Shown: positions 1 through 64,000, counted from the stretch's first letter. The stretch is 64,000 nt of DNA from Gammaproteobacteria bacterium (GCA_965215055.1 OZ244046.1:1268123-1332122); one strand, 5' to 3'. Numbers and translations are program-made. Notes: generated by a model from the sequence alone, not told the origin.

Positions 1-237
1 GAGGCACTCAAGTCCTGTGGCCATGAATTTGCCTACGTGAACGTATTGATGGACCCGGAAATCTTTGAAAACTTGCCACGTTACGCCGATTGGCCTACTT
101 TCCCTCAGCTTTATATTGATGGTGAGCTTGTTGGTGGATGTGATATCACCCTGGAATTACACGAAAAGGGTGAACTGCAAAAAATGGTGGCGGAAGCAGC
201 AAAGGATGAAAAGAAGGCTTCCAAAGAAGCTACATAG
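1..237 (+). CDS. grxD: Monothiol glutaredoxin Grx4, 5'-truncated by window edge
   Basis: Frame 1 is open from base 1 (EALKSCGHEFAYVNVLMDPE...); WPTFPQLYIDGELVGGCDI signature. Confidence 0.93.
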   Translation, partial: EALKSCGHEFAYVNVLMDPEIFENLPRYADWPTFPQLYIDGELVGGCDITLELHEKGELQKMVAEAAKDEKKASKEAT

Positions 238-284
238 TCAAATTCTTTTTTGCAGCTTGTTTTTCAGTATATAGGATAGCAACT

Positions 285-911
285 TCATTCTTGCAACTGG
301 TGCCACTTGTTCAACACGTTACAGAATACCGCGGCGGTTTTCTCAGCGTCGTATACAGCGGAATGCGCGCTGCTGTTTTCCCATTCCATATCGGCAGCTT
401 CGGCAATTCTTGATAACACCGTTTGACCATAGGCGAGTGCACCTAGCGTAACTGTGTCGAGGCTGCTGAAGGGGTGAAAAGGGTTATTTTTTATCCTGGC
501 GCGTGCTACTGCGGCATTGATGAAACCCAGATCAAAGGCTGCATTGTGACCAACCAGAATTGCCCGATTGCATTTATTCAGTTTTACGTGTTGGCGAATT
601 GCCACAAATACTTTTTTCAGGGCATCTTTTTCGGACAGGGCGATTCTCAAGGGGTGAAAAGGGTCAATCCCATTCACTTCCAGGGAGGCAGGTTCCAGGT
701 TTGCACCTTCAAATGGTTTGACGTGAGTGGAGACGGTGTTGTGGCAAATAAATTTTTTCTCTTTGTTTATGCTGATCAGCACTGCAGCGATTTCCAGCAA
801 TGCATCTGTACTTGCATTAAAGCCACCCGTTTCAACATCGATCACTACCGGACAAAAGCCACGGAATCGCTCGCCAATCGGAATTAAATTTTGCTGGTTT
901 TCGGTTTCCAT
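285..911 (-). CDS. rnt: Ribonuclease T (DEDDh exonuclease)
   Basis: PVVIDVETGGF, LVGHNAAFDLGF, HSAVYDAEKTA motifs. Confidence 0.96.
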   Translation of the reverse strand: METENQQNLIPIGERFRGFCPVVIDVETGGFNASTDALLEIAAVLISINKEKKFICHNTVSTHVKPFEGANLEPASLEVNGIDPFHPLRIALSEKDALKKVFVAIRQHVKLNKCNRAILVGHNAAFDLGFINAAVARARIKNNPFHPFSSLDTVTLGALAYGQTVLSRIAEAADMEWENSSAHSAVYDAEKTAAVFCNVLNKWHQLQE

Positions 912-992
912 GGGCTATTTGTCATATTAAGGCTTGGTTTCAAGCTATAATCCGGGAAAAATCAAATTTGTAACAAGTATCTGGCTCATACT

Positions 993-2213
993 GTGTCATC
1001 GGTTCAAAAAATTGTCCTCGCCTACTCAGGTGGCTTGGATACCTCTGTCATTTTAAGGTGGTTGCAGGAAACCTACCACTGTGAGGTAGTCACGTTCACC
1101 GCAGACATTGGCCAAGGTGAAGAAGTTGAGCCTGCGCGCAAAAAGGCAAAAGCTTTGGGAGTAAGCGAGATTTATGTTGAAGACCTGAAGGAAGAGTTCG
1201 TGAGTGAGTTTGTCTACCCCATGTTTCGTGCCAATGCAATCTATGAGGGAGAGTATTTACTGGGTACTGCAATTGCAAGGCCATTGATTGCAAGACGTTT
1301 AGTGGAAATCGCTAAAGAAACGGGTGCCGATGCAGTCTCTCATGGTGCTACTGGCAAGGGCAATGATCAGGTACGTTTCGAATTGGGCATATATGCGCAT
1401 AATCCCGATATTACAATCATTGCGCCCTGGCGGGAATGGCAACTTGATTCCCGTCAGAAATTATTGGCCTATGCAGAGAAAAACAACATTACAATAGAAC
1501 AAAAGCACGGTAGTCAGTCTCCGTATTCAATGGATGCAAATTTGCTCCACATCTCTTATGAAGGCGCCCGGTTGGAAGACCCTTGGGAAGAGCCGGATGA
1601 AGATATGTGGAAGCTTACCTGTGCGCCTGAGCAGGCACCTGAGCTACCGACGTACTTGGAAATCGGTTTCGAACAAGGGGATGCCGTACATTTGAATGGC
1701 GAGCCCAAGAGTCCAGCGCAATTATTGAAGGACTTGAACGTACTTGCCGGCGAACACGGTGTGGGTAGAAAGGATATTGTTGAAAATCGCTACGTTGGCA
1801 TGAAGTCGCGCGGCTGCTATGAAACTCCGGGTGGTGCGGTGCTGCTCAAGGCGCATCGTGCAGTGGAATCGATTACGCTTGACCGGGAACAGGCACACCT
1901 GAAGGATGAGATTATGCCACGTTACGCGCAATTGATTTACAATGGTTACTGGTGGAGTCCAGAACGCCTAGCCTTGCAAAAATTAATTGACGCGACCCAA
2001 ATAAATGTGACTGGCACCGCGCGTCTCAAGCTGTATAAAGGCAACGTAAGCGTGGTGGGACGCAAGTCAGAAAAAAACAGCCTGTTTGACTCGGGTATGG
2101 CGACTTTTGAAGATGACGCTGGCGTTTATAATCAAAAAGATGCGGAAGGCTTTATAAAATTAAATGCCTTGCGTATGCGAATTGCGGTAAAATCCCTCAG
2201 CCGACAACATTAA
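993..2213 (+). CDS. argG: Argininosuccinate synthase
   Basis: [35 protein letters not shown]. Confidence 0.98.
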
Positions 2214-2228
2214 ACGGACTTAAAGTTC

Positions 2229-2993
2229 ATGTGCGTATCCCTTGTGACAAAAAGGCGCACCACGCCTAGACACCTCTTTTTGCTGATGCTGATGCTGAGC
2301 GTAATGGTGAGTGGTTGTACGAGCACTCAGCAACTGTCGAGTGACCCCAGAGACCCTTGGGAGGGGTTCAACCGGGGTGTGTACGGTTTTAATGATGCCT
2401 TGGACCAAGTTTTCCTGACTCCTGTAGCGACGGGTTACCGAGCCGTGGCGCCGGAGTTTGTTGAAACAGGCGTGAGCAATTTCTTTGCAAATATCAATGA
2501 CATTGGTGTCGCGTTGAATAACGCTTTGCAGTTCAAGTTTCTCGATGCAGCCTCCGACATAGGACGTGTTCTTGTTAATTCCACAGTAGGGCTGCTGGGG
2601 TTTGTTGACGTAGCCAGTCATATGGGGCTGCAAAAACATGAAGAAGACTTTGGTCAGACGCTTGGCTATTGGGGAGTGGGTAGCGGCCCCTACGTGGTAT
2701 TGCCCTTTTTTGGTCCCAGTAACCTGCGTGATACCCCCGGCAAAGCGGTAGACATGGTGTTATGGCCGCTGAATCAGGCTGATATCAAAACTTCGGAGAG
2801 AAACGGTTTTTTTGTATTGAATGCTGTTAGCAAACGCGCAGAGCTGATGCAGCTTGAGGAAAAAACCGAAGAGCTCATTCGTGACCGTTATGTATTTATT
2901 CGAGATGCATACTTGGCTCGTCGTGAGTTTTTGGTTAATGATGGCGAAGTTTCGGTGGACGTTGATTTTTATGAAGAGTCGGAAGACAAGTGA
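2229..2993 (+). CDS. mlaA: MlaA/VacJ family outer-membrane lipoprotein
   Basis: Lipobox-like VSGC; DPWEGFNR, EDFGQTLGYWGVGSGPYVVLPFFGPS. Confidence 0.95.
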   Translation: MCVSLVTKRRTTPRHLFLLMLMLSVMVSGCTSTQQLSSDPRDPWEGFNRGVYGFNDALDQVFLTPVATGYRAVAPEFVETGVSNFFANINDIGVALNNALQFKFLDAASDIGRVLVNSTVGLLGFVDVASHMGLQKHEEDFGQTLGYWGVGSGPYVVLPFFGPSNLRDTPGKAVDMVLWPLNQADIKTSERNGFFVLNAVSKRAELMQLEEKTEELIRDRYVFIRDAYLARREFLVNDGEVSVDVDFYEESEDK

Positions 2994-3055
2994 TGTTTAC
3001 TAAAAGAGTGGACATGTGAGTTTTATGAAAAGAAGAATAGTATTCGATCAATCTC

Positions 3056-3880
3056 GTGGGCAAATGTATCGTCTGCGATAGATCTGCAGGCCCGTTCTAT
3101 TCTTTACACAAGACCTGCTACCAGGCGTATCAGGATGTCCGCGGCGATCTGCAGCGAATATTTTCCGAATCGATTGAATCTGCCGTAAAGGCAGAAGAGT
3201 TGGCCGAAGCATTATATGGTTGTCGTCCGGCCTCCCCGTTTTCACTTCGCCAGTTTGAAAATTTAATAATTCGTACGTGGCAGGAACAAGCCGGACAAAT
3301 CGTAAGAAGCAAATCACTCGACCACAGACATGCAAATTATTTGCTTGCCGTTGCGCCGGTTTTGGCAATTGAAGATAAAGACGTAGAACCGCATTTATTT
3401 CAAAGACTTGCAAATATCCAGCACCTTGAACGCATCAATCAAGGGAAACCTGCCTTGAAAATTTTTACGGCTCTTGATGATGGGATAGATTTGGCGCCTG
3501 ACGAGGCCGTGATTTGGGTATTTGAAGATGTAATGAAGGCAGAGCAGCAACAAAGCAGGGCCGAGAATCAACAATGGAGTATATTCCAGTCTATATTGAA
3601 TGGTCTATTCAATAAATCACGCTATAAGGATAAGGAGCTAAGGATAAAAGTCGAAGCTGCCGGCAACTTGGCGATTACCAACCAGAGTCTCTACTACGTT
3701 ACCAAAGGAAAAGTCACAGAGATTTGCTTGGCGGACATCTACTCCATTACGCCGATGAAAGACGGAGTACGCATACAAACCACACAAAGGGATACTACCC
3801 CCGACACCTATATTACGGGGGACGGTCGTTTTACGTATGCATTGTTATGCCATGCCAAGGGGAAAAAGTTGACGAACTAA
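3056..3880 (+). CDS. Hypothetical protein with N-terminal CxxC...HxxC putative Zn-binding motif and possible C-terminal PH-like domain
   Basis: 274-aa ORF filling the gap after mlaA; CIVC and HKTC near the N-terminus; no family recognised. Confidence 0.7.
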   Translation: MGKCIVCDRSAGPFYSLHKTCYQAYQDVRGDLQRIFSESIESAVKAEELAEALYGCRPASPFSLRQFENLIIRTWQEQAGQIVRSKSLDHRHANYLLAVAPVLAIEDKDVEPHLFQRLANIQHLERINQGKPALKIFTALDDGIDLAPDEAVIWVFEDVMKAEQQQSRAENQQWSIFQSILNGLFNKSRYKDKELRIKVEAAGNLAITNQSLYYVTKGKVTEICLADIYSITPMKDGVRIQTTQRDTTPDTYITGDGRFTYALLCHAKGKKLTN

Positions 3881-4037
3881 CTGCTAAGCCTTTGGATAAG
3901 ATTAGGGGTGCTTCCAAGAGGTTTGCAACTCCTGGATATGCTTGTTGTGACTAAGTTTTGGTCCTGTCGGTGCCCCGCTTATTTGAGCACTAGCGTAATC
4001 CCGGTATTACGACGGATTAGACACATAAATTGGTACC

Positions 4038-4196
4038 CTAACCGCAAAATATCTTTTTTAGCCAGCCAACAAAGCCGCTACTGGGTTGTACAGGTTGTGT
4101 TTCTTGTTGTGCAGGTTGTCCGTTTTCGGACTGTTTTCCATGAATAGCATCATAATGCCGCCGCAACACGGAATCTGTGGGAATGGTATCGCTCAT
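4038..4196 (-). CDS. Small 52-aa protein (MSDTIPTDSVLRRHYDAIHGKQSENGQPAQQETQPVQPSSGFVGWLKKIFCG), below ORF-track cutoff
   Basis: Translated by hand; AAGGAGG Shine-Dalgarno 7 nt before ATG at 4196; TAG at 4038-4040; protein-like modular composition. Confidence 0.75.
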   Translation of the reverse strand: MSDTIPTDSVLRRHYDAIHGKQSENGQPAQQETQPVQPSSGFVGWLKKIFCG

Positions 4197-4447
4197 TATT
4201 ACCCCTCCTTTCTGGATTTGCCATTATTGCAATAAAGGGAACATTATTTCCTCAAAACTCTAACACCGTTGTTACAATGATGCACTAATTAATGACTATC
4301 TACGTTACATACGTTGGTATATTTGATTAATATGGACTCAAATGTTTCGCAGCCGTGAAATCCGGTGGTATATTTCAGTTCTGATTAGGAAAACTTTCAC
4401 TATAGCGATGCTAAAGGTTTTAATCATTATGGTTTGGGAAATGAATA

Positions 4448-5080
4448 ATGAATAAAAAAGCTCTTGAGATTCTCGCAGGAGGGCGGTACCTGGAAGATGC
4501 TGCAACTATGGATGGCCGCAATCGTGATGTCGAGCTTGAAGATCACGTGAGAAAGATGCTGCAGCGCATAGGTGAAAATCCAAATCGTGAAGGTTTACTT
4601 GATACTCCAGCACGCGTTTCTGAAGCACTGCGGTTCTTGACGAGCGGTTATCAGCTTACAGTAGAGGAAGTCGTACAGGATGCCTTGTTTGAGGAATGCT
4701 GTGAGGAGATGGTGATCGTCAAGGATGTTGAGTTCTACTCTTTATGTGAGCATCACCTGCTACCTTTTTTCGGGCGTGCGCATGTCGGATATCTACCGCA
4801 TGGCCGCGTGATAGGGTTGAGCAAAATCGCTCGTGTTGTTGACGTTTTTGCAAGGCGCTTGCAAGTACAGGAGAGGCTTACGATGCAAATAGCAAGCGGC
4901 TTGCTGAGTATACTCAACGCGCACGGAGTTGCCGTAGTACTTGAGGCTAGTCATTTCTGCATGGTAATGCGAGGTGTACAAAAGCAGAACAGTAAAACCG
5001 TTACCAGTTCAATGCTTGGTGCATTTCGGGATGATTCGCGTTCCCGCTCCGAGTTTATGGAGTTAATCCGCGAATCATAG
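4448..5080 (+). CDS. folE: GTP cyclohydrolase I type 1
   Basis: [49 protein letters not shown]. Confidence 0.97.
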
Positions 5081-5175
5081 CCCTTGTTATCCATATTACC
5101 TGTGCGGCGGTGAAAATACGGGCGACAGGTGCTCGGTGACGTTTTACTGTATTCTCAAGTGTTGGCTGGAAGGAG

Positions 5176-5475
5176 TCAGGGCAACACGTGCTTAAAAGGT
5201 TTAACGGTCACATTTTCGTAAACGCCAGCGGCAACGTAGGGGTCTGCATTTGCCCATGCCTGTGCCGATTGTAGCGATTCAAACTCGGCGATGATCAAAC
5301 TCCCTGTAAAACCCGCATCACCCGGATCAGGGCTGTCTATGGCAGGATGTGGCCCGGCGATGACTAGGCGTCCCTGGTTTTTAAGCTCATCCAGCCGCGC
5401 GATATGTAGGTCACGAACAGACTTGCGTGTGTCCAGGCTATTTGCGACGTCCTGACTGATGATTGCGTAAAGCAC
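5176..5475 (-). CDS. yciI: YciI family protein
   Basis: HIARL...GRLVIAGP...[11 protein letters not shown]...ADPY; start moved to GTG at 5475 (99 aa, typical length). Confidence 0.92.
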
Positions 5476-5619
5476 GGTATGCGGAAAAAAGAGATTTAAA
5501 ATTTTGCCGATTATACCAGTACACAAAAAAATGCGGAAGAACGTGGAATTTCGTGGAAAGTAACAGGAGTTTACTTTGTCGTATCTGGGGCATCGTCATC
5601 ATTCCTGTGAAGGTAGTGT

Positions 5620-6240
5620 ATGAGTCAATATTTCGTTATTCATCCTGAGACCCCACAAAAGCGCTTGATTCGCCGCGCAGTTGAGATTATCAATCAGGGT
5701 GGCTTGATCGTGTATCCCACTGATTCCTGTTACGCGCTGGGCTGCCATATTGGTGATAAACGCGCGATGCACAAAATTCGAAAAATTCGTCAACTGGACG
5801 ACAAACACCATTTTACTTTGGTATGTCGTGATCTTTCCCAGCTATCCAATTATGCCATTGTCAGTAAAAGTGCTTATCGGCTTATGAAAAGGTGCACGCC
5901 CGGGCCTTACACCTTTTTGCTGAAGGCCACGCATGAGGTGCCGCGCAGATTGCAAACGCCGAGGCGTAAGACGATTGGACTGAGGACGCCAGATCATCCT
6001 GTCGCGTTACAGTTGTGTGAAGAATTGGGACAGCCACTAATGAGCAGTACTTTGACTCTACCGAACGCGAACGAACCACTTTCAGACCCGTTAGTCATAC
6101 GTGAACGCCTGGAGCATGAAGTGGATTTGGTGATTGATGCGGGGTATTGCGGTGTTCAGACAACGACGGTGATTGATCTGATCGCTTCGAAGCCTGTGGT
6201 CCTGCGCCAAGGCAAAGGCGACGCCGCTTGGCTGACGTGA
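5620..6240 (+). CDS. yciO: YciO/Sua5 (YrdC-like) family protein
   Basis: IVYPTDSCYALGC, PGPYTFLL, TIGLRTPDHP, STLTLP. Confidence 0.93.
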   Translation: MSQYFVIHPETPQKRLIRRAVEIINQGGLIVYPTDSCYALGCHIGDKRAMHKIRKIRQLDDKHHFTLVCRDLSQLSNYAIVSKSAYRLMKRCTPGPYTFLLKATHEVPRRLQTPRRKTIGLRTPDHPVALQLCEELGQPLMSSTLTLPNANEPLSDPLVIRERLEHEVDLVIDAGYCGVQTTTVIDLIASKPVVLRQGKGDAAWLT

Positions 6241-6293
6241 GGATAACGTCAGTTATTCAAATGCCCATGAAGCACCGCGTATAATATGCAAGG

Positions 6294-6983
6294 ATGAATA
6301 TTATACAAATGATTGCGGTTTGGACCCTGCCAGTTCTGTTTGCTGTTACTCTGCATGAGGTAGCTCATGGCTGGATAGCGCGTTTTTTTGGTGATTCGAC
6401 CGCGGCCAAGTCGGGACGATTGAGCCTGAATCCGCTACGACACGTTGACCCTGTCGGTACCATATTGGTACCTGCTGTTATGATACTGTTACCAGGCAAC
6501 TTTGTATTTGGATGGGCGAAGCCCGTACCCGTGAACGCGATGCAACTCGGTAAACCCAGACGCGACATGGCTATAGTGGCGGCAGCAGGGCCTGCCTCAA
6601 ATCTTGTGATGGCCTTTTTCTGGGCAATCGTCATAAAAGGTTGCTTGGCAAGTGCCGGTAGCGATAGCAGTTATGCCGAATTTTTTGTCTACATGGGTGC
6701 TGCGGGTGTAGTGATTAATTTAATGCTGATGATCCTGAATCTGCTCCCGATTCCGCCTTTGGACGGGGGCAGGGTGCTGGCCGGGGTAGTGCCAGATAGC
6801 TTTTCGTACATACTGCACAAAATCGAACCTTATGGTTTTTTCATGCTTATCGGGTTACTCGTTCTGGGTATACTGGGAAAATTGATTTTTACTCCGTTTA
6901 TTATCTTTTTGTCTTTTATTCTGTATTCATGCGGCGTGCGAATGGAGGAATTTCTGCCTTATCTATACCAACTCGTCGGATAA
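6294..6983 (+). CDS. Site-2 protease, peptidase M50 family
   Basis: HEVAHG zinc motif, NLLPIPPLDGG, multiple TM segments. Confidence 0.95.
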   Translation: MNIIQMIAVWTLPVLFAVTLHEVAHGWIARFFGDSTAAKSGRLSLNPLRHVDPVGTILVPAVMILLPGNFVFGWAKPVPVNAMQLGKPRRDMAIVAAAGPASNLVMAFFWAIVIKGCLASAGSDSSYAEFFVYMGAAGVVINLMLMILNLLPIPPLDGGRVLAGVVPDSFSYILHKIEPYGFFMLIGLLVLGILGKLIFTPFIIFLSFILYSCGVRMEEFLPYLYQLVG

Positions 6984-6997
6984 TCAGATTGACGAAC

Positions 6998-8017
6998 ATG
7001 GATGCCAACTCTTTGCAAAATAACCGTGTACTGTCCGGTATGCGTCCCACCGGGAGGTTACATCTTGGCCATCTGCATGGGGTGCTATATAACTGGCTGG
7101 AGTTGCAACATACACATGAGTGTTTTTTCTTTATTGCCGATTGGCATGCGCTGACCACTGAATATGAAGGTGTTCAGGTCATTTCCGACAGCGTACGCGA
7201 TATGGTTATCGACTGGTTGGCGGTAGGCTTGGAACCCGATGCCTCAACTTTATTTATCCAGTCGCGTGTCCCGGAACATGCGGAGTTACATCTACTATTG
7301 TCGATGATCACGCCACTCGGTTGGTTGGAGCGTGTGCCGTCGTATAAAGATCAGCAGGAAGCCCTTAAAGGAAAGAATTTGGCAACTTACGGATTTCTGG
7401 GCTATCCATTGCTGCAAAGCGCAGATATCCTTATGTACAAGGCGACAAACGTGCCAGTAGGTGAAGATCAAGTCGCACACGTCGAATTGACGCGTGAAGT
7501 CGCGCGCAGATTTAATTTTTTATATGGCGGCAAAGATAAAAACGTATTGCCGGAGCCGCAGCCCTTGTTAACCAAGGCACCAAAGATGCCCGGTCTGGAT
7601 GGACAAAAGATGTCCAAGTCACGTAATAATACGATTTTCCTGCGTGAAGATTTTGCTGTCATCGAAAATAAAATCCGCACTATGCCAACCGACCCCGCGC
7701 GCGTGAAACGCACTGATGCAGGCGATCCTGCAAAATGCCCGGTTTGGCAGTTACATGAAGTCTATTCTGATGAAGATATAAGGTCGTGGGTACAAAAGGG
7801 TTGCCGCAGTGCTGCGATCGGATGCGTCGAATGCAAGCAGCCGGTGATCGATGCAATTGAAAAAGAGTTACGCCCTATTCGTGAATGCGCCGATGAATAT
7901 GTAAGGGATGAAAGCCTCGTGCGGGGCATCATTGAAAAGGGATGTGAGCATGCCCGCAACGTAGCGCGCGATACATTAGGTGATGTCAAACGGGCAATTG
8001 GGTTATCATATTGGTAG
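6998..8017 (+). CDS. trpS: Tryptophan--tRNA ligase
   Basis: SGMRPTGRLHLGH, YPLLQSADI, KMSKS; ATG at 6998 preferred over the track's 6929. Confidence 0.97.
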   Translation: MDANSLQNNRVLSGMRPTGRLHLGHLHGVLYNWLELQHTHECFFFIADWHALTTEYEGVQVISDSVRDMVIDWLAVGLEPDASTLFIQSRVPEHAELHLLLSMITPLGWLERVPSYKDQQEALKGKNLATYGFLGYPLLQSADILMYKATNVPVGEDQVAHVELTREVARRFNFLYGGKDKNVLPEPQPLLTKAPKMPGLDGQKMSKSRNNTIFLREDFAVIENKIRTMPTDPARVKRTDAGDPAKCPVWQLHEVYSDEDIRSWVQKGCRSAAIGCVECKQPVIDAIEKELRPIRECADEYVRDESLVRGIIEKGCEHARNVARDTLGDVKRAIGLSYW

Positions 8018-8036
8018 AGCTAATAAATAGCTAGCA

Positions 8037-8870
8037 ATGGATATCAATTCTGGCCTACCAGAGAACCCGCAAGCGGAAATGCCGTTTGCCATCGTCAGGG
8101 GTGAACCGGTTTCGGTGCTTCCTGAAGACCTCTATATTCCTCCCGATGCTTTGGAGATTTTTCTTGAAGCCTTTGAAGGGCCGCTGGACCTGTTGCTGTA
8201 TTTAATCAAGCGACAGAATCTGGACATTCTGGCCTTGCCCGTTTTTCAGATTACAAAACAGTATATGCAATACATTGAACTGATGAAGGAGCTGCGGCTT
8301 GAGCTTGCTGCCAAGTATCTGGTCATGGCTGCTACGTTGGCAGAAATCAAGTCACGAATGCTGTTACCTAGGCCTGCTGCAGAGGACGATGAAGAAGACC
8401 CACGTTCGGAGTTGATACGTCGATTGCAGGAATATGAAAGATTCAAGAAGGTATCAGAAGAAATCGATGAATTACCGCGTATGTACAGGGATACGTTCAA
8501 AGTTTCGGTCATGCAATCCGAATATGAACGTGAAAAACCACAACCCAATATCGAATTAAAAGAGGTACTGCTTGCGTTTCATGACGTAGTTCAACGTGCG
8601 CAGATGTTTGCAAGCCACCGTATCCAGCGTGAACCGCTGTCCGTAAGGGAGCGCATGTCACGTATACTCAATATGTTACAGGTGGAGGATTTTGTGGAGT
8701 TTAGGCAATTTTTCAGCCCGGATGAAGGACGTGCTGGCCTCATAGTCACATTTATGGCGTTACTTGAGCTTATCAAGGAACGTATAATTGAACTGGTGCA
8801 GTCCAAGCCTTTTGCCCCCATCTATGTAAAACCGGCTGTTAAGGACTTAATTGAGGATGAGAATCTATAG
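8037..8870 (+). CDS. scpA: Segregation and condensation protein A
   Basis: FEGPLDLLLYLI, YLVMAATLAEIKSRMLLP, TFMALLEL. Confidence 0.96.
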   Translation: MDINSGLPENPQAEMPFAIVRGEPVSVLPEDLYIPPDALEIFLEAFEGPLDLLLYLIKRQNLDILALPVFQITKQYMQYIELMKELRLELAAKYLVMAATLAEIKSRMLLPRPAAEDDEEDPRSELIRRLQEYERFKKVSEEIDELPRMYRDTFKVSVMQSEYEREKPQPNIELKEVLLAFHDVVQRAQMFASHRIQREPLSVRERMSRILNMLQVEDFVEFRQFFSPDEGRAGLIVTFMALLELIKERIIELVQSKPFAPIYVKPAVKDLIEDENL

Positions 8871-8932
8871 ACACCCTATATTCATCTGGAAAGCGTGATT
8901 GAATCAATTACGATGTCTAATGAGGTGAAAGC

Positions 8933-9574
8933 ATGGAAGATACCCGGATTAAAAGTATCGTTGAAGCGGCATTAATGGCTGCGGACACTGCATTGAACAT
9001 AGACCGGCTATTGCATTTGTTTGAGCTGGATGAGGAAAAGCCGACGCGCGAGCAAATCAAAAAGGCGGTGATGGAATTACAGCAGGAGTGTGAAGACAGG
9101 GGGGTAGAGTTAAAGAGAGTCACTAGTGGTTACCGCTATCAGACACGTAGTGACGTGCAACCATGGGTGGCACGATTGTGGCAAGAGAAGCCTCCACGTT
9201 ATTCGCGCGCGTTACTTGAAACGCTGGCACTGATTGTCTATCGCCAGCCTATTACACGTGGTCAAATCGAAGAGGTGCGTGGTGTAAGCGTAAGTAGCCA
9301 CATCATCAAAACGCTGCTTGAGCGTGAGTGGGTCCGTATCATTGGGCATAAAGAGACGCCCGGACGTCCCGCGTTGTATGGCAGTACCCGGCAGTTTCTA
9401 GATCATTTCAACTTGAAATCTCTGGATGAATTACCTGATCTAATGGAGTTGGTCGACTTGCAGCAAAAACAACCGGAATTAAGCCTTGCAGACCCGCAAG
9501 AGGATGAGAAAGCTCCGCTGCATGCCGTAAATGATGAAAACGATAGTGCTGATTCAAATGAAACGCTTCATTAG
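8933..9574 (+). CDS. scpB: SMC-Scp complex subunit ScpB
   Basis: YSRALLETLALIVYRQPITRGQIEEVRGV, PGRPALYGST. Confidence 0.96.
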   Translation: MEDTRIKSIVEAALMAADTALNIDRLLHLFELDEEKPTREQIKKAVMELQQECEDRGVELKRVTSGYRYQTRSDVQPWVARLWQEKPPRYSRALLETLALIVYRQPITRGQIEEVRGVSVSSHIIKTLLEREWVRIIGHKETPGRPALYGSTRQFLDHFNLKSLDELPDLMELVDLQQKQPELSLADPQEDEKAPLHAVNDENDSADSNETLH

Positions 9575-9701
9575 CACTGCTCAATTTTGTCGCCAAAACG
9601 GTTTTGATTGTAAAGTGTCCTCCACTTGCGTGGAAGATGACAGGTTGATGGAGGCACATGGCTGGCATTTTTGATGTCGTAACACAATCGGTCAACTTAT
9701 T

Positions 9702-10376
9702 ATGCCGGCGTCGCGTTATTACGGGATATTTGAAAGACTTTTACGGCAACATGGTCATCGAGATTGGTGGCCAGCAGATTCCGCATTCGAGATTATGGTA
9801 GGTGCAATCCTCACGCAAAACACAATGTGGAAGAATGTCGAACGGGCAATTGACAATCTGAAGATTGCCGATCATTTTCATGTCGAGGCCATTGTAAACG
9901 CGCGACACGCATATCTGGCTGGCCTCATCAAGCCGTCCGGCTATTTCAACGTGAAGGCTAAACGTCTGCAAAGATTCTGTAAATGGTATATGGCTGCAGG
10001 AGGTTACGTGCGGTTGCGCTATTGGCCTACCGCTACATTACGCAAACGATTACTGGGCATATATGGAATAGGCTACGAAACTGCCGACGATATCCTGCTT
10101 TACGCTTTCAATCGTCCCGTATTTGTTATTGATGCGTATACGCGCAGGATTTTTTCACGTCTTGGACATATTCAAGGTGATGAGCCCTATGATGAACTCC
10201 GCCATGCGTTCGAGGCGCAACTTCCCAATAGTCCAAAGCTGTTTGGGGAATACCACGCCTTGATTGTTCAACATGGCAAGGATGTGTGTAAGGCCAAGCC
10301 AAATTGCAAGGCTTGCAGTCTTGGCTCGATTTGCAAATTTAACAACGAAAGCGTTAACCGCAAAAACCGGGATTGA
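9702..10376 (+). CDS. HhH-GPD endonuclease III-related DNA glycosylase with C-terminal [4Fe-4S] motif
   Basis: WWPADSAFEIMVGAILTQNT, GIGYETADDILLY, VIDAYTRRI, C-x6-C-x2-C-x5-C. Confidence 0.88.
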   Translation: MPASRYYGIFERLLRQHGHRDWWPADSAFEIMVGAILTQNTMWKNVERAIDNLKIADHFHVEAIVNARHAYLAGLIKPSGYFNVKAKRLQRFCKWYMAAGGYVRLRYWPTATLRKRLLGIYGIGYETADDILLYAFNRPVFVIDAYTRRIFSRLGHIQGDEPYDELRHAFEAQLPNSPKLFGEYHALIVQHGKDVCKAKPNCKACSLGSICKFNNESVNRKNRD

Positions 10377-11118
10377 TTTTGTAGTTCATGCCTGTAACTT
10401 TTTTGCTGTCGGGGCCGATGAAGTACAAGTACGGCGAAACGACTTCGTCTGGTGCCGGAAGGGTTTGGGGATTCACACCGGGGTAATTTGCAGTTCTGAG
10501 TTTGGTGCGTACTGGGGCAGGGTTCACACCATTGACACGCACGGGTTTATCTCCGTCGAGTTCATCTGCGAGAATATTCATCATCCCTACCTGTGCAGCT
10601 TTTGACACGCCATAAGCTCCCCAATAGGCCTTGGTGCAGTCGTGAGTAGAAAATACGATGCTGGGGTCGGAAGATGACTCAAGTGATGGAATACAGCATT
10701 TCGCCAGCATGAAGGATGCGTGCAGGTTTATTGTGATGGTATGCAGCCAAGTGTCTAATTGATAGTTTCTTAAGCTCTGCAAAGCTTCGATGTGACCAGC
10801 ATTGAGTATCAGCGAATCGACTGGTGAGCTTTGAGTACGGATATATTCTGCAAAACGGACGTAGTCGGTTTCCTCTGCCGTGGCAAAGTCGATTACATAT
10901 TTCTGATGAGCATTCGAAGAATTCTGTGACAATGCTTGCAAAAGGGAATTCAGTTTCTTTTCGTTTCTTGCAAGTAGTAAGAGTTTGGCCCCGTACGCTG
11001 CACAAGCCAGAGAGATCGCTTTTCCTATTCCATCCGTTGCACCAGTAACGACAACAAATCTGTTTTTCAGCAGGTCCTTGCGAGGCAGGTAGTTTTTCAG
11101 ATCTTTGGAGATGTTCAA
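10354..11118 (-). CDS. yciK: YciK family short-chain dehydrogenase/reductase
   Basis: VTGATDGIG, AYWGAYGVSK (YxxxK), VRTKLRTANYPG. Confidence 0.9.
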   Translation of the reverse strand: MNISKDLKNYLPRKDLLKNRFVVVTGATDGIGKAISLACAAYGAKLLLLARNEKKLNSLLQALSQNSSNAHQKYVIDFATAEETDYVRFAEYIRTQSSPVDSLILNAGHIEALQSLRNYQLDTWLHTITINLHASFMLAKCCIPSLESSSDPSIVFSTHDCTKAYWGAYGVSKAAQVGMMNILADELDGDKPVRVNGVNPAPVRTKLRTANYPGVNPQTLPAPDEVVSPYLYFIGPDSKKVTGMNYKINPGFCG

Positions 11119-11184
11119 TGTCGCTTTTCGTTGGTTGCGGTTTCTCTGGTCAATGACGGCAGTTTGGGGATGGAAAACAACTGA

Positions 11185-11808
11185 CTATTTTGCTGGAGAT
11201 ATGCCTTTTTCAAGCAGGTAGTTGAGTACCTGATGCGTACATTCTTCTAGGGAATCGGAGCCCGTATTTATAACCAGATCGGCATTTTCAGGCTCTTCAT
11301 AAGGCGATGAGATACCCGTGAATTCAGGAATCAAGCCTGCTTTGGCCTTTTTATAGAGTCCTTTTGTGTCTCTTTCCTCACAGGTCTCCAGCGGACATTT
11401 GCAATAGATTTCAACAAAGTCATCATTGCCGATCAATGCCTTTGCGTAGTGGCGATCTTCTCTCATTGGTGAGATAAAGGCGGTGAGCGTTATAATGCTC
11501 ATATCTACCGTGAGTTTACACATCTCGGCTATGCGCCGCAGATTCTCCCTACGGTCCGTCAGCGAAAAGCCAAGGTCACCACAAAGGTTATGTCTAACGT
11601 TATCACCGTCATATACATAGGTAAGGCATCCTCTAGTATAGAGCTGTTCTTCAACGGAATGCGCCAGCGTGGATTTTCCAGCTCCGGATAATCCACTGAA
11701 CCAGAGCACGATGCCACGGTGGCCCAACAGCTTCTCACGTCTGGAGCGAGTAACAGTGGCTGCGTGATATACTGTGTTGAAACTGATTTTATTTACAATG
11801 CTGGTCAT
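11185..11808 (-). CDS. cysC: Adenylyl-sulfate kinase
   Basis: WFSGLSGAGKST P-loop, DGDNVRH, RDTKGLY, FTGISSPYE. Confidence 0.96.
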   Translation of the reverse strand: MTSIVNKISFNTVYHAATVTRSRREKLLGHRGIVLWFSGLSGAGKSTLAHSVEEQLYTRGCLTYVYDGDNVRHNLCGDLGFSLTDRRENLRRIAEMCKLTVDMSIITLTAFISPMREDRHYAKALIGNDDFVEIYCKCPLETCEERDTKGLYKKAKAGLIPEFTGISSPYEEPENADLVINTGSDSLEECTHQVLNYLLEKGISPAK

Positions 11809-11876
11809 ATGCCTTTGCCGTTCGAGATGCCGTACAGTAAATTTTCACAGTTCTTTATGCACACGATGAAAATTTT

Positions 11877-13139
11877 TCATGGCTTTACGTTTACTTTTAT
11901 CTTGTTTTCAATTTCTCGCACTTCTGCAAGTGATTTTTTCTGTTCAATTCCCAGTTGCGTGAATTTTCTTGCGCTAGGCAAAACTTGACGCTCCAGTGAT
12001 CCGGTAACCTTGTTGAACTGGTCTACGCTATCACCCAGATTTTTACCTAGTTTGTGCAAGTGTTCAGTAAAGGTAGCCAGACGGTGATAGAGTTGTTCGC
12101 CCAATTCCCGAATTTTTTCTGCGTTCTCCGCCACAGCAAGCTGACGCCATCCGAACGCGATAGCACGAAGCAGGGCCACGATACTGGTAGGAGTTGCCAG
12201 GATGACTTTATTGCTGAATGCGTCTTCCAGCAGCTGTGGGTCTTTCTCGAGTGCGGCAGACAAAAATTGTTCGCCTGGGATAAATAATACCACAAAATCG
12301 GGTGAATGTTTGAACTGATTCCAGTAAGCCTTGCTTGAGAGTTCCTTCATACGATCCCGGACATTGCGAGCGTGTTTAAGCAAAAAGTTTTCACGAATGG
12401 CTTCGTCATTGGTCTGCGTGGCACTGAGGTAGGCATCCAAGGGCGTCTTGGAGTCCACGATGATTTCACGTTGGTCGGGCATACGAACGATCATGTCGGG
12501 ACGCATACGGCTGTCGTTTTCTCCATGCTGCTGCTCATAGAAGTCGCAGTGGTTTACCATTCCTGCGAGTTCCGCGATTCTTTTCAGCGTCAGTTCGCCC
12601 CATTGTCCGCGCACTTCCGGTCGGCGCAACGCCTGCACTAGATTTTGTGTTTCCATGCGTAAACCGGCTTGTGCTTCATTCATCAACTTCAGATGTTGTG
12701 ATAATGATCCGAATGACTCGCGACGTTCTTTCTCAATGACATGGATCTGTGACTCGGTTTGCTTCAGAGTTTCACGGATGGGTTGTAATAGCATTTCGAT
12801 AGCTTTTTCTTTTTTGTCAAGATTGGCCTCCGCCTGAATTTGATATTGCGAAAGTTTTTCTTTAGCCAATAACAGAAAACTTTCGTTGTTTGAGTCTAGC
12901 GCTTGTTTTGATAGTGTCAGAAAAGATTGTTCCAGCTTTTGTCGAGCATCTTCAAAGGCCTTTATTTTTTCCGAATGGATTTCTTTTTCATGCCAGAGCT
13001 GCAAAGATAATTCTTGTTCCCTAGCTCGTAACCGTGCGCATTTGCTGCGTCCTCGGTAATGCATGATCAATGCCCCCAGTGCACCACTCAGCAGGCACAG
13101 AACCGCGCACAGGAATAGAAATTGCCAAGTATCGCTCAC
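11877..13139 (-). CDS. rmuC: DNA recombination protein RmuC
   Basis: RGQWGELTL, RPDMIVRMP, DSKTPL, SPDFVVLFIPGE; GTG at 13139 overlaps the gph stop (GTGA). Confidence 0.94.
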   Translation of the reverse strand: MSDTWQFLFLCAVLCLLSGALGALIMHYRGRSKCARLRAREQELSLQLWHEKEIHSEKIKAFEDARQKLEQSFLTLSKQALDSNNESFLLLAKEKLSQYQIQAEANLDKKEKAIEMLLQPIRETLKQTESQIHVIEKERRESFGSLSQHLKLMNEAQAGLRMETQNLVQALRRPEVRGQWGELTLKRIAELAGMVNHCDFYEQQHGENDSRMRPDMIVRMPDQREIIVDSKTPLDAYLSATQTNDEAIRENFLLKHARNVRDRMKELSSKAYWNQFKHSPDFVVLFIPGEQFLSAALEKDPQLLEDAFSNKVILATPTSIVALLRAIAFGWRQLAVAENAEKIRELGEQLYHRLATFTEHLHKLGKNLGDSVDQFNKVTGSLERQVLPSARKFTQLGIEQKKSLAEVREIENKIKVNVKP

Positions 13140-13828
13140 GCCGTCATCGTCAACTGATTGTGAGTAAGAAGCCAATTCTTGAGTTCAATGGCTTTGTTGA
13201 AAACGACGTCTGCCCCCCAGTTGTGGATATCCCGATGATCTTGGATATAGCCATACGCTGCTATAGCGGTTTTCATTTTTGCTGCCTTGCCTGCCTGCAC
13301 GTCACGCAGATCATCACCCATGTATATGCAATCAGTCTTGTCAACACCAATGATGTTTGCAGCGTGCAGTAATTGGTTGGGGCTTGGTTTTTTTTTGGAC
13401 AGAGAATCACCGCTAATCATGCAGATGGCTCGAAAGGCGATACCAAGTTGTTGTATCAATGGTTCGGCCAACCGGCCTGGTTTGTTGGTAACAATCCCCC
13501 AAGGAATACCGGTCTGGTCGAGAAAATCCAATAACTTGGGTACGTCTGTGAACAATTTCGTCTTGTTACAAAGCATCTCAGCGTAGAGCTGTAGAAATTC
13601 GTCACGCAGTTGCAAACCTCGTTTTTCTTCCAAATGCTCTCCAAACCCTAGTTTGAGCATGGCGATACTGCCTTTTGAAGCATGCTTACGTACTACGTCG
13701 TACGCAAGCACGTCTTTACCGTATGTCATCAATAATCTGTTCAGTGCATCTGTCATATCAGCTGAGGTGTCCGCCAAAGTACCATCTAAGTCAAATAGTA
13801 CGGCCCTCACTTGAGATGAGTTACTCAT
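13136..13828 (-). CDS. gph: HAD-IA hydrolase, phosphoglycolate phosphatase-like
   Basis: FDLDGTLAD, VTNKP, KKKPSP, YMGDDLRD; adjacent to ubiG. Confidence 0.88.
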   Translation of the reverse strand: MSNSSQVRAVLFDLDGTLADTSADMTDALNRLLMTYGKDVLAYDVVRKHASKGSIAMLKLGFGEHLEEKRGLQLRDEFLQLYAEMLCNKTKLFTDVPKLLDFLDQTGIPWGIVTNKPGRLAEPLIQQLGIAFRAICMISGDSLSKKKPSPNQLLHAANIIGVDKTDCIYMGDDLRDVQAGKAAKMKTAIAAYGYIQDHRDIHNWGADVVFNKAIELKNWLLTHNQLTMTA

Positions 13829-13846
13829 GTAGAATCATCGTGAAAG

Positions 13847-14566
13847 TCAATTTTGTCCTTGCTGTTTTTCGGCGTGGACGAGGTAATTTATACTAATGTT
13901 TGTTGACAGTGCATAGGATTTGCTGAAAGGGTTGTAGGTTATGCCGACGATTTCATTGGTGCGCATGTGCGCGTGGCGAATCAAATGATCAAGTTCCGAC
14001 GGGCGAATCAGCTTTTCGTACTCATGGGTGCCTTTGGGCAACAGGTTCAGGATGTACTCTGCACCTATGATTGCGTACAGGAAAGACTTGGGACTGCGGT
14101 TTATTGTGGCAAAAAAGACTTGGCCTTGTGGCTTCACCAGTTGCGCACAAGCCTTGACGATTGCGGCGGGGTCAGGGACATGCTCCAACATTTCCATGCA
14201 GGTAACGACATCAAACGATTGCGGCCTCTCGCCCGCAAGCTCTTCTGCTGAAGTCATCTGATATTCTATATCCAACTTTTGTTCACGGGCATGGATTCTT
14301 GCGACTGTAAGAGGGGCTTTACCAAGGTCAATACCTGTTACCTGCGCACCTCTTTGCGCCATGGATTCGGATAATATGCCGCCGCCGCAACCCACGTCGA
14401 GAACCTTCTTTCCCCCTAGATTCACCTGCTTATCAATATAATTCAGGCGAAGGGGGTTGATATCGTGCAATGGCTTGAGTTCACTTTCTTTGTCCCACCA
14501 GCGATAGGCCATTGCTTCAAACTTGGCTAGTTCTTCTTCATCAACGTTGGTGTGCGTAGCTGGCAT
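13847..14566 (-). CDS. ubiG: Ubiquinone biosynthesis O-methyltransferase
   Basis: PLHDINPLRL, VLDVGCGGGILSES, CMEMLEHVPDP. Confidence 0.97.
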   Translation of the reverse strand: MPATHTNVDEEELAKFEAMAYRWWDKESELKPLHDINPLRLNYIDKQVNLGGKKVLDVGCGGGILSESMAQRGAQVTGIDLGKAPLTVARIHAREQKLDIEYQMTSAEELAGERPQSFDVVTCMEMLEHVPDPAAIVKACAQLVKPQGQVFFATINRSPKSFLYAIIGAEYILNLLPKGTHEYEKLIRPSELDHLIRHAHMRTNEIVGITYNPFSKSYALSTNISINYLVHAEKQQGQN

Positions 14567-14661
14567 AGAGAAGGTACCTGCTGAAGTTTCCCGTAGTCTA
14601 ATAGTGAAATTAATCTTAAAAAGTGTATTCCATTGCTATCAATGGCTAGTCCATGATTCCG

Positions 14662-15972
14662 TTACAAAATTTTATTTTTCCACTCCCGTGTTCTAGTCAG
14701 CACTTCATTTCGGTCGAGGGTGGTAAGTTGTCCGTTGCGCAATAATTGTTTTCCAGCGACCCACACGTCTGACACTTGGCTACGTTGTGTGGCGTACACC
14801 AAATGTCCAATGGCATCGTACAACGGCTGGGCTTCAGGTGTGCTAACGTCAATGACAGCCATGTCCGCAGACTTTCCTATTTCCAGAGAACCTGTTTCAT
14901 GATCTATTCCCAGAGCAGTGGCGGCATTGATAGTCGCGCAGCGTAAGGATTGATACGCGGGCAACGCTGCCGCGTTCCGAGCAACACCTCTAGCTAGCAA
15001 CGTTGCGGTATGTAGTTCGCCCAACATATCGAGATCATCGTTGCTGGCGCAGCTATCCGTTCCAAGTGCTACATTGACTTGTTTGCTGATGAGTTTTTGC
15101 AGCGGACAAAATCCGCTTGCCAATTTCAGGTTTGATTCTGGGCAATGTACTATGCTGGCCTTGGCTTCAGCCAATAAATTGATTTCGTCATCTTGAAGCT
15201 GCGTCATGTGCACAGCGATCAAACTGCTGTTGACCAAGCCAAGTTTGTGCAGGCGTTGTAAGGGACGTATTTGATATTGTTTCAGGCTGTCAGTAATTTC
15301 GGTTTCCGTTTCGTGTAGATGGATATGGACGGGTAATTCCAATTCATTTGACAAAGTGGTTACGCGCTCCAGAGAGGTGTTGGACACGGTATACGGGGCA
15401 TGAGGCGCAAACGCGCAGTGTACCAGGGGGTAAGGTTTATATTGGTCATGTATCGCCAGTCCCTTGTCGAAGTATTCATCTATGTCGTTGGCGTATCGGG
15501 TAGGAAAATCAAGCAGGATCATACCTATGCAGGCGCGCATCCCAGCCTCTGTCGTAGCTTTTGCGGTGGTCTCGGCAAAAAAGTACATGTCATTAAAACA
15601 TGTAATTCCACCACGGATCATTTCCGCGATTGCTAATTTCGTACCGGTCTCTACAAAATCTTCATTTACCCACTTCTGTTCGGCAGGCCATATACGATTC
15701 TGTAGCCAGTCCATGAGAGGTAAGTCGTTTGCAAAGCCGCGGAACAATGCCATGGCTGCATGAGTATGTGTGTTAATCAGCCCAGGAATGATAATGTGAT
15801 GATCATAGGTGTGACTTACATCACATGAGTATTTTTTTCTTGCCTTCAGTGTTGGCAGGATGTCGAGAATACGTCCATTATTCACCACAATGCTGAAATC
15901 GGCTAACGCTCGTGCCTCGGCATCCATTGGAACGATGTGTTTGCCGTGAATGAGCGTTTGAACGTGCGTCAT
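14662..15972 (-). CDS. mtaD: TRZ/ATZ amidohydrolase, probable MTA/SAH deaminase
   Basis: PGLINTHTHAAM, HIHLHET, HCPESNLKLASG, LGTDSCASN; divergent from mtnA; start at MTHVQ (15972) preferred. Confidence 0.85.
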   Translation of the reverse strand: MTHVQTLIHGKHIVPMDAEARALADFSIVVNNGRILDILPTLKARKKYSCDVSHTYDHHIIIPGLINTHTHAAMALFRGFANDLPLMDWLQNRIWPAEQKWVNEDFVETGTKLAIAEMIRGGITCFNDMYFFAETTAKATTEAGMRACIGMILLDFPTRYANDIDEYFDKGLAIHDQYKPYPLVHCAFAPHAPYTVSNTSLERVTTLSNELELPVHIHLHETETEITDSLKQYQIRPLQRLHKLGLVNSSLIAVHMTQLQDDEINLLAEAKASIVHCPESNLKLASGFCPLQKLISKQVNVALGTDSCASNDDLDMLGELHTATLLARGVARNAAALPAYQSLRCATINAATALGIDHETGSLEIGKSADMAVIDVSTPEAQPLYDAIGHLVYATQRSQVSDVWVAGKQLLRNGQLTTLDRNEVLTRTREWKNKIL

Positions 15973-16119
15973 ATAGCGATCTGGTTTCTTTCGGCAAGCC
16001 GTGCTGCCTTGTATCATGGTGGCCGGCTTAACAGCAATATGATTATTATATGATTGAAATACAAAGTACTCAATCAAGGGCCTGTAATTACAAATTGTCT
16101 AGTTCTTAAAGGTAGTATC

Positions 16120-17160
16120 ATGGACTCATTAACTGCGAGGGCTATTGACTGGCGAAATGATCGCCTAGTACTGCTTGATCAGCGCAAACTTCCGCACGAG
16201 GTCCAATTTATCGAATGTTCGTCTTGTCAGGAAGTAGTTACCTCCATCAAGGATTTGGTAGTGCGCGGCGCACCTGCTATTGGAATTACGGCGGCTTATG
16301 GCGTAGTGCTTGCGGCAAGGTCTTGTTTTGCAAGGGCTCCCAATAACTGGAAGAAATGCGTTGCGGTGTGGCTTGATGCTTTGCTGCATACACGGCCTAC
16401 AGCAGTAAATTTGAAGTGGGCAGTTACGCGTATGCGTGAAGCCATAATGGCAGTTCCTGCGGGTAATCCTGAAGCTGTTCTATTGCAAGTTGCTCGCCAA
16501 ATTCACCAGGAAGATGTAATCGCCAACAAGGCTCTCGGCGATTTCGGAGCACGGCTGATACGAGATAATTCTGTCGTGCTTACGCATTGCAATGCGGGCG
16601 CCCTGGCGACGGCTGGTTATGGAACTGCATTAGGTGTAATTCGCAGTGCCTGGGCGTGCAACAAGATAAAAGAAGTTTATGCGGGTGAAACTCGACCATG
16701 GTTTCAGGGCACAAGGATTACCGCTTGGGAGCTGTTGCAAGATGATATCCCTGTTACGCTTATCTGTGATGGTGCCGCGGCTAGTTTGATGCGCCGAAAG
16801 GGGTTGAACTGGGTGATCGTTGGTGCTGACTGTATTGCAGCAAATGGAGACGTTGCCAACAAAATAGGCACCTATTCACTAGCAGTGGCAGCAAAGCGGC
16901 ACGGAGTGGGTTTTATGGTAGCTGCACCAACCAGCACCATTGAGGTGGGGATTGAAAATGGTGACTCGGTCGAGATCGAGGAGCGTGCTCACAGCGAAGT
17001 AACGCAATACCTAGGGTATTCTTTTGGCCCTGACAAGGCACGAGTTTGGAACCCTGTGTTCGATATTACTCCAGCAGATTTGGTAAGCGCTCTGGTCACG
17101 GAGAAAGGTGTAATCGAGCGTCCAGACCGAAGCAAGATCAAACGATTAATGCAGGCTTGA
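16120..17160 (+). CDS. mtnA: S-methyl-5-thioribose-1-phosphate isomerase
   Basis: VRGAPAIG, RPTAVNL, THCNAGALAT, ETRPWFQG; ATG at 16120. Confidence 0.96.
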   Translation: MDSLTARAIDWRNDRLVLLDQRKLPHEVQFIECSSCQEVVTSIKDLVVRGAPAIGITAAYGVVLAARSCFARAPNNWKKCVAVWLDALLHTRPTAVNLKWAVTRMREAIMAVPAGNPEAVLLQVARQIHQEDVIANKALGDFGARLIRDNSVVLTHCNAGALATAGYGTALGVIRSAWACNKIKEVYAGETRPWFQGTRITAWELLQDDIPVTLICDGAAASLMRRKGLNWVIVGADCIAANGDVANKIGTYSLAVAAKRHGVGFMVAAPTSTIEVGIENGDSVEIEERAHSEVTQYLGYSFGPDKARVWNPVFDITPADLVSALVTEKGVIERPDRSKIKRLMQA

Positions 17161-17259
17161 TTCGATTTTAATTGTCTTTTTATCAAATCGTCTTCGGGTG
17201 GCTTATGCTACACTTTGATATCTCGAAGCGAATACATAGTTCTTTTTGAAATCACTTAA

Positions 17260-19824
17260 ATGGCTGCAATCGCCAAGGAAATCCATCTCGTAAATCTTGA
17301 AGACGAGATGCGGCAATCGTATCTCGATTACGCCATGAGCGTAATCGTTGGCCGTGCGTTGCCCGACGTAAGAGATGGCCTGAAGCCGGTTCATCGCAGA
17401 ATTCTCTATGCCATGTATGAGAGTAATAACATGTGGAATCGCCCTTACGTCAAGTGCGCACGTATCGTCGGCAATGTGCTGGGTAAATATCATCCTCATG
17501 GGGATACCGCGACTTATGAAGCCTTGGTGCGCATGGCGCAGGAATTTTCAATGCGCTACAGGTTAGTGGATGGGCAGGGAAATTTTGGTTCCATAGATGG
17601 CGACCCGCCGGCAGCGTATCGTTACACGGAATGTCGCATGACGCAGTTGTCATCGGAAATTCTTGCTGATATCGAACGTGATACTGTTGATTTTGCGCCC
17701 AACTATGACAGTAAAGAATCAGAACCGACAATACTACCGACCAAAATACCCAACCTGCTGGTTAACGGATCTTCCGGCATTGCTGTTGGCATGGCTACGA
17801 ATATCCCACCACATAATTTGTCTGAAGTAGTCAATGCCAGTCTTGCCCTGATTGAAAACCCTGATGCCGATTACCAGCAACTGATGCAACACCTGCCGGG
17901 ACCTGATTTTCCAACGGCTGCGATTATCAATGGTAGCGAAGGAATCGTTGAAGCCTATCGCGATGGCCGTGGTCGTGTACACATGCGTGCGCGTACGCAC
18001 GTCGAACAAGATAAAAAAAGTGGGCGTGAGCGTATCGTCGTTACCGAGTTGCCGTATCAGGTCAACAAGGCAGGCTTGATCGTCAAAATTGCTGATCTGG
18101 TTAAGGAAAAACGCTTGGAAGGGATTGCCGCTGATGGCTTACGTGATGAATCCGATAAGGATGGTATGCGCATCGTTATCGAACTGCGTAGAGGTGAAGC
18201 GAGTGAGGTAATTTTGAATAACCTCTATAAACACACTCCAATGCAGAGCACGTTTGGCGTAAACATGGTAGCTCTGGTTGATGGACAGCCGCAATTGCTC
18301 AACTTGAAACAGATTCTTCAAAAGTTTGTTCAGCATCGCCGCGATGTAGTCACACGTCGAACCATATTTGAATTGCGTAAGGCGCGTGAACGTGCGCATG
18401 TTCTTGAAGGCCAGGCAGTAGCATTGACAAATATTGACGAGATCATCGCACTCATCAAGAAGTCGCCAAGTTCTGCAGAGGCAAAGGAAAAACTAATCGC
18501 AAAATCATGGCAGCCCGGAGTGGTACGCGAAATGTTGAAACGTGCAAGTGCTGAAGCGTCGCGTCCTGAAAGTCTGGATGCCGAATATGGAATGCACGGC
18601 GGAAAATATCGCCTCTCACCGATACAGGCACAAGCGATACTGGACTTGCGTCTACACCGTCTCACTGGCCTGGAACAGGATAAAATCGTCAATAATTACA
18701 GTGAACTACTCGACAGGATCATTGACCTGCTTGATATTTTGCAAGTTCCTGAGCGGCTCATACAGGTAGTGCGCGAGGAACTGGAGACTGTACGCGATCA
18801 ATATGGCGACGCACGCCGCACCGAGATCACTGCAGCGTGCATGGATTTTACTATGGAAGACCTGATTCAAGAAGAAGATGTCGTAGTTACGTTGTCGCGT
18901 GCAGGCTATGTAAAATGGCAATCCCTGGACAACTATCGCGCTCAACATCGTGGTGGAAAAGGTAAGACTGCAACTTCAGTGAAAATGAAAGATTTTGTCG
19001 AGCAATTATTCGTAGCTAACACCCATGATACGATTTTATGCTTCTCCAGTCGCGGCAAGGTCTATTGGATCAAGGTTTATGAGCTACCCCAGGCAAGCCG
19101 GATTGCACGCGGCAAGCCCATTGTAAATCTCTTGCCGTTACAGGAGGGTGAGTTTATCAATGCTGTTCTTCCGGTGAAGGAATATCGTGAAGACGTCTGT
19201 ATCGTGATGGTGGCAAGTAGTGGTACGGTAAAGAAAACCCGCCTCACCGAATTTTCGCGGCCACGTTCCAGCGGGATCCTTGCGGTAGGCTTGCGTGAGG
19301 ACGATTATCTCGTCGGCGTTACCGTGACGCGTGGAGATACCGATATTCTGATGATCAGCGATGCAGGGAAGGCCATACGCTTTAACGAGAATGACGTACG
19401 TACCGTCGGGCGCAGTGCAACAGGCGTGCGTGGAATCAAACTGGTGCAAGAGGAACAAAAGGTGGTTGGCCTGATTGCCATCACTACCGACATGAGTGCT
19501 ACTGATGTGCTGGTGGCGACGGAAAACGGTTATGGGAAGCGCACGAAAATAGAAGGCTATCCCGTGCAAAAACGCGGCGGTCAAGGGGTCATCACAATTC
19601 AGACTTCCAAACGCAATGGTAAGGTAATAGGTGCCGTAGCAGTATCAAAGGAAGATGAGATTATGCTGATTACGGCTAATGGTACTTTGGTAAGAATACC
19701 GGTCAAGGAGGTATCGCGAATGAGTCGCAATACACAAGGAGTAAGATTGATACATCTGGCAGCAGAAGAGTGGCTGGTTGAAGTCGAGCGTATAGAAAGT
19801 CTTGCTGACCCGAAAAGTACATGA
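17260..19824 (+). CDS. gyrA: DNA gyrase subunit A
   Basis: [23 protein letters not shown] active site, GyrA-box-like QHRGGKG, C-terminal propeller repeats. Confidence 0.99.
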
Positions 19825-19854
19825 TTTTTCATTTTCGACGGGGAATTTCTGCCA

Positions 19855-20940
19855 ATGCGAAAGGTGTTTTATTTTGGTGCGGGTCCGGCTATCTTGCCAG
19901 AATCAGTGCTCAAGGGGATTCAAAGGGAGTTTCTTGATTATCAGGGTACCGGTCTTTCCATAGTTGAATTCAGTCATCGCAGCAAGGAGCTACTCGCCGT
20001 CAGAGACCGTGCCGAAGGGCTGTTAAGGGAGTTATTGCGAATTCCCGACAACTATGCGGTATTGTTTATGCACGGCGGTGCTACCAACCAGTTTTCCATG
20101 CTGCCGTTAAACTTTCTTGGTAAAGATGCAAGTGCCGATTACTTATGTACCGGACATTGGTCAACTAAGGCGTGCATGGAGGCAAAAAAATTTGGTGTAA
20201 TCAATGAAATTCATGCGTTGAATAGTGATGGGTCTCTATCAATCCTGTCCCCGGATGTAAGGAGATTTACCTCGAATACCGCCTATGTCCACTATTGTGA
20301 TAATGAAACCATCGATGGTGTCGCCTTTGCGCAGGTGCCGAATGTCGATGGCCGACCACTGGTATGTGATATGACCTCTTCGATACTGATGCGCCCGATT
20401 GATGTTGGCGAATACAGTCTGATCTATGCCAGCGCCCAAAAGAATCTAGGTATTGCCGGGCTTGGCGTAGTGATCGTCAAAAGGGCATTCCTTAATAATA
20501 GAAACATGGACGTACCTCGATTGTATGATTACGGGTTGTATGCCGAAGAAGACTCGTTGGTCAACACGCCGCCAACTTTTGCAATCTACGTTCTGCAGCG
20601 CATACTTGATTGGGTCAAGAGCCAGGGAGGTGTTGAAGAAATGTATCAACGAAGCAAGACGCGTGCCGCTTTGGTATATCAGGTAGTTGATGCGGAAGAT
20701 CTTTACAGCAACGAAGTGGCTGAAGAAAATCGCTCAAGAATCAACATTCCATTCAGGATTAAAGATGCCGGTTTACAGGATGATTTTTTGTGGCAGGCAG
20801 AAGAAAACAGGCTGCTCGGATTGCGTGGTCACAAGGCTGTAGGGGGGGTCCGGGTTAGCCTGTACAATGCCATGCCGCAAGCAGGTGTGCAACAACTGAT
20901 AAGTTTTATGCAGAAGTTTGCTCGCAAACAGTTAGCGTAG
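19855..20940 (+). CDS. serC: Phosphoserine aminotransferase
   Basis: YFGAGPAILP, EFSHRS, YASAQKNLG (PLP Lys), NTPPTF, GGVRVSLYNA. Confidence 0.97.
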   Translation: MRKVFYFGAGPAILPESVLKGIQREFLDYQGTGLSIVEFSHRSKELLAVRDRAEGLLRELLRIPDNYAVLFMHGGATNQFSMLPLNFLGKDASADYLCTGHWSTKACMEAKKFGVINEIHALNSDGSLSILSPDVRRFTSNTAYVHYCDNETIDGVAFAQVPNVDGRPLVCDMTSSILMRPIDVGEYSLIYASAQKNLGIAGLGVVIVKRAFLNNRNMDVPRLYDYGLYAEEDSLVNTPPTFAIYVLQRILDWVKSQGGVEEMYQRSKTRAALVYQVVDAEDLYSNEVAEENRSRINIPFRIKDAGLQDDFLWQAEENRLLGLRGHKAVGGVRVSLYNAMPQAGVQQLISFMQKFARKQLA

Positions 20941-21038
20941 ATATCGACAAAAGTGCCAAGTGCACCACCTGTCTGCACGGGTAATGAGTTTTGCCGCGCC
21001 TTTTTACCAGAGGTAATACTCAAGCGATTTTTGTAAGC

Positions 21039-22442
21039 CTATTCATCATCATCGCTTTGGTCCGGCACTACCACGAACTCTGGATAGGCTTCAATGCCGA
21101 GTTCGGCCACATCTTGGCCGAGTTCTTCAACGGTAGGCGAAACTCGTACGCCTATCAGTTTTTTCAGGCCCAACCACAACAACCACGAAGTCGTAAACAC
21201 GAATGCGCCGATAGCAAGGATTCCGGTAATCTGCGCAACGAGACTACCTCCTGCTGCAATACAAACTGCAAGGGTTCCCCAGATACCTGCAAACAAATGC
21301 GCAGGAACCGCACCGACTACATCATCCAGTTTGACAATTTCCAGTAGTTTCATGCCGCCAGTACAAATAACGCCACCAATGGCACCGATAATGATCGCCC
21401 AGTAATGATTGACGATGTCTGGTCCTGCGGTAATTGCCACCAAGCCGGCAATGGCGCCGTTAAGCACGGCAAGCAGGTCAACTCGGCCAAGGAGGGGACG
21501 CGAGATGCTGATTGAGGCCATGACACCGCCTGCCGCAGCAAGGTTCGTATTTACAAGGATATTGCTCATTGCTACAGCATCTATGGCACTGGCAGCAGCA
21601 AGCTGGGAGCCACCATTAAAACCAAACCATCCCATCCAGAGAATGAAAACTCCCAGAGTTACGGCAGGGATGTTGGAAGGCGGCGTGGGCTTGACGCTAC
21701 CATCACGTCGGAATTTGCCTATTCTTGGGCCGACGACGAGAGCGCCTGCAAGTGCAGCCCAACCACCGGTGGAATGTACAATGGTAGACCCTGCAAAATC
21801 CTGAAAACCAAGGTTATAGAGCCATCCTCCACCCCATGTCCAGGCGCCGACAATGGGGTAGATGATTGCTGTCAAAAAAGCTGTAAATGCGAAAAATCCC
21901 CATAGTTTTACTCGTTCAGCCAGTGTACCGGAAACAATGGAAGCCGCGGTCGCTACAAAGACCATCTGAAAAAACCAATCGGACATGGTAGAATAGTCGG
22001 ATCTTACGACCTTCTCCACAGCATTTTCTCCGCCGTTCAACAGAGCAATTTCATCAGGTGACGAGTTGTAGAATAAAGTGAACGAGCCGATCAGCTTCCC
22101 CACATCGGTATACATAAGGTTGTACCCAATTATGTAGTAGGCTAGACCTGCGATAGAATAAAGTCCAATGTTCTTGAGGCAGATCACTGAAGCGTTTTTA
22201 GTGCGTACGGAACCCGCTTCCAGCATAGTGAAGCCGGCGCACATCCACATTATAAGTACTCCCCAAACTAGAAAGGAAAACGTGTTTATAACGAATTTCG
22301 TTTCCGCTCCAATGCTTGCTGCATGTGCGGAGCCTAAATATACAAGGCCAAGTACCGCAAAAATTCCCGTAATTCTCAGTGTGCGACGGGTGACACTGTT
22401 ATAGTCGTCGTTACTGTCCGGATCAAGTTCATTCTCACTCAT
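21039..22442 (-). CDS. amtB: Ammonium transporter (Amt family) with N-terminal signal peptide
   Basis: AGFTMLEAG, FFQMVF, DFAGSTIVHSTGG, WMGWFGFNGGS, DDVVGAVPAH (twin His intact); start MSENEL at 22442. Confidence 0.95.
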   Translation of the reverse strand: MSENELDPDSNDDYNSVTRRTLRITGIFAVLGLVYLGSAHAASIGAETKFVINTFSFLVWGVLIMWMCAGFTMLEAGSVRTKNASVICLKNIGLYSIAGLAYYIIGYNLMYTDVGKLIGSFTLFYNSSPDEIALLNGGENAVEKVVRSDYSTMSDWFFQMVFVATAASIVSGTLAERVKLWGFFAFTAFLTAIIYPIVGAWTWGGGWLYNLGFQDFAGSTIVHSTGGWAALAGALVVGPRIGKFRRDGSVKPTPPSNIPAVTLGVFILWMGWFGFNGGSQLAAASAIDAVAMSNILVNTNLAAAGGVMASISISRPLLGRVDLLAVLNGAIAGLVAITAGPDIVNHYWAIIIGAIGGVICTGGMKLLEIVKLDDVVGAVPAHLFAGIWGTLAVCIAAGGSLVAQITGILAIGAFVFTTSWLLWLGLKKLIGVRVSPTVEELGQDVAELGIEAYPEFVVVPDQSDDDE

Positions 22443-22545
22443 GGCTCGCCGCTTTTTTAAGGAGATCAGCATGATTATTGGGATACTGAGTAGGCGAAGA
22501 TTATTTTGAGGTTTAGTCAAATAATTAGAAAGCTTACTTATAATC

Positions 22546-22561
22546 TGCAAGTCGTGAGCCG
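22546..22561 (-). promoter_or_regulatory. sigma54 (-24/-12) promoter candidate for amt
   Basis: Minus strand CGGCTCACGACTTGCA fits YGGCACR-N4-TTGCW with one mismatch and exact GG-N10-GC spacing, ~105 nt upstream of the amt ATG. Confidence 0.6.
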
Positions 22562-22691
22562 TATAGAAAACCCTTGACCTGTGGCAAGCTAGCATACTTT
22601 GCAGCTTTGTTCAAAACGCTTCCAAAAAGCAATGGAGTAGTGTGGGCTATAGCGATTCAACTTGGCTGGGACGCCTCGTCAGATTAGAAGT

Positions 22692-24899
22692 TTAGGAAGA
22701 CGTTATGGGTTCTTCCCCCTCTTCACTCAACTCTTGTTCCGCTATAGGGGGTGCAGTGGTAGGAATTGTGACAATCATCTCCGTGAATTTTTCCAGTTCC
22801 GATTCCACGCGAATTGTACCGCCATGTTCTCGAACGATGTCGCTGGACAGCGCAAGACCCAGCCCCGTGCCTTGGTCGGTGGGCTTGGTCGTAAAAAATG
22901 GATTAAAAATCTTGTCGATGACATCTGGTGGGATTCCTGCACCGTTGTCCCGTATACGAACTTCAACATGTTCTTGTGTACGTTGGGTGGATATCCACAT
23001 GGTTGGCTCATAGGGGGATTCTTCTTTTTCCAGTGCCTTTCGGCGCTCATCTGTGGCGTGGCAGGCGTTGCTGACCATGTTCAGGAAAACACGTCCCATG
23101 TCTTGGGGAATGACTTCAATCTCACCTACCTCAGGGCTCAGGTCTTGTTTGATCTCCAGTTGAAAATCCGAATCGGTGGCGCGCGCACTGTGAAAGGCAA
23201 GCCATGCGTGTTCTTCGAGTAAACCGTTGATATCAGTAGGCTGTCGGTCACTTGAGCCACGTCCCATCATCAGCATGTCGCGCACAATACGGTCAGCGCG
23301 GTTGCCATGACTACGGATACGTTCCAGGTTTTCATTGAGGTCGCAACAGATATCGGCTGTCAGTTCACGCTGTTCCTTGCTCAACTTCTCTCCTCCTTGC
23401 TGCAAGGTTTCCTCAAGTTCTTCCAGCAACTCCTCGGACGCTTCGGCGAAGTTTTTTACGAAGTTCAGCGGATTCTTGATTTCGTGTGCTACGCCTGCGG
23501 TGAGTTCGCCGAGTGAAGCAAGTTTCTCGCGCATGACGATCTGATCCTGCATATGGCGCAAGTCTGCCAGTGCCGTCTCTAGCTGACTGTTCTTGTCACG
23601 CAGGTCTGTGGCAAGTTTTTCTACTAGATTCAAGCGCTGCACCTCTAATGCATTGCGGCGAAAAACTTCCAGTGCTGCAGCCATCTCTGCCACTTCGTCG
23701 TGTCCACCGATTTTAAGCTCGGTTTCCAGGTCACCTTCGGCCATGTGACGCATCCGTCTCGACAGCGAATCAAGTCGGCGCAATAGTGCTCGCCCAACAA
23801 ATAACCACGCAATCAGTACTGCTCCAGTGATACCGGCAATATTTATAAAAATAAGCAGGTTTTGGCCTGTGCGAATCGTCTGTTCCGAAGTATGGGAGGC
23901 TTCCTCAGCGCTTAGTCTGGCTGCACTGACTAAGTTGTCAACTTCTGCAGCCAGTTCAATTGCGAGAGAGCCATTTTGCGCTAACAAAGCTTGTTGAAGT
24001 TGGGTTAATGTCAATTTTCTGGTATGTAGGTCAAAGCTTCCATCAGTTCCTAGACCCAGCTTGAATAATCGGGTAAATGCAGGAGTGATTTGCTGACGTA
24101 CAGGTGCTGTGCCAAGCGCAGATAGGCTCCGCTCGATGCTAGCCATGGTAGCTTCGAAACGTTCTCGCAACGGCTCCAATAGCGCCGTATCTGAAAGGTT
24201 GAACGCAATGGCTACCAACTGTGTTATGGAAGTCATATCTGAATACAGCGTAGCCAGATGACGATAGTGGTCGAATTCCTTCTTCGAAAAATGAACCTCT
24301 CGCGGTACTGGTGCTTCGTCAAGTTGACGATATCCCGTCATCGTGTAGAACAACTGATTGTCAATGGCTGGAACCAGTATGTCAGTTAATTCGCTTTGTA
24401 CTTCCAATAATTCGGCTTGCAGGGTTTCGCTACGCGCAGCAAGTTCAAATCTCGTAGCTACTGACTCCTCAATCATCTGGATATTGGATATAATTGCCTC
24501 ACCCGAAGCGCGGGTCTGTTTCAAATGCCTATCACGCTCGTCCTGTAAATTTGATTCCGATTCCAGCAGAAGAAGGTCGTTTAACAGTGCTTCAAAGGAG
24601 CTACGTTTTTCAGCAATATCATTGGAAACGCGGGTAAAGGCTTCCATCGTCATGGTTGCCGTTAGATGTGGAGCAGCATCTACCAGTGCGGCACTTTGGC
24701 GCGCGATTGAGAACGCTGCTGCCATTTCCGGAACACTGTCCTCAGTAACACGTCTGTGAACGTCGCTTACCCGATTAAAAAATAGCCAGGCGACCAGACT
24801 GGCACCAATAGTGAAAGCTACCGCTATGCTAATTCCCAGGTAGAGTTGAGTCGAGATTCGAAAGCGAGCCTGAAGCAGGTGTTTTAACAGCTTGCGCAT
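22692..24899 (-). CDS. Membrane sensor histidine kinase: TorS-like periplasmic region, HAMP, HisKA, HATPase
   Basis: Two TM helices flanking ~310 aa helical periplasmic region; HAMP (EGDL...DEVAEMAAAL); H-box GVAHEIKNPLNF; DNGAGIP, NPFFTTK, GTGLGL. Confidence 0.9.
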   Translation of the reverse strand: MRKLLKHLLQARFRISTQLYLGISIAVAFTIGASLVAWLFFNRVSDVHRRVTEDSVPEMAAAFSIARQSAALVDAAPHLTATMTMEAFTRVSNDIAEKRSSFEALLNDLLLLESESNLQDERDRHLKQTRASGEAIISNIQMIEESVATRFELAARSETLQAELLEVQSELTDILVPAIDNQLFYTMTGYRQLDEAPVPREVHFSKKEFDHYRHLATLYSDMTSITQLVAIAFNLSDTALLEPLRERFEATMASIERSLSALGTAPVRQQITPAFTRLFKLGLGTDGSFDLHTRKLTLTQLQQALLAQNGSLAIELAAEVDNLVSAARLSAEEASHTSEQTIRTGQNLLIFINIAGITGAVLIAWLFVGRALLRRLDSLSRRMRHMAEGDLETELKIGGHDEVAEMAAALEVFRRNALEVQRLNLVEKLATDLRDKNSQLETALADLRHMQDQIVMREKLASLGELTAGVAHEIKNPLNFVKNFAEASEELLEELEETLQQGGEKLSKEQRELTADICCDLNENLERIRSHGNRADRIVRDMLMMGRGSSDRQPTDINGLLEEHAWLAFHSARATDSDFQLEIKQDLSPEVGEIEVIPQDMGRVFLNMVSNACHATDERRKALEKEESPYEPTMWISTQRTQEHVEVRIRDNGAGIPPDVIDKIFNPFFTTKPTDQGTGLGLALSSDIVREHGGTIRVESELEKFTEMIVTIPTTAPPIAEQELSEEGEEPITSS

Positions 24900-26074
24900 G
24901 ACCTCATCAGGCTTCCCAATGTCTCGACAGAATGGTAGTTCCCGTCGCTGCCGATTGTAGTAAGAAAGACGGTGTCTGACCCCTGGTTGTCGTTATCGCC
25001 ATAACGTAACATAAACCCATCCAGATCAATGTTGTCTGTTTGACGTAGAGTGTCAAGGAAGCAGGTACGGTTCACTGCTGGACCACAGCGTTCCAACGCG
25101 ACGATCGCAAGTCTTCCAGCTAGGTAGCCTTCGAGTGAAACAAAACTTGGCGCGGTGTCTACCGCCAAGGTCGAAAGTGCCTTTCTGTACGTAGAAACAA
25201 CGGCAGGTTTTTCACCTTCTGGCAATGGCACTACCTGAGTAACAAGGACTCCTGCACCACCTGTTCCTAGCTCCCGAACTAACGCGTTGCTTCCGACGAA
25301 GGAGATTGTTATGAATACGGGGTCAAAGTTTGTATGCCGTGCCCAGGCAATCAGTGCGGCAACCGGCTTATAGGCACCGATAATTATTACCCCGCCGGGG
25401 TTGTCGTCGCGTACATCAAGCAAGGCTGTCTTTACAACTGTAGTATTGCGTGGGTATACGCCGATTGCTACTGGTTCCATGTCGCGCTGTTTGAGGGCGC
25501 GCTGCACACCACGGTAACCTGCTCGACCAAACGAGTCATCTTGGTATATTACGGCGACGCGCTCAATTCCAAGATTATTGACAAGGTAAGAGATCATTGT
25601 TTCAGTTTCCTGATCGTAAGATGCACGCAGGTTGATGACATTGCTTAAACTTGCTTGCCGCAGAAAAGCGGCTCCGGTAAATGGAGCAATATAGGGAACA
25701 CCGGCATCCATCGCAATGGGAACAGCGGAACGCGATGTCGGCGTGCCGACTGCTCCGATTAGCGCGAATACCTGATCTCGATCAATCAGGTGACGGGTAT
25801 TGATGATAGCAGTTTCCGGCTCGTAGGCATCGTCGAGAGATACTAATTCAAGCTTTCGCCCGTGAACTCCGCCCTTCTTATTTATTTCATGGAAGGCTGC
25901 CTGAATTCCAAGCCGCATGTTTTTACCTAGCTCCTGAGCAGGGCCGGTAAATGCAGCGGACTGACCAAACAGTATGCGCTTATCAAGTATGCCCGTCTCT
26001 TCCCCTCCAACGATTGTTGTCGACACTACGCCACTAAACAAACCAAATACGCATATACCTGTAGTTAGCCTCAT
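24884..26074 (-). CDS. Type-1 periplasmic binding protein (LivJ/branched-chain amino acid-like fold), no cognate permease nearby
   Basis: ILFGQSAAFTGPA...INKKGGVHGRKLELVSLDDAYEP, LIGAVGTPTS, NLRASYDQE, YQDDSFGRAG. Confidence 0.88.
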   Translation of the reverse strand: MRLTTGICVFGLFSGVVSTTIVGGEETGILDKRILFGQSAAFTGPAQELGKNMRLGIQAAFHEINKKGGVHGRKLELVSLDDAYEPETAIINTRHLIDRDQVFALIGAVGTPTSRSAVPIAMDAGVPYIAPFTGAAFLRQASLSNVINLRASYDQETETMISYLVNNLGIERVAVIYQDDSFGRAGYRGVQRALKQRDMEPVAIGVYPRNTTVVKTALLDVRDDNPGGVIIIGAYKPVAALIAWARHTNFDPVFITISFVGSNALVRELGTGGAGVLVTQVVPLPEGEKPAVVSTYRKALSTLAVDTAPSFVSLEGYLAGRLAIVALERCGPAVNRTCFLDTLRQTDNIDLDGFMLRYGDNDNQGSDTVFLTTIGSDGNYHSVETLGSLMRSCASC

Positions 26075-26493
26075 TTAGCCACCGTTTTAACGAGGGTGAT
26101 GTGGTTTCTTTCTGCTTCCCGTCGATAGTGCAGCTCGTCCATTATTGAACGTACCAAGTGAACACCAAGCCCACCAATGGGCCGGTCTTCCACATTTGAG
26201 TCCAGGTCGGGTTCGGGGGCTTCACTTAGGGGATTGAATGCTCGCCCGTCGTCAATAATCTCAATAGTGAGAGTGTTTACCTCCAGTACCAGCGAGATCT
26301 CGAATTCATGGGTTTTATCGTCATCGTAGGCGTAATTTACGATGTTGATGCCTAACTCTTCCAAGGCAAGGTTTATTTGATAAGTGAGGCTTGGCGGTAA
26401 GTTCTGTGCTTGACCAAATTCCTCTACTGCATTTTGAATCTGCCGCAATGCATCGATACTGGCTTCAACTTGCAGAGATAATTTTGCGCTCAT
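26071..26493 (-). CDS. RsbW/SpoIIAB-like anti-sigma Ser kinase (HATPase_c_2)
   Basis: LALEELGINIVNYAY, IIDDGRAFNP, RPIGGLGVHLVRSIMD. Confidence 0.92.
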   Translation of the reverse strand: MSAKLSLQVEASIDALRQIQNAVEEFGQAQNLPPSLTYQINLALEELGINIVNYAYDDDKTHEFEISLVLEVNTLTIEIIDDGRAFNPLSEAPEPDLDSNVEDRPIGGLGVHLVRSIMDELHYRREAERNHITLVKTVAK

Positions 26494-26498
26494 ACGCC

Positions 26499-27659
26499 TT
26501 ATCCACCATGTACGAGAGTCAAACAGGTAATGTCATCCGACTGAGGTGTATCTCCTGCAAAGGCGTGCACTGCCGCAAAAATTGCTTGGTTAGCTTGCTG
26601 CGCATTGCCTAGTGGCGCTTTGGTAAAGACCTCGCGTAGACGCTCCATACCAAACTCTTCACTCTCACCATTCATGGCTTCCGTCACACCATCAGTGTAC
26701 AATACGACAATATCTTTGGGGGCGAGTGCCACAGTACTCTGCTCATAGCGAAACCCGGGCATGATCCCCAAAGCAGTTCCCTCAGTCGAGGAGAGCAGCG
26801 TTGAGCTTCCATCAGCGTGTACAATAAGCGGAGGGTTGTGCCCACCATTCGCATATACAAGCGACCCATTTGCAGGATTGAAAACCGCATAAAAAAGGGT
26901 AACAAACATTGCAGCTTCATTATTTTCACAAAGCAAATTGTTGACCTCATGCAATACCTCGCCCGGTTCAGCGCTACCAATAGCGGCACCTTTGAGCAGC
27001 GTACGGCTGGACATCATAAAAAGAGCAGCATGTACGCCTTTATCGGAAACATCGGCAATGGCGAGTCCAATGTGGTCATCCTCTAGGCGCAGAATGTCGT
27101 AAAAGTCACCACCTACCTCGCGTGCAGGCTCCATGTTTGCATAGACGTGGTAACTGGAGCTTTCAGGAAAGCAGGTAGGGAGAATAGATCTCTGCATCTG
27201 GCTGGCAATATCAAGCTCATTCTTTAGCATGATCAATTTGTCGCGTGATGCAAGTGCATCACGCCATAGTTCCAAGTGTTGCAAAGTTCTGTCTATGGTG
27301 ATGCGCAAATCCTTAAAGTCGATAGGCTTGGTAATGAAATCGAATGCCCCTCGGTTCATAGCCGTGCGGATGTTTTTCATGTCTCCGTATGCCGAAATAA
27401 TCACGGAACGGATGTTGGGGTCGACTTTAGGAATTTGCTCTAGAAGCGTCAGGCCGTCCATCTGTGGCATGTTGATGTCCGAGAGCACCATGTCGACATC
27501 TGAGTCTTCTTTCAGTAACTTGAGTGCTTCGACGCCATTGTGGGCAAACTCGAATGTGTAACGGCCCTCCCGCACCTCCCGGCGCATACGCTGGCGCACT
27601 AAGTGTTCGAGGTCAGGCTCGTCATCGACTACGAGGATTTTGTATTGTGCTTGGTCCAA
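26499..27659 (-). CDS. Response regulator with PP2C/SpoIIE phosphatase output (RsbU-like)
   Basis: REC: VVDD, LSDINMP, FITKP; PP2C: VGGDFYD, IADVSDKG, YTDGVTEA, SDDIT. Confidence 0.94.
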   Translation of the reverse strand: MDQAQYKILVVDDEPDLEHLVRQRMRREVREGRYTFEFAHNGVEALKLLKEDSDVDMVLSDINMPQMDGLTLLEQIPKVDPNIRSVIISAYGDMKNIRTAMNRGAFDFITKPIDFKDLRITIDRTLQHLELWRDALASRDKLIMLKNELDIASQMQRSILPTCFPESSSYHVYANMEPAREVGGDFYDILRLEDDHIGLAIADVSDKGVHAALFMMSSRTLLKGAAIGSAEPGEVLHEVNNLLCENNEAAMFVTLFYAVFNPANGSLVYANGGHNPPLIVHADGSSTLLSSTEGTALGIMPGFRYEQSTVALAPKDIVVLYTDGVTEAMNGESEEFGMERLREVFTKAPLGNAQQANQAIFAAVHAFAGDTPQSDDITCLTLVHGG

Positions 27660-27758
27660 GTTTTCTCAATCTTGTAGTAAAGGAATTGAGTTTGCTATCT
27701 GGGAGGATCAGAAACTGTGCTTAAGAGTTTGTTGCCATACTGCAAGTTCAGATAATTA

Positions 27759-28097
27759 TCAGGCAAGCTGCTTTGTCAATGCCTCTGTTCGGGTGGCGTG
27801 AATGGAGATAATTTGGTCAAAACCACTGATTTGAAAAACTTCATTAATTGGGTCTGAAAGTGCACAAAGCGCAAATTTTGCCTCTTTTTTTCGTAGTGTT
27901 TTCGCGATCAACAGAATTACTCTAAGCCCTGCGCTGCTGATGTAAGAAAGTTCATCGAAGTCCAGGATGACCGCACGATCATTATCACTAATGATATCTT
28001 TGAGGGCTTTCTCAAACTCAAGGGCATTGGAGCCGTCTATGCGCCCCGCTACCTGCGCAATCAATGCCCCCTCTTCCCGCTCATGATTTATTTTCAT
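27759..28097 (-). CDS. STAS-domain anti-sigma factor antagonist (RsbV/SpoIIAA-like)
   Basis: GRIDGSNA, LDFDELSYISSAGLRV with phosphorylatable Ser. Confidence 0.94.
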   Translation of the reverse strand: MKINHEREEGALIAQVAGRIDGSNALEFEKALKDIISDNDRAVILDFDELSYISSAGLRVILLIAKTLRKKEAKFALCALSDPINEVFQISGFDQIISIHATRTEALTKQLA

Positions 28098-28186
28098 TGA
28101 TTCCTCGCTCCAGCTTTTATTGAATAGCTAACGCTATTTTTCTCCTAGAAGGATAACATTAGCTGAATAAGTGACAAAGCATTTAG

Positions 28187-29152
28187 TTACATTATCTCTT
28201 CCGTTCCACACTCTGTTTTTTGGCGAAATAACTTGGGCAGGGGAAACACGACATTTTCTGGTTTGCCTAGAGAATTAACTATTTGCACGTCGGGTAACTT
28301 CTTTAGGTGATTTACCACTTGTTGTACTAATATCTCGGGTGCCGAGGCACCTGCAGTAACCCCGATTTTTGTTTTCCCGTGTAGCCAGATGTCTTCAATA
28401 TGTTCCGCATCGTCAATCAAATGCGCTTCAACTCCGTTTTTGTCTGCGATCTCGCGAAGACGGTTCGAGTTGGAGCTATTTTTGGACCCAATGACCAATA
28501 ACAGGTCGCAATCTTCGACCAATTTTTTTACCGCATCCTGTCTGTTTTGTGTGGCATAGCATATGTCATTTTTTTTAGGGCCGATGATATTCGGGAAACG
28601 CCTCCTCAGCTCATTGATTACATTACCAGTGTCATCCATGGATAAGGTAGTTTGTGTGACAAAGGCAATTTTATCTTTATTTTTGACTTGCAGTTTGGCA
28701 ACGTCGTCGACATTTTCAACTAGGTATATTTGCCCGTTACAAGACCTATCATATTGGCCCATGGTGCCTTCAACTTCCGGGTGGCCCTTGTGGCCAATAA
28801 GCACCGTATCGAATCCGTCTTTACCGTAACGCGCGATTTCCAGATGAACCTTGGTTACCAAGGGACAGGTGGCGTCAAATACCCTGAGGTTGCGGTTAGA
28901 GGCTTCCTGTTGTACAGCCTTGGACACACCGTGCGCACTGAAAATTACAGTAGAGCCATCCGGTACTGCATTCAATTCATCTACGAATAGCACCCCCTTT
29001 TTTTTGAGATCATCCACCACGAATTTGTTGTGCACGACCTCATGGCGAACGTAAATGGGTGCGCCAATTAATTTTAATGCACGTTCCACAATCTCTATAG
29101 CGCGGTCTACGCCGGCACAGAAGCCACGTGGATTTGCAAGCAGTACTTGCAT
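28187..29152 (-). CDS. ispH: 4-hydroxy-3-methylbut-2-enyl diphosphate reductase
   Basis: [36 protein letters not shown]. Confidence 0.98.
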
Positions 29153-29664
29153 CAGGCTGGGGCCTCTCTGTTAAAAAGGACTTGGATGATCATCAATAAA
29201 ACACCAAGGAAAATTGCCGAGTCTGCGAGGTTGAACGTCGGCCAATGACACGATGTATCACTCACCTGGTAAAAAAGAGGCAGGCATTTCATGTTGGAAT
29301 AATAAAACCAATCAATAAAATCGACCACGTGCCCGTGGAAGCTGCGGTCAATGATGTTCCCCATTGCACCGCCCAGTATTAGTGCAAGACCACATGCCAG
29401 TAACTTTTCTCTAGTGGAAAGTTTCCATAGCCAGAATAATATAAAAACGCTTACCCCAAGCGCAAATACGGTAAAAAACCAGCGTTGCCAGCCACCGGCG
29501 TCGCTTAAAAAACCAAAGGCTGCCCCCTTGTTAAAAGTTAGTGAAAAATTGAAATAAGGCAGAAACGGATGTGGTTCAAGCTGTACCAGATAATACATTG
29601 CAGCGTATTTACTCGTTTGATCGGCGATAACCACGACCAAGGTTAACCATAGCCATTTAAGCAT
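29152..29664 (-). CDS. lspA: Lipoprotein signal peptidase II
   Basis: [33 protein letters not shown]. Confidence 0.96.
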
Positions 29665-32491
29665 AATGGCGCAGTTCGCCCCTTCCTTCCGGCAAATTAC
29701 TCACACAGCGGCTACATAATTTAGGATGTAGCGAGTCGTTGCCTACATCTTCGCGGTAATGCCAGCAGCGAATACATTTTTTATGCCGGGATTTCTTTAC
29801 CTCGATAAAATATTCGACACCGTCAGTGTTGGATTGTTTCAATGCGGTTTGGGGCAAAGACTGATCTTCAATAACGTCGGCATAAGAGGTAATAAATATA
29901 AACCTAAGTTCATTATTAGTTATTTTTTTCAGATACTTGGGCGCGTGCCAGATTTTTACTTCGGCATCCAGCGATGACCCGATTTTCTTATCATTACGCA
30001 ATTTTTCCAGTTCCTTACCGATTTTTTCTTTACTCTCAAGTATCCCTTGCCAATCCTTGTGGTCAATTTCGCCTTCACTGTCAAATGCTTCCAGGTTATG
30101 CCATTGTTGAGTAAATATGGTTTCATCCCGTTTGCCAGGGAGGTATTGCCAAGCCTCTTCTGCAGTGTAGCTTAAAATAGGTGCGATCCAGCGCATCAGT
30201 GATTCGGCTATGTGAAACATTGCAGTCTGTGCCGACTTGCGTGCAAGGCTATCTGCTTGGGTGGTGTATTGGCGATCTTTGATGATATCAAGGTAATCGC
30301 TGCCAAGTTCTGATACACAAAAGTTGTGTATCAGGGTATAGGCTTTGTGAAACTGGTAACTTTCATAGTACTTTTTGACTTCTTCTTGTAGTTTTTTTGT
30401 TTTCCACACAATCCAATAATCCAGGGCAATCATTTTACTGACGTGCACTTGGTCGCTTTCCGGATCAAACTCATTCAGGTTGGATAATAGGTAACGAATC
30501 GTGTTGCGTATTCGTCTATATGCGTCGGAGATACGAGTAAAAATTTCATTTGACACGTTCAATTCCGCGCTGTAATCCGTAGCAGCTACCCAGAGACGTA
30601 GGATATCCGCTCCCAATGTATTGCAGATTTTTTGTGGTGCCACGGCGTTACCCTGTGACTTGGACATTTTTTTACCCTCGGCATCAACAGTGAATCCATG
30701 CGTGAGCACTTGCCGATAGGGAGCCGTGCTGTACATGGCTACGGAGGTTTTCAGGGAAGACAAAAACCATCCTCGATGTTGATCAGAACCTTCAAGATAC
30801 ATATCAATACACTGGCTTTTCTCCAAATCTATTCCCAATCTTTTTTGCGCAACCGCATAATGGCTGACTCCCGAGTCAAACCATACATCTAACGTATCCG
30901 TCACTTTTTTGTATTGATCTGCCTCGCTTCCCAACAGTTCTTTCATATCCAGGTCATACCAGACGTCTATTCCCTGCCGTTCAATTTTTTGCGCGATTTT
31001 TTCGATTAAAGGAACAGTAGCAGGGTGCAGCTTTTCTGTTTGCTTATCTACAAAAAATGTAATGGGTACTCCCCAGGTTCGTTGTCGCGATATGCACCAA
31101 TCGGGACTGTTCGTCAACATTCCTTCGATACGCGCCTTTCCCCAACTTGGTATCCAGTTCACTCTTTTAACCTGTTGATTTGCAGTTTTTAATAATCCCT
31201 TTGCATGCATGCTGATAAACCATTGCGGTGTGGCGCGATAAATTAACGGTGTTTTGGTTCGCCAGCAATGTGGAAAGCTGTGTTGAAGCTTGGCTTGACA
31301 CACTAATTTTCTATTTTTAACTAAAACGGCAATAATTTTTTCATCGACCTTATAAACGTGTTCACCTGCAAATAATTCAGTTTGGTCGTTAAAAATACCA
31401 TGATCATCAACAAGGTTAAGCGTGCCGATTCCATAAGCCTTGCCGATGGTGAAATCCTCAACACCGTGATCGGGTGCAATATGCACAGCCCCTGTTCCAG
31501 TTTCGGTAGTAACGTGCTCGCCTAGAATAAGGGGCACCGTTTTGCTATAAAAAGGATGTTGCAAGAGCACGCCTTCTAGCTGATTACCTTTGCAGCATCC
31601 TACGATTTTGTATCCTTCATACTCGTATCTTTGCAGGCAGGTTTGATATAGCGCATCAGCGAGAAGCAGTTGTTCTCTGCCGTTTTCACCTGCGCCTTCG
31701 ACTAACACATAGTCCAGGTCAGGATGCAAGGAAACAGCTTGGTTTGCGGGTAAAGTCCATGGCGTAGTAGTCCAGATCACAATTGAGACCGGGCCTCTAC
31801 CGTTGATAGAACCGAGTTTTTGTGCAAACGCCTCTTCATCTGCAACTGTAAAACGTACATCTATGGCAAAAGAGATTTTATCTTGATATTCCACCTCTGC
31901 TTCTGCAAGTGCTGAAGCACCGACGACACTCCAGTAAACTGGTTTGAAACCCCTGACGATGTGGCCTTTCGCGTAGATCTTCCCCAAGGCGCGCACAATA
32001 TCCGCTTCATAGCTGAAATCCATGCTTCGGTAAGGTTGGTTCCAGGCACCAAAAACTCCAAGTCGCTTGAAGTCCTTGCGTTGATTATCTATTTGCTTAT
32101 TAGCGTATTCCCGACATGCGTCGCGAAATTCTTTATGATTTTTTTTGATACCGACCTTGCCGATTTTTTTTTCGACTCGATGCTCAATTGGCAAACCGTG
32201 ACAGTCCCAACCTGGCACATATGGGGCGTCAAATCCAGCCAGTGTCTTACTCTTGATTATAATGTCCTTAAGAATTTTGTTTACCGCATGTCCAATGTGG
32301 ATATCGCCGTTTGCGTAAGGCGGGCCATCATGCAAAATAAACTTTTCTTTACCTTTGCGCGCCTTGCGAATTTTTTCATAAATGTTGATCTCCTCCCAGC
32401 GTTTCAACGTTTCCGGTTCACGCTGTGCAAGATTGCCTTTCATCGGAAAGGAGGTCTTTGGCAAGTTTAGCGTGTTTTTATAATCGTTCAT
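29657..32491 (-). CDS. ileS: Isoleucine--tRNA ligase (type 1)
   Basis: [21 protein letters not shown]-terminal CIRCW...CSRC; start [11 protein letters not shown] at 32491. Confidence 0.98.
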
Positions 32492-32501
32492 GTATGGTGG
32501 A

Positions 32502-33434
32502 TCATACGGCAGTATCGAAGTAGTCCTTTGCCTCTTCAACGTCACGCCGCATTTGATTTTTCAGCGCATCAAGAGAGTCAAATTTTTTTTCATCACGTAT
32601 CTTCTTGTAAAATGACACTGTAAGATGCTTACCGTAAATATCCTTTGAGAAATCAAACACGTGAACCTCGATCTGTGTACGGGCACCTCCTACGGTTGGG
32701 CGGTGGCCAACATTGGCAACGCCCAGCTTCTCCGTATCATTCTCAATCTTTACTTTTATGGCAAAAACACCATGCAAGGGTGGTTTGTTGCGCTTGACGG
32801 GGATATTCGCAGTTGGAAAGCCAATGGTATGCCCTCTCTTATCCCCATATATTACTCGGCCCGACATGTCGTACCTGCGCCCCAACTGCCGCTTCGCGGC
32901 ATCCAATCGTCCCTGTGCCAAGAGTGCTCGTATTGAAGAGCTTTCAACTCGTTTTGCATTAATGTAATAGCCTGTTGTATCTTCAACCCCGAAGTTGAAT
33001 CGGTGAGTCAGGCGTTGTAGCAATGCAAAGTCACCTTCTCTGTCTTTTCCAAAACGAAATTCATCACCTACGATAAGATGTTCGACACATAGATGATCGA
33101 CGAGAATTTTTTCTACAAAAGATTCTGCGCTTATATTTACAAAAGCTTGGTTAAATTGCAGGCAAACAAGTTGATCAACCCCCATATCTCTGATTAAACC
33201 AAATTTTTCTCGGAAATTCGTAAGCCTTGCCGGTGCCTTATCTGTCAAAAAAAACTCTTTTGTAGAGGGCTCAAAGGTAATTAACATTGAAGGCAAATTG
33301 AGTTCGCTGCTTTTACTCAGCAACTTTCTCAACACAGCTTGGTGTCCGAGATGCACGCCGTCAAAGTTACCGATAGTAGCAACGACCCTTTGCGCTTCCA
33401 GCGTTTTTGAAGGCAGGCCTCTGATTAATTGCAT
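32502..33434 (-). CDS. ribF: Bifunctional riboflavin kinase/FAD synthetase
   Basis: [17 protein letters not shown]-like [26 protein letters not shown]. Confidence 0.97.
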
Positions 33435-33486
33435 ACTGACAAATGACAGGGCCTGAAAAATGAAGTATTGATATTTGCGCTCATTG

Positions 33487-35052
33487 TTACAGGAGAATCA
33501 GGCTTTTCTTTCGTACCCCAAACAGAAACAGCGCGCTAACATACAACACTGCGCTCAGTAGCATAAGGGCCAATAGTACCAAAACACGTTCCGGCCCGTT
33601 CCAGTTTAACCACTGGTTGGGGTTGGGCAACAGCACAAACAGTGCAATGGCCATTATTAAAGTTGCCATACAGATTTGTGCCACGTACTTTAGCCAACCG
33701 AATTGCCTGAGAATTATCGCCGCGCCATCAAGTTTTCTGAACAACAAAGCAGTATTTACATATGCGGCCAGCGAGGTTGCAAATGCTAGTGCTGCATGCG
33801 GCCCTGTTAAATGCCAATGTGTCCACACCCACAAGAAGACAAGGTTCAGTACTATGTTACACAACATAGCGATAACACCTATCTTTACTGGTGTCTTAGT
33901 ATCTTGGCGGGAATAAAACCCCGATGCCAACACCTTTATTAAAATAAACGCAGGTAATCCGAGCGCATACGTCATCAGACTGAGTGCAGTCATGGAGGTA
34001 TCGGCCGCGCTGAACTGCCGGTATTGTATAAGTGATATTAAAATCGGCTTTGCCAGTATAATCAGGCCGAGCATAGCGGGCATGGCAATCAAAATGGAAA
34101 TTCGCAAGGCCCAGTCCAGCGTCTGGTTGAATCCTTCCCTAGACTGATTTACATGTTGTTTGGCCAATCTTGGCAGGATAACAGTGGTGGTGGCAACGCC
34201 GAAAATCGCCAAAGGTAACTCAACAAAGCGGTCGGACATATACAACCAGCTAATACTGCCTGCTGCCAGAAATGAAGCGATAAGCGTGTTGATCAACAAA
34301 TTAATTTGCACTACTGAGGACCCGAAAATAGCTGGGAGCATAAGGCGAATGATTTTTTTTACTCCCTCCGTTGCACCACGTAATGAAAATTCAGGTAGCA
34401 GCCCTATTTGGCGTAAAAAGGGAATTTGAAATACAAGTTGCACCACGCCACCGACGAATACTCCCCAAGCTAACGCGACAACAGGTTGTTCAAGTCTGGG
34501 TGCCAACCACAGAGTTGCCGCAATCAGTGACAGATTAAGCAAAGTTGGCGTAAAAGCCGGAACCGCGAAGCGGTTAAAGGTATTTAAGATACCTGCCGAT
34601 AAAGCAGTTAGCGATATAAAAAGGATGTAAGGAAAGGTGATACGCAGCATTTGGGTTGCCAAGTCGAAACGCCCTTCGTCATTGACGAACCCGGGTGCAA
34701 ACACATATATAAGCATAGGTGCGAGAATGACGCCCAGAATACTGACCAGGGTCAGGATTACGCCGAGCGTCCCGGCAACGTGATTAATCAAGGCCTTCAA
34801 TTCGGGTTGCGAGTGTTTTTCCCTGTATTCTGACAAGACTGGTACAAAGGCCTGCGAAAAGGCACCCTCAGCGAATAGACGACGTAGAAAATTGGGGATG
34901 CGAAATGCTACGAAAAAAGCATCAGTGCTGGCGGTTGCCCCTAAAAATATGAAAATCACTGCGTCCCTCACGTAGCCGAATATCCTTGATATGAAGGTCA
35001 TCGCACTAATTAGGGCCGTGGATTTAAACAGTGTCCGATGTTCAGCCATCAC
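33487..35052 (-). CDS. murJ: Lipid II flippase MurJ
   Basis: SRIFGYVRD, AFRIPNFLRRLFAEGAFSQAFVPVL, DRFVELP. Confidence 0.97.
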   Translation of the reverse strand: MMAEHRTLFKSTALISAMTFISRIFGYVRDAVIFIFLGATASTDAFFVAFRIPNFLRRLFAEGAFSQAFVPVLSEYREKHSQPELKALINHVAGTLGVILTLVSILGVILAPMLIYVFAPGFVNDEGRFDLATQMLRITFPYILFISLTALSAGILNTFNRFAVPAFTPTLLNLSLIAATLWLAPRLEQPVVALAWGVFVGGVVQLVFQIPFLRQIGLLPEFSLRGATEGVKKIIRLMLPAIFGSSVVQINLLINTLIASFLAAGSISWLYMSDRFVELPLAIFGVATTTVILPRLAKQHVNQSREGFNQTLDWALRISILIAMPAMLGLIILAKPILISLIQYRQFSAADTSMTALSLMTYALGLPAFILIKVLASGFYSRQDTKTPVKIGVIAMLCNIVLNLVFLWVWTHWHLTGPHAALAFATSLAAYVNTALLFRKLDGAAIILRQFGWLKYVAQICMATLIMAIALFVLLPNPNQWLNWNGPERVLVLLALMLLSAVLYVSALFLFGVRKKSLILL

Positions 35053-35160
35053 AAGTACCTTTAAGCAAAATTGAATCGTTCATGAGGTTGACATTTACAT
35101 CTCTTAACCACCATAATTCGCGGCTGCAACAACGAAACACTGGAAAAACGGGGATAGATA

Positions 35161-35421
35161 TTGGCAAACACTGCATCAGCTCGGAAATGTGCGCGACAAG
35201 CCGTGAAAAATCGCCTGCATAATAACAGTCAGCGCTCAAATTTACGTACCAGAATCAAGGCCGTAGTCAAATCTATTCACGCTGGCGATAGAAATGTTGC
35301 TGAAGAAGCCTACAAGCTGGCTGTTCCCGTCATTGACGCCGCGGTGAAAAAAAAGCTCATTCATGCCAATAAAGCAGCGCGACATAAAAGTCGCCTCAAT
35401 ACGCGCATCAAGGCCATGTAA
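35161..35421 (+). CDS. rpsT: 30S ribosomal protein S20
   Basis: ANTASARKCARQ...IHANKAARHKSRL; TTG start. Confidence 0.96.
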   Translation: MANTASARKCARQAVKNRLHNNSQRSNLRTRIKAVVKSIHAGDRNVAEEAYKLAVPVIDAAVKKKLIHANKAARHKSRLNTRIKAM

Positions 35422-35467
35422 TTCAGCGTCACCCGAAACTATTGCAACCTGCCACTAGAACCTGGAT

Positions 35468-37622
<2,155 letters not shown>

Positions 37623-37750
37623 CTACACTATTCAGAGAGATCTGAACTTATTGGTAAGAAATTTTCCGCAATATCAAAGTTCGAAAGAGTGCGCACGAAA
37701 CAAGCTACTAGCGTAGAGGCTTGTAAAATGCTTTAAGTAAGAAAGAGCGA

Positions 37751-38026
37751 TTAGGTTTCTACCTGCTGCCGTGTCGCGTCTACACGTACATATTTTCTGT
37801 TCTTTAAGCCTTTCGTTTCAAACACCACGTAGCCATCGGACTTTGCAAATAGAGTATGATCTTTCCCACAACCGACGTCCTCACCTGCATGAAAATGCGT
37901 ACCGCGTTGACGCACGATGATATTCCCTGCTCGCACTTGTTCTCCACCAAAGCGCTTTACGCCAAGTCGCTTGGATTTCGAATCGCGGCCATTGCGCGTG
38001 CTACCGCCTACCTTCTTATGTGCCAT
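37751..38026 (-). CDS. rpmA: 50S ribosomal protein L27
   Basis: [24 protein letters not shown]. Confidence 0.98.
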
Positions 38027-38037
38027 AACTGAACCCT

Positions 38038-38361
38038 CTAACTAGTGCCTCCATTAGAAATACCGGTTATCTTCACCTGCGTATAATGCTGTCTGTGCCC
38101 CATATGCTTCATGTGATGCTTTCTGCGTTTGAATTTAATGATATCAATCTTTTTAGCTCTGGCATGCTCTTGTATCTCGCCAGTAACTTCGCCGCCTTCA
38201 ACATAGGGCGTTCCAATGAAAATATTCTCACCATCCGCAAGCAACAACACCTGATCAAACACGACTTTTTCACCAGGAGCTTCATCCAGTTTTTCGATTT
38301 TTATGCGGTCTCCCTCATGGACACGGTATTGTTTGCCGCCCGTAGCAATTACTGCATACAC
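38038..38361 (-). CDS. rplU: 50S ribosomal protein L21
   Basis: [21 protein letters not shown]. Confidence 0.98.
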
Positions 38362-38506
38362 TTACAAAGCTCCAAAATATAAACCAAGGAAAGAGCGCAA
38401 TTCTAGCGGCTGGGCTCAAACAGGTCAATTAAAAGCAGATTCTTAGGAGAAGCAATGCCGCTAAATCAGGGCATACCCAGCATGTTTAGGTATAAAATCG
38501 ACAGCT

Positions 38507-39475
38507 ATGGACTTTTCGAGCATACAGAAAATAATGGCCGAGGATATGGAGAGCGTCAATGTCATAATCCGCCGACACCTGCATTCAGACGTAGCTCTGA
38601 TTAATCAAGTGGCGCACTACATAATTGATAATGGAGGCAAGCGGTTACGCCCCCTGTTGGCGTTACTATGTGCCCGAGCTTGTGGCTATACTGGTAATCA
38701 ACATGCACTAGTAGCGGCAATCATTGAATTTATTCATGTCGCAACATTATTGCATGACGACGTTGTAGACGATTCCAGCATGCGTCGTGGTTGCAAGACC
38801 GCGAATACAGTTTGGGGAAACGAAGCCAGCGTCCTCGTCGGAGACTTCGTGTTTTCCCGGTCATTTCAAATGATGGTAGACGTTGGCGAAATGCGCGTTA
38901 TGGAAATACTTTCCTGTGCCTCCAACACCATTGCCGAAGGCGAAGTAATGCAATTATTAAGCCTTAATGACCCTGACATTACAGAAGCCCGTTACATGAA
39001 CGTGATTCAGTCGAAGACTGCAAAATTATTTGAAGCTGCATGCCAGCTTGGTGCTCTGCTCGCAAGGCAATCACAAGAAATCGAAGCTGCGTGTGCTGCT
39101 TACGGAATACATATTGGCACCGCGTTTCAACTCAAGGATGACGTGTTGGACTATCAATCTTCGCCTGATGCACTGGGTAAAAATCCCGGTGATGATTTAG
39201 CCGAGGGTAAATCTACGCTGCCATTAATTCATGCACTGCGGAACAGTAGAGAGAATGAAGCAAAAGCTCTTCGCAAAGCAGTCATCAATGGCGGTGCCCA
39301 ATACATGGACGCAGTTAAGACCGCAATTGAATCAACGAATGCCATTGCGTACACTGAAGGCATCGCTGGTGAACAAGTGCGAATTGCCAAGCAACATATC
39401 GAAGTACTGCCCGATACCCGATATCGTGATGCACTGATAGACTTGGCCGAGTTTGCGGTCTCCCGCACTTTATAA
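38507..39475 (+). CDS. ispB: Octaprenyl diphosphate synthase
   Basis: GGKRLRP, LLHDDVVD (FARM), DDVLD (SARM), DDLAEGK. Confidence 0.95.
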   Translation: MDFSSIQKIMAEDMESVNVIIRRHLHSDVALINQVAHYIIDNGGKRLRPLLALLCARACGYTGNQHALVAAIIEFIHVATLLHDDVVDDSSMRRGCKTANTVWGNEASVLVGDFVFSRSFQMMVDVGEMRVMEILSCASNTIAEGEVMQLLSLNDPDITEARYMNVIQSKTAKLFEAACQLGALLARQSQEIEAACAAYGIHIGTAFQLKDDVLDYQSSPDALGKNPGDDLAEGKSTLPLIHALRNSRENEAKALRKAVINGGAQYMDAVKTAIESTNAIAYTEGIAGEQVRIAKQHIEVLPDTRYRDALIDLAEFAVSRTL

Positions 39476-39490
39476 CCGCAACGTATCATT

Positions 39491-39567
39491 CGGAGTGTAG
39501 CTCAGCTTGGTAGAGCACTGTCTTCGGGAGGCAGGGGTCGGAGGTTCAAATCCTCTCACTCCGACCA
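39491..39567 (+). tRNA. tRNA-Pro (anticodon CGG)
   Basis: Cloverleaf: acceptor CGGAGTG/CACTCCG, D stem GCTC/GAGC, anticodon arm CTGTC-TTCGGGA-GGCAG, T arm GGAGG-TTCAAAT-CCTCT, encoded CCA. Confidence 0.96.
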
Positions 39568-39664
39568 GTCGAGGTAACGCATAGAATTTATTGGAGTTGA
39601 AGGCCTTGCGTAAGCTTGCCTGGCTTACATAGACGGTTCTCAATATTTACTCGCAAGCAACACG

Positions 39665-41047
39665 CTAATCAAGGTGTTGCAACACGGCATCCATGCTTTC
39701 TTTTGCATCCCCGAACAGCATTTCGGTATTGTCATGGAAGAACAACGGATTATCTACCCCAGCGTATCCCGACGCCATACTACGTTTCAGTACTACGCAT
39801 GTTTTAGCTTTCCAGACTTCCAGCACAGGCATACCCGCAATAGGGCTGTTGGGATCAGTTTGTGCGCTTGGGTTAACGATATCGTTTGCCCCGATCACCA
39901 GCGAAACATCCGTATCCGGAAAATCTTCATTAAGCTCATCCATTTCCAGCACAATGTCGTAAGGGACTTTTGCTTCAGCAAGCAAGACATTCATATGTCC
40001 CGGCAGACGTCCGGCAACGGGATGAATTCCAAAGCGCACGTTGATACCTTTGGCACGTAGTTTTTTAGTGATCTCACTCACCGTACCTTGGGCTTGTGCT
40101 ACCGCCATGCCATAGCCTGGCACAAAGATAACTTCGCTGGCATCTTTCAGCATTGCAGCGACTTCCTCCGCACTGGTAGAGGTCACCTCGCCTGCGTCTG
40201 CGCCGACCGAAGTTCCTCCCGAAGTACCAAAGCCACCGAGAATGACGCTCAGGAATTTTCGGTTCATGGCACGACACATAATGTAACTTAAAATCGCACC
40301 ACTGGAGCCTACCAGTGATCCAACGATAATCAGCGCAGTATTTCCCAGCATAAAGCCGGTCGCCGCCGCCGCCCAGCCCGAGTAACTGTTCAGCATGGAG
40401 ACTACAACCGGCATATCGGCGCCTCCAATGGCCATAATTAAATGAATACCGATCACAAACGCAATTACCGTCATAATCAGCAATGGAATCAAGCCAGCGT
40501 TATGTGTTTCCGCTTGCAGGAAGACGTATCCGAAATACACGCAAGCCAATATGGCAACCAGATTCAACCAATGTCTTGCAGGCAGCATAAGAGGCTTGCC
40601 ACTGATGATTCCTTTTAATTTACCAAAGGCGATCACCGAGCCGGTGAAGGTAATAGCACCAATGAACACACCGATGTACACTTCCACTTCGTGGATAATT
40701 TTTTCAGCACCCTCAAGGTGGGCATCCAGGTAACTTGAAATACCAACCAGCACTGCGGCCAGCCCTACAAAACTGTGTAGGATTGCCACCAGCTCAGGCA
40801 TTTGTGTCATCTCTACACGTGAGGCAATAAAGGCACCAATTACTCCGCCGATAATCATTGCTGGAAAAAGCTTTTCAAAGCCACCAACTTGACCGCTGAA
40901 AATGGTTGCGCCCACCGCAATCGCCATTCCCAACATACCGCAAAGGTTGCCGCGCCTGGCTGATTCTTGATGGCTCAAGCCGTTCAAGCTCAGAATAAAA
41001 AGGGCGCCTGCCGCAAGATACGATGCCGTTAATAATTGTGGGTTCAT
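39665..41047 (-). CDS. pntB: NAD(P) transhydrogenase subunit beta
   Basis: [47 protein letters not shown]. Confidence 0.98.
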
Positions 41048-41106
41048 TATTTCCGCTATCCTCTAATAAAATTAAACTACGTCTTAAATATAGTTAACAT
41101 AAAAGT

Positions 41107-42675
41107 TTATTCTTCTTCCTTGCGAAACATTTGCAACATACGTTGCGTGACAAAAAATCCTCCGCCGATATTTACCGACGCAATAAGCACAGAAATAGTT
41201 GCTAACACCATGATCAGGGTAGAACTGTTGCCGATCTGCAACAATGCACCAATGATGATCACACTACTGATTGCATTCGTTACGCTCATCAGCGGTGTGT
41301 GCAGCGCAGGCGTCACGTTCCAGACTACCCAATAGCCAATAAAGCAGGACAAGACGAATACGGTAAAGTGCTGCATAAACTCTGCTGGAGCAACATCTCC
41401 CAGCCACCATAATCCCAGTGCAGCGGCAGTCAGGGTAATAGCAAACTTAATACCGCTTTTTTTCTTTTTTGGTTTTTCAGCAACAGGGGCTTCGGTAGTA
41501 GATGTCTGGGCCGGTGCCGCAGAGACTGAAATAGCAGGCGGCGGCCAGGTAATTTCACCATCCTTGATTACCGTTGTGCCGCGAATGACGTCATCCTCCA
41601 TGTCAACGACGATATTGCCGTCTTTTTCAGGTGTCATGTCTTGCAACAGATGACACAAGTTGGAGCCATACAACTGACTGGACTGCGTCGGAAGACGACT
41701 GGGCAAATCCATGTACCCGATTAACGTTACACCATGCTTGACCACGACTTCACCAGGTACAGTCAACTCGCAGTTACCGCCTTGCTCTGCCGCAAGATCG
41801 ACGATAACGCTGCCTTCTTTCATAAGCTCCACCATATCCGCCAGGATTAGCTTTGGTGCAGGTTTGCCTGGAATGAGTGCCGTAGTGATGATGATATCCA
41901 CCTCTTTGGCCTGTTCCCTGAATAACGCCATTTCGGCCGCTATGAACTCCTCGCTCATCACCTTGGCATAACCACCTGCGGTGCTGCCACCTTCTTCTTC
42001 CTCAAAATCCAACTCCAAGAACTGCGCCCCCATGCTTTCCACCTGTTGCTTTACCTCCGGGCGCGTATCAAAGGCACGCACGATGGCACCAAGGCCATTT
42101 GCAGTGCCAATGGCCGCAAGACCTGCGACACCTGCACCGATAATCATCACCTTAGCCGGCGGCACCTTGCCTGCTGCGGTAATCTGGCCAGTAAAAAAAC
42201 GTCCAAAATGGTTCGACGCCTCTATCACCGCACGATACCCAGCGATATTAGCCATAGAAGACAGGGCGTCCAGTTTTTGTGCACGTGAAATTCGGGGCAC
42301 CGCATCCATTGCCAGAACGGTAGCTTTGCGTGCCTTGAGCTGATTCAGCAACTCTTCATTTTGTGCCGGCCAGATGAAACTGACGAGCATGCCACTTTCC
42401 CTCAGGAGATCACATTCGTGTACCTCTGATACGGGATTTTTCTCAGGGGCCCGCACTTTAAGCACGATATCCGAGTCGGCCCATAATTGCTGGGCATCAT
42501 TTACAATGGTAACGCCTGCTTCACGATAGGCATCATCAGAGAATTTTGCGCGCGCGCCTGCACCCGCCTGAATTGCGCATTCAAACCCGAGTTTCTGCAG
42601 GCGCGCAGCTGTATCAGGCGTCATTGCGACGCGACATTCATTTGCATGAATTTCATTTGGGACACCAATCTTCAT
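41107..42675 (-). CDS. pntA: NAD(P) transhydrogenase subunit alpha (fused dI + TM)
   Basis: [39 protein letters not shown]. Confidence 0.98.
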
Positions 42676-42937
42676 ATTCAGTAATTCCTTGAATGATTCA
42701 AAACGATAAAATGATCAATTCCAATCCGGGTGCCATCCAAACGTGACCGGACGGGTTTCTACCGACGAAGTCGTACATGGGGAATGTTGATTGGAACGTT
42801 AATAAGTTATTCTGTTCTACGAGAGTGCTATAGTATAAAACTATCATCGCCAATGCTATAAAAATGTTTCCAGTCTGCCACAAAAATTTATAGAGAAATC
42901 ATCCTGAGCGTGACTTAATATTACGTTATCCCGCAAC

Positions 42938-44479
42938 ATGCAAGTCTCCTCTCCTGTTCATTACCCTGAAGATCTTCAGGCAGGTGCATCTTCGGTTATT
43001 GCTGCAGTTGATCTAGGTTCCAATAGTTTTCACATGGTGGTGGCTCAGGATCAACATGGACAATTAAAAGTCATCGACCGCATTCGTGAAATGGTGCGGC
43101 TGGGCGCCAACCTTGACCAATCGGGGAAATTGTCAGAAGACTCACAGGCACGCGCACTGGAATGCCTGCAGCGTTTTGGTCAGCGCCTGCGCGAAATGCA
43201 CGCGGACTCAGTGCGGGTAGTAGGTACTAACACACTGCGGCGAGCTAAAGACAGCGAGGAGTTGATTCAACGCGCGGAAGAGGCGCTCGGACATCCGATT
43301 CAGGTAATTTCAGGTGTTGAAGAGGCACGTTTGATCTATCAGGGTGCGATTCACTCTATTACCGGTCCAGATGGAAAATGGTTGATAGTGGATATTGGCG
43401 GTGGCAGCACGGAAATTATAATTGGCGAACAGGGTAAACCTTTACTGATGGAAAGCGTACAAATGGGTTGTATTGGAATAAGCGAGAGATTTTTTGCCAA
43501 CGGAGTCTTAGAGAGAAAGAAATTCAAAAGAGCCCTGGTTGAAACAAGGCTGCAGTTACAGCCCATTATATCTGCGGTAAAAAATCTGGGCTGGGAATAT
43601 GCAGTAGGCACCGCCGGTACGATTCGCACAATTGCGGAATTGATGCGTGAACTTCAATTGAGTGATCAAGGTATCACCTACAAGGGGATCAACACAATTA
43701 TTAGCAAGTTGCAAGAAGCCGAAAATATCAGGTATGTCAAATTCGACAATCTGGCAAAAGAGCGCAACCCTGTTTTTGCTGGCGGGGTAGTCATACTCAA
43801 GGCAATTTTCAAAGAACTCGGCATCAAACAAATGGTTGCCTCAGAGGGAGGGCTGCGTGAAGGTCTGCTGTTTGATCTGGCCGGCAGGATTCATCATCAG
43901 GACACACGTGATCGCACGGTATATTCTTTGATGCGCCGTTATCACGTTGATTTCAGGCATGCGGCGAGGATTAAAACCACCACGCTCCACCTTGTAGACA
44001 AACTTTCAAGTATTTGGAAAATCGACAATAATCTTGCGTACCAGTTTTTGATCTGGGCGGCAGACCTGCATGAGATAGGTCTGGACATCTCTCATTCCCG
44101 CTATCATCAGCATGGCGCATACTTGTTAAATAATGCGGATTTACCCGGATTTTCATGGAATGAGCAGCGATTGCTTGCCTGCCTGGTGGGCAACCACCGC
44201 CGCAAAATCAATCCTGTTATAATTGATCAACTTCCCTCGCGCTGGCAGGAACAAGTCATGTACATGATCGTGATTTTACGTCTTGCCGTACTGATTAATC
44301 GTGATCGTACGCCTAAAAAAATCCCGCCGATTAAAATATGTGAAAACCAGGGGAATCTGGACATACGCTTTGTTCACAAGTGGCTGGCAAAACACCCTTT
44401 AACTGTCGCCGAACTCGAACGGGAAAAAGTCTACTTGAAGGCCTTGAGTATAAATGTCGAGATTAACAGTTTACGTTAG
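42938..44479 (+). CDS. ppx: Exopolyphosphatase Ppx/GppA with C-terminal HD-like domain
   Basis: VDLGSNSFH, ISGVEEARL, DIGGGSTE, GGLREG, DLHEIG. Confidence 0.95.
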   Translation: MQVSSPVHYPEDLQAGASSVIAAVDLGSNSFHMVVAQDQHGQLKVIDRIREMVRLGANLDQSGKLSEDSQARALECLQRFGQRLREMHADSVRVVGTNTLRRAKDSEELIQRAEEALGHPIQVISGVEEARLIYQGAIHSITGPDGKWLIVDIGGGSTEIIIGEQGKPLLMESVQMGCIGISERFFANGVLERKKFKRALVETRLQLQPIISAVKNLGWEYAVGTAGTIRTIAELMRELQLSDQGITYKGINTIISKLQEAENIRYVKFDNLAKERNPVFAGGVVILKAIFKELGIKQMVASEGGLREGLLFDLAGRIHHQDTRDRTVYSLMRRYHVDFRHAARIKTTTLHLVDKLSSIWKIDNNLAYQFLIWAADLHEIGLDISHSRYHQHGAYLLNNADLPGFSWNEQRLLACLVGNHRRKINPVIIDQLPSRWQEQVMYMIVILRLAVLINRDRTPKKIPPIKICENQGNLDIRFVHKWLAKHPLTVAELEREKVYLKALSINVEINSLR

Positions 44480-46554
44480 GGCTTAACCCGAGCGAGTCGA
44501 GCAAGTAATGTTTGTTGTGCACTGTAGGCATCAGTCTCATTCATCGATGGTGGTGCATAGGTACCGTCCGATTGTAGAATCCAGGCCTGTCGATTATCTT
44601 GCAAGTACGTTTCGAGTTCACCGATGATGCGACTGCGAGCAAGTGCATCGCGTATTGGCCAGCAGACCTCTACGCGACGAAAGAAATTTCTGTCCATCCA
44701 GTCGGCGCTTGAGCAAAATACTTCGGGGTTCCCATTATTATGAAAGTGATATACGCGCGCATGCTCCAGAAAACGACCGACAATAGAGCGCACCTCGATA
44801 TTTTCCGAGATGCCGGAAAGTCCCGGACGTAAACAGCAAGTACCACGCACAATCAACTGAATTCTCACCCCCGCGTTCGAAGCGCGGTACAGGGCCTGGA
44901 TGATCTGTGGTTCGACCAGAGAATTGAATTTTGCCACGATGCGCGCACAGTGCCCTTGTCGGGCATGTTTAATTTCGTTGTTGATTAATCTGATGAGGGA
45001 TTTATACAGTGTAAACGGGGCTTGCAAGACGACGTTCAAGGTAGGTGCTTTGGTAAAGCTGGTAAGCTCAAGAAAAATCTCATGTGCGTCCGCCGTCAGT
45101 CCGGGATCGGTTGTGAACATTCCATAATCGGTATACAGGCGTGCCGTTTTTTCATGGTAATTGCCCGTACCGAAGTGCGCGTAACGTCGCAAGTGATCTC
45201 GCTCGCGGCGCACGATCAGGATCATTTTGCCGTGCGTCTTTTTGCCGACAATTCCATAGACGACGTGCGCGCCGGCCTCTTGCAGGCGGTTTGCCAAAGA
45301 GATATTTGCAGCCTCGTCGAAGCGCGCCATCAGTTCAATAACCACGGTTACCTCCTTACCTGCCTTGGCGGCCTTTACCAAGTTATCGATAATCGGCGAA
45401 TCTGCCCCCGTTCGATACAGTGTTTGTTTAATTGCCAATACTTTCGGGTCTTCTGCAGCTTGTCGCACAAAATCAATGACGGGAGAAAAGGACTGATAGG
45501 GATGATGCAGTAAAATGTCACCCTGATTGATCAATGCGAATATACTTTTGCTGTGACTGAAGCTTTGTGACAGTCCGGGAGCAAAAGGAGGGTATTTCAG
45601 GTCAGGGCGATCGACCAGGTCATAGGTCTGGCTGAGGCGATTCAGATTAACGGGCCCGTTGACGCGATATACGTCCACCGCATGCAGTGAAAACTGCTGC
45701 AACAGATAGGTGATAAGCTCTTCCGGGCAGGCATTTGTCACTTCCAGCCGTACCGCATCTCCATATTTGCGCGAAGCAAGCTCACCTTCCAGGGCACGCA
45801 TCAAGTCATCTATCTCCTCATCATCCAGAAATAAATCACTATTGCGAGTCAGCCTGAACTGGTAACTGCCCTGCACCGTGAGGCCTTCAAATAATTCACT
45901 GACGAAGGCGTGCATGATTGAAGACAGAAAGACGTAATTTTCCCCTTCCCTATCACTGACTTCGTCAGGTACACGAATTAATCGCGGCAGGGAGCGCGGC
46001 GCCTGTACGATCGCGTACTTGCCTTCCCTTTCGAAGGCATCCGAGCCATCAAGCTGCACGATAAAATTGAGCGATTTATTGATAATACGCGGGAACGGGT
46101 GCGCAGGATCCAGGCCAAGCGGACTCAACACCGGTTCGACTTGGTTGAGAAAATAATGATACAGCCATGTGCTTTGTTCCGGTGTCCATTTTTCACGCGC
46201 GACAAAGCGAACATTTTGTGCCTCCAGTTCCGGTTGAAGCTCTTCATTGAAAACACGATACTGTTCAGCGACAAGCTCTGCCGCTTCGCTGTGAATTTGT
46301 TTTAACAAATCTCTTGGCGCGATTTCATCAGCGGTAGTGTGGCTGATATCAATCTCGATGTGTTGTTTTACGCCACCTACGCGAATTTCAAAAAACTCGT
46401 CCAGATTGGTACAGGAAATGCACAGAAACTTGAGGCGTTCCAGCAGTGGCGTAGAAGTATCGCGCGCTTGCTGCAGAACGCGTGAATTAAATTTCAGCAA
46501 GCTGAGTTCGCGATTGATATAGTTTTCAGCTAGGCTAAAGTTTTGCTCGTCCAT
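44476..46554 (-). CDS. ppk1: Polyphosphate kinase 1
   Basis: NRELSLLKFNSRV, HHPYQSF, ARFDEAANI, KTHGK, GRFLEHARV, SADWMDRN. Confidence 0.98.
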   Translation of the reverse strand: MDEQNFSLAENYINRELSLLKFNSRVLQQARDTSTPLLERLKFLCISCTNLDEFFEIRVGGVKQHIEIDISHTTADEIAPRDLLKQIHSEAAELVAEQYRVFNEELQPELEAQNVRFVAREKWTPEQSTWLYHYFLNQVEPVLSPLGLDPAHPFPRIINKSLNFIVQLDGSDAFEREGKYAIVQAPRSLPRLIRVPDEVSDREGENYVFLSSIMHAFVSELFEGLTVQGSYQFRLTRNSDLFLDDEEIDDLMRALEGELASRKYGDAVRLEVTNACPEELITYLLQQFSLHAVDVYRVNGPVNLNRLSQTYDLVDRPDLKYPPFAPGLSQSFSHSKSIFALINQGDILLHHPYQSFSPVIDFVRQAAEDPKVLAIKQTLYRTGADSPIIDNLVKAAKAGKEVTVVIELMARFDEAANISLANRLQEAGAHVVYGIVGKKTHGKMILIVRRERDHLRRYAHFGTGNYHEKTARLYTDYGMFTTDPGLTADAHEIFLELTSFTKAPTLNVVLQAPFTLYKSLIRLINNEIKHARQGHCARIVAKFNSLVEPQIIQALYRASNAGVRIQLIVRGTCCLRPGLSGISENIEVRSIVGRFLEHARVYHFHNNGNPEVFCSSADWMDRNFFRRVEVCWPIRDALARSRIIGELETYLQDNRQAWILQSDGTYAPPSMNETDAYSAQQTLLARLARVKP

Positions 46555-46889
46555 GTTCTTTCACATTATTACGGGTGAAGACATTATATTAAAAACAGAA
46601 TTATATGGGCACAGAATTCTGTAGAGAGATGCGAGAGGGTTTTAGAAAAAATGTAAAAAACAGTAGCGCAGCTTTTACATTCCTGGTGTTACCGGGTTCG
46701 TGTCACCTGCTTATCCTGGGAGTATGATCAACTACCTTGTGATTTACGCATTGCCGACAGGGGCGAGGTTGGATAAGAACATGCTTGAGGCCTTTCTCCA
46801 GGTATATTCCGAGGCCTGCTTCAGGCAGCAGCTTGCGTCCAGCTCAAGCGCGCCATGTTAAAATCGAAATCGAAGTTTAATCCAAAAAC

Positions 46890-47417
46890 GTGAAGTGTCA
46901 TAACGTGAAAAAGAGAACGATTTTTCTCCTGGTGTTACTTGTCACATTTTCTGCAAGTAATGTCTACGCCAATGAAAAGCGAATCATCTACGACTTTGAA
47001 TACGGGATTTTTGCACGTGGCATGGAAGGTTTTGAAGAGGGAGCGCGCGCCATATCGAGTGACGGCGCGCTGGAAAAGACCACGTTTATACCTGCAAGAC
47101 TGGGAACCAAGTTCGGCATTCGCTACTGGTTGTCACGTGCGGGGTTTACCGGCGAGCCTACCCTGCATCTGATCTATCACGTGCCCACCATGATTGATCC
47201 CAATACAGGGGACTACATTGACAAGATAGAGATCTTGCAGGAAGAATCCAAACTCGACTACAGACACACCATGGCGTTTGAATTTGCTCACCAGTACGAA
47301 CTTGTGCCGGGTGAATATCGTTTCTACGTGTTTTATGAAAACCAAAAACTGGTCGAACAGGTATTCCAGATCGAGTTGCAACATATTGATGAATTACGGC
47401 AGACTGAACTGCAATAA
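46890..47417 (+). CDS. Exported DUF3859-like protein
   Basis: Signal peptide (…ASNVYA/NE); EYGIF, IPARLGTKFGIRY, ELVPGEYRF pattern recalled for DUF3859. Confidence 0.65.
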   Translation: MKCHNVKKRTIFLLVLLVTFSASNVYANEKRIIYDFEYGIFARGMEGFEEGARAISSDGALEKTTFIPARLGTKFGIRYWLSRAGFTGEPTLHLIYHVPTMIDPNTGDYIDKIEILQEESKLDYRHTMAFEFAHQYELVPGEYRFYVFYENQKLVEQVFQIELQHIDELRQTELQ

Positions 47418-47468
47418 ACTGGCATTATAACGGTTCTCTAGCCGGGCAAACGGTTTTGAAAAACTGCT

Positions 47469-48989
47469 CTAATTGTTTTCCTGTTCTTGCACCCGCATTA
47501 CGGACATGCTGCCACTTTTTTCATTGGCACTGAAGATATAATGACGGTCGCCTGATTGGTAGTGCGCCAGACCTTCTGGCGCAAACTTGCCGCCTTGACC
47601 TGCTTTCGGATCAACCGGAGTTACGCCCACCACCTTTGGATGTGCGGGATCTTCGAGCGAGACCAGGGCCACGGCATTGGCGCGTTCCAGGCCAACGGCC
47701 GTAAACAGCTTGTTATTTATGTGAAAACTCACAACATTCTCCGGTTCCGAGCCTTTGTTATCACTGCGTCCATCCGGGTACAGACCTGCGGCATGTGCCA
47801 TTTCGTCCAGTTGGTTGCCAGTATCGGCGATAAACTCTCCCGTTCCAGCGTCAAAGACACTCAACGTACGTCCACCTCCAACCGGCTTACCACCCAGGAC
47901 TTTGGCTGCCTTCGGGTCCGTGTCGCCCTCATCAGCAGTCAGCAGGAACTTGCCATCGGGACTTATCGAGATGCCGTCAGGCTCACGCAGCGCCCGGATT
48001 TTTTTGTCAAACCGTACCTTGTCGTCATCTTTGATATCCGCCAAGTGTTCGGTCATTCCCAGGCCAAATACCTTTTCGATTTTCGCGGAAGCGGTATCGA
48101 TTACGACAACACCGTTGTTTTCCTGTAACGAGACGAAAGCCCTGGTGCTGTCAGGCGAAAAGGCTACGAATTCAGGTTCGGTATTGGCGGGAGAGTTATC
48201 CTGCAGTGGAATTTCAATCTCCTCGTCGCTGTTGCCATCGCCCATCTTGCGTTCGAGGGCACGCGCGTGACTTTTATGCAGCATGCCGGCGACATCGCTG
48301 TAATCGCTTAACGGGATTTGCGTAACCGATGCATCCTGCAAGCCGTTTCCGAAGAACACGTGAGTGATGCTGCCTTCGGGAGACTCATAGCGCTTGTTGT
48401 TGTAGCGGTAGGCTTCGCCTTCATTGGCAACGACCAGATACTTGCCATTCGGGCTGAACACCGCGCTGTCCGGGTGCACGCCTACTGCGAAAATCTTGAG
48501 CAGCTTACCGCTGTCGGCATCGTGTACCTGTATCTTGCCGGTGGCAAACAGGTCTCGATTGACCACGGCCACCGCAAAAAAGTTTGCCGTCGGGTGAAAC
48601 GCAACCGAACTGATTTCCTCGCCGTCCGTAACCTTGAAACGGCGCAACGCTTTCGGTACTTCGGGATTCGTGATGGAAATAATCTCAACAATTCCTTGTG
48701 TGCTACAAGACAGAGCCATCCGCTGCGTGGTTGCCTGGATACTCACGATCTCAGTTTTTTTACCGACATCTTTAACGTCGTAAACGGAAACCAGTTCCAG
48801 GGAAGCCTCGTGTGACGCATGTCCGCTTGCGCTGGCTGTGCCTGCAATCATCATGCAACAGCACATGGATAAAAATACATCCCGAAACTGAAGTACACCT
48901 CGGAATTTATTCAGTGATCTATGACTTCCCTCTGTACGTACTGACATATTGAAAGGCCTGCCAGGGAAAGAAGTGTACATGGATTTCAT
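47469..48989 (-). CDS. Exported choice-of-anchor I family beta-propeller protein (commonly labelled alkaline phosphatase)
   Basis: VGVHPDSAVFSPNG..VANEGE, EPEFVAFSPD, SLQENNG, EPDGI, GRSDNKGSEPE, GLERAN, APEGL; AGGAG SD before ATG at 48989. Confidence 0.8.
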   Translation of the reverse strand: MKSMYTSFPGRPFNMSVRTEGSHRSLNKFRGVLQFRDVFLSMCCCMMIAGTASASGHASHEASLELVSVYDVKDVGKKTEIVSIQATTQRMALSCSTQGIVEIISITNPEVPKALRRFKVTDGEEISSVAFHPTANFFAVAVVNRDLFATGKIQVHDADSGKLLKIFAVGVHPDSAVFSPNGKYLVVANEGEAYRYNNKRYESPEGSITHVFFGNGLQDASVTQIPLSDYSDVAGMLHKSHARALERKMGDGNSDEEIEIPLQDNSPANTEPEFVAFSPDSTRAFVSLQENNGVVVIDTASAKIEKVFGLGMTEHLADIKDDDKVRFDKKIRALREPDGISISPDGKFLLTADEGDTDPKAAKVLGGKPVGGGRTLSVFDAGTGEFIADTGNQLDEMAHAAGLYPDGRSDNKGSEPENVVSFHINNKLFTAVGLERANAVALVSLEDPAHPKVVGVTPVDPKAGQGGKFAPEGLAHYQSGDRHYIFSANEKSGSMSVMRVQEQENN

Positions 48990-49017
48990 CGTATGCTTAT
49001 CTCCTGGAAACAGCAAT

Positions 49018-49056
49018 AAAAAAGCCGTCTACACTTTCCCTGTGCAAACGGCTTTT
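49018..49056 (-). terminator. Intrinsic terminator-like hairpin after porin gene
   Basis: Minus strand AAAAGCCGTTTGCAC-AGGGAAA-GTGTAGACGGCTTTTT: ~15-bp stem (2 GU) ending in a U run. Confidence 0.7.
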
Positions 49057-49078
49057 GGTCAGAGGAGTATCAAAAAAA

Positions 49079-50308
49079 TCAGAACGCGTATTGTGCGCGG
49101 AATGAAACGGCGTTGCCGTCTTCATCTTTGTCATCGCCTTGCAGGTCCGGAGCATGCTCGGTATCGCCGTCAAGATAGTTCAGCATGAACTTGACGTTCT
49201 TGGTGGCGTACCAGTTCACACCCAGCGTCAACAGTTCCCACTCAATCTCATCATCCATGGAGTCAATATCGAGTTCGCCGTCCTCGTACTTGGCGACCAG
49301 TTCCCAGGCACCCGATTTGCCCTTGGGTTTCACCTTGTCGAATTTACCTGATTTGCCCTTGTAGCCTCTGGATTCACCTGTCAGGATATAGCTTGCCTGG
49401 ACATAATAGCTGCGCACGTCCACGTCCGAGGCTCTGTCGCTGTCATTTTCATCGAAGTCTGCCGTGCGATGTTCCGCTTGCAGTGAAAACGGACCAAATA
49501 CACTGGCTGCTTCCAACCCAAGCTGGTCAGCATCGTCTACGCCGACTGTCTCGTCAAGTGGCCTGCCAATCGTATGCACGCCCAAGCGTGATCTAAATTT
49601 CATGTCCGTACCTTCGCTGCCAAAATCACGTGTGGCATATGAAGCTGCCAAGTGGACGAAGTTGTGCTTGTCCGCACCGAAATGACCGCCTATCCTTCCT
49701 GCCATGCTGTAGGCATCGGATCCGTCATCGTCTTCATCATCATCGTCAATCAGGGCGGCCTGCCAGAACATGCGGTCGCTGTGGCCGTGCAGGGCAACCT
49801 GAAAAGAAGGTTTGCCTGACAGAAAGCCCAGTTCCGTCGCCGGAGAGCGTTCAATAGTAGAGATCCACTTCGAACTGGTAAGTTCTTCCAATCCGAAAGG
49901 TGCCTTGAAACGCCCGACCATCACTTTTGCGAAGTCAAGCCCCTTGTACTGGATATATCCTGTATCGATCTCTGCCTCACCTTCGTCAATGTCAACCGTC
50001 ATCTTGTATCCCCAGTTCTTGCCAGAGGTACCCTTGATGTTGATACGGGTGCGGCGAAACTCCGATTCCGAGGCATCATCGCCATCATTATCAAAGTTGT
50101 ACATGCCGTCGTAGCTGTCGTAGTCGTACATGATACGGCCGCCGATCGCAAAGGAATTGCCGTTGTTCGATTTGATTTTAATGCCGCCACCGGTCGTTTT
50201 GATCGATATTTCTTCTTTCGAGGTAACCGCGCCGGCAAATACTGCCGTCGTGGAGCAGAAGAAAGCTATCGACGCTAGTGCGACGAATAATACTGATTTA
50301 CTTCTCAC
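49079..50308 (-). CDS. Phosphate-selective porin, OprO/OprP family
   Basis: Signal peptide; GGRIMYDY, EFRRTRI, GRFKAPFGLEELTSS, YVQASYILTGESRGY, GVNWY, terminal Phe; GTG at 50308 after GGAGG. Confidence 0.9.
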   Translation of the reverse strand: MRSKSVLFVALASIAFFCSTTAVFAGAVTSKEEISIKTTGGGIKIKSNNGNSFAIGGRIMYDYDSYDGMYNFDNDGDDASESEFRRTRINIKGTSGKNWGYKMTVDIDEGEAEIDTGYIQYKGLDFAKVMVGRFKAPFGLEELTSSKWISTIERSPATELGFLSGKPSFQVALHGHSDRMFWQAALIDDDDEDDDGSDAYSMAGRIGGHFGADKHNFVHLAASYATRDFGSEGTDMKFRSRLGVHTIGRPLDETVGVDDADQLGLEAASVFGPFSLQAEHRTADFDENDSDRASDVDVRSYYVQASYILTGESRGYKGKSGKFDKVKPKGKSGAWELVAKYEDGELDIDSMDDEIEWELLTLGVNWYATKNVKFMLNYLDGDTEHAPDLQGDDKDEDGNAVSFRAQYAF

Positions 50309-50421
50309 GAGGGAGCCTCCCAATTAGGTTTATGTTCAATGAACTCGCGTCAATCTAACGAGATTGTTCAATAGGTTTATCAATTACGAAGCGGATACTG
50401 ATGCACGTCTGTGAAGAGAAT

Positions 50422-50450
50422 ATGAATGGAGCATTACATTTTTATTACAC
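50422..50450 (-). promoter_or_regulatory. Pho box array upstream of porin gene
   Basis: Minus strand GTGTAAT-aaaa-ATGTAAT-gctc-CATTCAT, 11-bp period. Confidence 0.7.
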
Positions 50451-50478
50451 GGTGCGCGGAGGTGATTCCGACCTCAAT

Positions 50479-50496
50479 CTTTAATAGTTTTGTAAT
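50479..50496 (+). promoter_or_regulatory. Pho box upstream of phoB (autoregulation)
   Basis: CTTTAAT-agtt-TTGTAAT, 11-bp period, ~105 nt before the phoB ATG. Confidence 0.55.
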
Positions 50497-50601
50497 AAAT
50501 TTGGAAAATAATGCAGGCTCTCAAGACTCAGTAGAGATACAATCATGCAAAATCAATTCATTTCGGCAGCAGTTTCCCGTTCAAATGCAAAACACGCCAA
50601 G

Positions 50602-51294
50602 ATGGTGAGTGGTAAAAGAGTTTTACTGGTTGAGGATGAGCCCTCCATCCGCGAGATGGTGTCCTTTGCGTTGGGCCAGGATGGTTACATCATTGATGAA
50701 GCCGAAGATGGCAACTCGGCGGAGGCGCAAATCGTCAACTACCTTCCCAGCCTGATTTTGCTGGATTGGATGTTGCCGGATACAAGCGGCCTGGAACTGC
50801 TGAGGAAATGGAAGCGCGAGGATGCGCTGAAGGATGTACCCATCATCATGTTGACCGCGCGCGTGGAAGAACGTGACAAGGTCACCGGTCTGGATTCGGG
50901 CGCAGATGACTATGTCACCAAGCCATTTTCGGTAAAGGAATTATCCGCGCGCATTCGGGCAGTGCTGCGCAGGGGCACTGGAGCCCTCGACAACGAGGTC
51001 AAGATAGGGCCTATTTTGTTGGACTTGGACGCACGCCGCGCCTATGTCGATGACCAGCCCATCAACATGGGCTCTACCGAGTTTCGGTTACTTGAGTTTT
51101 TTATGACGCACCCGGACAGGGCCTATACTCGCAGCCAATTGCTGGATTACGTATGGGGTCGTAATATATACGTCGAAGAGCGTACCGTGGACGTCCACAT
51201 CGTACGCCTGAGAAAACTTCTTAAACCATTGGGTTGTGAACAGATGATTCAAACCGTGCGTGGATACGGTTATCGGTTCTCCGAAAAAATGTAA
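50602..51294 (+). CDS. phoB: Phosphate regulon response regulator PhoB
   Basis: LLVEDE, LLDWMLP, GADDYVTKPFS, ERTVDVHIVRLRK, TVRGYGY; ATG at 50602 gives 230 aa. Confidence 0.96.
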   Translation: MVSGKRVLLVEDEPSIREMVSFALGQDGYIIDEAEDGNSAEAQIVNYLPSLILLDWMLPDTSGLELLRKWKREDALKDVPIIMLTARVEERDKVTGLDSGADDYVTKPFSVKELSARIRAVLRRGTGALDNEVKIGPILLDLDARRAYVDDQPINMGSTEFRLLEFFMTHPDRAYTRSQLLDYVWGRNIYVEERTVDVHIVRLRKLLKPLGCEQMIQTVRGYGYRFSEKM

Positions 51295-52613
51295 TGTCAC
51301 GCAACGCGTGGCTGTCAGAATTTAACCGGATTTTAATTGTATTTGTTCCGTGCGTTGCCGTCGGCATGGTAACGAGGAATCTGCCACTGTTTTTGATTTT
51401 GGCACTGACCATATATGGCCTGTGGACAATCAGGCAGCTTGTAACGCTGAAAAGATGGCTGGCTAACGGTGCACCCGTTGATGAAGCACCGGAGTACCTG
51501 GGGCTGGTTGACCAGTACGTGTCCGGCATCAGCGAACTGCAAAAAAGCAATCGCGAAAAACAGGACTCACTGGAAAAGTTCATCGATCAGTTTAACCAGA
51601 TGATTGCCGCGCTGCCGGATGCCATCGTGGTTATGACGATATCGGGAGAAATCCTCTCTTCCAACCGGGCGGCGCACGACCTGCTGCAAATCAGTCCGCA
51701 AACCGACAACCACAAGCGCATCATTCAACTGGTACGCGACCCTTTGTTTATCGAGTATTTTTCCGCCGGAAAATTCGAGCATCCATTGGAGATTCGCGGC
51801 TCCGTTCCTGGTGAACTGGAATTGAACATGCGCATTATTGCATTTGGCCAGGGCAGGTTAGTCCTGGTTGCGCAGGACATGTCGCAATCCGCACGCGTTT
51901 ATGAAATGCGGCGCAGTTTTATTTCAAACGCTTCACATGAGTTGCGCACGCCCCTGACGGTAATACTGGGTTACCTGGAGACCTTGTCGGAACACGCCGA
52001 ACTTACCGATAACTGTGTCGTTGCGCTGCGCAGTGCTGAACTACAGGCGCAACGCATGAAGCAGCTCGTCGAAGACCTCTTGACGCTGTCTCGCCTGGAA
52101 TCCGCTGCCACCCTTGCTGGGCGCGCTGATGCAATTCCTGTCGCGTCCCTGATTACAGAGACGGTGAAAGAGGCAAAGCTTTCGGCCTCGTTTACCGATC
52201 ATAATATATGCTCCAGCATAGAGACCAGTGCCATGCTGAGAGGCGATTTGCAGGAGATCCATAGCGTAATCTCAAACCTGGTCAATAATGCCGTCAAGCA
52301 TACGGGGGCGGGCACCAACGTCAACGTTATATGGAGGCTTGCCGATGAAAATTGCATGCAACTGGTAGTCGAAGATGATGGCCAGGGTATTGCACCGGAA
52401 CACGTCGAAAGGCTGACTGAACGTTTTTACCGCGTGGACGCTGGACGCTCACGGGAGAAAGGTGGCACCGGGCTTGGTCTGTCAATCGTCAAGCACGTGA
52501 TTGACCGCCACGAAGGCACGTTGACCATCGACAGTGAACCCGGGCAGGGAGCAGTTTTTACGTGCAGCTTTCCTGCCACGCGGTTGACATATAACGGCAA
52601 GAATGACGAATAA
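51294..52613 (+). CDS. phoR: Phosphate regulon sensor kinase PhoR
   Basis: N-terminal TM, PAS-like region, NASHELRTPL, RFYRVDAGRSR, GTGLGL. Confidence 0.96.
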   Translation: MSRNAWLSEFNRILIVFVPCVAVGMVTRNLPLFLILALTIYGLWTIRQLVTLKRWLANGAPVDEAPEYLGLVDQYVSGISELQKSNREKQDSLEKFIDQFNQMIAALPDAIVVMTISGEILSSNRAAHDLLQISPQTDNHKRIIQLVRDPLFIEYFSAGKFEHPLEIRGSVPGELELNMRIIAFGQGRLVLVAQDMSQSARVYEMRRSFISNASHELRTPLTVILGYLETLSEHAELTDNCVVALRSAELQAQRMKQLVEDLLTLSRLESAATLAGRADAIPVASLITETVKEAKLSASFTDHNICSSIETSAMLRGDLQEIHSVISNLVNNAVKHTGAGTNVNVIWRLADENCMQLVVEDDGQGIAPEHVERLTERFYRVDAGRSREKGGTGLGLSIVKHVIDRHEGTLTIDSEPGQGAVFTCSFPATRLTYNGKNDE

Positions 52614-52651
52614 GTGAAGGTGTCGTGCCACGTAATAGTGGCAAATTCGCG

Positions 52652-52691
52652 AAGTCATAAAATTGTAATAATTCGCCCATACCCCTGTAAT
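52652..52691 (+). promoter_or_regulatory. Pho box array (four half-sites) upstream of pstS
   Basis: AAGTCAT-aaaa-TTGTAAT-aatt-CGCCCAT-accc-CTGTAAT; half-sites start at 52652, 52663, 52674, 52685. Confidence 0.8.
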
Positions 52692-52752
52692 AGTCTGTTT
52701 TCAGAATCCCGCAAAGTCATAAATACCAAATCATAACTTCAGGAGTTATTAC

Positions 52753-53736
52753 ATGTACGCATTGATCAACAGGTGCAGCGCGCTGCTTGCTGCATTGCTT
52801 ATATCGCTTGCCTCCTCCCTGTCAGCGGAGGTCAAAGTTGATGCTGATCTTGGCAAATATGCCGCTACCAGTGGCGTATCTGGAAATTTGTCCAGCGTCG
52901 GTTCGGACACGCTGGCAAATTTGATGACCCTTTGGGCGGAAGAATACAAGCGCTTTTATCCGAACGTAAACATTCAGGTCCAGGCGGCAGGTTCTTCTAC
53001 TGCACCGCCTGGGTTGACGGAAGGAACGTCCAATCTCGGTCCGATGAGTCGCAAGATGAAAGATAAAGAACTTGCGGCATTCGAGAAAAGATTTGGCTAC
53101 AAGCCAACTCCAATTCCAGTCGCAATAGATGCCCTGGCCGTGTACGTGCACAAGGACAACCCGATCAAGGGTATGTCTATCGCGCAGGTCGACGCGGTAT
53201 TTTCCAGCACCCGCAAATGTGGTGGTAGCAAGGATGTCACCACCTGGGGTGATCTTGGTTTGAAAGGCGACTGGGCAAAGCGCGATATTCAGTTGTTTGG
53301 TCGCAACTCGGTATCAGGAACGTACGGTTACTTCAAAAAGAAGGCACTGTGCAAAGGCGACTACAAGTCAACCGTGAATGAACAACCCGGTTCGGCGTCC
53401 GTAGTCCAGTCCGTTTCCAGTTCTCTAAATGGTATCGGTTATTCTGGTATTGGGTACAAAACCTCGGGTGTCCGGGCAGTACCGCTGTCAAAAACGGCCG
53501 AGCCGGATAAGATTGAAGCTACACCTGAGACCGCAATCTCGGGCAAGTACCCGCTGGCGCGATTTTTATACGTCTATGTAAACAAGGCACCGGGCAGGCC
53601 CTTGCCGCCATTAGAGAGTGAATTCGTTAAAATGGTGTTGTCTACGCAAGGTCAAAAAGTAGTAGTTAAGGACGGCTATATCCCGTTACCTGCAAAGGTG
53701 GCAAAAAAGGCATTGATGTCAATTGATGCAAAATAG
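52753..53736 (+). CDS. pstS: Phosphate ABC transporter substrate-binding protein
   Basis: [44 protein letters not shown]. Confidence 0.96.
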
Positions 53737-53837
53737 CACTGAATGCCTGAAATAAATTCGGGTAGAACGAACCAGGCCAGGTTTGTTTCGCAAACCCGGT
53801 CCCTGGACAAAGGGCTGGAAAAAAGAGCCCCCCTGCG

Positions 53838-53867
53838 ACAGAGACCCTGTATCTACAGGGTCTCTGT
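53838..53867. other. Perfect 13-14 bp inverted repeat in pstS-pstC spacer
   Basis: ACAGAGACCCTGT-ATCT-ACAGGGTCTCTGT. Confidence 0.85.
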
Positions 53868-53927
53868 TCTAATATACTTGGATTACTTTTGTATCTGCTA
53901 ACATAAAAAATAAAAGAATAAAGAAAC

Positions 53928-56207
53928 ATGTCGGTAGAATCAGGTCATTCCCAGCTCACCATTCCAAAGCCGCTTTTTTTTGATCAGGCACTTTGGCGCA
54001 GACGTTCAATAAGAGATTTTTTAGCACGCTACCTGGTTGGTGCCGGCGGCATTGCCGTGATCGGTTCGATTATTCTGATTTTTCTTTTCTTGTTCATGGT
54101 GGTGTTCCCGTTGTTCAAGGGGGCGGAGTTGCATCGAATTACCAGTTACTCCCTGGACGATGCCAATACCGACGACACGTTACTTTATTCCATAGAAGAA
54201 CAGGCCGAAATAGCCATGCGGCTGGGCAGCAGCGGTGTCGCACGTTTCTTTGATGTCGATAGCGGTAGAACGATAGAAAGTAGTTCTATCCTGGCTGAAA
54301 GCAGCGCCCGCGTGAGCAGTTGGGCACACGTCAATGAGGAAAGGAGTTTTATCGGGCTGGGGTTGGATAGCGGGCGGGTACTGATTTTTGGTCACGAATA
54401 TTCGCTACGCTATCACGACGACCAGCGCACGATTGTTCCACGCATAGTCTATCCCTACGGTGAAAACGCGATTGACCTCGGTATTGGCAAGCAGGAGATA
54501 CTCAACTTGGCTGCCGGAGAAAACGAGGACGGAATGACGTTTTTCGTGCATACCGAAAACGGCTCCAGGTTGATTAATTTTGAAAAAGAATCTTCATTTC
54601 TGGATGAAGATGAGGTTTCTCTTGAACTGACCAGTCGGGTGCAATTACCGTATGTTGACAGCCCGGTCAAGGCACTGCTTTCTCCTCAGCGTGAGTGGCT
54701 GTATATTCTGAACAGGGAAGGCGTAATCTCTTTTTACGATATACGCAACAAAGAAAGACCAGTTCGCGTCGAAGACGTCATCGTGCTGGATAACGGCAAT
54801 CTTCCGGGTGCATTCGAGTTTTTGGTTGGCGGTATTTCGCTGCTGCTGGCTGACGATCATGGCGATATTCACCAGTTATTCCTGGTGCGTGACGGCAATG
54901 GCGCACGGCACTTGCAAAAAATCAGGGGTTTTAATGGCGGTGGTGCTGAAATTTCCGGTGTTATTACCGAAAAACTGCGTAAGGGATTTCTTACCGTCGA
55001 CGTTGATGGCAACGTATCCATTTTTCATACTACCGCTTCAAGACATCTGCTGACCGAAAACATTGCGGCGAATCCGCTTGCCCACCTGGGTATAGCACCG
55101 CGGAGTGACAAGCTCATTGCCGAAGATACAACCGGTCGCGTCCATATTTGGCGGTTGGACAGCGAACATCCTGAAGTTTCATGGAGTTCGATCTGGGGCA
55201 AGGTTTGGTACGAAAGCTATCCCGAGCCGGACTACATCTGGCAGTCTTCGTCGGCCTCCAGTGACTTTGAGCCGAAATTCAGTCTTACTCCGCTGACTTT
55301 TGGTACCTTCAAGGCCGCATTTTACGCCATGTTGTTGGCGATGCCGTTAGCGATTGCAGGTGCGATTTTTACCGCCTACTTCATGGCGCCAAAAATGCGC
55401 GGGGTGGTAAAACCTTCGATTGAAATCATGGAAGCATTACCGACGGTAATTTTGGGATTTCTGGCTGGGCTTTGGCTGGCACCTTTTGTAGAGGCTCATC
55501 TGCCTGGCATCTTTACCTCCCTGCTGGCGATTCCGCTTGGCATGTTTATCGCCAGTTTCGCTTGGTGGCACGTCCCTGAACGCGTAAAGGTACAGGTCCC
55601 TGAAGGGTGGCAGGCTGCACTGCTGGTGCCAATAGTAATCATCTGTGGATGGCTTGCGCTGGCGTTAAGTCCATGGATGGAAGCCGTATTTTTTGGCGGC
55701 AACATGCGTTTGTGGCTGACTGATTCGATGGGTATCGGCTATGACCAGAGAAACTCCATTATTATCGGAATCGCAATGGGGTTTGCCGTTATTCCGACCA
55801 TTTTTTCGATTACCGAAGACGCGATTTTCAGCGTACCCAAACATTTGAGTTCTGGCTCATTGGCACTGGGTGCGACGCCCTGGCAGACCATGGTGCGCGT
55901 TGTGCTGCCTTCGGCGAGTCCGGGAATTTTTTCTGCCACCATGATTGGTCTGGGGCGTGCCGTCGGCGAGACCATGATCGTACTGATGGCTACCGGTAAT
56001 ACACCGGTGATGGATTTCAGTATCTTCGAAGGGATGCGCACGCTTTCTGCCAACGTCGCGGTGGAACTTCCCGAATCCGAGGTGGACAGCACCCATTTCA
56101 GGATTTTATTCCTGGCCGCCCTGGTGTTGTTCATTTTTACCTTTTTCTTCAACACTGCTGCGGAATTGGTGCGGCAAAGGTTGCGTGAAAAGTACAGCAC
56201 GCTTTGA
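53928..56207 (+). CDS. pstC: Phosphate ABC permease PstC, long form with WD40-like extra domain
   Basis: VKPSIEIMEALPTV, LALGATPWQT, GRAVGETMIVLMATGN; ~400-aa beta-rich insert. Confidence 0.93.
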   Translation: MSVESGHSQLTIPKPLFFDQALWRRRSIRDFLARYLVGAGGIAVIGSIILIFLFLFMVVFPLFKGAELHRITSYSLDDANTDDTLLYSIEEQAEIAMRLGSSGVARFFDVDSGRTIESSSILAESSARVSSWAHVNEERSFIGLGLDSGRVLIFGHEYSLRYHDDQRTIVPRIVYPYGENAIDLGIGKQEILNLAAGENEDGMTFFVHTENGSRLINFEKESSFLDEDEVSLELTSRVQLPYVDSPVKALLSPQREWLYILNREGVISFYDIRNKERPVRVEDVIVLDNGNLPGAFEFLVGGISLLLADDHGDIHQLFLVRDGNGARHLQKIRGFNGGGAEISGVITEKLRKGFLTVDVDGNVSIFHTTASRHLLTENIAANPLAHLGIAPRSDKLIAEDTTGRVHIWRLDSEHPEVSWSSIWGKVWYESYPEPDYIWQSSSASSDFEPKFSLTPLTFGTFKAAFYAMLLAMPLAIAGAIFTAYFMAPKMRGVVKPSIEIMEALPTVILGFLAGLWLAPFVEAHLPGIFTSLLAIPLGMFIASFAWWHVPERVKVQVPEGWQAALLVPIVIICGWLALALSPWMEAVFFGGNMRLWLTDSMGIGYDQRNSIIIGIAMGFAVIPTIFSITEDAIFSVPKHLSSGSLALGATPWQTMVRVVLPSASPGIFSATMIGLGRAVGETMIVLMATGNTPVMDFSIFEGMRTLSANVAVELPESEVDSTHFRILFLAALVLFIFTFFFNTAAELVRQRLREKYSTL

Positions 56208-56223
56208 AACGCTGATGTAAGAA

Positions 56224-57903
56224 ATGCGAACCCGGACCAACAATTTCAAATCGTTCATGTCTTCTGGCCAGCCCTGGGTGTGGCTGAATGCGGGTGCGGT
56301 GGCAATGAGCATGATCATGGTCTTTGGACTGTTGCTGTTTATCGCCTCCCGTGGCCTGGGACATTTTTGGCCCAAGACGGTGTACGACATTGAATATGAC
56401 AATGGCTCCGAAGTTATTAGGGTTATTGGAGAGCGCGTCGAGACCGAGGAGGTTCCAAGACAACGGATTATTGAATCGGGAATCAAGGTCAAAGGCGACC
56501 AGAACCGTATTGAACGCAGTTTGATCAAGGTGGGAAACCGCGAGGTGCTGGGTGTGGATTTTATGCTCACCATCGTGCCCAACGAGTTGAGTGTGACCAA
56601 GCCTATCGAGATGTTTGTTCTGGAACGCACGCAGTGGGGCAATTCTTACGGCTATCTGAAGGCAATCAAGGATAGCGGTGAATCCCTGCGAGTCAGTGGC
56701 AACGAGGCCATGCAGGTGGAACTGGATATGCGCCTGCAGCATGCACTGGAGCTTAGAGAGAGGATTAGGCATATCGAGAAATCTGAAATTGGCGCAATCA
56801 ACTTTCAGCTTGAAAAGCTGAGACTGAAAAAACGGGGTTTGGAATTAAAAGGTGTCACCGACCCCAAATACTTTGACGAAATTACTGTCGCGCAGAATAA
56901 ACACAATGCCGAATATGAGGAACTCAAAAAGGAACTCGACACCCTCTACAGACAAATCTCGCGTGACAGTATCGTATTGGAAACGATGACGGGAGAAAAA
57001 GTCGAAATCAAACTTGCCAACGTGGTCAAGGCGTATCAGCCCAATGCGATGGGCCTGGTTGAAAAAATCATTTTTTACATAAAGACATTTTGGGGATTTA
57101 TTACCGATGATCCGCGTGAAGCGAATACCGAAGGCGGAATTTTCCCGGCAATTTTCGGCACGGTCACTATGGTAATGTTGATGTCCATCATCGTTGCGCC
57201 TTTTGGTGTCATTGCGGCGATCTACCTGAGAGAGTATGCCCGCCAGGGCTTCATCACGCGTTTGGTGAGGATATCGGTAAATAACCTGGCGGGCGTGCCT
57301 TCTATTGTCTACGGAGTATTCGGTTTGGGATTTTTCGTGTACGTGGTGGGTGGTACCATTGACGAGCTTTTTTACCCTGAGGCCTTGCCGGCACCTACTT
57401 TTGGCTCAGGCGGTGTACTGTGGGCGTCATTGACCCTGGCGTTATTGACGGTTCCCGTTGTGATCGTTGCCACTGAAGAAGGTTTATCCCGAATTCCGCG
57501 AACAATCAGGGAAGGCTCGTTGGCACTGGGGGCAACCAAGGCGGAAACCTTGTGGCGCACAGTGTTGCCCATGGCCAGTCCGGCGATGATGACCGGGCTG
57601 ATATTGGCAATTGCCCGTGCGGCGGGCGAGGTCGCACCTCTTATGCTGGTGGGTGCCGTAAAGCTGGCACCTTCCTTACCGATTGATGCAAATGCCCCGT
57701 TTGTTCATCTTGAGCGTAAATTCATGCACTTGGGATTTCATATTTACGACGTAGGCTTTCAAAGCCCCAACGTGGAGGCAGCCCGTCCACTGGTGTATGC
57801 AACCGCCTTGATACTGGTAGTGGTTATCGTAATACTGAATCTTTCTGCAATATACATACGCAACCACTTACGGGAGAAATACAGAAGTCTCGAACAACAC
57901 TAA
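56224..57903 (+). CDS. pstA: Phosphate ABC permease PstA, long form
   Basis: DDPREANTEGGIFPAIFGT, NLAGVPSIVYG, LALGATKAET, ARAAGEVAPL. Confidence 0.95.
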   Translation: MRTRTNNFKSFMSSGQPWVWLNAGAVAMSMIMVFGLLLFIASRGLGHFWPKTVYDIEYDNGSEVIRVIGERVETEEVPRQRIIESGIKVKGDQNRIERSLIKVGNREVLGVDFMLTIVPNELSVTKPIEMFVLERTQWGNSYGYLKAIKDSGESLRVSGNEAMQVELDMRLQHALELRERIRHIEKSEIGAINFQLEKLRLKKRGLELKGVTDPKYFDEITVAQNKHNAEYEELKKELDTLYRQISRDSIVLETMTGEKVEIKLANVVKAYQPNAMGLVEKIIFYIKTFWGFITDDPREANTEGGIFPAIFGTVTMVMLMSIIVAPFGVIAAIYLREYARQGFITRLVRISVNNLAGVPSIVYGVFGLGFFVYVVGGTIDELFYPEALPAPTFGSGGVLWASLTLALLTVPVVIVATEEGLSRIPRTIREGSLALGATKAETLWRTVLPMASPAMMTGLILAIARAAGEVAPLMLVGAVKLAPSLPIDANAPFVHLERKFMHLGFHIYDVGFQSPNVEAARPLVYATALILVVVIVILNLSAIYIRNHLREKYRSLEQH

Positions 57904-57963
57904 ACTTTGCAAGCTTTAATTGCCGCAAAGTACAATCGTGCAAGGTTGGGAGGACTAAGGAAA

Positions 57964-58788
57964 ATGACTATGGCAGCTCCACAGATATCACAGGAAGTGC
58001 TTCTCAATAAGGGGAGCCCAGAACTTGAAGAAGAAAAGGCTTGTTTTGAGTGCCAGGATTTTAATCTCTATTACGGTACTGTGCACTCCCTGAAAAACAT
58101 TGGTCTAACCGTCCCCGAAAAAAGAGTAACCGCGTTCATCGGTCCCAGTGGTTGTGGCAAGTCCACGCTACTGCGTTGTATGAACCGCATGAATGACTTG
58201 ATAGATATCGTGCGTATAGAGGGCCAAATGCTGTTAAATGGTGATGACATTTATAAAAAATCGGTGAATGTTGCGGAGCTTCGTCGTAAAGTTGGGATGG
58301 TATTCCAAAAGCCCAACCCTTTTCCCAAAACCGTATATGAGAATGTTGCTTACGGGTTGCGGCTGCAAGGCATAAACAAAAAACGTGTGTTGGACGAGCG
58401 CGTCGAGTGGGCGTTAAAGGGTGCTGCATTATGGGATGAAGTGAAAGATCGCTTGCAGGATAATGCGCTGGGGTTGTCCGGCGGGCAGCAACAGCGGTTG
58501 GTGATTGCGCGCTCGATTGCAATTCAGCCTGAAGTAATTTTACTGGATGAGCCGGCTTCGGCCTTGGACCCGATTTCCACGTTGAAAATTGAAGAGCTTA
58601 TCATTCAATTAAAGCAAGACTATACCGTGGTAATTGTCACGCACAACATGCAGCAAGCTGCACGTGTTTCCGATTACACAGCGTTTTTGTATCTGGGAGA
58701 ACTGATTGAATTTGGCGCAACGGATAAGCTGTTTACCAACCCTGTGGAAAAGAAGACGGAAGACTATATTACCGGTCGATATGGATAA
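57964..58788 (+). CDS. pstB: Phosphate ABC ATPase
   Basis: [40 protein letters not shown]. Confidence 0.97.
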
Positions 58789-58819
58789 TTGGTCAACTAA
58801 ATATCAATTGAGGTGACAG

Positions 58820-59545
58820 ATGGTATTTCAGGACATCGGGCAGCATATTTCGCATCAGTTTGACGAAGATCTGGAGTCGCTGCGCAGTAAAGTGCTCAAC
58901 ATGGGCGGCATGGTGGAGAAGCAGGTTGAAAATGCGCTTACGGCACTTACGCATTCCGACAGCAACCTTGCCGACGATGTTGCTACCAGTGACTACAAGA
59001 TCAACTCCATGGAAGTAGCCATCGATGAAGAATGCACGCAGATTATTGCACGTCGCCAACCTGCGGCAAGCGACCTTCGCTTTGTGGTGACTATGCTTAA
59101 AACGATCACCGACCTGGAAAGGATCGGCGATGAAGCGGAGAAAATCGGTCGCCATGCCGTCAAACTCGCTACCGTTGAACGCACGCCAACCTATTTCTCG
59201 GAAATAAGACACCTGGGGGGACAGGTTCGCAAAATGCTGCACGATTGCCTGGATGCATTTGCGCGTATGGACGCCGATAACGCGCTTAAGATTGCTCAGG
59301 GAGACAGGGATATCAATGACGAATACGACGCACTGATGCGCCAGCTTATTACGCACATGATGGAAGATCCGCATGCCATCAAACGTTCACTCAGAGTGAT
59401 GTGGTGCGCGCGTGCACTGGAACGTATCGGAGACCATGCAAAGAATATCTGCGAGTATGTTATCTACACCGTTGCTGGCAAAGACATTCGCCATACAACC
59501 TTTGACCAGGTGAAAAGCGAACTCGTCGATACGAACAGCGGATAA
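58820..59545 (+). CDS. phoU: Phosphate signalling protein PhoU
   Basis: ARRQPAASDLR, DLERIGD, LERIGDHAKNICE. Confidence 0.97.
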   Translation: MVFQDIGQHISHQFDEDLESLRSKVLNMGGMVEKQVENALTALTHSDSNLADDVATSDYKINSMEVAIDEECTQIIARRQPAASDLRFVVTMLKTITDLERIGDEAEKIGRHAVKLATVERTPTYFSEIRHLGGQVRKMLHDCLDAFARMDADNALKIAQGDRDINDEYDALMRQLITHMMEDPHAIKRSLRVMWCARALERIGDHAKNICEYVIYTVAGKDIRHTTFDQVKSELVDTNSG

Positions 59546-59919
59546 GCCGGAATTATAGATACACTACCGGTTTTTTACCTTCCTGACCCGAGTATATAGA
59601 AAATTTTGGTTTGCAATTGCATCTACTGAGAGAGGCAGTGATTACCACTGCAAACATGTAGTTTTATTGTATTTTGTAGGTAATGTACTATCCTTGGTGT
59701 CGATGGATTCACAATTAAAAGTCAGACAATCCGCCCATCGCTTGCTTTTAGAACAGCCTACCATTCTTACAAAGAGCGAGGTTCGGATAAAACCCCTGGT
59801 AAGGGTTGGCAGCCTTTCCCTAGGTGAGGGGTAATTGCGGCGAGTCGATATTCCTGCATCTACTTGCAGAGCGTGGTTTGTAATTCGCTCCGAAAAGCAC
59901 CTGTCACAATCTACTGCAT

Positions 59920-60552
59920 ATGAATAAAACCGGGCGGCTGTTCATACTTTCCGCTCCCTCCGGTGCGGGCAAGACAAGTCTGGTGCAAGCACTCATAGAA
60001 CAAGAATCTGATGTGGTGGCGTCTATCTCACACACTACGCGACCGATGCGTGCTGATGAAGTGGATGGTAAGGACTATTTTTTTATCACGGTTGAAGCGT
60101 TTACCGAGATGATACAACGGGATGATTTCCTGGAATATGCAAAAGTTTTTGGTAATTTTTATGGTACCTCACGGCTATCGGTGCAGTCACTGCTTAACCA
60201 AGGCTTGAAGATCATTCTGGAAATTGACTGGCAGGGTGCTGCGCAAGTACGTTGCCGTACCAAGGACAGCGTCTCGATCTTTATCTTGCCACCTTCCAGG
60301 GCGGAGTTGGAAAATCGTTTGCGCAACCGGGGGCAGGACAGTGATGAAGTTATTGCCGAGAGAATGCACGACGCGAAGAGTGAAATCAGCCATTACGAAG
60401 AATTTGATCACGTAATTTTGAATGATGACTTTGATAGCGCTCTACAGGAATTAACCATGCTTTTCCGTGACCCGGAAGGATACAGGTCGCTCGACGAAGA
60501 AAAACTGCAATCCCTGACAACAGAGTTGCTGTCACAGGATTTTTTCAAATAA
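59920..60552 (+). CDS. gmk: Guanylate kinase
   Basis: SAPSGAGKTS, SHTTRPMR, FGNFYGT, LEIDWQGA, ILPPS. Confidence 0.98.
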   Translation: MNKTGRLFILSAPSGAGKTSLVQALIEQESDVVASISHTTRPMRADEVDGKDYFFITVEAFTEMIQRDDFLEYAKVFGNFYGTSRLSVQSLLNQGLKIILEIDWQGAAQVRCRTKDSVSIFILPPSRAELENRLRNRGQDSDEVIAERMHDAKSEISHYEEFDHVILNDDFDSALQELTMLFRDPEGYRSLDEEKLQSLTTELLSQDFFK

Positions 60553-60703
60553 TGTACAGGAGTGAGAAGAGCCTGATAAGAAATGTGAAAAACGGTGGGG
60601 CAGTATCGCCAGTGCGCGCCAACGGCAAAGCTGGCAAAAATAGGCTGAATTCGTTACAATTACCCGCTCGAGTTAAGTATTTATCAATGTTCAGGAGTAT
60701 GAC

Positions 60704-61372
60704 ATGGCTCGTGTAACGGTAGAAGATTGCCTGGAGCATGTGGAGAATCGCTTCAAACTGGTGTTATTGGCAAGCAAGCGTGCACAGCAATTGTTGCTAG
60801 GTGCCGACCCGCTGGTGGAAAGGGAGAATGACAAACCAACGGTGTTGGCTTTGCGTGAAATCGAACAAGGCCTGGTAACCGAAGAATCGATGCAGGCATC
60901 TTTGGCGGAAGCTGTTGAAGAACAAGCGGATTTTGATGCGGATGATTTTGCAGCTGCCCTGCATGCAGAGATCAGCCGTGAACTGAATCAGCGAGCTGAG
61001 CCGCAATCGATAACTCCTGCAACAATGGAACCTCAGGAAAATACATCTTCTGGACCCTCGTTCTCTGCCGTGCCTGAACCTCGAAATCCCTTGTCTCCTC
61101 CTGCTGATACTGCCGACACCAATGAGCATTTGTCAGCGGAGGAATCGCACGAAGATGTCGTTTCAAGTATCAGTCTCATTCCGGATTCTTCAGTTGAGGA
61201 AGAGAGCATCTCTCCAGATAGCGATGCCATTGTAGAGCCATCATCCGAAGAAAACATTCTTGCAGATGCCGGGTTTGCTTCAGAGATAGAAATACAGGAG
61301 GATGATTCTTTGGACATTGAGTTCACTTCCGCCACGGATATACAGGAAGATGACTCTTCACAGGGGCAATGA
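60704..61372 (+). CDS. rpoZ: RNA polymerase omega subunit with long acidic C-terminal extension
   Basis: [10 protein letters not shown]...[13 protein letters not shown]...[12 protein letters not shown]; located between gmk and spoT. Confidence 0.93.
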
Positions 61373-63585
61373 CTAATGTCGTCGAGTTAGCCGGCGCGAA
61401 AACCGATGGCAAAGGAGACGCCCTGCCTCCTGCGCCGTCAAGCACCGACAGCACCACGCCACGGCATTGGCAGGTTTTAATTGATGATCTGTGCGTACTG
61501 CTGAGCACCTATCTGGAGGCAGACCAAGTCAAGAGTATTCATCGCGCCTGCCTATTCAGTGCCAATGCGCACGAAGGTCAAACGCGACTTACCGGCGAGC
61601 CCTACATCTCCCATCCCCTGGCAGTGGCAAGAGTGCTGGCCGAAGCGCATATGGACGCCCAGACCATAACAGCGGCAATTCTGCATGACGTGATAGAAGA
61701 CACCGGCACCGCAAAGGGGCAGATTGCCAGGGAATTTAGTGACGAAGTCGCGCAACTGGTAGACGGGGTCAGCAAACTTACATACCTCAAGTTTGAATCA
61801 AGGCTTGAGGCCCAGGCTGAAAACTTTCGCAAAATGATGCTTGCAATGGTGAAAGACGTGCGCGTCATCATCATCAAGCTCGCCGACCGTCTGCACAACA
61901 TGCGCACTTTAGGCGTAATGTCCCCTGATAAACGTGCGCGCATTGCACGTGAAACTCTGGATATTTACGCGCCGATAGCCTTGCGTCTGGGGATGGACAG
62001 ACTGCGCATTGAGCTTGAAGAGTTATCTTTCGGCATGTTGTGGCCGCGCCGTCATAAAGTTTTGAAAGAAGCGATGAAGCGTACCAGCGTGAACCGTAAA
62101 GTCCTGCTACAACAAGTCAAGGCGAATATCCGCGAGCGCCTGGAGCAGGCGAACGTCGTCAACAGGATTTACGGCCGTGAGAAGGACGTATACAGCGTTT
62201 ACAGGAAAATGAAAAAAAAGTGCCTGCAATTTTCGGAAGTCTTCGACATATTCGCCTTTCGGATCGTCGTTGAAGACGTGGATACCTGTTATCGGGCACT
62301 TGGCGTCATTCATAATTTATACAAACCGGTGCCAGGGAAATTCAAGGATTACATCGCCATCCCCAAGAAAAACGCGTACCAATCTCTGCATACCATCTTG
62401 TTCGGCCCCAAGGGAATTCCAGTCGAAGTACAGATTCGCTCACGAGAGATGGACCAGGTCGCGCGATCGGGAATCGCAGCTCACTGGATGTATAAAAGCG
62501 GCAGGATTGATTACGCTGCGCCGCATGTACGCATGCGCGAGTGGTTCAGGACAGTGTCGGAAATGCAGCATCGTTCTGGCAGTTCGCTCGAATTTCTGGA
62601 AAGTGTAAAGATCGATTTATTTCGTGACGAGATTTACGTGTTTACTCCCGCGGGCGATATTATGGAACTACCTGTCAACGCAACGGTAGTCGATTTCGCC
62701 TATGCGGTACATTCAGACATTGGCAACCAGTGTGTGGCAGCGAAAATAAATCGCAGGCTGGAACCGCTAAGTACCGTGCTGACCAATGGCCATACCGTGG
62801 AAATCATTACCTCGCCGGAGGGACGGCCTGACCCCGCCTGGCTGAATTTTATCGTTACTGCCAAGGCGCGTTCCAATATCCGCAGCTATCTGAAGAACAT
62901 ACAAAGAGGCGAGGCTGCCAAGCTGGGCGAGCGCATGTTAAACCAGGCGATGCGCGCACACGGTAAAACTTGGCAGGACGTTAGTAAACGAGAACAGGCC
63001 AATTTACTCAAAGAGTTGCAACTGGAGTCTGCTGAACAATTGTTCCAGGAGATTGGAATGGGCAACCGCATGGCACCATTTGTTGCCAGGCACTTGGCTT
63101 ACTTGAAAGGCAGATGGATCAAACTGCGCCGTAAAAGCGAGAGCAAGCACCCGCTGGCCATTAAAGGCACGGAAGGGATGGTAGTAAGCTATGGAAAATG
63201 CTGCTATCCGATACCCGGCGATTCAATCATCGGCATTATGAGCATGGGCAGGGGCCTGGTGGTGCATCACGTAAAGTGTCGTAATACGAGACGTAAAAAT
63301 ACCAGTCGTGACGAGCGAATAAACGTCTATTGGGCAAGTGATCTGGACAGCGAATTCACTGTCCAGATCAGCATAAAGGCCCTCAATGAACGAGGTGTGC
63401 TGGCGGTTGTGGCGGCTAAAATTTCGGCCGAGGAATCGAATATAGAAAACATAGTATTTGCGGAGCAACACAGTGCCACTACCACCATCACCGTCCTGTT
63501 AACGGTAAAGGGTCGGGATCATTTGGCGAAAATCATGCGGGCGATACGCAACACCCCAAAAATTTACAAAGTTAAACGTATCTAG
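61369..63585 (+). CDS. spoT: Bifunctional (p)ppGpp synthetase/hydrolase
   Basis: PYISHP, LHDVIED (HD), [24 protein letters not shown] ([11 protein letters not shown]), CC, ACT. Confidence 0.97.
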
Positions 63586-63595
63586 CAGGGAGCAA

Positions 63596-63982
63596 ATGAC
63601 GCGCCAAATTATTACAACCGAACGCGCACCGCAAGCGATTGGCACCTATTCGCAGGCCGTAAAAGTAGGCACGGCAGTATACTTGTCCGGGCAAATCCCA
63701 CTGGACCCTGTAACGATGCAAATAGTTTCCCAGGATATCCGTGAACAGATTCGTCAAGTATTTGAAAACTTGCAGGCCGTAGCCCAAGCGGCGGGTGGTT
63801 GCCTGGGTGACATCGTCAAGCTCAACGTGTTTTTGATCGACCTTGGTCATTTCCCGATCGTCAATGAAGTGATGGACGAATACTTTTCTCAACCCTATCC
63901 TGCGCGTGCGGCAATAGGCGTCACCTCTCTACCCAGGGACGCAGGCGTGGAAATGGATGCTATCATGGAACTTGAACGATAA
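63596..63982 (+). CDS. ridA: RidA/YjgF family enamine/imine deaminase
   Basis: [32 protein letters not shown]. Confidence 0.94.
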
Positions 63983-64000
63983 ACGCGCAGTTTCCATAAA

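Follow-up and report, generated by a model that had tools for sequence, protein, structure and literature searches.

We describe a cassette of five co-oriented genes from a gammaproteobacterial genome which we read as a two-component-fed partner switch. With middling confidence, we propose that this cassette is a mobile unit in which a signal passes from a binding protein to a histidine kinase, from there to a phosphatase carrying a receiver domain (REC-PP2C) and finally to a STAS protein, that it works without a sigma factor and that its output lies in nitrogen or ammonium handling. A search of the literature found no paper describing this cassette.

Results

Organization of the cassette

The five genes lie on the minus strand at positions 22692-28097 of the window (the whole stretch of DNA analysed, 64,000 nucleotides), where an earlier reading of the sequence alone had placed them. 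The STAS gene (27759-28097) encodes a single-domain protein of 112 aa and is followed, after a 99-nt spacer (27660-27758), by the REC-PP2C gene (26499-27659, 386 aa, TTG start). Next come the genes for an RsbW-like serine kinase (26071-26493, 140 aa), for a Peripla_BP_6 binding protein of 396 aa (24884-26074) and for a histidine kinase of 735 aa with a HAMP domain (22692-24899). The last four genes are joined by the junctions previously claimed for them: a 5-nt gap between the REC-PP2C and RsbW-like genes, then overlaps of 4 nt (ATGA) and 16 nt. Among orthologues the spacer behind the STAS gene ranges from 21 to 496 nt, with the remaining junctions tight.

A sigma-70-like element, TTGACA-16-AATTAT (27779-27752), lies across the STAS stop codon and matches the consensus at 10 of 12 positions. 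It may serve the four coupled genes as an internal promoter, although such sites are no more numerous in this region than expected from shuffled sequence.

An ammonium channel gene (Amt) lies on the same strand at 21039-22442, about 250 nt downstream of the cassette kinase. The sequence-only reading had overlooked both this gene and the spread of the cassette across phyla.

The signalling proteins

The STAS protein matches Pfam STAS (2.4e-20) and TIGR00377 (79 bits, over the cut-off). Its predicted phospho-site is Ser55 in the motif YISSAGL, which aligns with Ser58 of SpoIIAA and is kept in all STAS orthologues aligned, the Amt-linked copies included. The protein is likely both the substrate of the RsbW-like kinase and the PP2C phosphatase and the output element of the system. 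The REC-PP2C protein, among the best-conserved members of the cassette (54-81% identity), combines an N-terminal receiver (Response_reg, 7e-26), in which D12/D13, the acceptor D61 and K111 are conserved, with a C-terminal SpoIIE domain (Pfam, 1.3e-53, positions 2-189 of 192), which retains the PP2C motifs GGDFYD, DVSDKG, NGGH, YTDG and SDD. Its closest solved relative is the RssB-type REC-PP2C of P. aeruginosa (3eq2). The RsbW-like protein belongs to HATPase_c_2 (Pfam, 7e-29), is the sole such protein of the host genome and has conserved N, G1 and G2 boxes, from which kinase activity is predicted; its PDB matches, to RsbW (6m36) and SpoIIAB, are weak. In the host, as in almost every one of the 84 loci described below, it is encoded by a separate gene of this kind.

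The binding protein is a type-I member of the LivJ/AmiC/UrtA superfamily (Pfam Peripla_BP_6, 1.3e-58), 62-72% identical across phyla. It carries a hydrophobic N-terminal leader and is predicted to be secreted and to bind a small molecule. Among solved structures 4kv7 comes closest (E 4e-69), and no NCBIfam equivalog fitted the protein in our profile search. The histidine kinase consists of TM1, a periplasmic region of about 300 aa, TM2, HAMP, HisKA and HATPase_c, with conserved H-box (AHEIKNPL), N, G1, F and G2 motifs; Pfam and NCBIfam profiles found no receiver or HPt domain. The TorS profile TIGR02956 matches its N-terminal stretch 15-444 (167 bits; cut-off 676). In the AlphaFold model (pLDDT 90.7), the periplasmic domain models as a TorS-like double four-helix bundle, and the six best PDB fold matches of the kinase are all TorS sensor domains (target-normalised TM 0.63-0.82).

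As most Peripla_BP_6 proteins serve transport and the host has one pair of BPD_transp_2 permease genes, the binding protein might be a plain ABC-transporter component adjoining an unrelated kinase. We find this very improbable: the permease genes are more than 1 Mb from the cassette, no ABC permease is among the annotated flanking genes of the cassette loci, the binding-protein gene overlaps both the RsbW-like and the kinase genes in most of the 84 loci, and the kinase has the sensor fold by which TorS binds TorT.

The catalytic motifs, earlier judged intact, are nearly invariant in 67-85 orthologues. Of the features of a partner switch, the STAS serine, the HATPase_c_2 kinase boxes and the PP2C aspartates are present and a cognate sigma factor is not; the two-component features (H-box His, ATP boxes, receiver Asp/Lys) are all present, and phosphotransfer is predicted. 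The host genome encodes only four receiver proteins. This small number, together with co-location in 84 loci, suggests that the kinase and the REC-PP2C form a cognate pair. Synteny, coupling, motifs and the TorS-like fold thus support the wiring originally suggested, from binding protein through kinase and REC-PP2C to STAS and RsbW.

Distribution and horizontal transfer

The gene order is repeated, with -4 or -16 overlaps, in 84 loci from at least 7 phyla at 50-75% identity. The carriers belong to Gammaproteobacteria, Alphaproteobacteria, Latescibacterota, Opitutia, Chloroflexota, Acidimicrobiia and Binatia. The first reading would have been abandoned had the genes failed to co-occur elsewhere; because the order recurs in this many loci, the arrangement is far beyond chance. 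Within the Gammaproteobacteria the cassette kinase was found in 3 of 400 sampled genomes and is absent from two genomes of the same family. Between the host and a Latescibacterota genome the kinases are 63% identical and the GyrA proteins about 50%. As cassette identity exceeds GyrA identity between the same genomes, sequence comparison indicates that the cassette has spread horizontally between bacterial phyla. Between the host and a near relative, L004, GyrA is the more conserved of the two (82%, against 71% for the kinase).

Sigma factors of the host

Partner switches are taught mainly as sigma-factor controls, and the sequence-only reading had RsbW sequestered and an unknown target released. 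The complete 1.68-Mb host genome, however, has only RpoD, RpoH and one ECF factor. No SigB/F-type (group-3) sigma factor is present in it, and the classical SigB/F-type target is therefore absent. Likewise, no sigma gene was noted among the annotated flanking genes of the 84 loci.

The RsbW-like protein could still hold RpoD, RpoH or the ECF factor, with unphosphorylated STAS freeing the sigma factor and the Amt being merely a co-regulated neighbour. This alternative draws on the nearest named relatives of the kinase, RsbW and SpoIIAB, on the TIGR00377 label of STAS as an anti-sigma antagonist and on the RsbW-like protein being the least conserved member of the cassette (41-71% identity), which would fit adaptation to the partners in each host; for an RsbW of Chlamydia, an action on the primary sigma factor has reportedly been proposed. 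Nevertheless, we regard it as unlikely, given the missing group-3 sigma factor and given that a cassette which crosses phyla at 50-75% identity needs a target that is carried along or universal. Furthermore, where the cassette is split, STAS accompanies the Amt and RsbW remains with the enzymes. In view of this split and of the sigma-factor inventory, our analysis lends no support to a target released through sequestration of RsbW.

Linkage to an ammonium channel

The longest Amt reading frame extends to 22595, and M52 at 22442 is the likely start. The protein has a full-length core (Pfam Ammonium_transp, 1.4e-99, match 3-399 of 399), scores barely over the cut-off of TIGR03644 (518.8 bits against 514) and belongs to a divergent, long-branched branch of the 'marine subtype'. 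Of the three Amt genes in the host, two stand directly behind glnK (PII), and the cassette-linked copy is without glnK.

Amt adjoins the cassette in about 20 loci and in several differing arrangements; many of the 84 loci share descent, so that the independent Amt associations are few, roughly four or five arrangements. The cassette of six Pseudomonadales genomes lacks STAS, and the best STAS orthologue there stands directly behind a 71-76% identical Amt. In four Dehalococcoidia genomes a STAS-RECPP2C-RsbW unit converges on Amt. Among the loci fetched, no PII gene was found beside the cassette-type Amts; PII was seen only in L033, where the Amt is of another, divergent kind accompanied by glnK. 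Where the cassette has no linked Amt, the cassette-type Amt is still present in 11 of 14 genomes, and the Amt tree mirrors the cassette tree down to an odd pair of Alphaproteobacteria and Binatia. The Amt is not linked to the cassette in the majority of Chloroflexota and Acidimicrobiia genomes.

Several other neighbours were observed. An ATP-grasp/Alpha-E/transglutaminase operon, which occurs next to the cassette and to the Amt, is a neighbour in at least 11 loci, and in Chloroflexota the Amt is inserted into the ATP-grasp/Alpha-E amidoligase system. A CDF cation-efflux gene lies near the cassette in 13 loci, and second STAS paralogues adjoin unrelated genes.

Taken together, the Amt is a probable target or partner of the switch. 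Its co-occurrence with the cassette and the similar trees could instead reflect a shared habitat and joint transfer and not direct regulation. A STAS-Amt interaction was not found in the literature searched, no conserved Amt tail fit for docking was seen, and the STAS protein is without a PII fold.

The switch may instead act on some other non-sigma target, an enzyme or a second-messenger protein in the manner of HsbA, SypA or HenR, with the Amt belonging to a shared nitrogen regulon or to the same mobile DNA. STAS outputs without a sigma factor are already characterised (PMC8256260, PMC13555669), the CDF and ATP-grasp/Alpha-E/transglutaminase genes are recurrent neighbours other than Amt, and most Chloroflexota cassettes have no Amt nearby. 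Yet the Amt is the sole neighbour that recurs across most phyla, and it does so in several arrangements; STAS is found specifically behind Amt in Pseudomonadales, and the linked Amt of the host is precisely the glnK-less one. We therefore consider another target rather unlikely.

Finally, the Amt may be an input, reporting ammonium to STAS or RsbW for integration with the ligand of the binding protein, while the output lies elsewhere. Amt-like proteins fused to signalling domains are ammonium sensors in some bacteria, and the Amts in question are long-branched, divergent and only at the threshold of TIGR03644. The core of the host's cassette-linked Amt is nonetheless full-length and without a fused signalling domain, and the data fit either direction of signalling alike. 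We judge such a role quite improbable.

Discussion

We propose the following mechanism, in which we infer the phosphotransfer steps, the direction of regulation, the ligand and the physical target. The secreted Peripla_BP_6 protein would bind a small molecule and dock on the histidine kinase at its TorS-like periplasmic domain. The kinase would then set the phosphorylation of Asp61 in REC-PP2C and hence the phosphatase activity of this protein. By analogy with related systems, phosphorylation of the receiver would turn the phosphatase on. The phosphatase and the RsbW-like kinase would jointly set the phosphorylation of Ser55 in STAS. The GlnK-less Amt would be controlled by STAS, either by itself or jointly with the RsbW-like kinase, as AmtB is by GlnK. 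The neighbouring ATP-grasp/Alpha-E/transglutaminase system is a second possible target of STAS.

A more far-reaching version of this proposal, which we offer tentatively, has STAS replace GlnK, with phosphorylation as its toggle. STAS, its kinase and its phosphatase would exert direct gating on the Amt subfamily that lacks GlnK and perhaps also on the ATP-grasp/Alpha-E amidoligase system; the cue would be an extracellular, possibly host-derived compound sensed by the binding protein, which is highly conserved. In this view, the cassette would be a kit for nitrogen sensing that host-associated (sponge) bacteria of many phyla exchange laterally.

To our knowledge, ammonium channels are regulated almost everywhere by PII (GlnK) proteins. 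The cassette suggests a route of nitrogen control that has not been described: given a direct link, ammonium uptake would have a second, phosphorylation-based gating which is tied to an extracellular cue. A streamlined genome with four receivers and three sigma factors retains the cassette beside its one GlnK-less Amt, and the cassette and its Amt type have travelled jointly across at least 7 phyla. The cassette is a candidate trait common to sponge symbionts of several phyla. It also offers an entry point to the widespread, orphan ATP-grasp/Alpha-E/transglutaminase operon and to kinases that depend on Peripla_BP_6-type binding proteins. As the parts are small and either soluble or easily expressed, the hypothesis is testable in E. 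coli.

Comparison with known systems

In B. cereus, the sensor kinase RsbK phosphorylates the REC-PP2C protein RsbY, which dephosphorylates the STAS protein RsbV, and RsbW re-phosphorylates it. The cassette resembles this RsbK-RsbY-RsbV-RsbW-SigB system in having REC-PP2C, RsbW and STAS as separate genes. In contrast, RsbK, a hybrid kinase of the cytoplasm or the membrane, has no binding protein as a partner, and its output, SigB, is encoded in the same operon, whereas here the locus contains no sigma factor and the genome none of SigB type.

In the GlnK-AmtB system, a covalently modified small cytoplasmic signal protein is encoded beside the ammonium channel and its modifying enzymes are encoded elsewhere. 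The Amt-STAS pairs of Pseudomonadales share this layout, with STAS in the position of GlnK; GlnK is modified by uridylylation, whereas the modification of STAS would be serine phosphorylation.

The sequence-only reading knew of no characterised system that unites partner switching with a binding-protein-assisted kinase in one operon. Two-component inputs into a partner switch are already characterised in B. cereus RsbK-RsbY (PMC4574943), P. aeruginosa HptB-HsbR-HsbA (PMC8256260) and V. fischeri SypE-SypA (PMC10120452), and only the binding-protein-dependent, sigma-less version is new. As in HptB-HsbR(PA3346)-HsbA(PA3347), Shewanella CrsR-CrsA and V. fischeri SypE-SypA, a two-component phosphoryl input to a receiver is predicted to toggle Ser-kinase and PP2C activities on a single-domain STAS protein that would itself carry the output (PMC8256260, PMC6482189, PMC10120452). 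However, HsbR, SypE and CrsR fuse kinase, receiver and phosphatase in one protein, whereas here the kinase has a gene of its own; their input comes by an Hpt relay or Syp kinases, without a binding protein or an Amt link, and their targets are FlgM, RpoS or biofilm functions. In the HenR / All4160 system of Anabaena, the phosphatase HenR and a kinase similarly toggle a STAS domain, which directly regulates a target other than a sigma factor (PMC13555669), but there STAS is fused to this target, a glycosyltransferase, and the locus is without a binding-protein/kinase pair (PMC13555669).

On the input side, the binding-protein gene adjoins the kinase gene as in TorT-TorS and LuxP-LuxQ (PMC8050422; PDB 3O1H-3O1J), and the periplasmic domain of the kinase model shares the double four-helix-bundle fold of TorS with a TM of about 0.8. 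TorT is of a binding-protein family other than Peripla_BP_6, and the list of binding-protein-stimulated sensor kinases in PMC8050422 has no Peripla_BP_6 example. TorS, a hybrid kinase that also contains receiver and HPt domains, signals to the DNA-binding TorR, whereas the predicted output of the kinase described here is a REC-PP2C phosphatase.

The cassette and its motifs

All five ORFs of the cassette lie on the minus strand, and their domains were assigned with Pfam and NCBIfam: a STAS protein (27759-28097), a REC-PP2C phosphatase (26499-27659), an RsbW-like kinase (26071-26493), a binding protein with a hydrophobic leader at its N-terminus (24884-26074), and a histidine kinase in which two transmembrane segments flank a periplasmic domain of ~300 residues (22692-24899). 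The ORF coordinates confirm the close coupling of the last four genes claimed in the sequence-only reading, with a 5-nt gap, a 4-nt ATGA overlap and a 16-nt overlap, and 99 nt separate STAS from REC-PP2C.

To judge motif conservation we used alignments of 67–85 orthologues per cassette protein. The following were intact and nearly invariant: Ser55 of STAS, at the aligned position of SpoIIAA Ser58; D12/D13, D61 and K111 of the receiver; the metal-binding motifs of the PP2C domain; the N, G1 and G2 boxes of the RsbW-like kinase; and the H, N, G1, F and G2 boxes of the histidine kinase. Promoter and terminator sites predicted by a scan were no more numerous than the shuffled expectation and are only suggestive. 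An Rfam scan of 20900-28400 for leaders and riboswitches, for instance a glutamine riboswitch ahead of amt, gave no match at E values up to 1.

A TorS-like sensor kinase and the adjacent binding protein

The N-terminal half of the histidine kinase (residues 15-444) matches TIGR02956 (TorS), with a score far below the equivalog cut-off. We modelled residues 38-352 with AlphaFold from 31 orthologues; the periplasmic model has a mean pLDDT of 90.7, and all six of its best PDB fold matches are TorS sensor domains, including TorS-TorT complexes (TM 0.63–0.82, normalised to the target). The binding protein, of the Peripla_BP_6 family, matches none of the NCBIfam equivalogs. Among solved structures it comes closest to 4kv7 (E 4e-69), an uncharacterised 'probable Leu/Ile/Val-binding protein'. 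The only BPD_transp_2 permease genes of the host are located more than 1 Mb from the cassette. These findings make a co-sensor role the better reading for the binding protein.

The ligand site of the binding-protein family was compared with that of E. coli LivJ at L49, T111, T133, Y235 and S258, in a rough alignment. In this alignment, the equivalents of the carboxylate-binding Ser/Thr (Ser79) and of Tyr202 are kept, an invariant Ser takes the place of Glu226, the glutamate that binds the alpha-ammonium group, and Leu that of Tyr18. The comparison hints that the ligand may not be a plain alpha-amino acid; the alignment is too weak for naming one.

Spread of the cassette across phyla

By scanning species-representative genomes with the binding protein as query, we obtained 80 loci at 62–72% identity, to which protein look-ups added 4. 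The order STAS, REC-PP2C, RsbW, binding protein, kinase is found in nearly all 84 loci; overlaps of -4 or -16 predominate at the last three junctions, and the STAS spacer ranges from 21 to 496 nt. The loci come from Gammaproteobacteria, Alphaproteobacteria, Latescibacterota, Opitutia, Chloroflexota (Dehalococcoidia, Tepidiformia), Acidimicrobiia and Binatia. Among 400 evenly sampled Gammaproteobacteria, a full-length kinase homologue occurs only in the window's own genome and in two genomes of one other family, and is absent from two genomes of the window's own family.

The concatenated cassette tree is shallow, and its clusters follow the lineages, with some groupings that cross phyla: Acidimicrobiia are nested within Chloroflexota at three points, Opitutia pair with Latescibacterota, and Alphaproteobacteria with Binatia. 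GyrA served as the yardstick for identity to the window's genome. A near relative (the genome of locus L004) shares 82% identity in GyrA and 71% in the kinase, and a Latescibacterota genome about 50% in GyrA, 63% in the kinase, 67% in the binding protein and 71% in REC-PP2C. Between the window's genome and its near relative the kinase has diverged more quickly than GyrA has, but across phyla it is the more similar of the two, and this reversed order of sequence identities indicates that the cassette moved by horizontal transfer. The 16-nt overlap of the binding-protein and kinase genes (24884-24899) is unusual and is kept in Gammaproteobacteria, Latescibacterota, Dehalococcoidia and Tepidiformia loci; its conservation across these groups fits a transfer of the cassette DNA block as a unit. 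A PADLOC scan for a defence function of the mobile cassette gave no hits.

Some loci depart from the common layout. A different gammaproteobacterial family has a tandem pair of STAS genes (L140, 6700-7471; L141, 7147-7878) that converges on REC-PP2C, RsbW, binding protein and kinase, and at locus L028 the STAS, REC-PP2C, RsbW set is duplicated (2026-4203).

The APA_bin and SB066x_bin MAG series are documented sponge-symbiont bins; from names and taxa, sponge association is plausible for the remaining cassette genomes and for the window's genome. GPP34 (Golgi phosphoprotein 3-like) genes are located a few kb from the cassette or a STAS paralogue (L084-L087, ~3792-4470; L130, 5124-5777), and this family was reported in 2025 as sponge-symbiosis-associated (PMC11706023).

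Absence of the classical sigma target from the host

The host genome is a single 1.68-Mb contig, 99.9% complete. It encodes one HATPase_c_2 protein, two STAS domains, the second in a 607-aa transporter-sized ORF, and four receiver proteins, namely a NarL-type regulator, NtrC, PhoB and the cassette REC-PP2C. The cassette is therefore one of very few signalling systems retained by this streamlined genome. Its three sigma-70-family genes read as RpoD, RpoH and an ECF sigma; since these make up the host's sigma set, the classical SigB/F target class is absent. In one rival explanation the switch acts on a host sigma factor, which would be one of these three.

Link to a GlnK-less ammonium transporter

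An Amt gene (21039-22442) follows the histidine kinase on the same strand. The host has two further Amt genes, each directly behind a PII (glnK-type) gene (own-genome coordinates C1:1385139-1386823 and C1:833045-834712, outside the window), so that a 1.68-Mb genome keeps three ammonium transporters, of which just the cassette-linked one is without PII. Both this three-Amt/two-GlnK layout and the missing sigma class are exposed by a host genome that is complete and minimal.

In about 20 loci the cassette is flanked, behind the kinase gene or ahead of STAS, by an Amt 63–76% identical to the host cassette Amt. Among 14 other genomes whose cassette has no Amt linked to it, 11 carry a cassette-type Amt elsewhere. 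Among the loci fetched, no PII gene stands beside a cassette-type Amt; the exception, L033, has a different, divergent Amt. A long branch sets the subfamily apart from the GlnK-linked 'marine subtype' Amt of the host, and its members just reach the TIGR03644 threshold. The Amt tree shares features with the cassette tree, among them the pair of Alphaproteobacteria and Binatia, even though the Binatia Amt is ~680 kb from its cassette. A conserved C-terminal extension, as a possible docking site, was not seen in the Amt alignment. Three large genomes that are close relatives of one another and probably belong to Latescibacterota (L085-L087) have a post-kinase Amt broken into fragments of 89–139 aa (~13368-13880), and their five cassette genes are intact.

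The linkage of STAS with Amt was assessed in twelve genomes whose cassette has no adjacent STAS. All six Pseudomonadales genomes have their best STAS orthologue immediately after such an Amt, with both genes on one strand; four Dehalococcoidia genomes have a second locus in which STAS, REC-PP2C and RsbW converge on an Amt-containing operon; and in two other Dehalococcoidia genomes (L022, L025) STAS is solitary, with no Amt nearby. The relocated STAS copies keep the phosphorylatable serine. Because STAS stays with Amt when the cassette splits, it is the likely carrier of the output. In our preferred reading this output is an effect on the GlnK-less Amt and on nitrogen handling; a rival explanation reverses the direction and makes Amt the input to the switch.

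Other neighbours

A further rival is a non-sigma target other than Amt. In a search of the neighbour clusters for a conserved sixth gene as a candidate target, Amt was the only one to recur across phyla; CDF, MMPL, flotillin, DUF502, DUF4202 and others were rejected as lineage-specific. The neighbours of second STAS paralogues (aldolase, amidohydrolase, LysR, SBP_bac_5) show no pattern. The CDF gene (Cation_efflux + ZT_dimer) is found near STAS, usually divergent, in 13 loci of three classes, Dehalococcoidia, Tepidiformia and Acidimicrobiia (e.g. L071, 3858-5027).

A circularly permuted ATP-grasp / Alpha-E / transglutaminase operon adjoins the cassette in eight Pseudomonadales loci, two Binatia loci and L053 (L024, L026, L027, L029, L031, L040, L041, L019, L018, L034 and L053). 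In seven Chloroflexota loci (L142, L146, L147, L113, L115, L120, L122) the ATP-grasp and Alpha-E genes are separated by an inserted cassette-type Amt. The host operon (C1:281718-285047) is outside the window, about 1 Mb from the cassette; the ATP-grasp protein it encodes shares 80% identity with a Chloroflexota copy, and across phyla the identity is 72–84%.

Proposed signalling path and comparison with known systems

The best-supported path, built on protein families and synteny, would lead from the ligand-bound binding protein to the TorS-like kinase and on to receiver Asp61 of REC-PP2C, whose state would control PP2C activity towards Ser55 of STAS, opposed by the RsbW-like kinase. By analogy with RsbY, HsbR and SypE, from which the direction is borrowed, receiver phosphorylation would switch the phosphatase on.

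The literature searched contained nothing relevant on the cassette, on STAS with Amt, or on sponge symbionts with anti-sigma antagonists. Partner switches fed by two-component systems are known from RsbK-RsbY, HptB-HsbR-HsbA and SypE-SypA (PMC4574943, PMC8256260, PMC10120452), as are STAS outputs without a sigma factor (PMC13555669); the cassette is thus not a new category. A review of binding-protein-dependent receptors has no Peripla_BP_6 partner among sensor kinases (PMC8050422). As far as paper searches show, what is new compared with these systems is the combined Peripla_BP_6 and TorS-like input, the absence of any sigma factor in the switch, the cross-phylum mobility of the cassette and its tie to a GlnK-less Amt subfamily.
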